The translations under genes were made by a program, and so were the position numbers. The notes beneath the pieces were generated by a model that worked only from the letters and a program-made list of their open reading frames with translations, searched no databases and was not told the DNA's origin. This document shows, piece after piece, positions 1-26,225 of a stretch of DNA of 26,225 nucleotides. The DNA lies in IMG/VR virus record IMGVR_UViG_2537562013_000006, positions 1 to 26,225 of that record. One strand, given 5' to 3'. This DNA comes from a virus (taxonomy: Duplodnaviria > Heunggongvirae > Uroviricota > Caudoviricetes). Numbering within the stretch: position 1 is the stretch's first letter; the number at the start of each line of letters is the position of its first letter.

Positions 1-40
1 TTCTGTTGTATCTATTGACGAACGCTTGCTCATTTCTCAA

Positions 41-388
41 TCAACCAACAACTTTCTTACACGGGAAAGAGCCAATAATTTTCGGAGCATCCATGCTGTT
101 CTGCAACAACTGGACGTTCAGGAAACGCGTTTTAGTGCCAGGTCGATGGATATACTCGAACCCATAATTGTTGCCATCTTTGGCAGGCATCAGGTCCATT
201 TTGATCTGCATGCCTGTACCGTCTTTACCCAACATTTTTACTTTTTGGGACGTTACTGTTTCGCCATTGATTTTAAATAATGAATCAGGGATCGCATCCA
301 TACGAAAGTTGCCGCATTGCATCGTTATGGTGTTTGCACTTACACCAACAGACACTAATGCCAGCAATGAAAATATCCATCGTTTCAT
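41..388 (-). CDS. Small secreted/periplasmic protein of unknown function (115 aa), cargo-like
   Basis: ORF 41..469 trimmed to the internal ATG at 388, which has GAGG about 9 nt upstream. N-terminus MKRWIFSLLALVSVGVSA looks like a signal peptide with an AXA site. Mature part has two Cys. Start is 2 nt after the stop of the upstream gene. GC looks lower than neighbours. Confidence 0.55.
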   Translation of the reverse strand: MKRWIFSLLALVSVGVSANTITMQCGNFRMDAIPDSLFKINGETVTSQKVKMLGKDGTGMQIKMDLMPAKDGNNYGFEYIHRPGTKTRFLNVQLLQNSMDAPKIIGSFPCKKVVG

Positions 389-390
389 TT

Positions 391-1455
391 CTATAATCCT
401 CTCTGAAAAGCAGTGCTGGATGGCATATCCTGCGCACCGCGCGCTTCGCACATCATATCCATGTACCACGCCTGGCCCCTTGTATCGCCAGTGTACATAA
501 TCCCGCGCACAATATAAACGCCATCCGTTGCGATGCTGGCAGGCTGCGATGTGGTGCCGCTTAGCGTAATATTTCCGTCCGTGTTCTGGTCGGTGATCTG
601 CCCACCAGCCATAGCGATATCGTTGTTCGACAACGCGGTGCGATATACGGAAGCCTGATCCAGTTGAATGAGCCCATTAACCCGGATGTTCGGATTAATA
701 AGCGCGCGAACGTTTACGCCGTTGCCGATGGTCTGCTGCGGCATGCCAATAAGCCCGGTAGCGCTGTTGAGCACAATCGCTTCGTGAACATATTCATTAT
801 TCGCCACCATCTGGCGCTGACCGTCTACGAATTGCCATGTTGCGCCACATTGCCCGGCTACGTTATCCATTAGATGCCGCGTCATGCCAAAGAGCACCCG
901 CCCCCGGGGGAATACAGTAGCAGGCATTTCAGGCGTCAGGCCTTCGGTCGCACCTTTGGCTTCGAAGTCTTTCATCAGCGCACGGTTCACATCAGCGACC
1001 GTGTAACCGGCAGCCAGCGTCTGTGAGGTTATACTGGTGGCAAAAGCCAGATCAGTATCTGCTGCCTGAATCAGGACGTAGGAATCAACCGGACTGTCTT
1101 TTCCTGTAACCGAGTAGCGAATTTCACCGCTGAAAATCAGTCCGTAGTTGCGGCCATCACTCTGGCCCACGTCCGCCGCATCAACCTCCCGCACGATCCC
1201 GACGTCGCTTGCCGACACCTCCGGCGCGATACCGTCGTAACCCGCAATCAGACGCACTTTCGAAAACTCCCGCCCGGTGATTCGGTTCACAGTATCTGCC
1301 GAGAGGTTATAAATTTTGATAGTCCCTACCCGGGACGCGCTGCTGATGTTGAACCAGTCGATCGTAAAGGTCACTTTAAAATCACTTAGCTCAATTCCCT
1401 GACCGTTCCCGTCCACAAGCTGCAGCTCGAAATGTCTCATCCAGTTCTGTGACAT
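391..1455 (-). CDS. Putative tail/baseplate protein (354 aa)
   Basis: ATG at 1455 with GGAG 5 nt upstream, directly after the stop of the preceding gene. Product assigned by position distal to the tape measure gene only; no motif recognised. Confidence 0.55.
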   Translation of the reverse strand: MSQNWMRHFELQLVDGNGQGIELSDFKVTFTIDWFNISSASRVGTIKIYNLSADTVNRITGREFSKVRLIAGYDGIAPEVSASDVGIVREVDAADVGQSDGRNYGLIFSGEIRYSVTGKDSPVDSYVLIQAADTDLAFATSITSQTLAAGYTVADVNRALMKDFEAKGATEGLTPEMPATVFPRGRVLFGMTRHLMDNVAGQCGATWQFVDGQRQMVANNEYVHEAIVLNSATGLIGMPQQTIGNGVNVRALINPNIRVNGLIQLDQASVYRTALSNNDIAMAGGQITDQNTDGNITLSGTTSQPASIATDGVYIVRGIMYTGDTRGQAWYMDMMCEARGAQDMPSSTAFQRGL

Positions 1456-1457
1456 GC

Positions 1458-1760
1458 TTACTCCGTTGATACCAGTAAATGGCTGCGACCGCCCAGGTCA
1501 GTTTTTGTGGGGTAATCCTGTGTGTTGTCATCACAGACCACCACCAGCTTAAAACCAAGCCCCATACAGGCGTACTGCGCCAGCAGGTCAGCACCAGTGA
1601 CGAGAGGAATACCGGAGATTACCGGCTCCCCTCTGTCGTTCTGCAGGTCCATAATCCAGTACAGATCGCGCCATATGATGCTAATCCGCCAGGTAACACC
1701 ACCCAGGACGATGCTGAACTGCTGGTTGTCCGCTGTCAGCGGAATTTCCTGAATTGCCAT
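1458..1760 (-). CDS. Hypothetical tail-module protein (100 aa)
   Basis: ATG at 1758-1760 overlaps the stop of the upstream gene (TAATG). Function unknown. Confidence 0.5.
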   Translation of the reverse strand: MAIQEIPLTADNQQFSIVLGGVTWRISIIWRDLYWIMDLQNDRGEPVISGIPLVTGADLLAQYACMGLGFKLVVVCDDNTQDYPTKTDLGGRSHLLVSTE

Positions 1761-2347
1761 TAGCCGCCCCCCAGTAATGACGCCACGTTACCCGTGATGC
1801 TTTTCAGCAGTGAAGTATCTGGAGGCTTGGGGGTTTTGTTGCCGCTGTTCTGTACCGCCGACGTGCTGGCCCCTTCCTTCATGTTGGTTTTATCCGCGAC
1901 GGAAATCTGCTGTGTCCGGGAGATAAGGCCCTCCCTCAGGGTGAGGACGGCGGACAGGACGTTTTCGGTTGTCTTGTCCGTCGTCACTTCCAGCGCCCGG
2001 ATCAACATGTTGCTGTACAGTCGTTTACCGGTTACCACATCGAAGGGGATACGGCTTTCCTGCAGATCCAGTAGCTCCTGATACGTCTGCTGAGGACTCA
2101 GGCCGAGCAGGCTGGTAGCCGTCAGGTTACTGGCAAAATCCAGCAATGCGCCACCACCGGCGAAACCAACCTCCATCACCACTTCTGACGGTTTTTTATA
2201 GGCATGATCAGCGACAGCGGCCCCGACCTCTACCGGATGCTCTGTTATTTCAAGCATATCTGTATGCTTCTCTGAAATAACAACACAGGGAACAATCATT
2301 CCTATTTTTCTGCTCTGCTGATGAAAAAGTGTAGAGAGAATATCCAC
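1760..2347 (-). CDS. Putative distal tail/baseplate protein (195 aa)
   Basis: The first codon at 2347 is GTG, not ATG, and shares a base with the tape measure stop. The internal ATG at 2299 has AGGA abutting it, so the GTG start is preferred but uncertain. Confidence 0.5.
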   Translation of the reverse strand: MDILSTLFHQQSRKIGMIVPCVVISEKHTDMLEITEHPVEVGAAVADHAYKKPSEVVMEVGFAGGGALLDFASNLTATSLLGLSPQQTYQELLDLQESRIPFDVVTGKRLYSNMLIRALEVTTDKTTENVLSAVLTLREGLISRTQQISVADKTNMKEGASTSAVQNSGNKTPKPPDTSLLKSITGNVASLLGGG

Positions 2348-4335
2348 TAACCCACCCTCACCTGATTACTTCGCATGACCTGAGCATTTGCAGACTGTTG
2401 CCGACGTGCAACCTCATTACCGACAGCGTGCGGATCTCCACCACCGTAAATGTGGTAGGTATTTTGCTGGTTAACCTCTGTCACTTTGCCACTAATTCCC
2501 GCCACGGCAGCCTTATTAATCAGCTCCCGAGAATAGATATTTCTTCCATTCTCATGCTGGATAATGCTGCTCATCAATGCTGACATGGTTTGCGGATCGC
2601 TCATATTCAGGGCAGCCCGGGGATCCACTCCCAGTCGTTGCGATACAGCCCTGATATACGCAGTTGTGTTGTTATTATCAGACGCAGGTGCCCAGGTAGA
2701 GATAATTTTCTCCACACTGTTTATTCCCCGTCCGGCGTACAGCATTAACTGACGAGCAAGAGCCCGTAATCCATCAAAAGCAGTTTCAAATCTGGCAAAT
2801 CGCCCGCCCGGGCGTTCAAGAGAAGCCCCTGCCTGACCAGCAAAATTAAGGTTTCCCGGATTGTTATTCCGTTCTCCTCGTTTCGTAGCCTGTGCATGTT
2901 GTTCCGGCTCATCATCACCAAACCAGCCGCGTACCGTCCGGCCCACACTGCGGGGATCGAATCCCCAGTGCTCTTTAATCCAGTCGGCAGTACTGTTAGC
3001 GCTGTCTGTAACCATCGGCATCGCTGACGGATTTTCGCTGCCCTGATTAAGTATCTGTTTGCCGATGCTGACGGCATCAGCCCAGCGGCCATCTTTGATA
3101 GCGTTGAGCAGGTCGGCGATCATGTTCAGCATTTTGCTGAATTCGCCCATCTGGTCGATGAAGTTGCTGAAATCCCACTTCAGGGACCATGATTTGGGGT
3201 CAATATTGAGCAGTTTCGCCAGCGCTTTCACCAGGTCGTTAACGGTCGTTTTAAGGTCACGAACCATCTTCAGCGCGGCATCGACCTCCGGTTTCCACTT
3301 GCCCCAGTCAATCAGGCTGTCGCCGCCTTCCTTCCAGGTCTGATAGTCCTCCCACAGGAGGGCAATACCCGCCGCCAGCGCGGTAATGAGGCCAATCGGC
3401 GACATCCAGAACGTACTGTTCAGAATGCGCAGCGCAATCGTCAGTGCGCCAAACAGCGAGATCAACTCCCGCGTTTGCTTATCCAGCGATTGCCACCAGG
3501 TGATAAGGCCTGATGTCCCCTCAATCAGTCTGAAGAACAGCCGCCCGATAATATCCCCGAGCGCCAGAATGCCTTTTATGGCTTTCGTCAGGGTCTGCTC
3601 GATACGAGGGAAGTTGTCCAGGATATGGCGGCGCAGGGTGTCCAGCGAACCCGCAAGCCCCCCCGCAAGATTAGAGCCGATTTTGTCACGGGCCATGCCT
3701 GCCATCGCGCCAAACTCACGCAGGGAGGTCATAAATTTGTTGGAGCTTCTGGCCGCCTCGTCAGCATTGAAGCCGATAGCTTTCGCCATTGCGCTGTACT
3801 GCCCGGAGAAGCCACCCACACCCCGGCGCATCGCCATAAGGGTATTTTCGTCAATGCCCAGCATCTGCGCATACTGGTTAGCCCGGTAATACGGCATGCT
3901 GCTGAGTTTCTGTCCAACGCCCGTAAAAATAGCGGCCATGTCACGCATGTTACCGCTGGCATCACGGGTCTGTACGCCCAGGCGATTCAGAAAGCCTTCT
4001 GCACCGGGATTGTTACGAATAAACCGGGATAGGCTTTCCAGAGAAGATCGCGCAGCGTCCACGCTGCCGCCAACCTGCGAAACCGCATAGCCAATAGACT
4101 GAATTCCCTGGACTGTCGCGCCGGTGCGCTGTGACGCCCAGTAAAGATTATCCAGGCCGGAGGCGATCTTAGCCGTGAAGGCCACCACGGACAACGCAGC
4201 TCCTTCAACAGCCAGCCCCATTTTGATGACATTTGCAGTTGTACCGGCGAGGACAGAACCGAACTTTTTCGCTCCTGCATCATCCACACTGAAGCCAAGC
4301 GAGACGAGGAAATCTTTAATAGTTTCAGCGTTCAT
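2347..4335 (-). CDS. Tail tape measure protein (about 662 aa)
   Basis: The track ORF begins with TTG at 4356; the first ATG is at 4335 (MNAETIKDFLV) with GGAGAGAGG just upstream. Long Ala/Gly/Leu-rich helical protein with hydrophobic central segments, placed after the tail chaperone as expected. C-terminal 170 aa carry a conserved-looking block (ERNNNPGNLNF...). Confidence 0.8.
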   Translation of the reverse strand: MNAETIKDFLVSLGFSVDDAGAKKFGSVLAGTTANVIKMGLAVEGAALSVVAFTAKIASGLDNLYWASQRTGATVQGIQSIGYAVSQVGGSVDAARSSLESLSRFIRNNPGAEGFLNRLGVQTRDASGNMRDMAAIFTGVGQKLSSMPYYRANQYAQMLGIDENTLMAMRRGVGGFSGQYSAMAKAIGFNADEAARSSNKFMTSLREFGAMAGMARDKIGSNLAGGLAGSLDTLRRHILDNFPRIEQTLTKAIKGILALGDIIGRLFFRLIEGTSGLITWWQSLDKQTRELISLFGALTIALRILNSTFWMSPIGLITALAAGIALLWEDYQTWKEGGDSLIDWGKWKPEVDAALKMVRDLKTTVNDLVKALAKLLNIDPKSWSLKWDFSNFIDQMGEFSKMLNMIADLLNAIKDGRWADAVSIGKQILNQGSENPSAMPMVTDSANSTADWIKEHWGFDPRSVGRTVRGWFGDDEPEQHAQATKRGERNNNPGNLNFAGQAGASLERPGGRFARFETAFDGLRALARQLMLYAGRGINSVEKIISTWAPASDNNNTTAYIRAVSQRLGVDPRAALNMSDPQTMSALMSSIIQHENGRNIYSRELINKAAVAGISGKVTEVNQQNTYHIYGGGDPHAVGNEVARRQQSANAQVMRSNQVRVG

Positions 4336-4965
4336 TATCCTCTCTCCATTTCTCAATGCGTCGCTGGTTATCCGCTTTTACCGCCAGATGGTCATTCAAG
4401 AGAGCAATGTCATACAAATCGACAGAGCCATCTTTAAGTGCTGTATAAGGAATTAACCCGGCGTCAACCGGATTGAGAAGGTAGGACAGCCCGTCCGGCA
4501 GGCTGTTAAACGTCAGCCCTGTTGCAGGCTCTGCGTCGTGCTGGTAAGGGGTGTAGGCAAAAAATTTCCCAGCGAATCGGCGACCACCCGCGCCACCAGC
4601 TGCAGCATGACCAGCAAGTCAATATCATCAAACATCAGTTCGCCCTGGGTAAATACCGGCACCCATCCGTCCATATGACGCCGCGATACCACCGCAAGAC
4701 AGGGATGAATAATCGCATCGGTGTCATCTTCGGTCAGGGAAGACAGTTCCTCAGCGATACGCGGGAGCATGGTTTCAAACACCGGTTTTAACTGTTCGAA
4801 TTTCACGGTGTCGATTTTGCCGTCAGCAGGCAAACGGGAGCGAATACTCCCGAAATCTGACATCATTCCTGCCAGCACCGGCAGAAGTTTGCGGGTCACT
4901 TTCAGCTGGTCAAAAACGCTGAGTTTTGCCGTGCGATATTTCACGCCTTTAATTTCGAATTCCAT
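4325..4965 (-). CDS. Predicted -1 frameshift fusion product of the tail chaperone (GT-like, about 213 aa)
   Basis: I translated the -1 frame by hand from the slippery site (G GGA AAT / T TTT TTG, plus coordinates 4558-4570). It stays open for about 75 codons (TFNSLPDGLSYLLNPVDAGLIPYTALKDGSVDLYDIALLNDHLAVKADNQRRIEKWREDNER) and stops at 4325-4327, just past the tape measure ATG. Confidence 0.5.
4513..4965 (-). CDS. Tail assembly chaperone (150 aa, G-like)
   Basis: ATG at 4965, located between the tube-like gene and the tape measure gene. Near its 3' end the in-frame codons read CTG GGA AAT TTT TTG, which contains slippery heptamers. Confidence 0.7.
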   Translation of the reverse strand: MEFEIKGVKYRTAKLSVFDQLKVTRKLLPVLAGMMSDFGSIRSRLPADGKIDTVKFEQLKPVFETMLPRIAEELSSLTEDDTDAIIHPCLAVVSRRHMDGWVPVFTQGELMFDDIDLLVMLQLVARVVADSLGNFLPTPLTSTTQSLQQG

Positions 4966-4968
4966 GCA

Positions 4969-5409
4969 TTAAAACTCCCCGAGAACCTGGTCAATCTTGC
5001 CGCAGTCAAACACCCACGGCATCGTATTACCGGTTTTAGCGTTGGCGTTATCCGGTTGTTTCTGGAACGCAACACTGCGTGCCGTGATGATGTCGCCGCT
5101 GACCTTGTTGCGGATCACGATAACGTTATTCCCCCATGTGGCAGAAGACTGGCTCTGTGCGTTATACGCCAGCGACAATTTTTTATTTGTCGGTGATGTC
5201 TTCAGAAGGTTAACGGTAATCGTCCCGCTTTTATCTGCATGGAGACTGTGCATCACTTCGCCATCAGCACCGATGGTCATGGTGTTTTTAGGACCGCCCA
5301 TCGCAACCACAATCCCCTCTTCAGAACTTGCCGAACCGTACCCGAGGTCAATCGAACCTGTCGGCCCGGTCAGCGTCGCAGTGACATCCATAAAAGAATA
5401 GGTAGACAT
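4969..5409 (-). CDS. Tail tube-like protein (146 aa)
   Basis: ATG at 5409. Small protein directly downstream of the sheath-like gene and upstream of the chaperone; assignment by gene order. Confidence 0.55.
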   Translation of the reverse strand: MSTYSFMDVTATLTGPTGSIDLGYGSASSEEGIVVAMGGPKNTMTIGADGEVMHSLHADKSGTITVNLLKTSPTNKKLSLAYNAQSQSSATWGNNVIVIRNKVSGDIITARSVAFQKQPDNANAKTGNTMPWVFDCGKIDQVLGEF

Positions 5410-5419
5410 TCACTTCCCC

Positions 5420-6565
5420 TTAGCGAACAACGTTAATCTGTACGTCAGCGTAATGAACCGCGCCTGCAAGTTTTATTGCAGCCTGAATCACCGGAGCCTT
5501 ACGGGCTTCACGTTCTGATTGAGCCTGTTCATCCAGCGGCTGAGCGTATACGTAATAACCTTTGGGCAGTGTGTCACCTGATGACAACTGACCAAGGTCG
5601 CCCCCGTTCCATACGCCCGGAGCAATCAGTCCATTCTGAACGGTCTGATCCAGTGATTTTTCAACATTTGATAACAGTCGGGTAATACCGGCTTCAGTCT
5701 GGGGAACTTTCGTGGTGCTGGTATAAAGCAGGTTATAGAGGTTGGTCTGCACATAATTCTGTAACCAGTCCAGGCCGTGGCGTTCATCAAAGAAATCGCC
5801 GTTAGCCATCACTCCCTGCTGGAGGATAGCCGTATCATTCTGGTAGTACACGAATACATTGCAGTTTTTTGCATCAAGTGCCGATGCCTGGCTGACTGTC
5901 AGTGTTTCATACCCGATACCCGGCTCCTGCTTAAACTTGAGCGTAATCGCGGTATTACTGCCATTGAAATTAACCGTGAATGCCCGGCCAAATGCAGATA
6001 ACGCAGCGTATTTATTACCCGATGAATACTGAATAAAACTGCGTGAATATCCGGCGGTTTTCAGTTTTGATGCCAAATCATCGCTGGATGCAGTCTGCAG
6101 GCATTTCTCATCGCTTGTCGTAATCGCCAGAATACGGCTTACAGAAGAGGATTCGATCGCCGCAGCCACTTTCAGCCAGTCTGCATCCTGAATATCTTCA
6201 TCGTCTGCAATCCCCAGCCCATACCATGAAGTATAATCAAGCATGGCATTCACAGCCTGCTCCAGCGTCTCAGGCGTGGCCTGTTCGCTGTCTCCCTTCG
6301 TTTTCACCCAACGACCAACAAAAACCTCCTGAGGTTTCGGTGATTGAGAGAAAAACACCTGCGCAGCCTTATATTCTGGTGATTCCACGCCAAAATCTTT
6401 TCCAATATCTTCCGCGGCAGAATAACGGCGAATGCGCTCACTTACCGGAATGATTGTGGACGGGCCGAGAATGAGTAATGCACCAAAATTTCGCCCTGAT
6501 GCTGCACGCGGCGACATGATCACATCAACATTAACAACGTTTGATACAGGCAAGCCCTGTGCCAT
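5420..6565 (-). CDS. Tail sheath-like major tail protein (381 aa)
   Basis: ATG at 6565. Size and position (sheath, tube, chaperone, tape measure order) suggest a contractile tail. From memory it resembles the short DUF3383-type sheath family; not verified. Confidence 0.55.
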
Positions 6566-6568
6566 AGC

Positions 6569-7132
6569 TTAATCTCCGAAAAAGATGACTGGTGCATCCA
6601 CCAGCGATTTAATACCGTACTCGCGCACAACCTTCCGGCGCAGGCGCACCGTCATATCGTAGCGGCGGACCCATTGCTGATTAATAAGTTCAGGGAAGGG
6701 AGTCAGACCTGTGTAATCGCCAAGAGACAGCCCCAGCGCATTCAGTGCTGCATTGTTCTGCGGCACAGATATACCGTCACGAAACCGGGACGCATACACC
6801 ATCCCCGCCGGTCCATAAAACGAAGCCATACACTCAATCGTTTCATGCCGCCAGAGCTGAGAGCCATCATCGGTCTGTCTGGTGAATGCCGGACTGTCAT
6901 CACCTGACCATCCGATAACCCCAAACGCACACCAGTTCGTTTCAACCGGTAGCAGTGGCGGCTGCTCTTTCTGCCAGCGCGGGCGAACCATCCCGGCAGA
7001 CAGACCGGAAACGTTACGTATCCACTGGCTTAACAGCCTGTCGAGCGCTTCGTCATAATCCGGATCGCCACTGGTTGGTATTAACCATCCGCGCTCTGTA
7101 CTGGTGTTATTGCTCAACCGGAGTTCCCCCAT
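6569..7132 (-). CDS. Hypothetical virion/tail-completion protein (about 187 aa)
   Basis: The track ORF begins with TTG at 7135; the adjacent ATG at 7132 is used here. Overlaps the upstream gene by about 26 nt. Confidence 0.45.
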   Translation of the reverse strand: MGELRLSNNTSTERGWLIPTSGDPDYDEALDRLLSQWIRNVSGLSAGMVRPRWQKEQPPLLPVETNWCAFGVIGWSGDDSPAFTRQTDDGSQLWRHETIECMASFYGPAGMVYASRFRDGISVPQNNAALNALGLSLGDYTGLTPFPELINQQWVRRYDMTVRLRRKVVREYGIKSLVDAPVIFFGD

Positions 7133-7496
7133 CAAACGGCATCAACTCACAATGCGCCTGAACGAATCCGGCCCCATAAGCTGTATACGGGTCGACGAAG
7201 GTCACACGGTAATCACGGCCCTGATACGTCACGATATCGGCATCACGGCCAGTCTGTCCCTGCGTCAGTCGCTCAGTCGTCACAATCAGAATTGCACCAC
7301 TGATTACCTGCCCGGCCTGCATACGACGGTTTTCCAGAGAGCGATCAACAGTAACGACTCCGGCAAACTGCTTTTTAACTTCGCTGTCGCTGCCGATTCC
7401 GTCCTCATCCACCGTTTGCACACGGCGTGTTACCCACAAATTGAAGTCGCAAAAATCGGGGTCAAAAAGCACATCTGTTACATCAAGAGTCGGCAT
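7107..7496 (-). CDS. Hypothetical neck / head-tail joining protein (129 aa)
   Basis: ATG at 7496 with GAGG 7 nt upstream; sits in the connector region. Confidence 0.5.
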   Translation of the reverse strand: MPTLDVTDVLFDPDFCDFNLWVTRRVQTVDEDGIGSDSEVKKQFAGVVTVDRSLENRRMQAGQVISGAILIVTTERLTQGQTGRDADIVTYQGRDYRVTFVDPYTAYGAGFVQAHCELMPFDGGTPVEQ

Positions 7497-8037
7497 CTTT
7501 ATCCCTCACTACATGGGTAATAGCTCTGCGATATTGCCCGGTGTCAATTAATGGTTTCGCCAGATCGGTTCCGGGAGATTCGCCAGCAACACGCCGGGCG
7601 AGTTCCAGTGTTGCCCCCTTGCGCCCCCGACGAGCCCGGGCTTCAACAGTACTGTCAGCAAGCGGCGTAAAGCCGGTAATGGTCATGTAACGCCTGACGC
7701 CATTAACGGCCAGCGTTCCGGCACGGTTGAGTGCACTTTCTGCTCCCGCAGCATTACCATCAAGTGCAGCCTGCGCCGCGGCTTTAAGCTGCGGCACCGT
7801 CTGCTCTTCTGCCGATTTAACGCCGGGGACCAGGTGAGGTCGTGGCGGGATGTTCTGCTCTGGTGAGCCGTATTCGTTGAGGTAACCGATGCCCGCATTA
7901 CCAAACGGAACATCATCCCGTTCGCTGTCTTCCGAAGGGATGCCGACCAGCACATCTTTTTTGGTTAACGACCTGAGCGCATCCAGAATGGCCTTAGCGT
8001 TATCCACCCTCGTTGTTACACCGCTTTTGAAACTCAT
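7483..8037 (-). CDS. Hypothetical neck/tail completion protein (184 aa)
   Basis: ATG at 8037; overlaps neighbours by a few nt on both sides. Confidence 0.5.
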
Positions 8038-8441
8038 AGCTGGCGACCGCCTGCACCGAACATCGTGATCAACTGATAAAATTCAGCGCCATATCGGGTG
8101 TTATTCCAGAAACCTGCATCAGGATTCAGCGTCGCGCTGGTGTCATAGCTGACGCTTACCTTATCCACGGACTTTGAGGACTGAACACCATTGGTTGAAC
8201 CGCCCGGACCACCAGCCAGCATCGCTCTGCTGTCAGCCGCCCAGAGCGTCATGTAGTGAGCAACGAACAACCCGGCAAAGTACGGAAACAACTTTTTGCC
8301 GGTGACATTTTCGCTCAGCAGTTCATCGGCCAGATTCAGACGGAACCCGATTTGGGCGTCGGGATATTTTGCCGGGTCAGCAAACTGCGGGAAGTCGCGG
8401 CGAAAATCACTTACCGCTGGCAGACTTTGATTCTTTGACAT
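8034..8441 (-). CDS. Hypothetical head-tail connector protein (about 135 aa)
   Basis: Track ORF 8034..8540 trimmed to the internal ATG at 8441 ([13 protein letters not shown]...). Start choice is uncertain; 8453 is an alternative. Confidence 0.45.
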
Positions 8442-8775
8442 CTTTAGCCCCATTACCGCCAGTCCGGGCGGCAGTAATCTGCGCCTGCAGGCTGTCGTTC
8501 TGCTCCTGCAGTTTGAGCAATGCATCTTTAAGATCGGCAATCAGCTTATCTTTGTCGGCAATCTGCGCTTGCAGGCCGTCGATAATGGGTTGCAGATCAT
8601 CGGTGTCGCTAATCACGCTTTCGGAAAGCTCAGAGTGCGCCTGGGTGAACCAGTGCGACGCGACCTCTTCCGGTACGTTATGCCGTCCCCGGCCAAACTC
8701 CTGTTTTGACTGATCGCCGAGCGTCAGCGTAAACGGGGTGTGAACATGGATGGTAACCAGCTTTTCTTTCGCCAT
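8407..8775 (-). CDS. Hypothetical head protein with C-terminal coiled coil (122 aa)
   Basis: Track ORF 8407..9006 trimmed to ATG at 8775 ([12 protein letters not shown]...) with AGGAAA upstream. The longer reading would overlap the capsid gene. C-terminus has heptad-like repeats ([33 protein letters not shown]). Confidence 0.5.
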
Positions 8776-8815
8776 TTCAGTTTCCTTCAGGCCCCTTTCG
8801 GGGCCATTCTGGTTA

Positions 8816-9757
8816 TCAGATACCGTCCACATAGGACAGAGTTTCTTTATACACTGGCTCGACTGCACCCAGCTTGCCGTAGTAAGTGACGATCTGATAC
8901 AGGCCGCGATACTGCACCGGCACGCTCTGAAGCGGAACCAGCGGGTAGCGGACGTATTTTTTATCGTTGGTGTACGCAACCATGCGATCCTTATTCCCCA
9001 CACCACGGCCTTTCAGCCATTTAACCGCGCGGATATTCAGCGGAACACCGTTCTGGTGATAGCTGATGGTGTTGGTCTGAAGGTACGTCAACAGGGACTG
9101 GTTACCCGCAGATGAAACGATGATGCTGGACAACAGAGCAAACTGTTCAGGCGGGATCAGCAAATCACGCGGGACCACAGAGTAACCAGAAGCGGCCCAC
9201 GCATCAGACAGCACCTGGTTAATGCTTGCGCGGATTTCGTCCGGTGTTGAGGTTGCCCACGTTTTGGCAGCGTTGTTGACAGGCACGCCGTCCAGGGTAA
9301 CAAGGCCTTTCAGGTTTAATGCGGAATCGCCAACATATACCTGTTCATCGTTATCCATCTGCCATTTCAGTTGCATCCCGTCATACTTCTGCGTATCAAT
9401 CGGGCGGCCGACCTGCTGAGCAGCCTGCAATTCTATGACCGTCCAGCCAAGTTCCATCCCCCACAGGTTCAGCGGGTTACCGGATTTGCCGGTATCCACG
9501 TTCACGCCAGCAATAGCGGTTGAGTCTTTGCCTACCCAGTTTTTGCCATTCGGATTTGCACCAGTACCCGCAGCGGCGAAGCTGGTATTCGTCCAGCTGG
9601 AAATGTCATCTGCGATAGAGACATCTTCACGCAACTGAATATCGCGGGTCCAGGTGTACCCCACCAGTGGCAGGTTCAGCGTCTGGTCGAGTCGCTCCAG
9701 CTCCCCGATGAGAAAGGCACCAGAGCTGTCAACGGTTGCCTGATCAAAAGTAATCAT
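8816..9757 (-). CDS. Major capsid protein (313 aa)
   Basis: ATG at 9757. Size and position downstream of the portal, Mu-F-like and scaffold-like genes. Confidence 0.65.
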   Translation of the reverse strand: MITFDQATVDSSGAFLIGELERLDQTLNLPLVGYTWTRDIQLREDVSIADDISSWTNTSFAAAGTGANPNGKNWVGKDSTAIAGVNVDTGKSGNPLNLWGMELGWTVIELQAAQQVGRPIDTQKYDGMQLKWQMDNDEQVYVGDSALNLKGLVTLDGVPVNNAAKTWATSTPDEIRASINQVLSDAWAASGYSVVPRDLLIPPEQFALLSSIIVSSAGNQSLLTYLQTNTISYHQNGVPLNIRAVKWLKGRGVGNKDRMVAYTNDKKYVRYPLVPLQSVPVQYRGLYQIVTYYGKLGAVEPVYKETLSYVDGI

Positions 9758-9768
9758 TCGTCTGTTCC

Positions 9769-10275
9769 TTAAATCTTCCAGGAAATTTCTGCATTGCCGT
9801 TAGCATCACCGGCACCTGTGAATTCAGCGTTGGTCAGCACCACATTTTTGCCACTGACTGACGTGGACATGAATCCACCCAGCGGCACTTTGATGGATTC
9901 ATCAGTGGAGACGACAACGTATACCGGGTCGCCTTTTTTGATAGTGCTGGCATCAAAATCAGAACCGAGATTAACGGTCACGTAGCCACGCTTCATGGCG
10001 TCGCCCGGGAAGTTCTTGCCTGTTCCCACCTGGCGAACCATGTCCGGCTGCGACGTGGTCGGATAAGGGCGCACGTAGATCCCCTTCACCTTGTCTGCGG
10101 TATCACCATCTGCCAGCGGCACGAAAAAACCGTCATCATCGTATTTACCAGCCAGCCCATAGGCAGCGAAGGCGTTATCGGATTTAAGGACCACCGGTTC
10201 GACGGTTAAGTCCTGCGGGCGAGAGACAGCCCCGGCAATACCAACAGGCATCCGGTACAGAAATACATTATTCAT
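9769..10275 (-). CDS. Head structural/decoration-like protein (168 aa)
   Basis: ATG at 10275; between the scaffold-like and capsid genes. Confidence 0.5.
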   Translation of the reverse strand: MNNVFLYRMPVGIAGAVSRPQDLTVEPVVLKSDNAFAAYGLAGKYDDDGFFVPLADGDTADKVKGIYVRPYPTTSQPDMVRQVGTGKNFPGDAMKRGYVTVNLGSDFDASTIKKGDPVYVVVSTDESIKVPLGGFMSTSVSGKNVVLTNAEFTGAGDANGNAEISWKI

Positions 10276-10278
10276 TTT

Positions 10279-11499
10279 TTACCCTTTACGGTTTGCCCAG
10301 AATTCAGCGTTTTGTTTGTTCAGGGAAGCGATACTGGTCATGCCCATGTTTAGGCGCTGTGCATCGCCGGTGGTGGCGCGGGTGTTTCGCCCTTTGGCAA
10401 TCTCAGACACGGCATTAAACGCCATGTCGACCGATTGTTTCGGCAATTTGCGGATATCCGCATCACCGACTATCTGGCGAACCAGCGTTTTGTCAGCGGA
10501 AGCCAGAACCTCGCGTTTGAACGCGGTCGGTTTCATCTTACGGCTCAGATCGATACCCGGAACAATAACTTCGGCACGCCAGGCTGAGTCACCAGTAATC
10601 GTGGTTTCCTCTTCATCGTCCTCGCCGTCACCGGTCGGATTATCGTCAGGCTTATTATCGTTATCGCCCGTGGCATTTCCTTCCAGCTTAGCCAGCAGGG
10701 CTTTCAGTAATGTTTTGAGGTCATCATCACTGTCGCCGGTTGGGCCTCCCCCCATCTCTGGTGCTTTGTCCGGTAGTGGTTGCTGCGGGGACAGGTTGAT
10801 ATTGAGATTAACGCCCTGCGGCAAATCCCCCTCATCTCCTGTAACCGATGCGGGAGCCGACTCCACCAGTTCGTTCATGGTGTCGGCATCTCCTGTCTTG
10901 ATGGCCGCACGCATGCGGTTCCACCAGTTTTTCTTTTGATTTGCCATTGTGTCTCTGTCTCCAATTGCACAACGATTTCCGGCTCTGCCTTTAGGGACAA
11001 GAGCCACATGGTTTCCGGTAATATCGACCTGCTCAGCTTTACCTGGCTCGGTCTGCTCGTACTCCGCGTCATAGCCGCACGACACTTCGCGCAGGCCATC
11101 TTCGATAAGCTGAATGGCGTTTTCGTCTTTGACGATAAGGTCAGCCAGCATCAAATCAGACTGCTCACCCGTCCCGCGCCGGACATTCTGGAGGTGCCCG
11201 ACAGCAAGCTCTTTCCAGTTCTCGGGATTTACCAGCCGCACATTCCCGTTTTCATCTTCAGGATGCAGAATCGTGATGCTCATCCCTTCGAATGAGGCAA
11301 GCGTGGCCGGATGGAATACCTGCTCAGGAGAACGCGTGACGACTATTTCACCGAACTTATCGGGTTTCAGTTTTGGCAGGTCATCAGCACCATAGAGCTG
11401 CTTACCTGTTCGTCCTATCGGCACGTCTCTGCACAGCAACGAGCCGTCAGCCAGCTGATAGCGGGTTTCCCCCAGCCGGGTATTGAAAAAATATTTCAT
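10279..11499 (-). CDS. Putative scaffolding / prohead protease-like protein (406 aa)
   Basis: ATG at 11499. Globular N-terminal domain, then a strongly acidic low-complexity linker (GDSDDDLKTLLKALLAKLEGNATGDNDNKPDDNPTGDGEDDEEETT). Position matches scaffold/protease genes. Confidence 0.5.
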   Translation of the reverse strand: MKYFFNTRLGETRYQLADGSLLCRDVPIGRTGKQLYGADDLPKLKPDKFGEIVVTRSPEQVFHPATLASFEGMSITILHPEDENGNVRLVNPENWKELAVGHLQNVRRGTGEQSDLMLADLIVKDENAIQLIEDGLREVSCGYDAEYEQTEPGKAEQVDITGNHVALVPKGRAGNRCAIGDRDTMANQKKNWWNRMRAAIKTGDADTMNELVESAPASVTGDEGDLPQGVNLNINLSPQQPLPDKAPEMGGGPTGDSDDDLKTLLKALLAKLEGNATGDNDNKPDDNPTGDGEDDEEETTITGDSAWRAEVIVPGIDLSRKMKPTAFKREVLASADKTLVRQIVGDADIRKLPKQSVDMAFNAVSEIAKGRNTRATTGDAQRLNMGMTSIASLNKQNAEFWANRKG

Positions 11500-11513
11500 G
11501 TGTTACCTGCGAT

Positions 11514-12287
11514 TCAGGCGGGATAAGATTGGGAGGTGGGAAAAACGATTTCTTTATAACAGCGACAATTCGGGAGCTCGCCAGCGTGACCTGTCATGCC
11601 GTCAAGCGTTGGAGGTTTGCCCCATTCGACAAATTTACCTTCCATTTCCCGATGAGAATGCCTGACGTCACCATCTTCGGCTGTACGCCAGATATAACCA
11701 TTCGAACCAATTGACAGCGCACGCGCCTGATCCAGCGCGCCGGTTGCACGTCCAAGTTCAGTACGGGCAATCAGGTCAGCTCTGGACTTTGCTATATCAC
11801 CCGATGCGGCTATTTCTTTAGCAAAATATTCTGCTCTCCCACCGGTCACAACAGCTTCTGTCGCCCGATTCTGGATGTCGTACACCCTGTCAGCCGCCTC
11901 GAGGGGGAGCGATTTGATGTACTTGACCTGTTCGGCGATGATGGATTGCATCACCTGGCCCACAGGAGCGCTTTCCACAAGATTGCGGAGCTCGCGACTG
12001 ATGTTCTTGCTGTGTTGCCGCCAAACTTTCTCGTTCTGCCGGGTTAGGTCCGCAGTAAAGTTTTCCGCGACCTTTGTCGCCCAGGGGGTGATGATTTCAC
12101 TGTAGCGTTCCAGCGCCTCAATAATTTCCGTGATACTGTCATTTGAACCATCGTAGCGACCATTTACGATGTCTCCGACCGCCCGCGCTATCCTGCGTAG
12201 GCTGGTTCGATAGCGGATTTCCGCCTGACGGTTCCTGCGGTTCGTCATCAGATTCGCCGATGCCGGGCGGCGCTTCATCTTCGGCAT
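11514..12287 (-). CDS. Phage Mu F-like head morphogenesis (minor head) protein (257 aa)
   Basis: C-terminal signature HSHREMEGKFVEWGKPPTLDGMTGHAGELPNCRCY is typical of the Mu gpF / SPP1 gp7 family, and the gene sits right after the portal. Start is ambiguous (ATG at 12287, 12278 or 12248) and overlaps the portal 3' end. Confidence 0.7.
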   Translation of the reverse strand: MPKMKRRPASANLMTNRRNRQAEIRYRTSLRRIARAVGDIVNGRYDGSNDSITEIIEALERYSEIITPWATKVAENFTADLTRQNEKVWRQHSKNISRELRNLVESAPVGQVMQSIIAEQVKYIKSLPLEAADRVYDIQNRATEAVVTGGRAEYFAKEIAASGDIAKSRADLIARTELGRATGALDQARALSIGSNGYIWRTAEDGDVRHSHREMEGKFVEWGKPPTLDGMTGHAGELPNCRCYKEIVFPTSQSYPA

Positions 12288-13605
12288 TCTCGATGTCCTC
12301 GTCGGTAATGGATGCCCCGATGCCGGTTACGTCAGAATTTTCGCGCAAATCAGTCATAGCGGCTTTCAGTGTCATCAGACCATCACCCAGCGCCGTACTG
12401 ATTGCGTTGGTAGTGTTTAACGCCACCGTTGAGCGATCGACATCAGACATTTGCCAGAGCGGGTTAAACTCAAACGTGAATTCGTCCGGCAGCGGCTTGC
12501 CAAGCTCCGAACGATGCATGATGTCCAGTATCCGCCGCACCGGAAGACGTAAACGCCTCTCCTGTAACGAGCTTACCCGGTCGTAATAGTTGGCAAGGTC
12601 TGCATCGCCGGTAGAAAATCCTTTCGGGGACTGTCCGAACAACCGCACCAGTGGGATACCAACAGCGCCACTAATCTGTTCTGCAAACTGCGAAAGGATG
12701 TCATCCAGACCACTGAAGCTGTACTGATGCGTTTCAAACTTATCCCGCGAGTCCATGAGTGTCATACCTTCATTGCTCTGGAACTGTCGAATCAGGTCGA
12801 TATTCTTCAGCAACGCTTCATACGCAGGACCACCAAGTGCGATAAGCTCGCGTAGCTTCTCCACGCTGTAGGTGCGCAGATGCGCCTTGTAGACCAGCTG
12901 CGCCGCGCCGACAGTAGCGCTGTCGAACGCGGTAAGACGATCCCAGATACGCTCTACAACCGACATTCCCCATTCGTTCTCGGTCATCTTCTGCTGAAAT
13001 GGCAGCGTGACGCCATCAAAGCGAATCAGGCGACTGTGATGAATGCGCCAGGCAGGAATTCCCGTTGCTGTGGTCACCACATCGTAAAACTCAGGTTTAC
13101 CCAGGTCCGGCCCCATATCTTTAATGCGGCGGGTCAGTACCGGGTCGATCATCCAGCGGTCGAGCGGGAGAATCCCCTTAAACTTGCCCTTACCGATGGT
13201 TTCGGGTCGCAGCGGGGTCATTGGTGCCTGCCCCTCAATCATGATGAAACCCACCGCGCCGCCGTAGAGGCGCGACCATTTCAGCACGTCATTCAGCGCA
13301 TCCCAGATTTGCAACTCATCCAGTTGTGATTCGAGAATGCCACGATCTTTTGCATCAATTTCCGACGTGATGCGAATGCCTTTGCGGGTCATATCATCCG
13401 GGATAGCATCGACTGCTTCGCCGATGATCCAGGATGAACGATAGGACCATTCCACCAGCATGCGGTTACGACTGGTGAAATTAGCCCGGTAGGTGGATGC
13501 TGAGTGCTGGTTAGGTGTCTGCATCCCTACGCGGGCAATAAAATTCTCATAACCATCAGCTGTGGCCTGCGCAGTTCGCCGCAGGGCTTGTTTGTTTCGT
13601 GCCAT
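12139..13605 (-). CDS. Portal protein (488 aa)
   Basis: ATG at 13605 overlaps the terminase large subunit stop (ATGA). Size, acidic C-terminal tail and position after the terminase. Confidence 0.75.
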   Translation of the reverse strand: MARNKQALRRTAQATADGYENFIARVGMQTPNQHSASTYRANFTSRNRMLVEWSYRSSWIIGEAVDAIPDDMTRKGIRITSEIDAKDRGILESQLDELQIWDALNDVLKWSRLYGGAVGFIMIEGQAPMTPLRPETIGKGKFKGILPLDRWMIDPVLTRRIKDMGPDLGKPEFYDVVTTATGIPAWRIHHSRLIRFDGVTLPFQQKMTENEWGMSVVERIWDRLTAFDSATVGAAQLVYKAHLRTYSVEKLRELIALGGPAYEALLKNIDLIRQFQSNEGMTLMDSRDKFETHQYSFSGLDDILSQFAEQISGAVGIPLVRLFGQSPKGFSTGDADLANYYDRVSSLQERRLRLPVRRILDIMHRSELGKPLPDEFTFEFNPLWQMSDVDRSTVALNTTNAISTALGDGLMTLKAAMTDLRENSDVTGIGASITDEDIENAEDEAPPGIGESDDEPQEPSGGNPLSNQPTQDSAGGRRHRKWSLRWFK

Positions 13606-15227
13606 CAGGCCTGTCTCCCTAGCAGCTCCCAGATGTTCAGGGCTGAATTCATTGGGGCATAGTTGATCATCACCGAGTCGGCAAGGTTTGGCGATCGGGT
13701 TCCATCAGGCTGTTTATCAATAACGATTTTTCCCACACCATTAATGGAATAGGTCGGCTGCGAAAGCTCGATGATGAGTTTATCTTTGAGTGCCATGCTA
13801 CTGCTGATTGAGATGATTTCGTCCGGGTTGTAAGCCATACCTTCAACCACGGCGCGCCAGGTATTCTGAAAAAGTTTACGTAACCGCCACCAGCTCTGGG
13901 CTTTGGCGTTAGCGAAGAAGTCCTTGTTCAGACGTGCGGCTTGCCCGTTGTCCCCGCGAACAGCTTCATCATCCGGATCAAATACCGCGCCACTACCTCG
14001 AAACGGTGTGGCAAGTATTGACGGTCGACGCGCAGCGTTACGCAGTTCGTTGATAGCGCGTGCATCGCCGCGAACGCCAGCGCCCAGCCCGTCCTCGTCA
14101 AAGCGAAACTCTTCGAGGTTGTCCTGTTCGCAAAAGCCGAAAACCTTCTCGACGGACTGATAAATGTCGCTGCCCACACCGGACCATTCCCGCACATTTT
14201 CCAGGAGGAAGCCATGACGGGTGGAAAAGGCATTTTTGTCCCTGCCTTCGTCGGCGACATCCATCGCGCCAAGTCGTTTGCCTGTTGGCTGGATACCCAG
14301 TTTGATATGCGCATCAACGGCAGCCTGTACCCATTCGGATGGAATCAGAACGCCTTCCGCTGATGCGCTGTAGTTCAGATCAAGTTCCTGTGCCACCACC
14401 ACCGGATTATCGATTTTCTCGCATTCCCTGCGATACCACTCTTCATCCTTGCGAGGATCATCCCGCCAGTGGAATGTGAATACCGGTATCTTCCCGCCAT
14501 GACGCTTCTGAGCGAACGGGTTAGCCATGCCGTTAACTGAACTCAGGTCGATACGGCAACGCGTCGTTTGTGACAACGCCGCATCAATCAGCAGAGGACG
14601 CTGAAGGAATGCAGCCTCATCAACCAGATAAAGCGTGGTACGGTCACCACGACCAATATTATCGCCAGCCTCGCCTTTGATAACGGCACCAGTTTCAGGA
14701 AACTCAACACGCATATATGGCGCGTGCTTCTTCTCGCTCCACGAACCGCGAAACTCTACAGGTAGCGTTTCCACGAACTTGCGTGCCTTCCAGAACAATG
14801 CTTTCGGGTCACCGGTGCTGTCGACGTATTCCTCTTTACGGGAGCCGAAACCGATAACCATTTCTTTGTTGAAGAGACAAAGCGAGCAGGCCAGTCCGAT
14901 CGCGGTCCAACTGAGCCCCATTTCACGGGATTTTTCGGTAATACCATTCTCCCGATTGCCCCAGCGTTCCATAATCCAGTGGATCCACTCCTCCTGCTTA
15001 GGGAAGAGTAAAAACGGAATGGTCACCGGCAGGCCATAATCAATATTACGCGGGTCCGTTGTCATGCCCCAGTCGATGATGAACTGAGCCGGATTGGTTC
15101 GGTAAAACTGCTTCAATACGGGCAATATTTCAGGATTCTGGCGAATGCGCTGTAGGCGTTCCATCCGCCATTCAAAAACCATCTGGTAATCAGGATGTTT
15201 AAAATCGAAGGGGAATGGTAACGGCAT
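13605..15227 (-). CDS. Terminase large subunit (540 aa)
   Basis: N-terminal ATPase region with a Walker-B-like [10 protein letters not shown] and a C-terminal nuclease-like region; follows the small subunit with a 2-nt gap. Confidence 0.85.
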
Positions 15228-15229
15228 AC

Positions 15230-15802
15230 TTAGCCCATCATTTTTCTATACGCCTCTGCAGCCTGCTCCGGCGTTAAGTTGGTAATTTCTGTTCTGACGG
15301 GTCCTCCATCAGCGCCAGTCACTTCATTTTTGACGTTGTCTTTAAACGCCTGAACAGAAACATGACGCCCAAGCAACTCAAGGTTTTTAACCTTATCAGG
15401 CCACTTAATCTTTTTAAGGATCCCGACCATTTCTCTGTCATCTCCTCGCCCCTCAAACATTTCAGCGAGGTTAAATCCACTCAGGTACCGACGCCACGAT
15501 TCCGGCCACGCAGACAGAGGCTTAATACTTAAATCGTCCTCCAGGATGTCAGCCACATCGAGCCTGTCGATCTCAACCAGTCGCATCAGCACATAATTAG
15601 CATCAATGCCCAGTTGATCAATACGCTCCTGCTTTAGCTCGTTAATACGGGCGCGTATCTCAGGTTTACCGTATAGTTCAGCCCCCGTAACATGTGCTCG
15701 CCTGGAGACGTAGCCTGCGCGAATAGCTGCTTGTGTAGCATTCAGATCGACAAGAAACTCGCGACAAAACACCTCGTGTTTTGCTTTCAGCTTCTTAGTC
15801 AT
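15230..15802 (-). CDS. Terminase small subunit (190 aa)
   Basis: N-terminal motif [25 protein letters not shown] is typical of the Terminase_2-type small subunit; lies directly upstream of the large subunit. Confidence 0.75.
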
Positions 15803-15863
15803 TTTATTTTCCAGTTATCAGGTCATTATCGAAGCCCCTCCTGGAAGAGCTTCTGTAATGCTA

Positions 15864-16388
15864 TTACCGGGACTGTTCTATTTGTCGGACACCAGCCAAC
15901 TGGTTATTCGCCTTCTCGATGGCTGCCAACAGTGGGTTAATCCACAGAACAGCCTGGCAATATGTCAACGTTCTGGTGGTAGTGGCACGATCACCGGCTG
16001 AGTCAATGTCCCCGGAATCGGCGTGCAATGCGCTGGCGCGTAAACGGTTCGCGTAGTTGAGCAACCCGACAGCAATATCAACAGGAACAGGGAAATCACA
16101 GTTCTTTTCACGGAGCAGAACCTCACGGTATTTGATGACTGTCTTCTCGTGACCGATGTCGACCAGAGAATTTAATCGGCTTGCGTTTTCTGCTATCTGG
16201 TTAAAACGATTGAAGTTTAATGCCTGATTAGCTATCACTTTCCCTTGATATTCAGCTTCACCTTCCGCTTTATCAGCCCACAACTTTTCTGCCTGATACT
16301 TGCTGTGGTAATGGTTTGCAGACCAGACGAGCGCCCCAAAGGCAGAGAAGAAAAATGCCGCGATGACAATCTTATAAGTCAGCTTCAT
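15864..16388 (-). CDS. Rz-like inner-membrane spanin (174 aa)
   Basis: N-terminal transmembrane segment (IVIAAFFFSAFGALVW) followed by a helical periplasmic domain. Third gene of the holin-endolysin-spanin cassette; its start overlaps the endolysin 3' end. Confidence 0.7.
   Translation of the reverse strand: MKLTYKIVIAAFFFSAFGALVWSANHYHSKYQAEKLWADKAEGEAEYQGKVIANQALNFNRFNQIAENASRLNSLVDIGHEKTVIKYREVLLREKNCDFPVPVDIAVGLLNYANRLRASALHADSGDIDSAGDRATTTRTLTYCQAVLWINPLLAAIEKANNQLAGVRQIEQSR
15965..16111 (-). CDS. Rz1-like outer-membrane lipoprotein spanin, embedded in Rz in the +1 frame (48 aa, GTG start)
   Basis: Hand translation of the +1 frame inside Rz gives (M)KRTVISLFLLILLSGCSTTRTVYAPAHCTPIPGTLTQPVIVPLPPER. 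It has a lipobox (LLSGC) and a Pro-rich mature part with a second Cys. GAGG lies 9 nt upstream of the GTG. Not in the ORF track because it is under 60 aa and non-ATG. Confidence 0.55.
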   Translation of the reverse strand: MKRTVISLFLLILLSGCSTTRTVYAPAHCTPIPGTLTQPVIVPLPPER

Positions 16389-16848
16389 TTACCACCCCAC
16401 CAGCATCTTTAAACCTGGAAATCAGGTCACCGATTTTATGTTCATACTGACCGTAACCTGCACCAGGTAACGACGCCCAGATATTGCTGCAACGGTCGAT
16501 TGCCTGACGAATATCGCCACGGTCAATCATCGGTAAAGCGCCACGCTCTTTAATCTGCTGCAGCGCCACAGCGTCCTGACTTTCTGGCGAAAAATCTTTC
16601 AGGCCAAGCTGCTTGCGGTAGGCATCCCACCAGCGTGAAAGAAGCTGATACCGGCCTGCGGCTGTTGATTTAAGCTTCGGGTTTAGCGTGACAAGTTTGC
16701 GAGGGTGATCGGAGTAATCAGTGAACAACTCACCTCCGACGATAACGTCATAACCGTGATTACGTGTCGGTTGTCGCCCGTTATCCGTTCCTTCTGACCA
16801 TGCCACCATATCCAGGAAAGCTTTGCGTTGGGAATTTAGTGTCTGCAT
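16372..16848 (-). CDS. R: Endolysin, lambda R-type lytic transglycosylase (158 aa)
   Basis: Near-identical over most of its length to phage lambda R as I recall it (QRKAFLDM.AWSEGTDNGRQ.TRNHGYDVIVGGELFTDYSDHPRKLVTLNPKLKST.AGRYQLLSRWWDAYRKQLGLKDFSP), including the catalytic Glu in WSEGTD. Confidence 0.9.
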   Translation of the reverse strand: MQTLNSQRKAFLDMVAWSEGTDNGRQPTRNHGYDVIVGGELFTDYSDHPRKLVTLNPKLKSTAAGRYQLLSRWWDAYRKQLGLKDFSPESQDAVALQQIKERGALPMIDRGDIRQAIDRCSNIWASLPGAGYGQYEHKIGDLISRFKDAGGVVNEADL

Positions 16849-16851
16849 GAA

Positions 16852-17193
16852 TTACTCCTTAGAGCCACCAAACTTGTTACCGATTACTCGCATTGCAGCC
16901 CCACGAATAGCATCGACACCGATCAGCCCAACACCACCACCAATGGCAACAGAAAGAGATTTAGGCCATCCAACATACTCAAGAGCGGATGCAAAGGTCA
17001 GCGTCAGAGCACCACAGAGCAAAATCTCAAGCGTTTTTCGTTTCCAGCCGCCGCCACCGCCAAAATAGGCAATGCGCAAGCCAGCCATAACAATTGACAT
17101 AACCACTGCGCCCAACGGCGTATCTCCACGCCACCAACTTTGTAAGAGTTCCAGTAAGTCAGGCCAGGAATGAGGAGCATTGTGCATTTTCAT
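16852..17193 (-). CDS. Class I holin with dual-start motif (113 aa from M7; track ORF starts at 17211)
   Basis: Strong SD GGAGGT 7 nt upstream of the ATG at 17193 followed by Met-Lys-Met (MKMHNAP...), the same arrangement as the lambda S107/S105 dual start. Three predicted transmembrane segments. Immediately upstream of the endolysin. Confidence 0.8.
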   Translation of the reverse strand: MKMHNAPHSWPDLLELLQSWWRGDTPLGAVVMSIVMAGLRIAYFGGGGGWKRKTLEILLCGALTLTFASALEYVGWPKSLSVAIGGGVGLIGVDAIRGAAMRVIGNKFGGSKE

Positions 17194-17294
17194 ACTTCCC
17201 ACCTCCGCCATTACGGGGTGTTGTTGAAAGGCGGGCCCTGCGTATACGCCCGTAGGATTGGGTTATGAGCCGTCCTTCGGTGGGCCCTGAATAC

Positions 17295-17318
17295 AAAAAA
17301 AGTTCGCCATAGCGAACC
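17295..17318 (-). terminator. Intrinsic terminator about 100 bp upstream of the holin (tR'-like)
   Basis: Minus-strand read: GGTTCGC-TATG-GCGAAC followed by TTTTTTT (perfect 6-7 bp stem, 4-nt loop, U7). Confidence 0.55.
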
Positions 17319-17547
17319 TTGTTAAATTTGTTAAAAAAGGAAGTTATTTAACATAATGTACGTTATAGGAACCACACGATCCCCGCTCGCAATAGATTTG
17401 CGATGAAAGGCCTATTTAATCAACTTAAGTGGTCCAGAATGACGAAATTCGAGTGAATAAAAGGTGCATAAAAAAGGGCAAAAACTGCATAGCGTTTTTT
17501 CGCAGCGAAAGCCCTGTTTTATTAACTTTTCCCCAGAATGGGGCAAT

Positions 17548-17571
17548 AAAAAAGGCCCCCTTGCGGAAGCC
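17548..17571 (-). terminator. Intrinsic terminator downstream of the 113-aa ORF
   Basis: Minus-strand read: GGCTTCC-GCAA-GGGGGCC followed by TTTTTT (7-bp stem with two G-U pairs, GNRA-type loop). Confidence 0.4.
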
Positions 17572-17638
17572 TCTTCGTGATGAACTGTTTTCAACAGATA
17601 TCAGGCTAATCGGCTTTTTGGAATTCCACAACTATTTT

Positions 17639-17980
17639 TTATCTTACCTTGATGCCTGATGCCGTCAGATGTTTACGACAGTCCTGAATACCTTCGTTAT
17701 AACCCGCATCGTAGAAGCTATCCGGCTTTGCCTTCAGCGCAGGAAGCGTAACGCTGGTAGCTCTTCGTTCGGCCAGAACACCTGCCTGAAAGAGTGTCCA
17801 CATCAACTGAACTGCTGAATCACAGTAAGTAACATCTTCACTGTACAATTCTCGTTCAATCCTGATGCCAAGTTGAGCCTTCATTGATGCGCCAATATTA
17901 CCTTTGACCTGCAACGACAGGTCTGGGTACCTCTGTTCCATGAAGCTTTCAAATCTGTTGCGAACGCTGATCAGAGCCAT
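17639..17980 (-). CDS. Hypothetical protein (113 aa) between the Q-like gene and the lysis cassette
   Basis: ATG at 17980 with AAGGGA SD, 31 bp after the Q-like stop. No recognisable motif. Confidence 0.5.
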   Translation of the reverse strand: MALISVRNRFESFMEQRYPDLSLQVKGNIGASMKAQLGIRIERELYSEDVTYCDSAVQLMWTLFQAGVLAERRATSVTLPALKAKPDSFYDAGYNEGIQDCRKHLTASGIKVR

Positions 17981-18011
17981 CTGGTTCCCTTACGTGATTG
18001 ATTGCTGGATA

Positions 18012-18434
18012 TTATGCCGCCGAGCAGCTCCTACGCAAAGTCCTGATAGCCTGAGGCTTTGACTGAACCGACTGATCCATTTCGAGCACCACATCCAGCA
18101 TGGCTAAGCAACCGTCAATAAATCCCTCTGCCGCCTGAAGCCTCTTCAGAACGTGGGTGTGAGATACGCCGAGCTTCTCACCCATCGCCCGCACGGGCAT
18201 GGCCTGGACGTAATGCCACTCAAGGAGCGTGCACAGATACGGATCTTTTTTCTTCAGGCAGCTCATAGCGGAGTTGATGATAAGACCGTCATTGTCACTG
18301 CATTTCAGCCTTCCAGACTGCGTCGCGGGTAGCAGATTCTTAAACCCGGCTGCAACAGGAGGAAAGTAGACGCTACCACCTTCACTCGCTGCCCAGCCAC
18401 CCCAGCGCTCTAAAACCTGTTGAATATTACGCAT
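18012..18434 (-). CDS. Putative late-gene antiterminator, short Q-like (140 aa)
   Basis: ATG at 18434. Located between the replication genes and the lysis cassette. N-terminus (MRNIQQVLERWGGWAA...) and size resemble short Q-type antiterminators of lambdoid prophages as I recall them; not verified. Confidence 0.5.
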   Translation of the reverse strand: MRNIQQVLERWGGWAASEGGSVYFPPVAAGFKNLLPATQSGRLKCSDNDGLIINSAMSCLKKKDPYLCTLLEWHYVQAMPVRAMGEKLGVSHTHVLKRLQAAEGFIDGCLAMLDVVLEMDQSVQSKPQAIRTLRRSCSAA

Positions 18435-18487
18435 AGCTCTGACCTCTACGTTTTGCTACGAAAAATTTTTCTGAGAACTACGTCTGT

Positions 18488-18760
18488 TTATCCGTGGGTG
18501 TGGATAACGCAGTTCCGATCCGCATATTGCATGTATCAACATGCAAAAAGTTGCTAATTCGGAGTGGAACCACCTGCCCCCACCTGGAACCACCTTTTCC
18601 TAACCTTTCCCTCAATCGACTTATATATATATATGGGGTTTCTAGTAGAAAGGCGGTTCCAGTGGTTCCAGTAGTTCCGCCCCGCTTGCCACAAGGTCTG
18701 CAAGGTGGAACCACCTTCTCTTCTAGGTGGTTCCGCGTGGTTCCAGCGGTTCCCAAACCT
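18488..18760. repeat. Putative replication origin: iteron cluster (GGAACCACC / GGTGGTTCC), AT-rich tract, DnaA-box-like inverted pair and a 7-bp-arm palindrome
   Basis: GTGGAACCACCT-type 11-12-mers at 18564-18575, 18584-18595 and 18705-18716. GGTTCC copies at 18655, 18664, 18729, 18739, 18748 and a degenerate one at 18673. (TA)n tract at 18621-18634. TTATCCGTG (18488-18496) and a perfect DnaA box TGTGGATAA (18499-18507). Palindrome TTGCATG-N6-CATGCAA at 18527-18546. Lies immediately 3' of the primase gene. Confidence 0.55.
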
Positions 18761-20909
18761 TGCATTTTTTCCCCCCAATTCGCCTTTGGGCACGCTTATA
18801 CCCGCAATTTTGCAAAACATTACTAATTCGCATTTCTTCGCGTTTTCCGATGCGGTCAGGATTTAGCCCAATCGCATCACGCAAAACATCACTTGCGCGT
18901 AAAAATTCGCAATTTCGCGGAAGTTCATTAGTCATCAGGTCGGGCGTGTCGAGCCATTTCTCTACCGTTTCAAGCCAAGCATCCTTGATGGTGTACTGTT
19001 CATGGACACTCGCTGCCAGTTGTTCAGCCTCACGGAACTGGATACCCCCCAGACGCTGAAACACCTCACGAGCCTCAGCCCAAAGTAAAAGGAGATCTCT
19101 TTTTATCGCTTTCACGTCGACTTTCGACACTTCCACGGGGAGCCAGCGACGGTTACCAGTCTTGTCCGCAAGGAATTCGTCCTCATTAGTGGTACCAACG
19201 AACACCAGGCGACGAGGAAACTGGGTGGCGAACTCCCGGTATTTCGGGATCCAGTTTTCGTGAGTACGCGTCACAAACGCTTTGATTGACTCCAGCTCTT
19301 TGGTATTAAGCCCGCGCAGTTCACCAATCTCTGCCACCAGCCGACCACGCATTTTTCGAGCGAGATCATCGTCTTTTTCGGCAAAAGAGATTTCAGTAAA
19401 AAACGCAGGATCAGGGCTCAGTGCCTCCACTCCGGAAGACTTACCGCAGCCCTGCGGACCAACGAGGATCGGCACCATATCCGCTTTGATGCCTGGCTCC
19501 AGTACTCGCCCCGCCAACGCGGTCCACATGTACATAGACACCGCACGGGTATAAGGCGTGTCGGCGGTACCGAAGTGCGTATGGTAGAAACATTCGATGC
19601 GCGGCACGCCATCCCACTCCAGTCCGTTCAGCCAGGTGATCGCTGAATCGAATGGTTGTTCATCGGCTGCAAGTAACACCACATCGCGAATAAGTTCACG
19701 GCCAACAGGTTTAAATCCCCGCTTTTCCATCGTGATGCGCAGGCGCGCATAATCCGCATCGGTGAATGCCCGCCATTGTCCGGATCCTGCCGGGGCAAAC
19801 ATGATTTCGTCGCGGAACTGGTCAAAGCGAATATCGATGTCCACAAAATCAGAGCGTACTACTGCTTTGGCTGCATTGCTGATGGTTGCCTCGATACGCC
19901 CCCATTTATCACGCTCGAAAGCAGGCAGCGGTAAAGGTTCCGCCACTTCGATGCTGGTCAGATCTTCGAAATCGTCGTTGCGGATCCCGATGGCATTCAG
20001 GAAATCTCCGTCATCACGATGCGCGCAACTGGCATGCAGGCATTTAAAATGCCCCTGCTCAAAGCCTGCGGTTCCCGCAGGAAAATAAACTGTGCTTGTT
20101 GGATCGCCTCCGCTACTGTGGCCGTCTTCAAACGGACAGCGGATATATCGTTCACCGTTTGCGCCATCCAGCAGCGTCCAGCCATTGGCATCAAGATATT
20201 CAGCTGTATCATCCGTCGCGCCGGGCGTGAATGCTGAACGGTCGCGCATCTTCGTGTTGCCCGCTTCGGTGGTTACCGACACAGGGAGTTGTTCAGCCAG
20301 GCGCTGCCACAGCGTTTCAAGCTGCTCACCTGTAATAGCCGGAGGTTCATCCGGCAAACCACCGTCCCATTCAATACGCGCGCCGCTGCTGTGCGTACCA
20401 CAGGCAACGAACTGCTGCCCGTTCGCCAGCAACTCGATAATGCCCATATCCCCCGCCAGGCGATGGATACGCTTACGGAAATCACCATCAACGGCCAGCA
20501 GATACAGACACTTATTACTGTTTGCTCGCCAGCGTCGCGGCGGCGACTCACCCAGAAGTTGCACAAGTGTTTTGCGAATATCTGCCTGAATGTCTTCATC
20601 TTCGCTATCGCAGTCCAGCGCCAGCCAGCCATGGCCTGTACGCACGCAGATGCCATAATCCGGTTCATTCGACCAGCGGGCAAAATCATGCTCAGTAACA
20701 ACATGCCCGGTCCATTGAGCAATACCTGTGACCTGGCGGTCCCGGTTATAGCGACTCGGCGTCTTACCCAACGCTTTCAATTTACTATCAGGGGATATGG
20801 TCGCACTGGGGTTACATACAACTGGGAGAAGATGAGCAGTCCGCCCCAATACCAGGTCGAAATGAAACCACTCATCAGGCGTAGCTCCCCATGGTTTGCT
20901 ATCGGACAT
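18723..20909 (-). CDS. Replication primase-helicase (PrimPol N-terminal domain, zinc-binding region, VirE/P-loop C-terminal domain; 728 aa)
   Basis: N-terminal primase-polymerase-like region (GWLALDCDSED), Cys/His cluster (CPFEDGH...FKCLHASCAH), Walker A GPQGCGKSS. ATG at 20909 with AAGGTG SD, 3 nt after the cro-like stop. Confidence 0.85.
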   Translation of the reverse strand: MSDSKPWGATPDEWFHFDLVLGRTAHLLPVVCNPSATISPDSKLKALGKTPSRYNRDRQVTGIAQWTGHVVTEHDFARWSNEPDYGICVRTGHGWLALDCDSEDEDIQADIRKTLVQLLGESPPRRWRANSNKCLYLLAVDGDFRKRIHRLAGDMGIIELLANGQQFVACGTHSSGARIEWDGGLPDEPPAITGEQLETLWQRLAEQLPVSVTTEAGNTKMRDRSAFTPGATDDTAEYLDANGWTLLDGANGERYIRCPFEDGHSSGGDPTSTVYFPAGTAGFEQGHFKCLHASCAHRDDGDFLNAIGIRNDDFEDLTSIEVAEPLPLPAFERDKWGRIEATISNAAKAVVRSDFVDIDIRFDQFRDEIMFAPAGSGQWRAFTDADYARLRITMEKRGFKPVGRELIRDVVLLAADEQPFDSAITWLNGLEWDGVPRIECFYHTHFGTADTPYTRAVSMYMWTALAGRVLEPGIKADMVPILVGPQGCGKSSGVEALSPDPAFFTEISFAEKDDDLARKMRGRLVAEIGELRGLNTKELESIKAFVTRTHENWIPKYREFATQFPRRLVFVGTTNEDEFLADKTGNRRWLPVEVSKVDVKAIKRDLLLLWAEAREVFQRLGGIQFREAEQLAASVHEQYTIKDAWLETVEKWLDTPDLMTNELPRNCEFLRASDVLRDAIGLNPDRIGKREEMRISNVLQNCGYKRAQRRIGGKKCKVWEPLEPRGTT

Positions 20910-20912
20910 GGG

Positions 20913-21113
20913 TTACACCTTTTGTCTAGCTGTCACTTCCTGAAAAAGTTTTTCTATCGCACGTACTGTAGAAAAGCGAGGGTCAGAATGAACCCCGGTA
21001 AGAAGCCGACTAATAGAAGACTGCTTCACGCCTGCAATTTCGGCAATTTGGTTTTGGGTATACCCTGAATCAATCAAGCTTTTGACCATCTCTTGTGGTG
21101 TTAGTCCGGACAT
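20913..21113 (-). CDS. Cro-like HTH transcriptional regulator (66 aa)
   Basis: Helix-turn-helix core QNQIAEIAGVKQSSISRLL; small protein transcribed divergently from the cI-like repressor; GGAG SD. Confidence 0.75.
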   Translation of the reverse strand: MSGLTPQEMVKSLIDSGYTQNQIAEIAGVKQSSISRLLTGVHSDPRFSTVRAIEKLFQEVTARQKV

Positions 21114-21146
21114 ATTTAAGTCTCCACTTTCGTCTATAGCGCAAAT

Positions 21147-21220
21147 TTATACGAAAACGGATTACTCAGCAATACAGCAATTCTATGTCATCCTAGATTA
21201 AAATATCCGATAACGCATAA
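21147..21220. promoter_or_regulatory. Candidate operator region between the cro-like and cI-like genes (imperfect inverted 16-mers)
   Basis: TTATACGAAAACGGAT at 21147-21162 and its imperfect inverted partner ATCCGATAACGCATAA at 21205-21220 (12/16 match). Short palindromes CTATAG (21132-21137) and TGTATACA (21231-21238) are also present. Promoter hexamers were not confidently assigned. Confidence 0.3.
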
Positions 21221-21254
21221 TCACCGTCCCTGTATACAACATGGATGAATCCAA

Positions 21255-21929
21255 ATGATTGATACTACCGATATCCTTTCTCAAAACATCAAGTACCTGA
21301 TGGACAAAGCCAAGATAAGCTCGATAACTGAGCTGGCACGTCGGTTACAGCTGAACCAACCAACGCTACACAGGCTGGTATCAGGAGAGGTGAAAGATCC
21401 GAAATACGCAACGTTAAAGCAGATCGCCGACTACTTCCACGTGTCACCAATAGACTTGGCAGAAAGGAGCCTTCAAGAAATGGAGAAAGAGGACGCGACA
21501 GGTATAAAAACGTATATTTCTCTTAGGTTTAATAAAGTACCTGTTTTGGGAAACACTCAGCTAGGCGTTGGAGGACTTTGGAGCGACACCCAATATTCAG
21601 TAGGTAGCAGTGATGGTTTCATATACTGGCCGACAAAGGATGAAGATGCATACGCCCTGAAATGTGTTGGTGATTCAATGATGCCTAGAATCAAAGAGGG
21701 GGAGTTCGTAATCGTCGAACCCAACCACGACTACACTCCTGGTGATGAAGTACTTGTGGTTACCCGGGAAGGTGAGGTCATGGTTAAAACCTTCTTGTTC
21801 GAACGCGATGGCCTGTTCCATCTAATGTCTGTAAATGAAGATCATCCACCAGTCAGAGTACCACGCGAAAACATTGAAAAAATCCATTACGTGGCGGGGA
21901 TCGCCAAATCCGCGCTACGTATGTACTAA
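21255..21929 (+). CDS. CI-like repressor with C-terminal LexA/S24 peptidase domain (224 aa)
   Basis: N-terminal HTH (ITELARRLQLNQPTLHRLVSG), C-terminal S24 fold with Ser in GDSMMP and Lys in VMVKTF about 38 residues later. Confidence 0.85.
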   Translation: MIDTTDILSQNIKYLMDKAKISSITELARRLQLNQPTLHRLVSGEVKDPKYATLKQIADYFHVSPIDLAERSLQEMEKEDATGIKTYISLRFNKVPVLGNTQLGVGGLWSDTQYSVGSSDGFIYWPTKDEDAYALKCVGDSMMPRIKEGEFVIVEPNHDYTPGDEVLVVTREGEVMVKTFLFERDGLFHLMSVNEDHPPVRVPRENIEKIHYVAGIAKSALRMY

Positions 21930-21961
21930 CCTTTACAGTCTGATAACTTACTTCTGATCAA

Positions 21962-21988
21962 ACCGCTCTCCACAAGGGCGGTTTTCTT
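21962..21988 (+). terminator. Intrinsic terminator after the repressor gene
   Basis: CCGCTC-(7-nt loop)-GGGCGG followed by TTTTCTTATTT, 33 nt after the cI-like stop. Confidence 0.5.
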
Positions 21989-22013
21989 ATTTGCAAAATA
22001 ATTCATTTTCGTA

Positions 22014-22042
22014 TTGACACAAAATCCCATAACGCATATAAA
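22014..22042 (+). promoter_or_regulatory. Near-consensus sigma70 promoter with no downstream ORF
   Basis: TTGACA (22014-22019), 17-bp spacer, TATAAA (22037-22042). Followed by a hairpin plus T6 (CGCAT-AATTA-ATGCG-TTTTTT, 22051-22071) and then about 270 bp without a plausible ORF. Confidence 0.35.
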
Positions 22043-22347
22043 TACGATGTCGCATAATTAATGCGTTTTTTAATACTGGCTCTTTAACAAACTGAACCGC
22101 GTGACAGGTAAGCCGCAGTACTCCTGGCAAAACGAAATAGCACCCGATGGGATCGAGGTAAGCGCCGAGTCCGTATGCGTACGGTAAGCGTAGAGGACAA
22201 CACCGCGACAAACTGATAAGTCACGCAAGTTGAAACGCCCCGACGATGGGGCGCTTAGTTCCTTTTGGGGTGGGGTGAAGATCAGTCCATTGAGTCAATC
22301 CGAAGTTCAGCATCTACCACTACACCACCACCAAAGAGAACTGCTAA

Positions 22348-22872
22348 TCATCTGGCAGGTTGTAACGGTGCAGGAGTTTTGCCACTGACTTCTATATTTC
22401 GGGGAAATTTATATTCAGCGGAGCATTTATGACACTTGAGAATTTTATAAGCGGCATTAGAAGTATGGTATTGAAGTATAGACTTCATACCCGACTCATA
22501 GCATGTAGTACAAAGATAATGAGGCTTGAACTCAGGATCGTCAGTAGGCTTCAGTACATAGACCACCGTATTGGTAATCGGGTGGTACATTTCATAGTTC
22601 ATTTTCTCACTATCCCAATCCTGTTTCTTTTCCAGAAGGGATTCGAGTTCAACAATGCGCTGTTTAGCTTCGTTCAAAAGCTCCGTTAGTGCGAATTGTC
22701 CAGTACGCGCATCAATTAGTTTATCAAGTAGATCGATAGTTTTACTTTTAACATTGTAATCCACCTGCAACGCATTAACTTCTTTTGCTAAATCAACAGC
22801 ACCTTTCAAAGCACCACCAGCACTAGTGGCCGCCTCAGTTATACGCCGTACAAGTCCTTTTTCTTCAGACAT
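22348..22872 (-). CDS. Hypothetical coiled-coil plus C4 zinc-ribbon protein (174 aa), low-GC cargo gene
   Basis: ATG at 22872. Helical N-terminal half; C-terminal C-X2-C-X22-C-X2-C (CTTC...CHKC). GC about 40 percent by eye versus a visibly GC-richer backbone. Transcribed opposite to both neighbours. Confidence 0.55.
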   Translation of the reverse strand: MSEEKGLVRRITEAATSAGGALKGAVDLAKEVNALQVDYNVKSKTIDLLDKLIDARTGQFALTELLNEAKQRIVELESLLEKKQDWDSEKMNYEMYHPITNTVVYVLKPTDDPEFKPHYLCTTCYESGMKSILQYHTSNAAYKILKCHKCSAEYKFPRNIEVSGKTPAPLQPAR

Positions 22873-22889
22873 CTTAATTCTCTCTAAAA

Positions 22890-22940
22890 CTATAGGGGTA
22901 AAGAGATATTAGCCGAATTCTCGCTGTAGGGGTACAGAGA
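22890..22940. repeat. Two direct 17-bp repeats upstream of the 174-aa gene
   Basis: CTATAGGGGTAAAGAGA (22890-22906) and CTGTAGGGGTACAGAGA (22924-22940), 15/17 identical, 34 bp start to start, in the divergent control region. Confidence 0.35.
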
Positions 22941-23011
22941 GAGCCATCTCGTCTGACGTGGTTAAAAGCAGGCATTCGCTGACATCCAAGTAATTGCTGT
23001 GTGTAGCCTTT

Positions 23012-23037
23012 GCCCGCCTCAAGTGACGGGCTTTTTT
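23012..23037 (+). terminator. Hairpin plus T6 in the leader of the rightward early operon (terminator/attenuator-like)
   Basis: GCCCG-(10-nt loop)-CGGGC followed by TTTTTT, about 60 bp upstream of the first early gene. Confidence 0.4.
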
Positions 23038-23096
23038 ATGTCTGAAAGCGCACTCGCAACAGCGTGCTCCCCGATATGAAAAAAGGAATACAACCG

Positions 23097-23246
23097 ATGA
23101 AACCTGAATACCTCCATCGACTGACGGGGCGCGATGTTCTCCGTTATCGCCGTAAAAACTTCGATTTGATGACCGGTCTGGCCGTTGCCACTGCGCTCGG
23201 TCTGATCATCACTTTCATTCTCCTTGTAGCGAGGACCACAGTATGA
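23097..23246 (+). CDS. Small membrane protein (49 aa), first gene of the rightward operon
   Basis: The track ORF begins with GTG at 23064. ATG at 23097 has AAGGA 9 nt upstream. C-terminal hydrophobic helix (LMTGLAVATALGLIITFILLVA). Stop overlaps the next start (ATGA). Confidence 0.45.
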   Translation: MKPEYLHRLTGRDVLRYRRKNFDLMTGLAVATALGLIITFILLVARTTV

Positions 23247-23545
23247 GTTTAGAAACCAGTCTCGAACTTAATAATCAACTTCTGGCACAACATAATGCGC
23301 TGCTTGAACGTCTTATCCGCACAATGGCATCAGGCATTGTTATGCATCCTGACACGATTTCACGAGTGCAGGAATGTCGGGATACAGCAACTGAAACTGA
23401 AAATATGTCAGCGGCAATGACACTGGATGATCTGGAGTTCAGCGACGTTATCGCACTGGCTGGTTTCTACCCGGTAGCCACCCCTATCACAGAAGACATG
23501 CTGCAACGTGCTGTTGCCTACCGTGATGCTGAAGGCGATGGTTGA
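23243..23545 (+). CDS. Hypothetical acidic early protein (100 aa)
   Basis: ATG at 23243, translationally coupled to the upstream gene; Asp/Glu-rich; no recognised motif. Confidence 0.5.
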   Translation: MSLETSLELNNQLLAQHNALLERLIRTMASGIVMHPDTISRVQECRDTATETENMSAAMTLDDLEFSDVIALAGFYPVATPITEDMLQRAVAYRDAEGDG

Positions 23546-23685
23546 TCCTCCAGTTAGCAAAAGGGGGTTACCGGGCAGAAGCTATTGCAATTCTGGAAAA
23601 ACAGGGAGCCAGGAAACTTGGTGAAGTAACGGATGAAAATCTCGCTGAAGTAATCACCCTGGCTGAAAAAGCACTGGAGGGTTAA
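23542..23685 (+). CDS. Possible small ORF (47 aa, TTG start) filling the gap before the nuclease gene
   Basis: Open frame from TTG at 23542 (GAAGG 6 nt upstream) to TAA at 23683-23685, ending 2 nt before the nuclease ATG. Reads [47 protein letters not shown]. No ATG; weak call. Confidence 0.25.
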
Positions 23686-23687
23686 TC

Positions 23688-24989
23688 ATGCCAGACGTTC
23701 ATGCACAACTTTCTCCATCATCAGCGCATCGATGGATGCGCTGCCCAGGAAGTCTGGCGCTGGAGGCCACACAACCGGATAAAGAAACAACTTTTGCAAT
23801 CGAGGGCACTGCAGCGCACGCGCTTGCTGAAAAAGTTCTACGAAACAGGCAAAGCTACCCGGAACACTACGCCGGATGCAATGTTTCTATGTTTCTCGGC
23901 TCATACCCCCTTCGCGAAAATCCTAATGATACATCTGGCCCACAGGTGGATGATGAAATGGTCGAAGCCGTTGGCCGGTATGTTGATACGGTCTGGACTC
24001 TTGCACAGAATAATGAACTATTGGTTGAACAACGTGTTGATTTCTCACATATAACGGGTGTGGAAGAATCTTTCGGAACTGCCGACGGCATAATCATTGC
24101 TGGTAGCGAATTACAAATCCACGACCTGAAATATGGCAAAGGCGTCCGCATTGATGCAGAACAAAATGAGCAACTACAACTGTATGCTCTGGGTGCGCTC
24201 GAACAATTCAGCATGCTGTATGACTTTGAGACTGTAAGATTATTTATTCACCAGCCAAGGCTCAACCACGTTTCAGAATGGTCGTTAACCGTACAGGAAC
24301 TTCAGTCTTTCGGTGAACGGGCACTGGAGGCCGCAACCAGTGCGATCCTTGTTCTCAATATTGCTGAATGCGAAGGCATTGAGACACTACCGCTGGAAAA
24401 CTTCATACCTGGAGAAAAACAGTGCCGCTTCTGTAAAGCAAAAGCTATTTGCACTGCCCAGAAAATGCAGCATTTACAAACAGCGGCCAGCGATTTTGAA
24501 GATCTGACAAAGCCTGTCAGCGAAATAATCTCCAATGCCAGCGCACGTGTACCTCTGTTAACCATTGAGCAGCTTGCGGAGATCTATAGCCAGGCCGACT
24601 TTATTGAATCCTGGCTAAAGGCAGTACGAGACCGGGTTCACAATGAACTCAATGCCGGACATCCGGTACCGGGGTTTAAACTGGTAACAGGAAAACAAGG
24701 TAACCGGGCCTGGAGTGATGAAGAGGCAGCTCGCGCACTTCTGAAGGACCAGTTCAGGTACAAAACTGAAGAAGTATTCGACTTTAAACTTATTAGCCCC
24801 ACAAAAGCCGAAAAACTTATCAAAAAGGCCAGTCCGCGCCGTTGGTCAAAAGTCGAGGCACTGATAACACGAGCTGATGGTAAACCCACCATCGTTCCCG
24901 AGTCAGACCCACGCCCCGCACTCAATATCAACCCTGTAAATGATTTCGACGACGTATCCGACGATACGCTAACCGCAGACCTCATCTGA
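23688..24989 (+). CDS. Cas4-like / RecB-family PD-(D/E)XK nuclease with 4-Cys cluster (433 aa; DUF2800-type as recalled)
   Basis: QLQLYALG (QxxxY) and a D..ELQIHDLK nuclease core. One N-terminal Cys (RCPGS) plus C-terminal C-X2-C-X5-C ([10 protein letters not shown]), the Cas4/AddB-type Fe-S arrangement. GGAGGG SD. Confidence 0.8.
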
Positions 24990-25004
24990 TTTAAGGAAAT
25001 ACCC

Positions 25005-25553
25005 ATGAAACTGAAGCTGAACAATGTTCGTCTGGCCTTCCCGTCTCTGTTTGAAGCTAAAACTGTAAACGGCGAAGGCGATCCACGTTTCTCCGCAGTA
25101 TTTTTAATGTCACCCAAACACCCACAACTGGAAGAAATCCGTAAAGCTATGAAGCAGGTAGCGAAGGAAAAATGGGGAGAGAAGTGGGAGCCCATTTATA
25201 ACCAACTGGAGAAAAAACTCAAGCTGTGCCTGCATGATGGTGATGAAAAAGCAGAGTATGAAGGCTTCCCCGGCAATTTCTTCCTGAATGCTGCTAACAA
25301 AGCGCGCCCAGCTGTTCTTGATCGCGATCGTTCGCCACTTATTCAGGCTGATGGACGTCCCTATGCAGGGTGCTATGTAAACGCCGTTATCGATATCTGG
25401 GCACAGGACAATAATTTCGGTAAACGCATTAATGCCTCACTCGGCGGAGTCCAGTTCCTGCGAGACGGCGATGCATTCGCTGGCGGCGGAGTGGCAAGCG
25501 CTGACGATTTCGACGATATCAGCGAAGGTGCTGATGCTGAAGCACTGATTTAA
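25005..25553 (+). CDS. SSB-like protein (182 aa; DUF2815-type as recalled)
   Basis: AGGAAA SD; acidic C-terminal tail (DDFDDISEGADAEALI) reminiscent of SSB tails; follows the nuclease gene, as is usual for this gene pair. Confidence 0.65.
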   Translation: MKLKLNNVRLAFPSLFEAKTVNGEGDPRFSAVFLMSPKHPQLEEIRKAMKQVAKEKWGEKWEPIYNQLEKKLKLCLHDGDEKAEYEGFPGNFFLNAANKARPAVLDRDRSPLIQADGRPYAGCYVNAVIDIWAQDNNFGKRINASLGGVQFLRDGDAFAGGGVASADDFDDISEGADAEALI

Positions 25554-25605
25554 CCCTACTTCATAGACGCCCGGTTAAATACCGGGCTGCTGATTAGGCG
25601 TATAA

Positions 25606-26225
25606 TCACTCAGGAATCTTAATCTTCCTCAATTCTTTATTTAGTTCACAGATCTTCTTCTTAGACGGGAAAGTATCATACATCCAAAAACCAACAGTCT
25701 CTAAAACTATTGTCATAACCATATACACAAGATAATTTAAAAGGCCTTCATTTTGCCCTATGGAAATAATGCAGATAATAGAAAAAAGGATAAACAGCAC
25801 AAAACACAGAAAGGAAAACAGACGACTAATAATAAATAAAAAACCTGAAAAATTAACATTGATGAAAAACACTCCGTTATCTTTCTCTATATAATTCTGA
25901 AGCTTAATCACCTGATTTATATACTGTCTTTTTTCTAATCTATTGCAAATGTAAATAACATCACTTCGGTTATAAGAAGATTGCAATTTCAGCGCATCAC
26001 GAATAATTTTATCATTTATTCTTTTTTCTATGGCACTCTTATCCTCCTTATCCAGATAACGTTCATACTTAACTAAATATAAAATTAACTTCTTGACATA
26101 TTTAGGCTCTTTATACTTATAATTAAAAATGATCTTTCTTATCCAGACTCCCATAACAATCAAACATGAAAAAATATATCCAGCTATTTTCTCCAGATGC
26201 TCTGTATGGTCAATCAAGTATTGGA
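25606..26225 (-). CDS. AT-rich gene for a multi-pass membrane protein of unknown function, 5'-truncated by the window edge
   Basis: The track start at 26217 is TTG and the frame remains open to the window end, so the true start is probably outside. Very low GC. Predicted TM segments near residues 10-30, 120-150 and 160-180 of the listed ORF. Convergent with the early operon. Confidence 0.5.
   Translation of the reverse strand, partial: QYLIDHTEHLEKIAGYIFSCLIVMGVWIRKIIFNYKYKEPKYVKKLILYLVKYERYLDKEDKSAIEKRINDKIIRDALKLQSSYNRSDVIYICNRLEKRQYINQVIKLQNYIEKDNGVFFINVNFSGFLFIISRLFSFLCFVLFILFSIICIISIGQNEGLLNYLVYMVMTIVLETVGFWMYDTFPSKKKICELNKELRKIKIPE

Follow-up and report, generated by a model that had tools for sequence, protein, structure and literature searches.

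The stretch of DNA that we analyzed (26,225 nucleotides, hereafter the window) matches with 100% identity a prophage that lies beside yfhL in Escherichia coli O103:H2 strain 12009 and is present in many further strains. The element also carries terminase, portal, head, tail, baseplate, lysis, polymerase and integrase genes, together with a DUF2800/DUF2815/family-A polymerase/VRR-NUC/DEAD-helicase module, and is thus a full prophage. According to RefSeq, the copy in strain 12009 has a frameshift in its head-morphogenesis (minor head protein) gene, at approximately 11514-12249 (14514-15249 of locus L001), so that this particular copy may be defective for particle production. The locus of interest is organized around a primase-helicase gene on the minus strand (18723-20909), which encodes a protein of 728 amino acids with a primase region, a VapE-type AAA+ helicase and a predicted winged helix. 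It is preceded by a Cro-like HTH gene (20913-21113, minus strand), and a CI-like S24 repressor gene (21255-21929) is divergent from the minus-strand genes. Downstream lies a Q-family antiterminator gene (18012-18434, minus strand; Pfam Phage_antitermQ, E 5e-42), which we treat as context and not as part of the origin discussed below.

A cluster of short repeats, or iterons, starts within the last 10 codons of the primase-helicase gene and ends 157 bp past its stop codon. In strain 12009 it falls near 3,170,150-3,170,330 of NC_013353. Between positions 18566 and 18753 the sequence GGAACCAC occurs nine times with at most one mismatch, six of the nine copies being exact. Three copies are on the plus strand (starting at 18566, 18586 and 18707) and six on the minus strand (starting at 18653, 18662, 18671, 18727, 18737 and 18746). 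A tenth iteron, GTGGGGGC at 18576-18583, is degenerate and lies in register between two of the plus-strand copies, named C1 and C3 below. With one mismatch allowed, GGAACCAC is expected 19.3 times per 26 kb window, that is 0.14 times per 188 bp, and the Poisson probability of finding nine copies in 188 bp is approximately 4e-14. No second cluster of three or more matches was found in the 44.5 kb of the prophage and its flanks; a lone exact GGAACCAC lies outside the cluster at 17368. The conserved iteron unit measures 8-10 bp (T-GGAACCAC-C) and recurs with a period of 9-10 bp. The initial annotation of this region had described at least eight iterons in both orientations around a TA tract, and our count of nine with at most one mismatch plus one degenerate copy bears this out.

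Read on the gene strand from 18753 to 18566, the cluster consists of the direct iterons A0-A2, the inverted iteron A', the direct iterons B1-B3, a core of 57 bp and the inverted iterons C1-C3. Array A (18727-18753, minus strand) contains A0 (GGAACCGC), A1 and A2 (both GGAACCAC) as direct repeats 9-10 bp apart, and covers the last 10 codons of the primase together with its stop codon. The earlier remark that the last primase codons are made of iterons is correct, since these three iterons write W-E-P-L-E-P-R-G-T-T-stop. A' (18707-18714, plus strand) is one inverted iteron that pairs with A2 in a 10-bp inverted repeat, GGAACCACCT-N8-AGGTGGTTCC, and in RNA the two are predicted to form a hairpin of 10-12 bp at the primase stop codon (18707-18734). 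Array B (18653-18678, minus strand) is made of the iterons B1 to B3 (GGAACTAC, GGAACCAC and GGAACCGC), which are tandem direct repeats with a 9-bp period on the left flank of the core. Facing it across the core is array C (18566-18593, plus strand), where C1 and C3 (both GGAACCAC) enclose the degenerate C2, which reads GCCCCCAC in the orientation of the iterons; the three are inverted and have a 10-bp period.

The core between arrays B and C (18596-18652, 57 bp) is the proposed DNA-unwinding element and helicase-loading site, and reads CTTTCTACTAGAAACCCC-(AT)n-AAGTCGATTGAGGGAAAGGTTAGGAAAA on the minus strand. It contains a TA tract that was first reported as (TA)7 and that we measure as (TA)6T, 13 nt long, at 18622-18634; this is the sole run of four or more TA units in the window. 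In predicted stability the tract ranks 14th of 26,206, and the only 20-mers that are less stable lie in an AT-rich gene at 25.7-26.2 kb. This gene, an ORF of 203 amino acids at 25606-26217 on the minus strand, is very AT-rich, contains the stability minimum of the window and may have been acquired recently as an accessory gene. GC skew and broad AT-richness gave no signal at the locus, the GC/AT skew being dominated by the direction of transcription. Among otherwise near-identical prophages the length of (TA)n differs by up to approximately three TA units, the tract thus behaving like a slippage-prone microsatellite within the proposed unwinding element.

The protein encoded next to these repeats was analyzed by sequence and by structure prediction. 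Pfam places a VapE-like_dom at residues 427-639 (E 2.4e-60), and in PHROG residues 5-316 match family 1156 ('DNA primase') and the remainder family 256 ('DNA helicase'). There was no match to a Pfam primase family in the protein, nor any PDB sequence match to its N-terminal half; judging from the motifs LDCD and GTH, this half would be closer in look to the archaeo-eukaryotic prim-pol enzymes than to DnaG/TOPRIM. A phmmer search of the PDB returned a sole match, 7PDS (E 7.5e-34, query residues 393-657), which is the complex of SaPI1 Rep1 with DNA from the work on the staphylococcal self-loading helicase (PMC9371898). An AlphaFold2 model of residues 421-728 (mean pLDDT 93) matched the same structure in Foldseek with a TMq of 0.78 and an E-value of 2.2e-21, the identity to Rep1 being approximately 25%. 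At the C-terminus of the model two helices (672-680 and 689-701) are followed by a β-hairpin (704-711 and 714-721), and the C-terminal 70 or so residues (approximately 657-721) are predicted to form a winged helix. Taken alone, this C-terminal domain gave weak fold matches and no Foldseek match at E<0.03. The β-hairpin, hereafter the wing (residues 704-721, YKRAQRRI-GG-KKCKVWEP), is encoded at 18747-18800 on the minus strand.

To compare this arrangement across genomes we collected related loci from several sources. The origin DNA matches 105 E. coli genomes, of which about half are at least 95% identical; in the remaining genomes the match covers only the Q-proximal 65-74% of the query and has 80-84% identity. 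Some 100 further loci came from scanning IMG/VR and one genome per species, and the named phages Yersinia YeP4, APSE-1 and Caulobacter phage Jess A were added from GenBank. When the origin was used to search the DNA of a phage collection, only 60 bp of the Q gene end were matched. The same layout, with direct iterons, a conserved AT-rich core and inverted iterons, is present in approximately 95 related loci. It is found after the primase stop codon in E. coli, Trabulsiella, Pluralibacter, Pectobacterium, Xenorhabdus, Photorhabdus, Gilliamella/Orbaceae and Burkholderiales, and in Yersinia phage YeP4, APSE-1 and Caulobacter phage Jess A. A direct pair of iterons equivalent to array A sits at the stop codon in all relatives, and array B is found in every related locus with a class-specific sequence. 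In many relatives a gene other than Q follows the origin, and the array plan is independent of the downstream gene wherever the primase C-terminus is intact; a Sodalis copy (L018), whose C-terminal reading frame is disrupted, is without the array. In APSE-1 (L108, 2861-3082) the ORF annotated in GenBank as 'hypothetical protein P4' lies on the iteron array and the AT-rich core, and is probably spurious. In L005-L007 a boxA-like CGCTCTCTA is found approximately 90-130 bp past the origin, followed by a GC-rich hairpin and a T-run, a succession that from its sequence looks like a nut site or a terminator.

Close relatives of the window show which parts of this layout are fixed and which are exchanged. 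Three of the loci that match only in the Q-proximal part have the same architecture with other repeats, GTTACCAC in L002 and GTACCAAC in L003 and L004, and keep the core AACCCC-(AT)n-AAGTCG...GGGAAAGGTTAG. Their primase-helicases are 97-100% identical to that of the window until approximately 20 residues from the end and are then fully divergent. The Cro-like, Q and ORF113 proteins are the same in L003 as in the window, and the CI-like protein has a different accession. When positions 12,100-26,000 were compared with that prophage (MINF_2E), bins with less than 90% identity occurred only at 18500-18800. Within the class of loci that share the GGAACCAC iteron (22 distinct sequences), the mean pairwise difference is 0.05-0.10 in A', B, C, the TA tract and the right core (0.05-0.11 over the core as a whole), as against 0.21-0.25 in the spacers between arrays and 0.25-0.31 from array C to the start of Q; 9 of the 10 columns of A' and 23 of the 30 columns of array C are invariant. 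The core is nearly identical across iteron classes and genera. Such near-invariance across specificity classes suggests that the core may be read by a conserved part of the machinery, for example the helicase pore or the primase.

The 93 loci that could be parsed fall into approximately 12 iteron classes: GGAACCAC, GTACCAAC, GTCCCAAC, GTCCCCAC, GTAACCAC, GTATCCAC, GTTACCAC, GTAGCCAC, TAGACCAC, TAGACAAC, GTAACAAC and GTCACCAC. In all 93 the arrays A, B and C are of one class and no chimeras were seen, although arrays B and C are separated by the conserved core, which could support recombination. The wing is the sole part of the protein that changes with the iteron class. We found 22 wing octamers (G-K-x-x-K/R-x-W/F/Y-x), each of them associated with a single iteron family. 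Several pairs of proteins show no difference in the 300 residues that precede the wing and yet have different iteron classes, as exemplified by the window (GGAACCAC, ..GGKKCKVWE..) and L098 (GTACCAAC, ..GGKMTRIFE..), in which residues 714-728 of the window protein, KKCKVWEPLEPRGTT, are replaced by KMTRIFEAVSQPVPASK. The identical stretch of 300 residues includes the predicted recognition helix, which is the same across at least six iteron classes. Conversely, one class is also found on helicases that are only 72-90% identical and whose wing codons differ synonymously (window, L005 and L023). The primase wing is the only coding change that always accompanies a change of class. The wing codons are at most 60 bp from the iterons and array A lies over the tail codons, so that part of this co-variation reflects physical linkage and shared nucleotides. 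Two variants from IMG/VR (L038 and L087) have lost one array-A iteron through a 10-bp deletion, which shifts the frame of the primase tail after WEPLEP to ..PPKREGGSTLQAL; this suggests that the residues written by the iterons are probably passengers and dispensable.

The characterized systems closest to this arrangement are the replicons of the staphylococcal pathogenicity islands. In SaPI Reps a C-terminal winged-helix domain recognizes the iterons, and the SaPI origin comes straight after rep, with 6-12 iterons around an AT-rich centre, no fewer than two on each side and in opposite orientation (PMC9371898, PMC7581432). The protein studied here shares with the SaPI Reps (SaPI1 Rep1, 7PDS; SaPI5 PriRep5, 7OLA; SaPIbov1) a homologous helicase core and, as predicted, a C-terminal winged helix, and with SaPI5 the fusion of primase and helicase. 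The DNA likewise has its repeats directly 3' of the initiator ORF, with 10 iteron positions, an AT-rich centre and convergent sides. The iterons are longer here (8-10 bp instead of 5-6 bp), a difference of detail and not of plan. Unlike in the SaPIs, a third array overlaps the last codons and the stop codon of the initiator, the 57-bp core is conserved across specificity classes, and specificity would map to the last 15-30 or so residues. The host element also differs, because it is not a PICI/SaPI satellite but a complete temperate phage of Enterobacteria of approximately 40 kb with its own family-A polymerase. In E. coli PICIs such as EcCICFT073 two iteron sets flank an AT-rich region downstream of pri-rep, and a pri-rep-ori segment drives plasmid replication in E. 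coli (PMC6092414). Likened by description, these have the same host species and the same plan as the element described here, but they are satellites with alpA control. The SCCmec helicase Cch2 has a SaPI-Rep-like role and binds direct repeats that closely follow the gene encoding it (PMC7581432); it too resembles the present element by description, with three 5-nt iterons, a separate primase and polymerase, and a putative origin.

Two phage systems were compared as well. The α protein of P4, which the initial annotation had named as an example of the primase-helicases that serve such origins, is a single polypeptide in which a primase and a superfamily-3-type helicase are joined to an origin-binding winged-helix domain at the C-terminus, its primase domain being of the DnaG type (PMC2777425). 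No P4 α chain was retrieved by the PDB sequence search at E<=1, and the P4 α origin-binding domain (1KA8) was not among the top 50-60 fold matches for the C-terminal domain. The origin of P4 is built of short iterons and its replication requires ori and crr, two cis sites at separate places, whereas here there is one cluster in 44.5 kb. P4 α is thus an architectural analogue only, and the closest characterized proteins by sequence and fold are the SaPI Rep/Pri-Rep helicases. In phage λ the O protein binds iterons beside an AT-rich region within its own coding sequence, the origin being located in the early rightward operon upstream of Q. The likeness lies in initiator-bound iterons next to AT-rich DNA that overlap the initiator's own gene. 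However, λ O is not a helicase and recruits DnaB via P, oriλ lies in the middle of O, and no O/P homologues are annotated here.

In all, the homology of the protein and the comparative anatomy of the loci strongly support the proposal of the initial annotation that an iteron-type origin lies directly 3' of the primase-helicase gene and is served by the adjacent protein, probably through its C-terminal domain. We consider it very probable that the replication origin of this temperate phage lies at 18566-18753 and is of the SaPI/PICI Pri-Rep/ori type; binding of the protein, melting, double-hexamer loading and origin activity are what we infer from these comparisons. It would then be a Pri-Rep/ori replicon of this known type in a lineage of full temperate phages of Gram-negative bacteria. 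Upon induction, the operon of the cro-like, primase-helicase and Q genes would be transcribed through the origin. The primase-helicase would bind the 8-10-bp iterons via the β-hairpin wing of its C-terminal winged helix, and B1-B3 together with the inverted C1-C3 would place two helicase rings face to face across the 57-bp core. The (TA)6T tract would then melt and the rings would load themselves onto the single strands, after which the N-terminal primase domain would make primers to be extended by the family-A DNA polymerase of the phage, whose gene lies outside the window. Array A, with A0-A2 and the inverted A' at the stop codon, would serve as an auxiliary binding site. A caveat on the replication mode after initiation is that the phage also has a separate DEAD/DEAH helicase and a polymerase of its own. 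No report on the origin of this phage group or of APSE, or on this element, was found in the papers searched.

Alternatively the repeats could be operators that time the switch from early to late expression via the downstream Q gene, possibly with the primase C-terminal domain as the regulator, and not an origin. The array does occupy the leader that separates the primase gene from Q, and a scan for consensus promoters and terminators found nothing in 18435-18722, so that Q transcription must pass through the array. The strong A2/A' hairpin moreover has the look of a terminator and is followed by a U-run in many relatives. This run, UUUU(U), is present after the hairpin in the GTACCAAC, GTTACCAC and GTAACCAC classes (for instance at 3760-3830 of L003), where it points to a possible secondary role in attenuating read-through into Q. 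In contrast the hairpin of the window itself is without a U-run. The intergenic region had no Rfam match at E<=1. The gene downstream is not Q in L005-L007, L010-L013 and Jess A and the array is still attached to the primase 3' end, while convergent arrays around a TA-rich core fit the plan of SaPI/PICI origins. We therefore regard an operator function in place of an origin as improbable; binding of the initiator could have a regulatory side-effect in addition to its role at the origin.

A related proposal concerned the palindrome TTGCATG-N6-CATGCAA, which was suggested to be an operator of the Q-like gene promoter. The palindrome is indeed present at 18527-18546, but it is lineage-specific and not conserved as a palindrome, and the absence of a promoter-like site in the leader does not favour an operator role. 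Its promoter-distal half is overlapped by a motif, TTTTTGCA (18542-18549, minus strand reading), which as TTTTTGCA or TTATTGCA comes after the last inverted iteron in almost every relative, those of Burkholderiales and Gilliamella among them; a promoter element and a priming site are both possibilities for it. We also considered a hidden ORF in the intergenic region (of 95 or 88 amino acids) and rejected it because the variation of (TA)n and the 10-bp deletion shift the frames among close relatives. The sole terminator-like site on the gene strand is found further downstream, at 17320-17299 on the minus strand, in the late-gene leader between ORF113 and the holin gene. The hairpin and AT-rich stretch at 17299-17500 are probably a Q-dependent late promoter with its leader and terminator.

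The region could also be a DnaA-dependent theta origin of the plasmid type, in which DnaA at a pair of boxes and an iteron-bound initiator together open the TA tract. A perfect DnaA box, TTATCCACA (TGTGGATAA on the plus strand), is located on the minus strand of the Q leader at 18499-18507, 59 bp from the nearest iteron, and the chance of a box within approximately 300 bp of the array is about 0.01. The second box of the reported pair, TTATCCGTG at 18488-18496, departs from TTATCCACA at three of nine positions and is not a consensus box, so that of the pair a single box stands. Such a box is at chance frequency, with 0.78 expected per window and at least one in 49 of 100 shuffled sequences. 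Neither is it conserved: among the 33 loci that have the Q-proximal segment 20 carry TTATCCACA and the other 13 carry non-consensus versions (TTACCTATG, TTACCCACG, TTATTCACG, TTATCCCCA and others), some of them within the same iteron class, and the box is absent from relatives with another downstream gene. The stretch that contains it is one of the most variable parts of the region (0.31). Furthermore, by analogy, SaPI Reps are self-loading and no added loading factor has been identified for them (PMC9371898). On these comparisons the DnaA box and the palindrome are probably not part of the origin, and we find dependence on DnaA quite improbable. It is even harder to believe that the repeats are a pac or a partition/centromere-like site bound by a protein other than the primase-helicase since, even though short direct and inverted repeat arrays are also found at pac and parS-like sites, the array is approximately 2.7 kb from the small-terminase gene (15230-15802) and the two are not linked in any relative, the integrated prophage has no annotated partition genes, the primase wing alone always changes with the iteron class, and the cassette is tiny and without a conserved ORF.

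The assignment of 18566-18753 as a Pri-Rep/ori origin would provide a testable origin for widespread temperate phages, among them prophages of E. coli O103, O45, O55 and ETEC strains and Yersinia YeP4-6. The same origin type would cover the aphid-symbiont phage APSE and prophages of Xenorhabdus and Photorhabdus. It would also mean that full phages of Gram-negative hosts use the SaPI/PICI design of a self-loading helicase with a 3' iteron origin. The series of iteron classes on an otherwise identical helicase offers a system for studying how the wing of a winged helix reads DNA, and should be useful for the study of replicon specificity and incompatibility among co-resident prophages and for building orthogonal replicons.

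The co-variation of wing and iterons raises the question of which residues confer specificity. Candidates suggested by the alignments are those of the β2-β3 wing and, in the pair formed by the window and L098, only those of β3 and the tail. It is conceivable, and we propose it tentatively, that origin specificity resides nearly entirely in the β3 strand of the wing, that is in some 15 C-terminal residues that are encoded beside, and partly by, their own iterons. If this were true, the wing and the origin would form a 'specificity cassette' of approximately 260 bp moved by recombination between otherwise identical replication modules, and the loci collected here would amount to a naturally occurring set of no fewer than 12 orthogonal initiator/origin pairs on one helicase scaffold. 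We also examined a simple one-residue code, in which Trp in the wing goes with C and Phe or Tyr with A at iteron position 6. Before APSE-1 was included this code fitted 94 loci and three pairs of sister classes. APSE-1 (L108) contradicts it, having the wing GKVCRVW with GTAACAACC iterons, and the code was rejected. The near-identical wing of L014, GKVCKVW, is found with GTAACCACC/GTATCCACC iterons, the Lys/Arg difference between it and APSE-1 accompanying a C/A change in the iteron.

What the first reader, a model, noticed from the sequence alone, without database searches (positions are those of the whole stretch)
21993..22347. Orphan near-consensus promoter and structured noncoding stretch with a triple GGTAAGC repeat (candidate phage sRNA)
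Downstream of the repressor terminator there is TTGACA-17bp-TATAAA with no ORF behind it. About 270 bp of noncoding sequence follows, containing GGTAAGC three times (22107, 22157, 22183), several hairpins (CCGTA-TGCG-TACGG; CGCCCC-GACGAT-GGGGCG near 22238-22255) and a hairpin-T6 right at the predicted transcript start. Consensus promoters without a gene are rare in compact phage genomes. This could be a regulatory or toxin-antagonising sRNA, or a protein-binding array. A chance promoter match is not negligible (roughly 10-30 percent by my estimate for this window).
Basis: partly seen in the sequence, partly recalled or inferred. Interest (0 to 1): 0.55.

Follow-up and report, generated by a model that had tools for sequence, protein, structure and literature searches.

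The report
BoxA-led structured phage leader RNA
The "orphan" promoter is most likely the prophage's repressor-controlled early promoter, and the noncoding stretch behind it is a conserved, unannotated folded RNA that begins with a host Nus-factor binding site (boxA) and probably lets early transcription read through downstream terminators.

Summary
The interpretation needs changing. The window is an APSE/YeP4-like E. coli prophage. TTGACA-17-TATAAA (22014-22042) lies just after the CI repressor gene's terminator. Three operator-like sites overlap it and recur in the cI-cro intergenic region. About 30 nt after the predicted start lies GCTCTTTAACAA (22079-22090), an exact boxA. It opens a ~175-nt module (22079-22253) found in more than 120 phage and prophage loci in six sequence classes. 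About 19 different promoter/operator regions precede the module, and variable inserted genes follow it. Covariation supports a folded plus-strand RNA: 98.9% of cells pair against 23-34% in slid controls, and 16 of 23 pairs change on both sides. The GGTAAGC repeats flank one dispensable helix and are absent from other classes. In relatives without the inserted minus-strand gene, the module is the 5' leader of the early replication operon. In 65 of 74 arrangements a plus-strand intrinsic terminator lies between module and operon. My best reading is a nut/put-like antitermination leader (confidence about 0.55), not a lysogen sRNA. No Rfam family, HK022 put or lambda nut match was found. No transcript data exist.

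The parts
21149..21218 (.). Two operator-like sites (21149-21162 and 21205-21218) in the cI-cro intergenic region
   Evidence: Repeat families D1/D4 and I1 link this region to 21991-22058. The motif ATRCG-N4-BGNAT matches both sites; this motif was derived after seeing the sites.
21255..21929 (+). CI-type repressor gene (HTH plus Peptidase_S24)
   Evidence: PHROG 4 transcriptional repressor, E = 1e-34. Pfam HTH_26 plus Peptidase_S24.
21960..21995 (+). Intrinsic terminator of the repressor gene
   Evidence: 10-bp stem followed by a T-rich tail. Fold energy -13.4 kcal/mol, z = -3.6.
22001..22055 (.). Three operator-like sites (22001-22014, 22024-22037, 22042-22055) covering the -35, spacer/-10 and start site
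   Evidence: 22021-22038 matches 21202-21219 at 16 of 18 positions, and 21991-22014 is inverted relative to 21149-21172. Words specific to each immunity type are shared between the two regions in 70 loci. The layout resembles lambda OL1-3.
22014..22042 (+). Sigma-70-type promoter TTGACA-17-TATAAA; predicted start about 22047-22049
   Evidence: Read from the sequence. Score 11.5, reached by 1% of shuffles for this promoter type, scored on relative L090. A TTGACx promoter-like site lies 18-48 nt before boxA in most of about 19 upstream types. No transcript data exist.
22051..22071 (+). Weak hairpin plus T6 at the 5' end of the predicted transcript; lies in the immunity-specific segment
   Evidence: Listed. 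Fold energy -4.5 kcal/mol. The stem and T-run are broken in L019/L074/L117, which share this immunity type, and absent from other types.
22079..22090 (+). boxA (GCTCTTTAACAA), predicted NusB/NusE binding site
   Evidence: It is the only exact copy in the window and fits the consensus GYTCTTTAANA (PMC5725501). All 72 true members recovered by a search pattern that did not include boxA carry it.
22079..22253 (+). Whole conserved RNA module (boxA, folded domain, 3' hairpin)
   Evidence: Module boundaries coincide with the points where flanking sequence is replaced between loci. The covariance model finds exactly one copy per locus in 74 loci. No Rfam match.
22099..22226 (+). Helix P1 (22099-22105 with 22220-22226), which closes the folded domain
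   Evidence: Five different complementary versions occur across the six classes. Four of 6 modelled pairs change on both sides. Single-sequence folding predicts it in every class.
22112..22209 (+). Irregular helix P2 (22112-22116/22205-22209; 22118-22120/22201-22203; 22122-22125/22194-22197)
   Evidence: Read by hand and checked by script: GUG/CAC, GCG/CGC, UGCAU/AUGCA, CGCAU/AUGCG, and UCCU/AGGA versus UCCC/GGGA. The window allele has two mismatches. The outer parts are less certain.
22126..22141 (+). Nearly invariant junction strand GGCAAAACGAAATAGC
   Evidence: Invariant or nearly invariant columns in alignment A1. Present in all six classes.
22143..22158 (+). Hairpin P3 with a conserved bulged A and an NGGA-type loop
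   Evidence: All 5 pairs change on both sides and 100% of cells pair. The bulged A is present in all six classes.
22157..22191 (+). Helix P4 (P4a 22162-22165/22188-22191; P4b 22171-22175/22180-22184), flanked by the 2nd and 3rd GGTAAGC copies
   Evidence: Covariation. P4 is absent from classes 4 and 6 and is precisely deleted in L041.
22236..22253 (.). GC-rich 3' hairpin that ends the module; no adjacent U-tract on the plus strand; may also stop leftward transcription from inserted genes
   Evidence: Fold energy -14.7 kcal/mol. Conserved in classes 1, 2 and 5. Homology with vB_EcoM-606R2 ends at 22265.
22348..22872 (-). Variable inserted gene (174 aa, PHROG 1244, function unknown), lying between the leader and the early operon
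   Evidence: ORF; PHROG match. A different allele sits here in 606R2. Absent from YeP4 and L009. No Pfam or PADLOC assignment.
23012..23037 (+). Plus-strand intrinsic terminator (GCCCG...CGGGC plus T6) just upstream of the early operon
   Evidence: Fold. An equivalent terminator is present in 65 of 74 distinct arrangements, against 6 of 74 on the minus strand. No promoter-like site was found between it and the first gene.
23097..23246 (+). First conserved early gene (49 aa, PHROG 11981). A PHROG 6784 gene, an exonuclease, a Gp2.5-like SSB and a DNA polymerase follow

Best explanation
The element is the early promoter of the prophage and the 5' leader of its early replication and recombination operon. 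The promoter is the functional counterpart of lambda PL, although it points the same way as cI. CI is inferred to bind three operators over the promoter and keep it off in the lysogen. After induction, RNA polymerase transcribes boxA about 30 nt from the start. NusB/NusE and the other Nus factors are predicted to load there. A ~140-nt folded domain follows: a long irregular stem P1-P2 capped by a junction carrying GGCAAAAYGAAAURGC, hairpin P3 and an optional P4. Together these are proposed to make the polymerase termination-resistant, a nut/put-like processive antitermination. The polymerase can then cross about 1 kb of untranslated RNA, the slot where foreign genes are inserted, and the intrinsic terminator that guards the early operon. 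Shown here: sequence conservation, modularity, RNA-level covariation, the boxA match, operator sharing and terminator placement. Inferred: promoter activity, CI binding, Nus loading and antitermination itself.
For: The boxA is exact and unique in the window, fits the published consensus, and is retained in 72 of 72 true members found without using boxA in the search pattern. APSE-1 also has its only exact boxA behind its repressor gene. The geometry matches lambda PL/OL/nutL, with operators over the promoter and boxA about +30. The module is a mosaic unit: about 19 upstream promoter/operator types precede it and variable inserts follow it. Operator words that co-vary with the repressor type are shared between the repressor-upstream region and the boxA-upstream region; 31 of 70 loci have a control fraction of 0.02 or less. 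The RNA structure is supported: 98.9% of cells pair against 23-34% in slid controls, 16 of 23 pairs change on both sides, and 0 of 500 shuffles reach the observed values. G.U pairs number 22 against 5 A.C. Independent single-sequence folds of six classes give the same architecture. The module lies directly in the 5' UTR of the early operon in YeP4 and L009. A plus-strand terminator lies between the module and the first early gene in 65 of 74 arrangements, against 6 of 74 on the minus strand. No promoter-like site separates that terminator from the gene in the window. Each locus holds one copy, always promoter-proximal.
Against: No transcript, start-site or functional data exist. The -10 hexamer lacks the usual final T. 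BoxA with Nus factors alone is documented against Rho-dependent termination (PMC7665894, PMC5725501), not against strong intrinsic terminators, and no N-like protein was identified. Single-sequence folding energies are not better than shuffles (z from -2.2 to +0.8). The pair counts come from an alignment fitted to the model. Nine of 74 arrangements show no detected terminator. One upstream type (L004 group) shows no obvious promoter near boxA. The window allele has two mismatches in P2.
Confidence: 0.55

Rival explanations
1. The leader acts only through Rho protection and RNA processing. BoxA recruits the Nus complex solely to protect the long untranslated leader from Rho, as in rrn operons and CRISPR arrays. 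The folded domain has a separate cis role, such as an RNase III processing site, an mRNA stability element or a translational control element like the lambda N-leader hairpin. Under this rival, the downstream intrinsic terminator is simply leaky.
For: BoxA-only systems are known to counter Rho on untranslated RNA. The window has about 1 kb of untranslated RNA before the first early ORF. The P1-P2 stem is long and irregular, as RNase III substrates are (the comparison with the lambda N leader rests on my own knowledge). No phage antiterminator protein was found.
Against: It does not explain why a canonical intrinsic terminator sits in front of the early operon in 65 of 74 arrangements. It also does not explain why the folded domain always travels with boxA as one mosaic unit.
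Confidence: 0.22
2. One reading: the promoter makes a stand-alone trans-acting small RNA of about 200 nt that ends at the 22236-22253 hairpin and regulates host or phage targets.
For: There is a strong promoter-like site, a conserved structured RNA and a GC-rich 3' hairpin. In many relatives a short hairpin with a U-run follows within about 25 nt.
Against: Operators over the promoter predict repression in lysogens. The 3' hairpin has no adjacent U-tract in the window. A boxA is not expected at the 5' end of an sRNA. In YeP4 and L009 the module is simply the operon's 5' UTR. No Rfam sRNA family matches.
Confidence: 0.12
3. The element acts at the DNA level, as a replication origin or an array of protein-binding GGTAAGC sites.
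For: GGTAAGC occurs three times within 83 nt, and the element lies next to replication genes.
Against: The repeat is absent from classes 2-6, which keep the fold, and one repeat interval is deleted in L041. Substitutions are compensatory, with a G.U over A.C excess on one strand, which indicates selection on RNA.
Confidence: 0.04
4. The minus-strand 46-aa ORF (22084-22224), annotated as a hypothetical protein in vB_EcoM-606R2, is a real gene.
For: The ORF is open in all class 1 loci and is annotated in one GenBank record.
Against: Variable sites fall 9/19/15 on codon positions 1/2/3, and 50 distinct sequences give 31 different translations. It starts with GTG. It is not conserved as an ORF across classes. 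RefSeq does not annotate it.
Confidence: 0.02

Closest known systems
Lambda nutL (boxA + boxB) behind PL/OL
   Same: The promoter is repressor-controlled and covered by three operators, and boxA lies about 30 nt after the start. The element sits at the head of an early operon that contains terminators and inserted genes.
   Different: There is no 15-nt boxB hairpin with a GNRA-like pentaloop. Instead there is a ~140-nt multi-helix domain. No N-like protein was found, and the first terminator lies before any early gene. The boxA matches the stronger rrn-type consensus rather than lambda's CGCTCTTA. The covariance model finds nothing in lambda 33-41 kb.
HK022 putL/putR antiterminator RNA
   Same: Both are cis-acting folded RNAs placed just downstream of an early promoter in a phage with no identified N homologue. 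If put-like, this one would act without a phage protein (PMC9378689).
   Different: Put is about 70 nt with two stem-loops, has no boxA and needs no Nus factors. This module is about 175 nt, starts with boxA and has a closing helix and a junction. There is no model hit in the HK022 genome at E <= 10, and each locus holds one copy rather than two.
rrn-leader, CRISPR-leader and suhB boxA (Nus-factor complex)
   Same: The boxA matches the consensus GYTCTTTAANA exactly. In class 4, 15 nt of boxA plus spacer appear to match the rrn leader, judged from my recollection of the rrn sequence. It stands in front of a long untranslated RNA.
   Different: It is phage-borne and under immunity control. It is coupled to a dedicated folded domain and to downstream intrinsic terminators, which the Nus complex alone is not known to override.
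Lambda N-leader RNase III hairpin
   Same: Both are large irregular stems immediately downstream of a nut site in an early leader (from my own knowledge, not tested here).
   Different: There is no sequence similarity, and RNase III cleavage was not tested.

Membership tests
Lambda-type nut site | boxA sequence matching the consensus | tested here: met
   GCTCTTTAACA at 22079-22089 fits GYTCTTTAANA.
Lambda-type nut site | Position a few tens of nt downstream of a repressor-controlled early promoter | tested here: met
   BoxA lies 36 nt after the -10 hexamer, and operator-like sites lie over the promoter. Lambda is compared. The transcription start is predicted only.
Lambda-type nut site | boxB: a short hairpin with a GNRA-like pentaloop soon after boxA | tested here: not met
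   No such hairpin is conserved. The first structure after boxA is the long-range helix P1, and the P3 loop is NGGA.
Lambda-type nut site | Phage N protein with an arginine-rich motif encoded downstream | tested here: inconclusive
   PHROG and Pfam scans of neighbouring genes give no antiterminator apart from the Q annotated elsewhere in the prophage. The 49-aa first gene has an Arg-rich N-terminus but also a hydrophobic, likely membrane-spanning tail. The whole phage proteome was not screened.
HK022 put RNA | About 70 nt, two stem-loops, sequence and structure similar to putL/putR | tested here: not met
   Model R1 finds nothing in the HK022 genome at E <= 10. The architecture also differs.
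HK022 put RNA | Acts in cis on RNA polymerase without protein factors to suppress termination | not testable with these tools
   This needs in vitro transcription or reporter assays.
Nus-factor boxA antitermination (rrn, CRISPR, suhB type) | Consensus boxA in the nascent RNA upstream of long untranslated RNA | tested here: met
   The boxA is exact, and about 1 kb separates it from the first early start codon in the window.
Nus-factor boxA antitermination (rrn, CRISPR, suhB type) | NusB/NusE binding and Rho-dependent polarity when boxA is mutated | not testable with these tools
   This needs ChIP, EMSA and bicyclomycin experiments.
Any Rfam 15 family | Covariance-model match | tested here: not met
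   The window has no hit at gathering thresholds. At E <= 10, region 21900-22420 gives only spurious eukaryotic microRNA and snoRNA hits. Five other loci and APSE-1 have no hit over the module.
Stand-alone trans-acting sRNA gene | Own promoter plus an intrinsic terminator that defines a short transcript | tested here: inconclusive
   A promoter-like site is present. The 3' hairpin lacks an adjacent U-tract in the window. Some relatives have a small U-tailed hairpin about 25 nt further on.

The most novel reading that the evidence does not exclude
This may be a previously undescribed class of processive antiterminator RNA. A boxA-tethered, ~140-nt folded domain would make host RNA polymerase resistant to intrinsic as well as Rho-dependent terminators without any phage protein. 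It would work with Nus factors, or by touching the polymerase directly as put does, making it a hybrid of the rrn-type and put-type mechanisms. It would serve as the key that opens a terminator-insulated early operon in APSE/YeP4-like temperate phages of Enterobacterales.
Probability: 0.35. Interest if true: 0.75.

Novelty: new variant of a known kind. Interest (0 to 1): 0.6.

Why it matters
If the prediction holds, this would be a third solution to early antitermination in temperate phages, alongside N/nut and put. It would combine the host's strongest boxA with a dedicated RNA fold. It would also explain how APSE-like phages, which carry toxin and other cargo genes in aphid symbionts and in enteric pathogens, express replication genes placed behind an insulating terminator and a hot spot for foreign gene insertion. 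The family is compact, has about 19 promoter contexts and six sequence classes, and has clear compensatory variants. It is therefore directly testable with reporter fusions. It is also currently unannotated in 92 of 5426 complete E. coli genomes, and mis-annotated as a protein in at least one phage record.

Tried and rejected
- Rfam matches: none at gathering thresholds, only spurious hits at E <= 10, and none in other classes or APSE-1 over the module.
- tRNA or tmRNA: none.
- Homology to HK022 put or lambda nut, tested with the covariance model: none.
- Thermodynamic stability as evidence: single-sequence z-scores are not significant, so I relied on covariation instead.
- RNAalifold on the raw MAFFT alignment with 3' flanks failed because of misalignment. 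The trimmed alignment and the model-based alignment worked.
- The first covariance model was built with the automatic consensus structure rather than my curated one. It lacks P2a, P2b and P4a and misaligns P1 in class 5 and most of classes 4 and 6, so the tool counts are conservative for those classes.
- Minus-strand 46-aa ORF as a gene: rejected.
- GGTAAGC as a protein-binding array: rejected.
- Hairpin-T6 as a conserved attenuator: rejected, because it is weak and not conserved even within the same immunity type.
- Similarity between the 49-aa first early protein and an Arg-rich unannotated ORF in APSE-1: none.
- Pfam and PADLOC for the inserted 174-aa gene: nothing.
- Literature searches for the core sequence and for boxA-type phage RNA elements found no description of this element.
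- My first terminator scan with perfect stems undercounted (45 of 74) and was replaced by an energy-based scan.

Full report
**Observation**

The window around the finding reads as follows:
- a VapE-type primase-helicase gene on the minus strand;
- a Cro-like gene on the minus strand (20913-21113);
- a CI-type repressor gene with HTH and Peptidase_S24 domains on the plus strand (21255-21929);
- a strong terminator (21960-21984; z = -3.6);
- TTGACA (22014-22019), a 17-nt spacer, and TATAAA (22037-42);
- noncoding sequence up to 22347;
- a 174-aa ORF of unknown function on the minus strand (22348-22872);
- a plus-strand operon from about 23064 that encodes a 49-aa protein, a PHROG 6784 protein, an exonuclease and, in relatives, a Gp2.5-like SSB and a DNA polymerase.

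The three GGTAAGC copies are at 22107, 22157 and 22183. The two hairpins are at 22171-22184 and 22236-22253. The hairpin-T6 is at 22051-22071, but it is weak (-4.5 kcal/mol).

**Provenance**

The region is 99.8% identical to prophages of E. coli IAI1, H10407 and O103:H2 12009. It is 97.6% identical to four vB_EcoM phages, but only up to window position 22265. It is 71% identical to Yersinia phages YeP4-6 over 21983-22141. A published comparison places YeP4 with APSE, Xfas53 and BPP-1 in sharing this early-gene module (PMC8579659).

**The promoter is not orphan**

The repeat finder linked the promoter region to the cI-cro intergenic region. Positions 22021-22038 match 21202-21219 at 16 of 18 positions. 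Positions 21991-22014 are an inverted copy of 21149-21172.

Reading these repeats gives a 14-bp imperfect palindrome, ATRCG-N4-BGNAT. Two copies lie in the cI-cro region. Three lie at 22001-22014, 22024-22037 and 22042-22055, over the -35, the spacer/-10 and the predicted start. I derived this motif after seeing the sites, so its enrichment statistic is not independent. The arrangement is that of lambda OL1-3 over PL.

The pattern generalises. In 70 loci covering about 19 upstream types, the 115 nt before the conserved module share 9-17-mers with the region upstream of the repressor gene, and these words differ by immunity type. In 31 of the 70 loci the control fraction is 0.02 or less. Most upstream types carry a TTGACx-17-(-10) match that ends 18-48 nt before the module.

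In YeP4 and L009, which lack the minus-strand insert, the same promoter and leader run straight into the early operon. The absence of a gene behind the promoter in this window is therefore the result of a gene insertion.

**boxA**

Positions 22079-22090 read GCTCTTTAACAA. This is an exact match to the gamma-proteobacterial boxA consensus GYTCTTTAANA (PMC5725501). It is the only exact copy in the window. It lies about 30 nt after the predicted start, as boxA does in lambda nutL.

A collection scan with a pattern that did not include boxA recovered 70 viral loci. Sixty-nine carry the exact 12-mer and one carries GTTCTTTAACAA. The same pattern recovered two true genome hits, Trabulsiella and Pluralibacter, both within the consensus.

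APSE-1 also has the only exact boxA of its 36.5-kb genome behind its repressor gene and a TTGACT promoter-like site. Its downstream RNA differs, but it shows a P1-like closing helix; the model hit is weak (E = 0.2).

**A modular, structured RNA**

Alignment of more than 120 loci shows a ~175-nt unit that begins exactly at boxA and ends at the 22236-22253 hairpin. Sequence is replaced wholesale on both sides of it. Six sequence classes exist: 105, 4, 4, 5, 2 and 1 loci.

Independent single-sequence folds of all six classes give the same plan:
- boxA is unpaired;
- an ~8-nt spacer follows;
- helix P1 closes the domain;
- an irregular helix P2 ends in CCU/AGG;
- a junction carries the nearly invariant strand GGCAAAAYGAAAURGC;
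- hairpin P3 has a bulged A in every class;
- helix P4 is optional.

A script confirmed complementarity of each helix in each class. P1, for example, reads GCGUGAC/GUCACGC, GCAUGAC/GUCAUGC, GCACUG/CAGUGC, CACAGCAGCC/GGCUGCUGUG and GCAUCGG/CCGAUGC.

A covariance model built from classes 1, 2, 3 and 5 found exactly one copy per locus in 74 loci (751 kb). It also found classes 4 and 6, which were not in the seed. On the resulting alignment:
- 98.9% of cells pair, against 23-34% when partners are slid by 1-3 columns;
- 16 of 23 pairs change on both sides, against 1-4 in the slid controls;
- none of 500 shuffles reaches the observed values.

This alignment is fitted to the model, which favours the structure. 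However, the model misaligns parts of classes 4-6, which works against it. G.U pairs outnumber A.C 22 to 5, so the RNA is read from the plus strand. Folding energies alone are not significant (z from -2.2 to +0.8).

**The GGTAAGC repeats**

The second and third copies (GGTAAGCGC and GGTAAGCGT) flank helix P4 and supply its outer stem. P4 is absent from classes 4 and 6, and L041 has deleted it precisely between the repeats. Classes 2-6 lack the heptamer but keep the fold. The repeat is therefore a class-1 peculiarity and not the functional core.

**Context pointing to antitermination**

The module is always the promoter-proximal element. Variable inserts on either strand always lie downstream of it. 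The first conserved early gene is preceded by a plus-strand intrinsic terminator in 65 of 74 distinct arrangements, against 6 of 74 on the minus strand of the same intervals. In the window this terminator is GCCCG...CGGGC plus T6 at 23012-23037. No promoter-like site was found between it and the gene.

In the window, a polymerase starting at about 22048 must cross about 1 kb of untranslated RNA, including the antisense of the inserted gene, and then this terminator. BoxA-bound Nus complexes are known to protect untranslated RNA from Rho (PMC5725501, PMC7665894). Phage nut and put elements add resistance to intrinsic terminators (PMC9378689).

The most economical reading is a nut/put-like leader that licenses only transcripts from the immunity-controlled promoter to enter a terminator-insulated early operon. 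This step is inference, and I put it at about 0.55.

**Rivals**

- BoxA only counters Rho, and the fold serves processing, stability or translation, as with the RNase III hairpin of the lambda N leader (own knowledge). Confidence about 0.22.
- A trans-acting sRNA, about 0.12. It is weakened by the operators, by the boxA, by the lack of a U-tract after the 3' hairpin in the window, and by the module's position as a plain 5' UTR in YeP4 and L009.
- A DNA-level element, about 0.04. The strand-asymmetric compensatory changes contradict it.
- The annotated minus-strand ORF, about 0.02. Variable sites fall 9/19/15 by codon position.

**Comparison with known systems**

The element works like a nut site, but it fails the boxB feature and no N protein was found. 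It resembles put in position and possibly in protein independence, but not in size, sequence or structure, and the model finds nothing in HK022 or lambda. It shares its boxA with the rrn, CRISPR and suhB systems.

No Rfam 15 family matches any class. Text searches for its core sequences and for comparable phage elements found nothing. RefSeq annotates nothing under it in 92 of 5426 complete E. coli genomes, where it is single-copy and chromosomal.

**Verdict**

The feature is a real, conserved, unannotated RNA element: the boxA-led leader of the early operon of APSE/YeP4-like prophages. It is best classed as a new variant of the nut/put kind of antitermination signal, pending experiments. Interest 0.6.

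Noticed in passing
window 23243-23685: The PHROG 6784 gene is about 300 aa in IAI1 and other relatives. Here it is split into a 100-aa and a 47-aa ORF that match profile residues 1-97 and 252-298. This prophage therefore carries an internal deletion of roughly 450 bp.
   Followed up: partly
window 22265 and 22348-22872: There is a mosaic joint just after the module's 3' hairpin. Related phages carry a different allele (189 aa) of the minus-strand gene of unknown function (PHROG 1244). Other relatives carry plus-strand genes or nothing in this slot. Pfam and PADLOC give no assignment.
   Followed up: partly
L041 (module at 6498-6621, minus strand): A precise deletion between the second and third GGTAAGCG repeats removes helix P4. 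This shows both that the repeats are recombinogenic and that P4 is dispensable.
   Followed up: yes
L005, L024, L056 (class 3) and L007, L055, directly after the module: A strong Shine-Dalgarno sequence (GGAGGA) is followed by ATG-TAG, a start-stop, in class 3. In L007 and L055 it is followed by a three-codon mini-ORF, ATG CAC AAG TAA. These may be ribosome-loading sites in the leader.
   Followed up: no
L129 (APSE-1) 35973-36524, minus strand: Behind the APSE-1 repressor gene lies a TTGACT promoter-like site. The genome's only exact boxA follows it (36396-36406), then a P1-like closing helix. An unannotated 44-aa arginine-rich ORF (36107-35973) lies just before P53. That ORF shows no similarity to the window's 49-aa protein.
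   Followed up: partly
L004 9665-10411 (also L051, L108, L125): In this upstream type, two extra small genes, one on each strand, lie between the repressor gene and the module. No sigma-70-like promoter is seen within 130 nt of boxA.
   Followed up: partly
window 15645-15658: The perfect palindrome ATACGGGCGCGTAT fits the operator-like motif but lies far from the immunity region. It may be a further repressor site or a chance match.
   Followed up: no
window 23097-23246: The first conserved early gene encodes a 49-aa protein (PHROG 11981). It has an arginine-rich N-terminus (HRLTGRDVLRYRRKNF) and a hydrophobic C-terminal half. It is conserved in position across classes and its function is unknown.
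   Followed up: partly
window 22236-22253: Natural variants of the 3' hairpin give G.U pairs on the plus strand in some loci and on the minus strand in others. This is consistent with the hairpin acting on both strands, for example as a stop for leftward transcription from inserted genes.
   Followed up: no

Follow-up and report, generated by a model that had tools for sequence, protein, structure and literature searches.

The gene on the minus strand at positions 22348-22872 of the window, by which we mean the whole 26,225-nucleotide stretch of DNA analysed here, very probably encodes an antiphage protein of the Rip1 (ring interacting pore 1) family that is made by the resident prophage, with the mechanism of the characterised family member predicted by homology. 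Comparisons of its sequence and of a structure model identify the 174-residue product as a full-length homologue of the Rip1 protein of Escherichia phage HK446, and sequence, fold, motif and genomic setting, which are the properties of Rip1 that can be tested in silico, all agree with this assignment. A 'hypothetical protein' thus gains a specific and testable antiphage function, although a predicted one. The gene itself is unsurprising to a specialist, being a rather divergent allele in a family for which both mechanism and structure were published in 2026. The added interest is modest and lies in three features of its setting, namely an allele swap, a sieB/sas module with an RprA-like tail before rip1, and a consistent antisense placement. 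The features of the region are as follows:

21255-21929, plus strand: cI-type repressor gene (Pfam Peptidase_S24, 5.3e-18, and HTH_26, 3.7e-12; phrog_4 match)
21991-22058, plus strand: putative PL-like early promoter (TTGACA at 22014-22019, 17-nt spacer, TATAAA at 22037-22042), overlapping operator-like repeats
22233-22255, no strand assigned: GC-rich hairpin, 93 bp past the rip1 stop codon, with a 9-bp stem on both strands, at the end of the conserved flank
22266-22851, no strand assigned: allelic cassette, consisting of the coding body minus its first 7 codons and about 80 bp of 3' UTR, with a divergent allele elsewhere
22348-22872, minus strand: rip1-like gene, ATG start, 174 aa, from the list of open reading frames and homology to PDB 9oox Rip1
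22861-22985, plus strand: sas-like antisense RNA region, covering the rip1 start codon, Shine-Dalgarno sequence and 5' UTR, aligned to P22 sas
22983-23041, plus strand: RprA-like 3' module, with a terminator hairpin at about 23007-23030 and a T-run; sub-threshold match to Rfam RF00034

The open reading frame at 22348-22872 is a real gene and not a chance one, since identical copies are found in E. coli genomes and diverged homologues of the protein exist. Among 5426 complete E. coli genomes, 27 match its DNA at 99% identity or more, and the 15 listed of these 27 are 100% identical to it. Both ETEC H10407 and the O103:H2 strain 12009 carry the gene, annotated as 'hypothetical protein', and its presence in such pathogenic E. 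coli would bear on which therapeutic or typing phages these strains abort. The low GC content seen in the original prediction (about 40 percent, against a richer backbone) was confirmed by measurement, with 0.410 for the gene (GC3 0.337) versus 0.507 for the whole window, and a composition this rich in AT occurs in only 1.8% of 525-bp windows. The orientation and the position beside the repressor had also been read correctly: it is a single prophage gene inside the immunity region, on the strand opposite to both of its neighbours, which lie on the plus strand, and it is convergent with the S24/HTH (cI-type) repressor gene across a gap of 418 bp. The early gene block begins at 23064 on the plus strand and includes a DUF2800/PD-(D/E)XK exonuclease and a gp2.5-like SSB. 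Comparison with the prophage of BH100 placed the boundaries of an exchangeable immunity module, which holds both the cI-type repressor and the rip1-like gene, at about 20924 and about 22982. The prophage in the window has at least one lesion, a deletion of about 460 bp that splits its phrog_6784 gene.

The assignment to Rip1 draws on searches by sequence and by structure. When the PDB was searched by phmmer with the protein alone, one entry was returned, chain L of 9oox, designated 'ring interacting pore 1 (Rip1)', with an E-value of 8.4e-45 and an alignment of residues 3-159 to residues 3-160 of this 164-residue chain, and a profile of the family matched 9oox Rip1 with an E-value of 3.7e-70. 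Entry 9oox, released on 2026-02-04, is a cryo-EM structure of Escherichia phage HK446 Rip1 together with the small terminase of Enterobacteria phage T6. Direct comparison with the HK446 protein (HK446_037) by BLASTP gave 48% identity over 160 aa (E 9e-55). At the level of structure, a Foldseek search of the PDB with an AlphaFold2 model of the protein returned chains M and L of 9oox (E 2.5e-11 and 1.4e-10), the former with a target-normalised TM score of 0.78, an rmsd of 2.6 Å and 47% identity; the next match after these two Rip1 chains had an E-value of 0.8, compared with a significance cut of E <= 0.001. The original prediction had put the gene forward as a candidate for a novel function, a claim that by its own standard would fall on confident homology to a characterised family. 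Such homology, over the full length, is what was found, so the claim of novelty fails, and the comparison of models by AlphaFold and Foldseek on which it was to be checked likewise led to 9oox Rip1 (the chain M match above).

The architecture of the protein had been described well. Its cysteines, Cys121, Cys124, Cys147 and Cys150, form exactly the C-X2-C-X22-C-X2-C motif that had been reported, and the long helical N-terminal half is recovered in the AlphaFold2 model (built on a 32-sequence alignment), in which residues 2-34 and 39-90 are helical and precede a beta-rich C-terminal domain. The mean pLDDT of this model is 75, with 87-92 over residues 81-160 and just 52-67 in the N-terminal third. 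The segment of residues 6-34 is amphipathic, with a mean hydrophobic moment of 0.41 (z = 2.2 versus shuffled sequences), and rich in small residues, and the same segment of HK446 Rip1 is similar in both respects. Conservation of the cysteines among homologues, on which the zinc-ribbon proposal had been made to depend, is clear: all four are invariant in the 32-sequence alignment at identities down to 21%, and of 187 full-length relatives 184 have a CxxC...CxxC motif, most often with a spacer of 22. W86, Y93, L76 and a KSILQ motif are also invariant or nearly so, again down to 21% identity. One further candidate feature was rejected as general to the family, an in-frame internal start that would give an Esc-like truncated inhibitor, because Met90 and Met94 are not conserved across it.

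The likeness to HK446 Rip1 extends beyond the alignment. The two proteins belong to the same length class (164 aa in HK446 versus 174 aa here) and share N-terminal amphipathic helices, a C-terminal Cys4 domain and a matching predicted fold, and both genes have a sieB/sas-type upstream module and lie, in antisense orientation, within an early lytic operon of their temperate phage. Their differences lie in the host phage and in details of the locus: HK446 is lambdoid, whereas the window has another backbone, whose related phages carry a VapE-type primase and their own DNA polymerase; the HK446 gene abuts N, whereas the gene in the window is convergent with cI; and the C-terminal tail of the window protein is 10 residues longer. 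Since 52% of the residues differ from those of HK446 Rip1, the rings that trigger the protein may also differ. Closer protein homologues, at 76-89% identity, include Citrobacter- and Edwardsiella-named proteins, and one from Tatumella is 66% identical.

A tblastn search of phage genomes showed that the family also occurs in Mu-like phages of Pseudomonas (D3112 orf25, DMS3, JBD30, MP38 and others). D3112 orf25 is 29% identical to the rip1-like protein (E 1e-20) and is flanked, on the opposite strand, by genes that resemble a Neisseria prophage DNA-binding protein and a hypothetical protein, which we infer to be terminase genes. It belongs to the same family, is a lone gene opposite a lytic operon and keeps the Cys4 motif, but it sits in the late operon, not in the immunity region, and is without a sas-like module. 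The location of the published Pseudomonas Rip1, as given in the summary in PMC13434031, is that of these D3112-type homologues. In prophages, homologues were found beside the repressor, beside N or between tail-side genes, and the pattern of a single gene on the opposite strand recurs in HK446, D3112, Edwardsiella and Pantoea.

Rip1 was described by Patel et al. (Nature 651:1060, 2026, doi 10.1038/s41586-025-10075-1), in work of which PMC13434031, PMC13601566 and PMC12908700 offer summaries. According to the condensed account in PMC13434031, Rip1 of HK446 and of Pseudomonas is a single-protein prophage defence that is non-toxic when expressed alone, and infected cells that contain it round up and lose membrane integrity. 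[quoted passage not shown] As also outlined there, cryo-EM revealed 12 Rip1 subunits around an 11-mer ring of small terminase, with the N-terminal part of Rip1 forming an amphipathic helix and the C-terminal half touching the ring, and the complex is a pore that releases dye from liposomes (PMC13434031).

By homology, the allele in the window most likely acts as HK446 Rip1 does. In a lysogen the rip1-like protein would be present and harmless. When a superinfecting phage reached late gene expression, its small terminase or portal would assemble into ring oligomers, around which the Cys4-containing C-terminal domain of the rip1-like protein could dock, and on this template about 12 Rip1 subunits would then assemble into a ring of their own. 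The amphipathic helices at the N-termini of these subunits would enter the inner membrane and form a pore, and the cell would be permeabilised or lysed before progeny mature, which would amount to protection of the abortive type. Both zinc binding and a role in ring contact are assumed for the Cys4 site. The small terminase of the resident prophage (15230-15802) was compared with the T6 small terminase of 9oox by phmmer, which gave no link between the two and returned SF6/SPP1-type terminases only.

The sequence upstream of the gene is of a type already familiar from another exclusion system, and the proposal that the gene occupies a rex- or sieB-like slot for accessory genes of the lysogen proved sound, because the upstream module is that of lambda and P22 sieB. 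About 100 nt upstream of the rip1 start codon match 139 phage records. The same module is found directly 5' of sieB in P22 and lambda and directly 5' of rip1 in HK446 and in a Pantoea prophage; HK620 is also among the matching phages, and in Hafnia phage Pocitis76 the gene behind the module encodes a genuine SieB (Pfam, 3.7e-21). On the plus strand, the segment 22861-22985 aligns with the P22 sas sequence (PMC13397905) over its whole length at 70% identity overall, with a core of 82.6% identity by blastn, and it contains two direct repeats CTRTAGGGGTAMAGAGA at 22890-22906 and 22924-22940 (CTRTAGGGGT), i.e., 2 matches compared with 0.11 expected. On the minus strand the same segment is the 5' UTR of rip1 and presumably also its promoter module. 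In P22, sas is described as an antisense RNA that regulates the translation of sieB and on which SieB/Esc critically depends. The resemblance of the window to the SieB/Esc/sas system of P22 and lambda thus comprises about 100 nt of homologous sequence upstream, within which the sas RNA sequence lies, antisense placement within a PL-type operon, and an accessory or exclusion gene of the lysogen. The proteins, by contrast, are unrelated (the window protein has no Pfam match to SieB), a conserved in-frame internal start such as that of Esc is absent from the rip1-like protein, and the sas-like region of the window, unlike P22 sas, continues into an RprA-like terminator module. A sas-like module does not accompany every Rip1 gene, since none was found ahead of the homologues from Edwardsiella, Pseudomonas phage D3112 and Chitiniphilus.

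Given a 5' module of the sieB/sas type and a PL-like promoter in antisense orientation, we infer that rip1 would be expressed in the lysogen and turned down during the phage's own lytic growth by antisense RNA and early transcription. A scan of the minus strand upstream of rip1 for sigma-70 consensus sequences found no promoter, and expression in the lysogen is argued from the homology of the 5' region to that of sieB. It is plausible, again by analogy, that a sas-like RNA limits Rip1 synthesis during lytic growth of the resident or a related phage; such an RNA could have its own promoter or be processed from the early transcript of the PL-like promoter, which is predicted to run antisense through rip1. 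According to Ranade and Poteete (1993), sas reportedly lets P22 itself escape SieB. More tentatively, and with considerable doubt on our part, Rip1 may have been placed in the old sieB expression module in enterobacterial phages, where the resident phage's own sas-like RNA would shut down Rip1 translation in lytic growth and so provide an RNA-based self-immunity to a suicide protein that lacks a protein antidote.

The sas-like region runs straight into an RprA-like segment, both in the window and in the group of phages related to vB_EcoM-606R2. The Rfam model RF00034 scored 45.5 bits (E 7.5e-5) over 22928-23041 on the plus strand, in comparison with a gathering score of 70, and because this score is under the gathering score, 22928-23041 is not an RprA gene; at gathering thresholds, Rfam returned nothing in the window. 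The 3' core is one base off K-12 rprA, and the resemblance is confined to the 3' part of about 60 nt with the terminator, the 5' part being sas-like. In the prophage of BH100, which has a different immunity module, homology of the backbone resumes exactly at 22983, which makes the RprA-like segment the left boundary of the conserved backbone of the early operon. Plasmids of E. coli carry copies of the segment that are about 86% identical. Conceivably, the RprA-like 3' end acts in trans on the targets of host RprA.

On the other side of the gene, the putative promoter at 21991-22058 shares its repeats D1 and D3 and its inverted repeat I1 with the cI/cro intergenic region (21149-21221). The consensus scan accepts only -10 hexamers with T in the sixth position and hence missed the TTGACA-17-TATAAA arrangement at 22014-22042. 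To judge from its sequence, this strong promoter-like site directly after the repressor gene looks like the equivalent of OL/PL, and a transcript from it is predicted to run antisense through rip1 toward the early genes. The arrangement is in keeping with other members of the family and with sieB: HK446 rip1 and the sieB genes of lambda and P22 lie antisense inside the PL operon, beside N or gene 24, and the rip1 genes of Pseudomonas phages lie antisense inside the late operon, such that rip1 opposes a lytic transcription unit in every architecture examined. With transcription opposed in this way, the gene would tend to be expressed in the lysogen and to suffer interference in the phage's own lytic cycle. 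Between the promoter and the gene, the hairpin at 22233-22255 resembles a terminator on either strand, its T-runs being weak, and a search for structured RNA in 22075-22275 gave no convincing folding signal (z of +0.6 on the plus strand and -1.8 on the minus strand).

By alignment with related phages, the coding body of rip1 is a swapped allele within near-identical flanks. By blastn, vB_EcoM-606R2 and the window are 98.0% identical up to 22265 and 95.9% identical from 22852, with no DNA match between these positions. Four sequenced phages of the 606R2 group match the left flank; the right flank matches in three, the fourth record ending earlier. In this group the slot corresponding to 22266-22851 holds a rip1 allele whose protein is 44% identical to that of the window. 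Matching flanks on either side of an unmatched slot imply that the exchanged unit is the coding body minus seven codons, together with the 3' UTR. Neither half of the protein escapes the divergence between the two alleles; the C-terminal domain, at 38% identity compared with 51-57%, has diverged slightly more. Exchange of coding bodies among immunity modules that are otherwise nearly identical might change the set of terminase or portal rings to which the protein responds. Taken together, the allele swap, the reuse of sieB/sas with its RprA-like tail and the antisense placement suggest self-immunity at the RNA level for a defence with no known protein antidote, and they provide hints as to how a one-protein abortive system may spare its own phage and how the specificity of Rip1 may diversify.

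Several other readings of the gene have to be weighed against a Rip1-type defence protein. The original prediction proposed either an exclusion factor or a protein that targets RNA polymerase, in the latter case on account of a likeness to Ogr/Delta or DksA/TraR proteins. An RNA-polymerase-binding factor or inhibitor of this kind, with a coiled coil and a zinc ribbon, is extremely improbable. The likeness is generic, consisting of long helices and then a Cys4 motif with a 22-residue spacer, and goes no further than a Cys4 motif after helical sequence, in which a similar Cys spacing is by itself of no diagnostic value, whereas Ogr/Delta and DksA/TraR proteins are small RNA-polymerase binders that are not membrane-active and match the window protein neither in sequence nor in fold. 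Pfam hits to Ogr_Delta (PF04606) or zf-dskA_traR (PF01258) were nil even at E <= 1, and no such structure was present in the top 50 listed of 274 Foldseek matches in the PDB (E <= 10), among which only Rip1 was significant. In addition, the protein is homologous over its full length to Rip1, which binds terminase rings and not RNA polymerase. The proposed targeting of RNA polymerase thus fails for want of a Pfam or fold match, while the part of the prediction that spoke of exclusion is borne out by the Rip1 homology and the sieB-type module.

That exclusion would work by the mechanism of SieB, given that the rip1-like gene fills the expression slot of sieB, is only marginally easier to believe. 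The upstream module and the antisense RNA region are indeed as in P22 and lambda sieB, yet the Pfam model of SieB (PF14163) does not match the protein, whereas the SieB of Pocitis76 behind the same module reaches 3.7e-21, and the homology to Rip1 spans the whole protein; only the regulatory module is common to sieB. A somewhat less remote, although still unlikely, reading is that the protein is a true Rip1 homologue with another job, such as a lysis-timing or holin-like helper of the phage's own burst, or that it is a decayed allele. The prophage has a lesion in the split phrog_6784 gene, phages that are otherwise almost identical differ greatly in the rip1 coding body, and the scan found no promoter. 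Yet the open reading frame is intact and invariant among the 15 listed of the 27 matching genomes, every residue that is invariant in the family is kept, and divergent alleles with a conserved fold are typical of arms-race genes; the orientation against lytic operons and the sieB-type module fit lysogen defence rather than a late lysis gene. A Rip1-type defence protein of the lysogen is thus the reading that we prefer.

Genes of this family are numerous. A profile search of a set of 1.84 billion representatives returned 2669 cluster representatives at E <= 1e-3, 1064 of them at E <= 1e-10, and the protein in the window matches phrog_1244, a PHROGs family of unknown function, at 1.8e-43. Scans of the protein with Pfam, NCBIfam 20.0 and PADLOC 2023 gave sub-threshold noise only, and the Rip1 family is not present in the searched copies of Pfam, PADLOC 2023, NCBIfam 20.0 and the PHROGs annotations; with more than 2600 cluster representatives and libraries that are blind to Rip1, many such genes are missed. 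[quoted passage not shown] Unlike Rip1, Tab is an unrelated protein of 83 aa that blocks tail assembly via the tape measure protein and forms no pore, and it has a protein anti-defence partner.

The start codon and 5' UTR of rip1, the gene at 22348-22872 (-) encoding a 174-aa homologue of the pore protein Rip1 of HK446 (ring interacting pore 1), are overlapped on the opposite strand by a homologue of sas, the antisense RNA of the 5' region of the P22 superinfection exclusion gene sieB. This homologue and three further features in or near the early region of the window are as follows:

21991-22260, + strand: promoter-like site (TTGACA-17-TATAAA at 22014-22042), operator-like repeats and leader
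22861-22985, + strand: antisense-RNA homologue (P22 sas), containing the repeat CTRTAGGGGT twice
22928-23041, especially 22983-23041, + strand: RprA-like element (Rfam RF00034, 45.5 bits)
25606-26217, - strand: second opposite-strand gene (phrog_10579, function unknown)

Modules of the sas type lie upstream of sieB in P22, lambda and Pocitis76 as well as upstream of rip1 in HK446 and Pantoea, and no Rfam family covering the homologue in the window was found.

The promoter-like site, which is strong and located directly 3' of the cI-type repressor gene, is overlapped by operator-like repeats that are also present in the cI/cro intergenic region, and downstream of it lies a leader of approximately 200 nt, with a GC-rich hairpin (22233-22255) at its end. 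A related motif, AGTTCCYTTTGGGGTG, is also found in the prophage of E. coli BH100.

The RprA-like element scores below the gathering score of RF00034 (45.5 versus 70 bits), and the core within the approximately 60 nt at its 3' end is one base off the conserved 3' portion of rprA from E. coli K-12 and is followed by a terminator hairpin and a T-run. The early genes begin directly downstream of this element, and the conserved backbone that the window shares with a BH100 prophage has its left boundary here. Copies of the RprA-like element with approximately 86% identity also occur on E. coli plasmids, where they adjoin a RES/Xre toxin-antitoxin pair.

Within the early region, the phrog_6784 gene is present in two pieces, a 100-aa ORF and a 47-aa ORF (23243-23685), which are the result of a deletion of approximately 460 bp. 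Since the same gene is a single CDS of approximately 300 aa in the related phage vB_EcoM-606R2 and in the prophages of E. coli ETEC H10407 and BH100, the window prophage has suffered a lesion in one of its early genes.

The second opposite-strand gene, the start of which is close to the window end, is very AT-rich (29% GC), with the SSB-like gene on one side and, on the other, the position that a DNA polymerase gene takes in related phages. No match for its protein was obtained in Pfam, NCBIfam or PADLOC; hydrophobic stretches in the predicted product suggest a membrane protein, and the gene resembles a further moron or defence candidate.

In Escherichia phage HannyBb (locus L011, 1140-1460, - strand), an opposite-strand ORF of 106 aa is found directly downstream from the sas-like module; it is unannotated, the record having overlapping + strand ORFs instead, and its product contains hydrophobic stretches and has no match in Pfam. 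The rip1-equivalent slot of the BH100 prophage, between repressor and early genes, holds a small + strand ORF (locus L012, approximately 2310-2500), at which no gene is annotated in RefSeq and whose translation by eye suggests a zinc-ribbon peptide of approximately 60 aa with a CxxC...CxxC motif. An Edwardsiella ictaluri prophage has a rip1 homologue with 76% identity that is likewise convergent with an S24 repressor gene, and the 510-aa gene that precedes it (locus L006, 3406-4938), which shows a faint ORC/CDC6-like match, could be a further defence gene occupying the rip1 slot.

What the first reader, a model, noticed from the sequence alone, without database searches (positions are those of the whole stretch)
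25606..26225. AT-rich gene for a multi-pass membrane protein at the right edge (candidate exclusion or abortive-infection cargo), truncated by the window
This gene has by far the lowest GC in the window, is convergent with the early operon and encodes a Lys/Ile/Asn-rich protein with several hydrophobic helices and no recognisable motif. Such compositionally foreign membrane proteins in prophages are often superinfection-exclusion or abortive-infection factors. The reading frame runs off the window, so more of the gene and possibly partner genes lie beyond 26225.
Basis: partly seen in the sequence, partly recalled or inferred. Interest (0 to 1): 0.5.

Follow-up and report, generated by a model that had tools for sequence, protein, structure and literature searches.

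The report
Orphan membrane-protein cargo gene in prophage
A very AT-rich, back-to-front gene wedged into the DNA-replication operon of an E. coli prophage encodes a three-helix inner-membrane protein of an uncharacterised family that keeps turning up in the swappable "cargo" slots of unrelated prophages and in defence islands, which makes it a reasonable but untested candidate for a new anti-phage protein.

Summary
Window 25606-26225 (minus strand) is a real gene with 29.5% GC against 50.7% for the window. It is convergent with the DUF2815 gene. The window cuts off only 10 nt: the full protein is 209 aa (WP_000551021.1, "hypothetical protein").

No partner gene lies beyond the edge. The next gene is the phage's own DNA polymerase, 46 bp away and divergent.

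The protein is predicted to have an N-out TM1, a ~95-aa basic cytoplasmic helical domain, a TM2-TM3 hairpin and a short cytoplasmic helix.

It matches only phrog_10579 (unknown function). There is no credible Pfam, NCBIfam, PADLOC, PDB or BFVD match, and no homology to lambda SieB or RexB.

About 50 clusters of relatives exist. All those with a named source organism are Enterobacterales, and every gene measured has 29-35% GC. They always occur as single genes:
- the same DUF2815|PolA slot, which is a precise swap-cassette site;
- the P2-like S|V (orf30) slot;
- after umuDC at the ends of lambdoid prophages;
- antisense between RecT and a PAPS-reductase gene;
- next to Septu-like, type I R-M and DpdF-like genes.

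The same prophage also carries BstA.

Best reading: an autonomous prophage cargo gene for a membrane-acting anti-phage protein. Function is inferred from context only.

The parts
25606..26225 (-). Coding sequence of the 209-aa membrane protein (WP_000551021.1). It includes the stop codon at 25606-25608. The window holds residues 5-209 plus two bases of codon 4. The ATG lies 10 nt past the window end, at window-equivalent 26235.
   Evidence: ORF and translation. RefSeq and GenBank annotate a 630-bp CDS in ETEC H10407 and in phage vB_EcoM-606R2. Residues upstream of Met28 are conserved in relatives, which supports the long start.
26131..26187 (-). TM1, residues about 17-35. The acidic N-terminal tail (residues 1-16) is predicted to be periplasmic.
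   Evidence: Kyte-Doolittle windows. AF2 helix 11-37. Mean net charge of the N-tail across 32 relatives is -1.
25852..26130 (-). Predicted cytoplasmic domain, residues about 36-128. It is basic, with four to five helices plus a beta-hairpin, and carries the family motif Y57-x3-L61-x2-(E)D65-K66 and R90.
   Evidence: Mean net charge is +7.8 across the family. Conserved columns. AF2 model built with 32 sequences: pLDDT 80.5, H44-56, H63-82, H90-99, H103-111, E116-125.
25675..25851 (-). TM2 (residues about 129-160) and TM3 (about 165-187), forming a hairpin joined by a 4-6-residue acidic or neutral periplasmic turn. Glu179 within TM3 is conserved in the E. coli and Xenorhabdus clades.
   Evidence: Hydropathy. 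AF2 helices 132-160 and 165-188. Segment charges and the column for position 179.
25609..25674 (-). C-terminal basic cytoplasmic helix (residues 188-209) carrying the best-conserved positions of the family: I195, the invariant N199, and K204.
   Evidence: Alignments A1-A3 and A5. AF2 helix 192-202.
25569..25587 (.). A 7-bp GC-rich hairpin (GCCCGGT-TAAAT-ACCGGGC) between the two convergent stop codons. Neither strand has a U-tract after it.
   Evidence: Folding z-scores of -2.1 and -3.3. No terminator-like site in the scan. Flank homology with the L005 prophage runs to L001 12033, which covers all but the last base of the hairpin, so the hairpin belongs to the conserved left flank rather than to the cargo.
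25554..26225 (.). Variable cargo slot of this prophage family. It runs from the base after the DUF2815 stop to the PolA start codon (window-equivalent 26282, outside the window).
   Evidence: Between prophages, homology stops at the DUF2815 stop (or 33 nt after it) and resumes at or 8 nt before the PolA ATG. Alternative contents are Nmad5 plus an unrelated 229-aa protein, BRO-N plus a 199-aa distant homologue, or a nonsense allele of this gene.
25005..25553 (+). DUF2815 (Enc34-type ssDNA-binding) gene. It is the last conserved gene before the slot and is convergent with the cargo gene.
   Evidence: RefSeq annotation and ORF. Pfam Enc34_ssDNA-bd on the Citrobacter counterpart.

Best explanation
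This is a self-contained, horizontally mobile single-gene cargo cassette (a 'moron') inserted antisense into the replication operon of a temperate myovirus-type prophage. It encodes an inner-membrane protein. The predicted order is a periplasmic N-tail, TM1, a ~95-aa basic cytoplasmic helical domain, a TM2-TM3 hairpin, and a conserved cytoplasmic amphipathic helix. I propose that the prophage expresses it to protect the lysogen from other phages by an abortive-infection-type mechanism. In this model the conserved cytoplasmic domain and C-terminal helix detect an infection cue, and the transmembrane helices, probably as an oligomer, then perturb or depolarise the inner membrane. Shown: the gene is real; it is cargo in a precise swap slot; the topology pattern holds across the family; it always occurs as a single gene; it sits in phage cargo slots and defence islands; it has no homology to known families. 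Inferred: expression in the lysogen, the anti-phage role, the cytoplasmic sensing, and the membrane-perturbing effector step.
For: Cargo status. GC is 29.5% against 50.7%. The slot boundaries fall exactly at the DUF2815 stop and the PolA ATG. The DUF2800/DUF2815 module is present in 156 of 5426 E. coli genomes. Of the E. coli genomes searched, 67 carry this gene, 7 carry a homologue that hhalign relates at E 2e-12 (21% identity over the aligned columns; the two are not alignable at DNA level), and 26-59 carry unrelated Nmad5-type cargo.

Autonomy. No neighbour is conserved across contexts. These contexts are: DUF2815|PolA (10 IMG/VR loci plus Citrobacter); the P2-like S|V slot (4 IMG/VR loci plus a MAG), which the literature names as a horizontally acquired region (PMC3091744); after umuDC at the ends of lambdoid prophages (8 IMG/VR loci, Klebsiella, Enterobacter); antisense between RecT and PAPS-reductase genes; the end of a CP4-57-like island; and a lone gene upstream of thrS in Xenorhabdus.

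Defence neighbourhood. The Serratia copy lies beside a PtuA-like ATPase (8e-31), a PtuB/PDC-M01B-like gene and type I HsdS, in an integrase island. Another copy lies about 5 kb from a DpdF/PsyrT-like helicase (3.5e-101). The same prophage carries BstA (2.5e-110) as another reverse-oriented insert, and a sister phage carries a TIR PDC-S35 gene after PolA. BstA is a proven prophage Abi protein (PMC8585504).

Topology. The charge pattern is conserved in 32 relatives: N-tail -1, large loop +7.8, TM2-TM3 turn -1, C-tail +2.3. Nearly all conserved residues are therefore on the cytoplasmic side and almost nothing is exposed to the periplasm. The AF2 model has pLDDT 80.5.

Maintenance. 58 of the 60 listed copies (67 in all) carry a CDS annotation across the full match, and dN/dS is 0.37. 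The family gene is AT-rich in every host checked.

Precedent. Lambda sieB is likewise a reverse-oriented membrane-protein gene inside an early operon.
Against: There is no functional data of any kind. There is no match to PADLOC (5027 defence models), Pfam or NCBIfam. The only PADLOC signals are weak and unreplicated: P0010 against PDC-S47 at E 4e-4, and the 199-aa allele against RT-associated SLATT at E 0.049. Guilt by association in prophage cargo slots is not specific, because such slots also carry virulence, TA, anti-defence and metabolic genes. No promoter-like site above chance was found upstream, so expression in the lysogen is assumed. Structure searches returned only generic helical bundles, so a pore or channel is not indicated by fold. 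The dN/dS estimate rests on only 13 differences. The family is small and, where sources are named, confined to Enterobacterales, unlike most broadly distributed defence families.
Confidence: 0.35

Rival explanations
1. It is a superinfection-exclusion protein that blocks genome entry at the inner membrane, working like P22 SieA, T4 Imm or HK97 gp15. Sitting in the membrane, it would interfere with the channel or host membrane component that incoming phage DNA uses. Infected cells would survive and no cell death would be involved.
For: It is an integral inner-membrane protein encoded by a prophage as stand-alone cargo. Highly divergent alleles (about 20% identity) are exchanged in the same slot of near-identical prophages, as expected for a specificity determinant in an arms race. 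One family member gives a marginal hit to the plasmid entry-exclusion protein TraS (E 0.1), and one copy lies near TraG_N conjugation genes.
Against: Only about 16 N-terminal residues and a 4-6-residue turn are predicted to face the periplasm, while the conserved positions are cytoplasmic. The family is carried by several unrelated temperate phage types (two different myovirus-type prophages, lambdoid prophages and a RecT-type phage) and by non-phage islands, which fits poorly with exclusion of one specific injection apparatus. There is no homology to known exclusion proteins: lambda SieB was tested directly and there is no PF14163 hit. The TraS signal is not significant.
Confidence: 0.2
2. 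It is a membrane protein with a function other than defence. Candidates are a lysogenic-conversion factor that changes envelope physiology or stress tolerance, a toxic membrane peptide-like addiction or competition factor, or a modulator of the carrier phage's own cycle such as lysis timing or membrane anchoring of replication.
For: Cargo slots of prophages carry many kinds of accessory genes. The gene lies between the ssDNA-binding protein and polymerase genes in one lineage and between RecT and a PAPS-reductase gene in another. There are weak, non-significant holin-like and membrane-moron PHROG hits (phrog_2508 at E 0.066, phrog_14464 at E 0.63). There are occasional null alleles: a nonsense allele in DEC5B, an internal deletion, and a frameshifted 158-aa form.
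Against: About 57% of prophages carrying this replication module lack the gene or have unrelated cargo in its place, so it is dispensable for replication. It occurs outside phages altogether. Its neighbours in non-phage islands are defence genes. Its position is unrelated to lysis cassettes in all but the P2-like context, and even there tail genes R and S separate it from them.
Confidence: 0.3
3. It is one component of a multi-gene system, or a host gene at the prophage edge, with the rest lying beyond the window.
For: The ORF does run off the window.
Against: Only 10 nt are missing. The adjacent gene is the prophage family-A DNA polymerase, followed by further phage genes and an integrase about 7 kb away. 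No neighbour is shared among the contexts examined.
Confidence: 0.02
4. It is a spurious ORF in an AT-rich spacer and not a gene.
For: AT-rich DNA is not expected to give long ORFs by chance, so little supports this. The only points in favour are the absence of a clear Shine-Dalgarno sequence or promoter.
Against: Full-length homologues of 199-218 aa exist down to about 20% identity, with conserved motifs and a conserved topology pattern. All match phrog_10579. dN/dS is 0.37. The AF2 model is confident once homologues are supplied.
Confidence: 0.01

Closest known systems
Lambda/P22 SieB (superinfection exclusion B; abortive-type exclusion by a prophage membrane protein)
   Same: It is a prophage-encoded membrane protein of about 190-200 aa, encoded by a single gene set in reverse orientation inside an early operon (lambda sieB is on the + strand between ral and N, which are on the - strand). 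It is accessory and not needed for phage growth.
   Different: There is no sequence relationship (hhalign probability 0.1%; no PF14163 hit). The architecture differs: reading the lambda SieB sequence, its hydrophobic segments are N-terminal and followed by a soluble C-terminal domain, whereas here a cytoplasmic domain sits between TM1 and a C-terminal TM hairpin.
BstA (prophage-encoded abortive-infection protein, Owen et al. 2021, PMC8585504)
   Same: It is a single-gene, prophage-borne defence cargo. A BstA homologue occupies another reverse-oriented slot of this very prophage (L001:16592-17521, PADLOC E 2.5e-110), which shows that this phage lineage uses antisense slots in its early operon for defence genes.
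   Different: BstA is a protein with an HTH-like domain and gave no match to this family's members in PADLOC; the paper describes it as localising to sites of phage DNA replication. The protein here is an integral membrane protein.
RexB of lambda and other membrane effectors of abortive infection (including SLATT-type 2TM effectors)
   Same: It is a small helical inner-membrane protein of a prophage or defence island. The proposed mode of action is loss of membrane integrity or potential on infection.
   Different: There is no homology to RexB (hhalign probability 0.2%). RexB needs the partner RexA (established knowledge), whereas no partner is conserved here. SLATT is suggested only by one marginal PADLOC hit to the 199-aa allele (E 0.049), and no Pfam SLATT model matched any member.
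phrog_10579 (PHROGs family, function unknown)
   Same: It is a member: E 2e-109 over residues 28-209. All tested relatives, including the 199-aa allele, also match.
   Different: The PHROG profile starts at Met28 and so omits TM1. Conservation upstream of Met28 in relatives shows that the longer, three-TM form is the real product. The family carries no functional annotation.
P2 orf30 / Z-fun / tin-old cargo regions of P2-like phages
   Same: A 38%-identical homologue occupies the S|V (orf30) position of P2-like prophages. That position is one of the three regions where P2-like phages carry horizontally acquired genes (PMC3091744, PMC6823313).
   Different: This is a positional analogy only. 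P2 Orf30 itself is much smaller (its ORF is 261 bp, PMC6823313) and of unknown function. No homology test was run against it.

Membership tests
phrog_10579 (unknown function) | Significant match to the family profile over most of its length | tested here: met
   E 2e-109, residues 28-209 against profile positions 1-182 of 182. Relatives score 7e-65 to 7e-4.
SieB (Pfam PF14163; lambda/P22 superinfection exclusion B) | Sequence or profile homology to SieB | tested here: not met
   Family profile A3 against lambda SieB: hhalign probability 0.07%, E 0.68. No PF14163 hit at E<=10 for the query or E<=1 for 11 members.
SieB (Pfam PF14163; lambda/P22 superinfection exclusion B) | Accessory membrane-protein gene set in reverse orientation within a prophage early operon | tested here: met
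   The window gene is antisense to DUF2800-DUF2815-PolA. Lambda sieB is antisense to ral and N. This is an analogy of arrangement, not evidence of membership.
RexB (lambda Rex exclusion, membrane component) | Homology to RexB and presence of a RexA-like partner | tested here: not met
   hhalign probability 0.19%. No partner gene is conserved in any context.
Known or candidate defence families in PADLOC-DB v2.0 | Match to any of the 5027 defence-protein models | tested here: not met
   0 hits for the query at E<=10. Among 21 relatives there were only P0010 against PDC-S47 (E 4e-4, partial) and the 199-aa allele against RTasSLATT (E 0.049).
SLATT 2TM effector domains | Match to Pfam SLATT models; two TM helices followed by a cytoplasmic helical region | tested here: not met
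   No SLATT family appeared in the Pfam scans of the query and 11 members. Precomputed Pfam fields are empty for all 45+ clusters. The domain order is different: TM, domain, then 2TM.
Holins | Homology to a holin family and location in a lysis cassette | tested here: not met
   The only signal is phrog_2508 at E 0.066 over 40 residues. The prophage's holin and endolysin lie about 8-9 kb away at window 16372-17211.
TraS / Eex entry-exclusion proteins | Homology to TraS; linkage to traG/traT in a conjugative transfer operon | tested here: not met
   PF10624 matched 1 of 11 members at E 0.1. One homologue lies about 2 kb from a TraG_N gene, but tblastn found no copy on 72,556 plasmids.
CorA-type channels (cytoplasmic domain plus C-terminal 2TM) | CorA fold with a GMN motif at the TM1-TM2 turn | tested here: not met
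   [not shown]
Prophage 'moron' / accessory cargo gene (operational class) | Compositionally deviant, present or absent among otherwise near-identical phages, with sharp junctions, dispensable | tested here: met
   GC 29.5% against 50.7%. Junctions lie at the flanking stop and start codons. Present in 67 E. coli genomes, against 156 that carry the module.
Prophage 'moron' / accessory cargo gene (operational class) | Own promoter and terminator; expressed from the repressed prophage | tested here: inconclusive
   One sigma-70-like match (TGGACA-18-TATTCT) lies upstream, but the number of matches is no higher than in shuffled sequence. No intrinsic terminator was found, only a GC hairpin without a U-tract. 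Expression data were not available.

The most novel reading that the evidence does not exclude
phrog_10579 may be a previously unrecognised single-protein, membrane-embedded anti-phage defence family. It would combine a cytoplasmic sensor-like domain with a TM-hairpin effector in one ~200-aa polypeptide. It would move as a one-gene cassette between the cargo slots of at least four temperate-phage lineages and chromosomal defence islands of Enterobacterales. Highly divergent alleles would be swapped at the same site, possibly setting different phage specificities.
Probability: 0.45. Interest if true: 0.55.

Novelty: new variant of a known kind. Interest (0 to 1): 0.4.

Why it matters
If the protein is anti-phage, it adds a compact, one-gene membrane defence or exclusion family that current detectors (PADLOC, Pfam, NCBIfam) cannot see. 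The family is present in about 1% of complete E. coli genomes, including ETEC H10407, O103:H2 12009, O55:H7 CB9615 and IAI1, and in Klebsiella, Enterobacter, Citrobacter, Serratia and Xenorhabdus. The work also defines the DUF2815|PolA interval of this prophage lineage as a precise cargo hotspot, alongside the slots that hold BstA and a TIR gene. That hotspot could be mined for further systems, much as the P2/P4 hotspots were. If the protein is not anti-phage, it remains an ordinary uncharacterised prophage accessory gene.

Tried and rejected
- Single-sequence AF2 gave pLDDT 54, which is unusable. The run was repeated with 32 homologues.
- The AFDB50 fold library was not available.
- Pfam, NCBIfam and PADLOC scans of the query and its relatives gave nothing credible.
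- A profile search of PDB sequences found nothing meaningful.
- Direct profile comparison with lambda SieB and RexB was negative.
- tblastn against 72,556 plasmids found nothing, and against 50,697 phage records found only the three vB_EcoM records.
- Literature searches for the accession, the phage name and PDC-S47 returned nothing.
- Promoter and terminator scans were not above chance.
- Rfam and tRNA scans of the window were empty.
- The search for related loci with the full alignment failed because no stretch was conserved enough. A four-sequence alignment was used instead.
- The 494-aa reverse transcriptase near the Klebsiella copies was considered as a partner and rejected. It is absent from other copies of the same locus, and its best PADLOC matches are generic RT, Cas1-associated RT and homing-endonuclease models rather than a specific DRT type, consistent with a group II intron RT (my inference).
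- DUF6338 next to the Serratia copy was considered as a partner and rejected, because it is absent elsewhere.
- My first assumption that the window equals the H10407 sequence base for base was wrong. The window carries a 460-bp deletion relative to H10407.

Full report
**1. What is in the sequence**

On the minus strand an ORF ends with TGA at 25606-25608 and stays open to the last base of the window. Over 25606-26225 the GC content is 29.5%, against 50.7% for the whole window. It is the lowest of all 620-nt windows (mean 51.1%, sd 4.1%). The gene is convergent with the 182-aa DUF2815 gene at 25005-25553.

The window is 99.9-100% identical to a prophage of ETEC H10407, apart from a 460-bp deletion elsewhere. 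The 672 bp from 25554 to the window end is 100% identical in H10407, O103:H2 12009 and 16 other complete genomes. The extended sequence shows that the CDS is 630 bp and encodes 209 aa (WP_000551021.1, "hypothetical protein"). Its ATG lies only 10 nt beyond the window. Three GenBank phage records (vB_EcoM-606R2, -689R2, -611R5) carry the same gene at 97.8% identity.

**2. Surroundings**

The gene sits inside the prophage, not at its edge. The + strand operon runs: 300-aa protein, DUF2800 nuclease, DUF2815 ssDNA-binding protein, [this gene, antisense], family-A DNA polymerase, ANR regulator, DUF4406, VRR-NUC, Dcm methylase, [309-aa gene, antisense], SNF2 helicase. Integrase and the host gene yfhL follow.

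The gene's ATG is 46 bp from the polymerase ATG, and the two are divergent. Between the two convergent stop codons there is a 7-bp GC hairpin (25569-25587) with no U-tract on either strand. No intrinsic terminator was found, and no promoter-like site beyond chance. Transcription of the polymerase from the upstream operon would thus have to cross this gene in antisense. That is an inference.

**3. The slot is a cargo hotspot**

The DUF2800/DUF2815 module occurs in 156 of 5426 complete E. coli genomes. This gene occurs in 67. In other prophages with 94-99% identical flanks the slot holds one of three things:
- Nmad5 plus an unrelated 229-aa antisense gene (26-59 genomes).
- BRO-N plus a 199-aa antisense gene (7 genomes).
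- A nonsense allele of this gene (O55:H7 DEC5B).

Homology between prophages stops at the DUF2815 stop, or 33 nt after it, and resumes at or 8 nt before the polymerase ATG. So this is a clean cassette exchange.

The 199-aa occupant (WP_000379840.1) is a distant homologue of the gene under study. hhalign gives 97.7% probability and E 2e-12, with 21% identity, the same architecture, and a match to the same PHROG.

**4. The protein**

Composition is I 14.8%, L 10.5%, K 10.5%, Y 7.2% and N 5.7%. Hydrophobic segments lie at about residues 17-35, 129-160 and 165-187.

With an alignment of 32 relatives, AlphaFold2 gives mean pLDDT 80.5 and pTM 0.63. The model has helix 11-37, four short helices (44-56, 63-82, 90-99, 103-111), a beta-hairpin at 116-125, helices 132-160 and 165-188, and a terminal helix at 192-202.

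Across the family the segment charges are: N-tail -1, large loop +7.8, TM2-TM3 turn -1, C-tail +2.3. By the positive-inside rule (established knowledge) this gives N-out and C-in. The ~95-aa domain and the C-terminal helix are then cytoplasmic, and almost nothing faces the periplasm.

The conserved positions are Y57, L61, D65, K66, I77, M78 and R90 in the cytoplasmic domain, and I195, N199 (invariant) and K204 in the C-terminal helix. A glutamate inside TM3 (E179) is conserved in the E. coli-type and Xenorhabdus clades. Conservation upstream of Met28 shows the long start is used, although the PHROG profile begins at Met28.

**5. Homology**

Only phrog_10579 (unknown function) matches, at E 2e-109. 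Pfam, NCBIfam and PADLOC give nothing credible.

A word-indexed search of 5.8 billion proteins found one 90%-identity cluster plus fragments. Exhaustive HMMER against 1.84 billion cluster representatives found 11 hits at 23-42% identity (fragments higher), most of them about 210 aa. Profile searches raised the total to about 50 clusters. All are unnamed and without a Pfam domain. Those with a named source come from E. coli, Klebsiella, Enterobacter, Citrobacter, Serratia and Xenorhabdus.

**6. Contexts of relatives**

The family always occurs as a single gene with no conserved neighbour:
- (a) The DUF2815|PolA slot: 10 IMG/VR contigs and a Citrobacter prophage.
- (b) Between tail-completion S and spike V in P2-like prophages: 4 IMG/VR contigs and one MAG. 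This is the orf30 position, one of three regions where P2-like phages carry horizontally acquired genes (PMC3091744; PMC6823313).
- (c) After invertase-umuDC at the right end of lambdoid prophages of Klebsiella and Enterobacter: 8 IMG/VR contigs.
- (d) Antisense between RecT and a PAPS-reductase-like gene in a metagenomic phage fragment.
- (e) At the end of a CP4-57-like island in Enterobacter.
- (f) In an integrase island of Serratia sp. Ag1, next to a PtuA-like ATPase (8e-31), a PtuB/PDC-M01B-like gene and a type I HsdS.
- (g) About 5 kb from a DpdF/PsyrT-like helicase (3.5e-101), near TraG_N genes.
- (h) Alone upstream of thrS in Xenorhabdus.

Every family gene measured has 29-35% GC, in hosts of 41-52% GC.

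In the same prophage the other antisense insert (L001:16592-17521) is a BstA homologue (2.5e-110). A sister phage has a TIR PDC-S35 gene after the polymerase. BstA is an experimentally shown prophage abortive-infection protein (PMC8585504).

**7. Selection**

Between the window allele and the phage 606R2 allele there are 5 synonymous and 8 non-synonymous changes. dN/dS is 0.37, against 0.05 for DUF2815 and 0.16 for DUF2800. This indicates weaker but still purifying constraint, from small numbers. Of the 60 listed E. coli copies (67 in all), 58 carry a CDS annotation across the full match. One has a premature stop and one an internal deletion.

**8. Interpretation**

Shown: this is a real, compositionally foreign, single-gene cargo cassette that encodes a three-TM inner-membrane protein of an uncharacterised family. 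That family recurs in cargo slots of unrelated temperate phages and in defence islands.

Inferred: it is expressed from the prophage and protects against other phages.

I favour an abortive-infection-type sensor-effector (confidence 0.35). The conserved surface is cytoplasmic, periplasmic exposure is minimal, and the carriers are phages with unrelated injection machineries. A SieA/Imm-like block of DNA entry is the main defence rival (0.2). A membrane function other than defence cannot be excluded (0.3). The readings 'partner genes beyond the window', 'host gene at the boundary' and 'spurious ORF' are refuted.

**9. Novelty and score**

The class, prophage accessory membrane proteins that exclude other phages, is well known (SieA, SieB, Imm, RexB). 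This family is not homologous to any of them and is invisible to current defence detectors. I therefore rate it a new variant of a known kind. Without a phenotype it is a solid candidate rather than a discovery. Interest is 0.4.

Noticed in passing
L001:16592-17521 (-), ETEC H10407 NC_017633.1 2991016-2991945; about 4.5 kb to the right of the window end: The same prophage carries a BstA abortive-infection homologue (PADLOC BstA, E 2.5e-110). RefSeq annotates it only as 'hypothetical protein'. It is also inserted antisense in the + strand early operon, between the Dcm methylase and SNF2 genes. That differs from the usual BstA position downstream of the repressor (PMC8585504).
   Followed up: partly
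window 22348-22872 (-): A 174-aa reverse-oriented ORF lies in a low-GC stretch (42-45%) just downstream of the cI-like repressor gene (21255-21929). It matches phrog_1244 (unknown function, E 1.8e-43) and has no Pfam or PADLOC hit. It is a second candidate cargo gene in the position where lambdoid phages keep rex or bstA.
   Followed up: partly
window 23539/23540 (ORFs 23243-23545 and 23542-23685): Relative to ETEC H10407 the window lacks 460 bp (L001 9527-9986) inside the 300-aa early gene upstream of DUF2800. Two short ORFs of 100 and 47 aa remain. The rest of the window is 99.94-100% identical to H10407.
   Followed up: yes
L001:12729-14803 and 17632-19026 (ETEC H10407, beyond the window): In H10407 the prophage DNA polymerase is annotated as frameshifted and the SNF2 helicase has an internal stop. 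That copy of the prophage is probably defective, yet the membrane-protein gene and BstA remain intact.
   Followed up: no
[not shown]
   Followed up: partly
L002:10857-11618 (+), phage vB_EcoM-606R2: The slot immediately after the polymerase holds a TIR-domain protein (PADLOC PDC-S35, E 1.2e-108; Pfam CAP12/Pycsar TIR, 2.9e-31). Other prophages of the lineage have ANR/DUF4406 or YfbU genes there. This is a second variable slot carrying defence-type cargo.
   Followed up: partly
Hits H76 and H77 (E. coli RMDEC465 and O121 201805972): An HNH endonuclease gene interrupts the DUF2800/DUF2815 region: the match is split into two pieces spanning about 1.66 kb instead of 1.15 kb. This looks like a homing-endonuclease insertion.
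   Followed up: no
L007:4692-6176, also L008 and L010 (Klebsiella pneumoniae prophage ends): A 494-aa reverse transcriptase lies upstream of umuDC in some copies of the locus and is absent from others. Its best PADLOC matches are generic RT, Cas1-associated RT and homing-endonuclease models, which suggests a group II intron RT. It is not linked to the membrane-protein gene.
   Followed up: partly
window 25569-25587: A 7-bp GC hairpin without a U-tract lies between the convergent DUF2815 and cargo genes. It is retained, all but its last base, in a prophage with different cargo (L005), so it belongs to the conserved flank. Its role (RNA 3'-end stabiliser, weak bidirectional terminator or recombination junction) is unknown.
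   Followed up: partly
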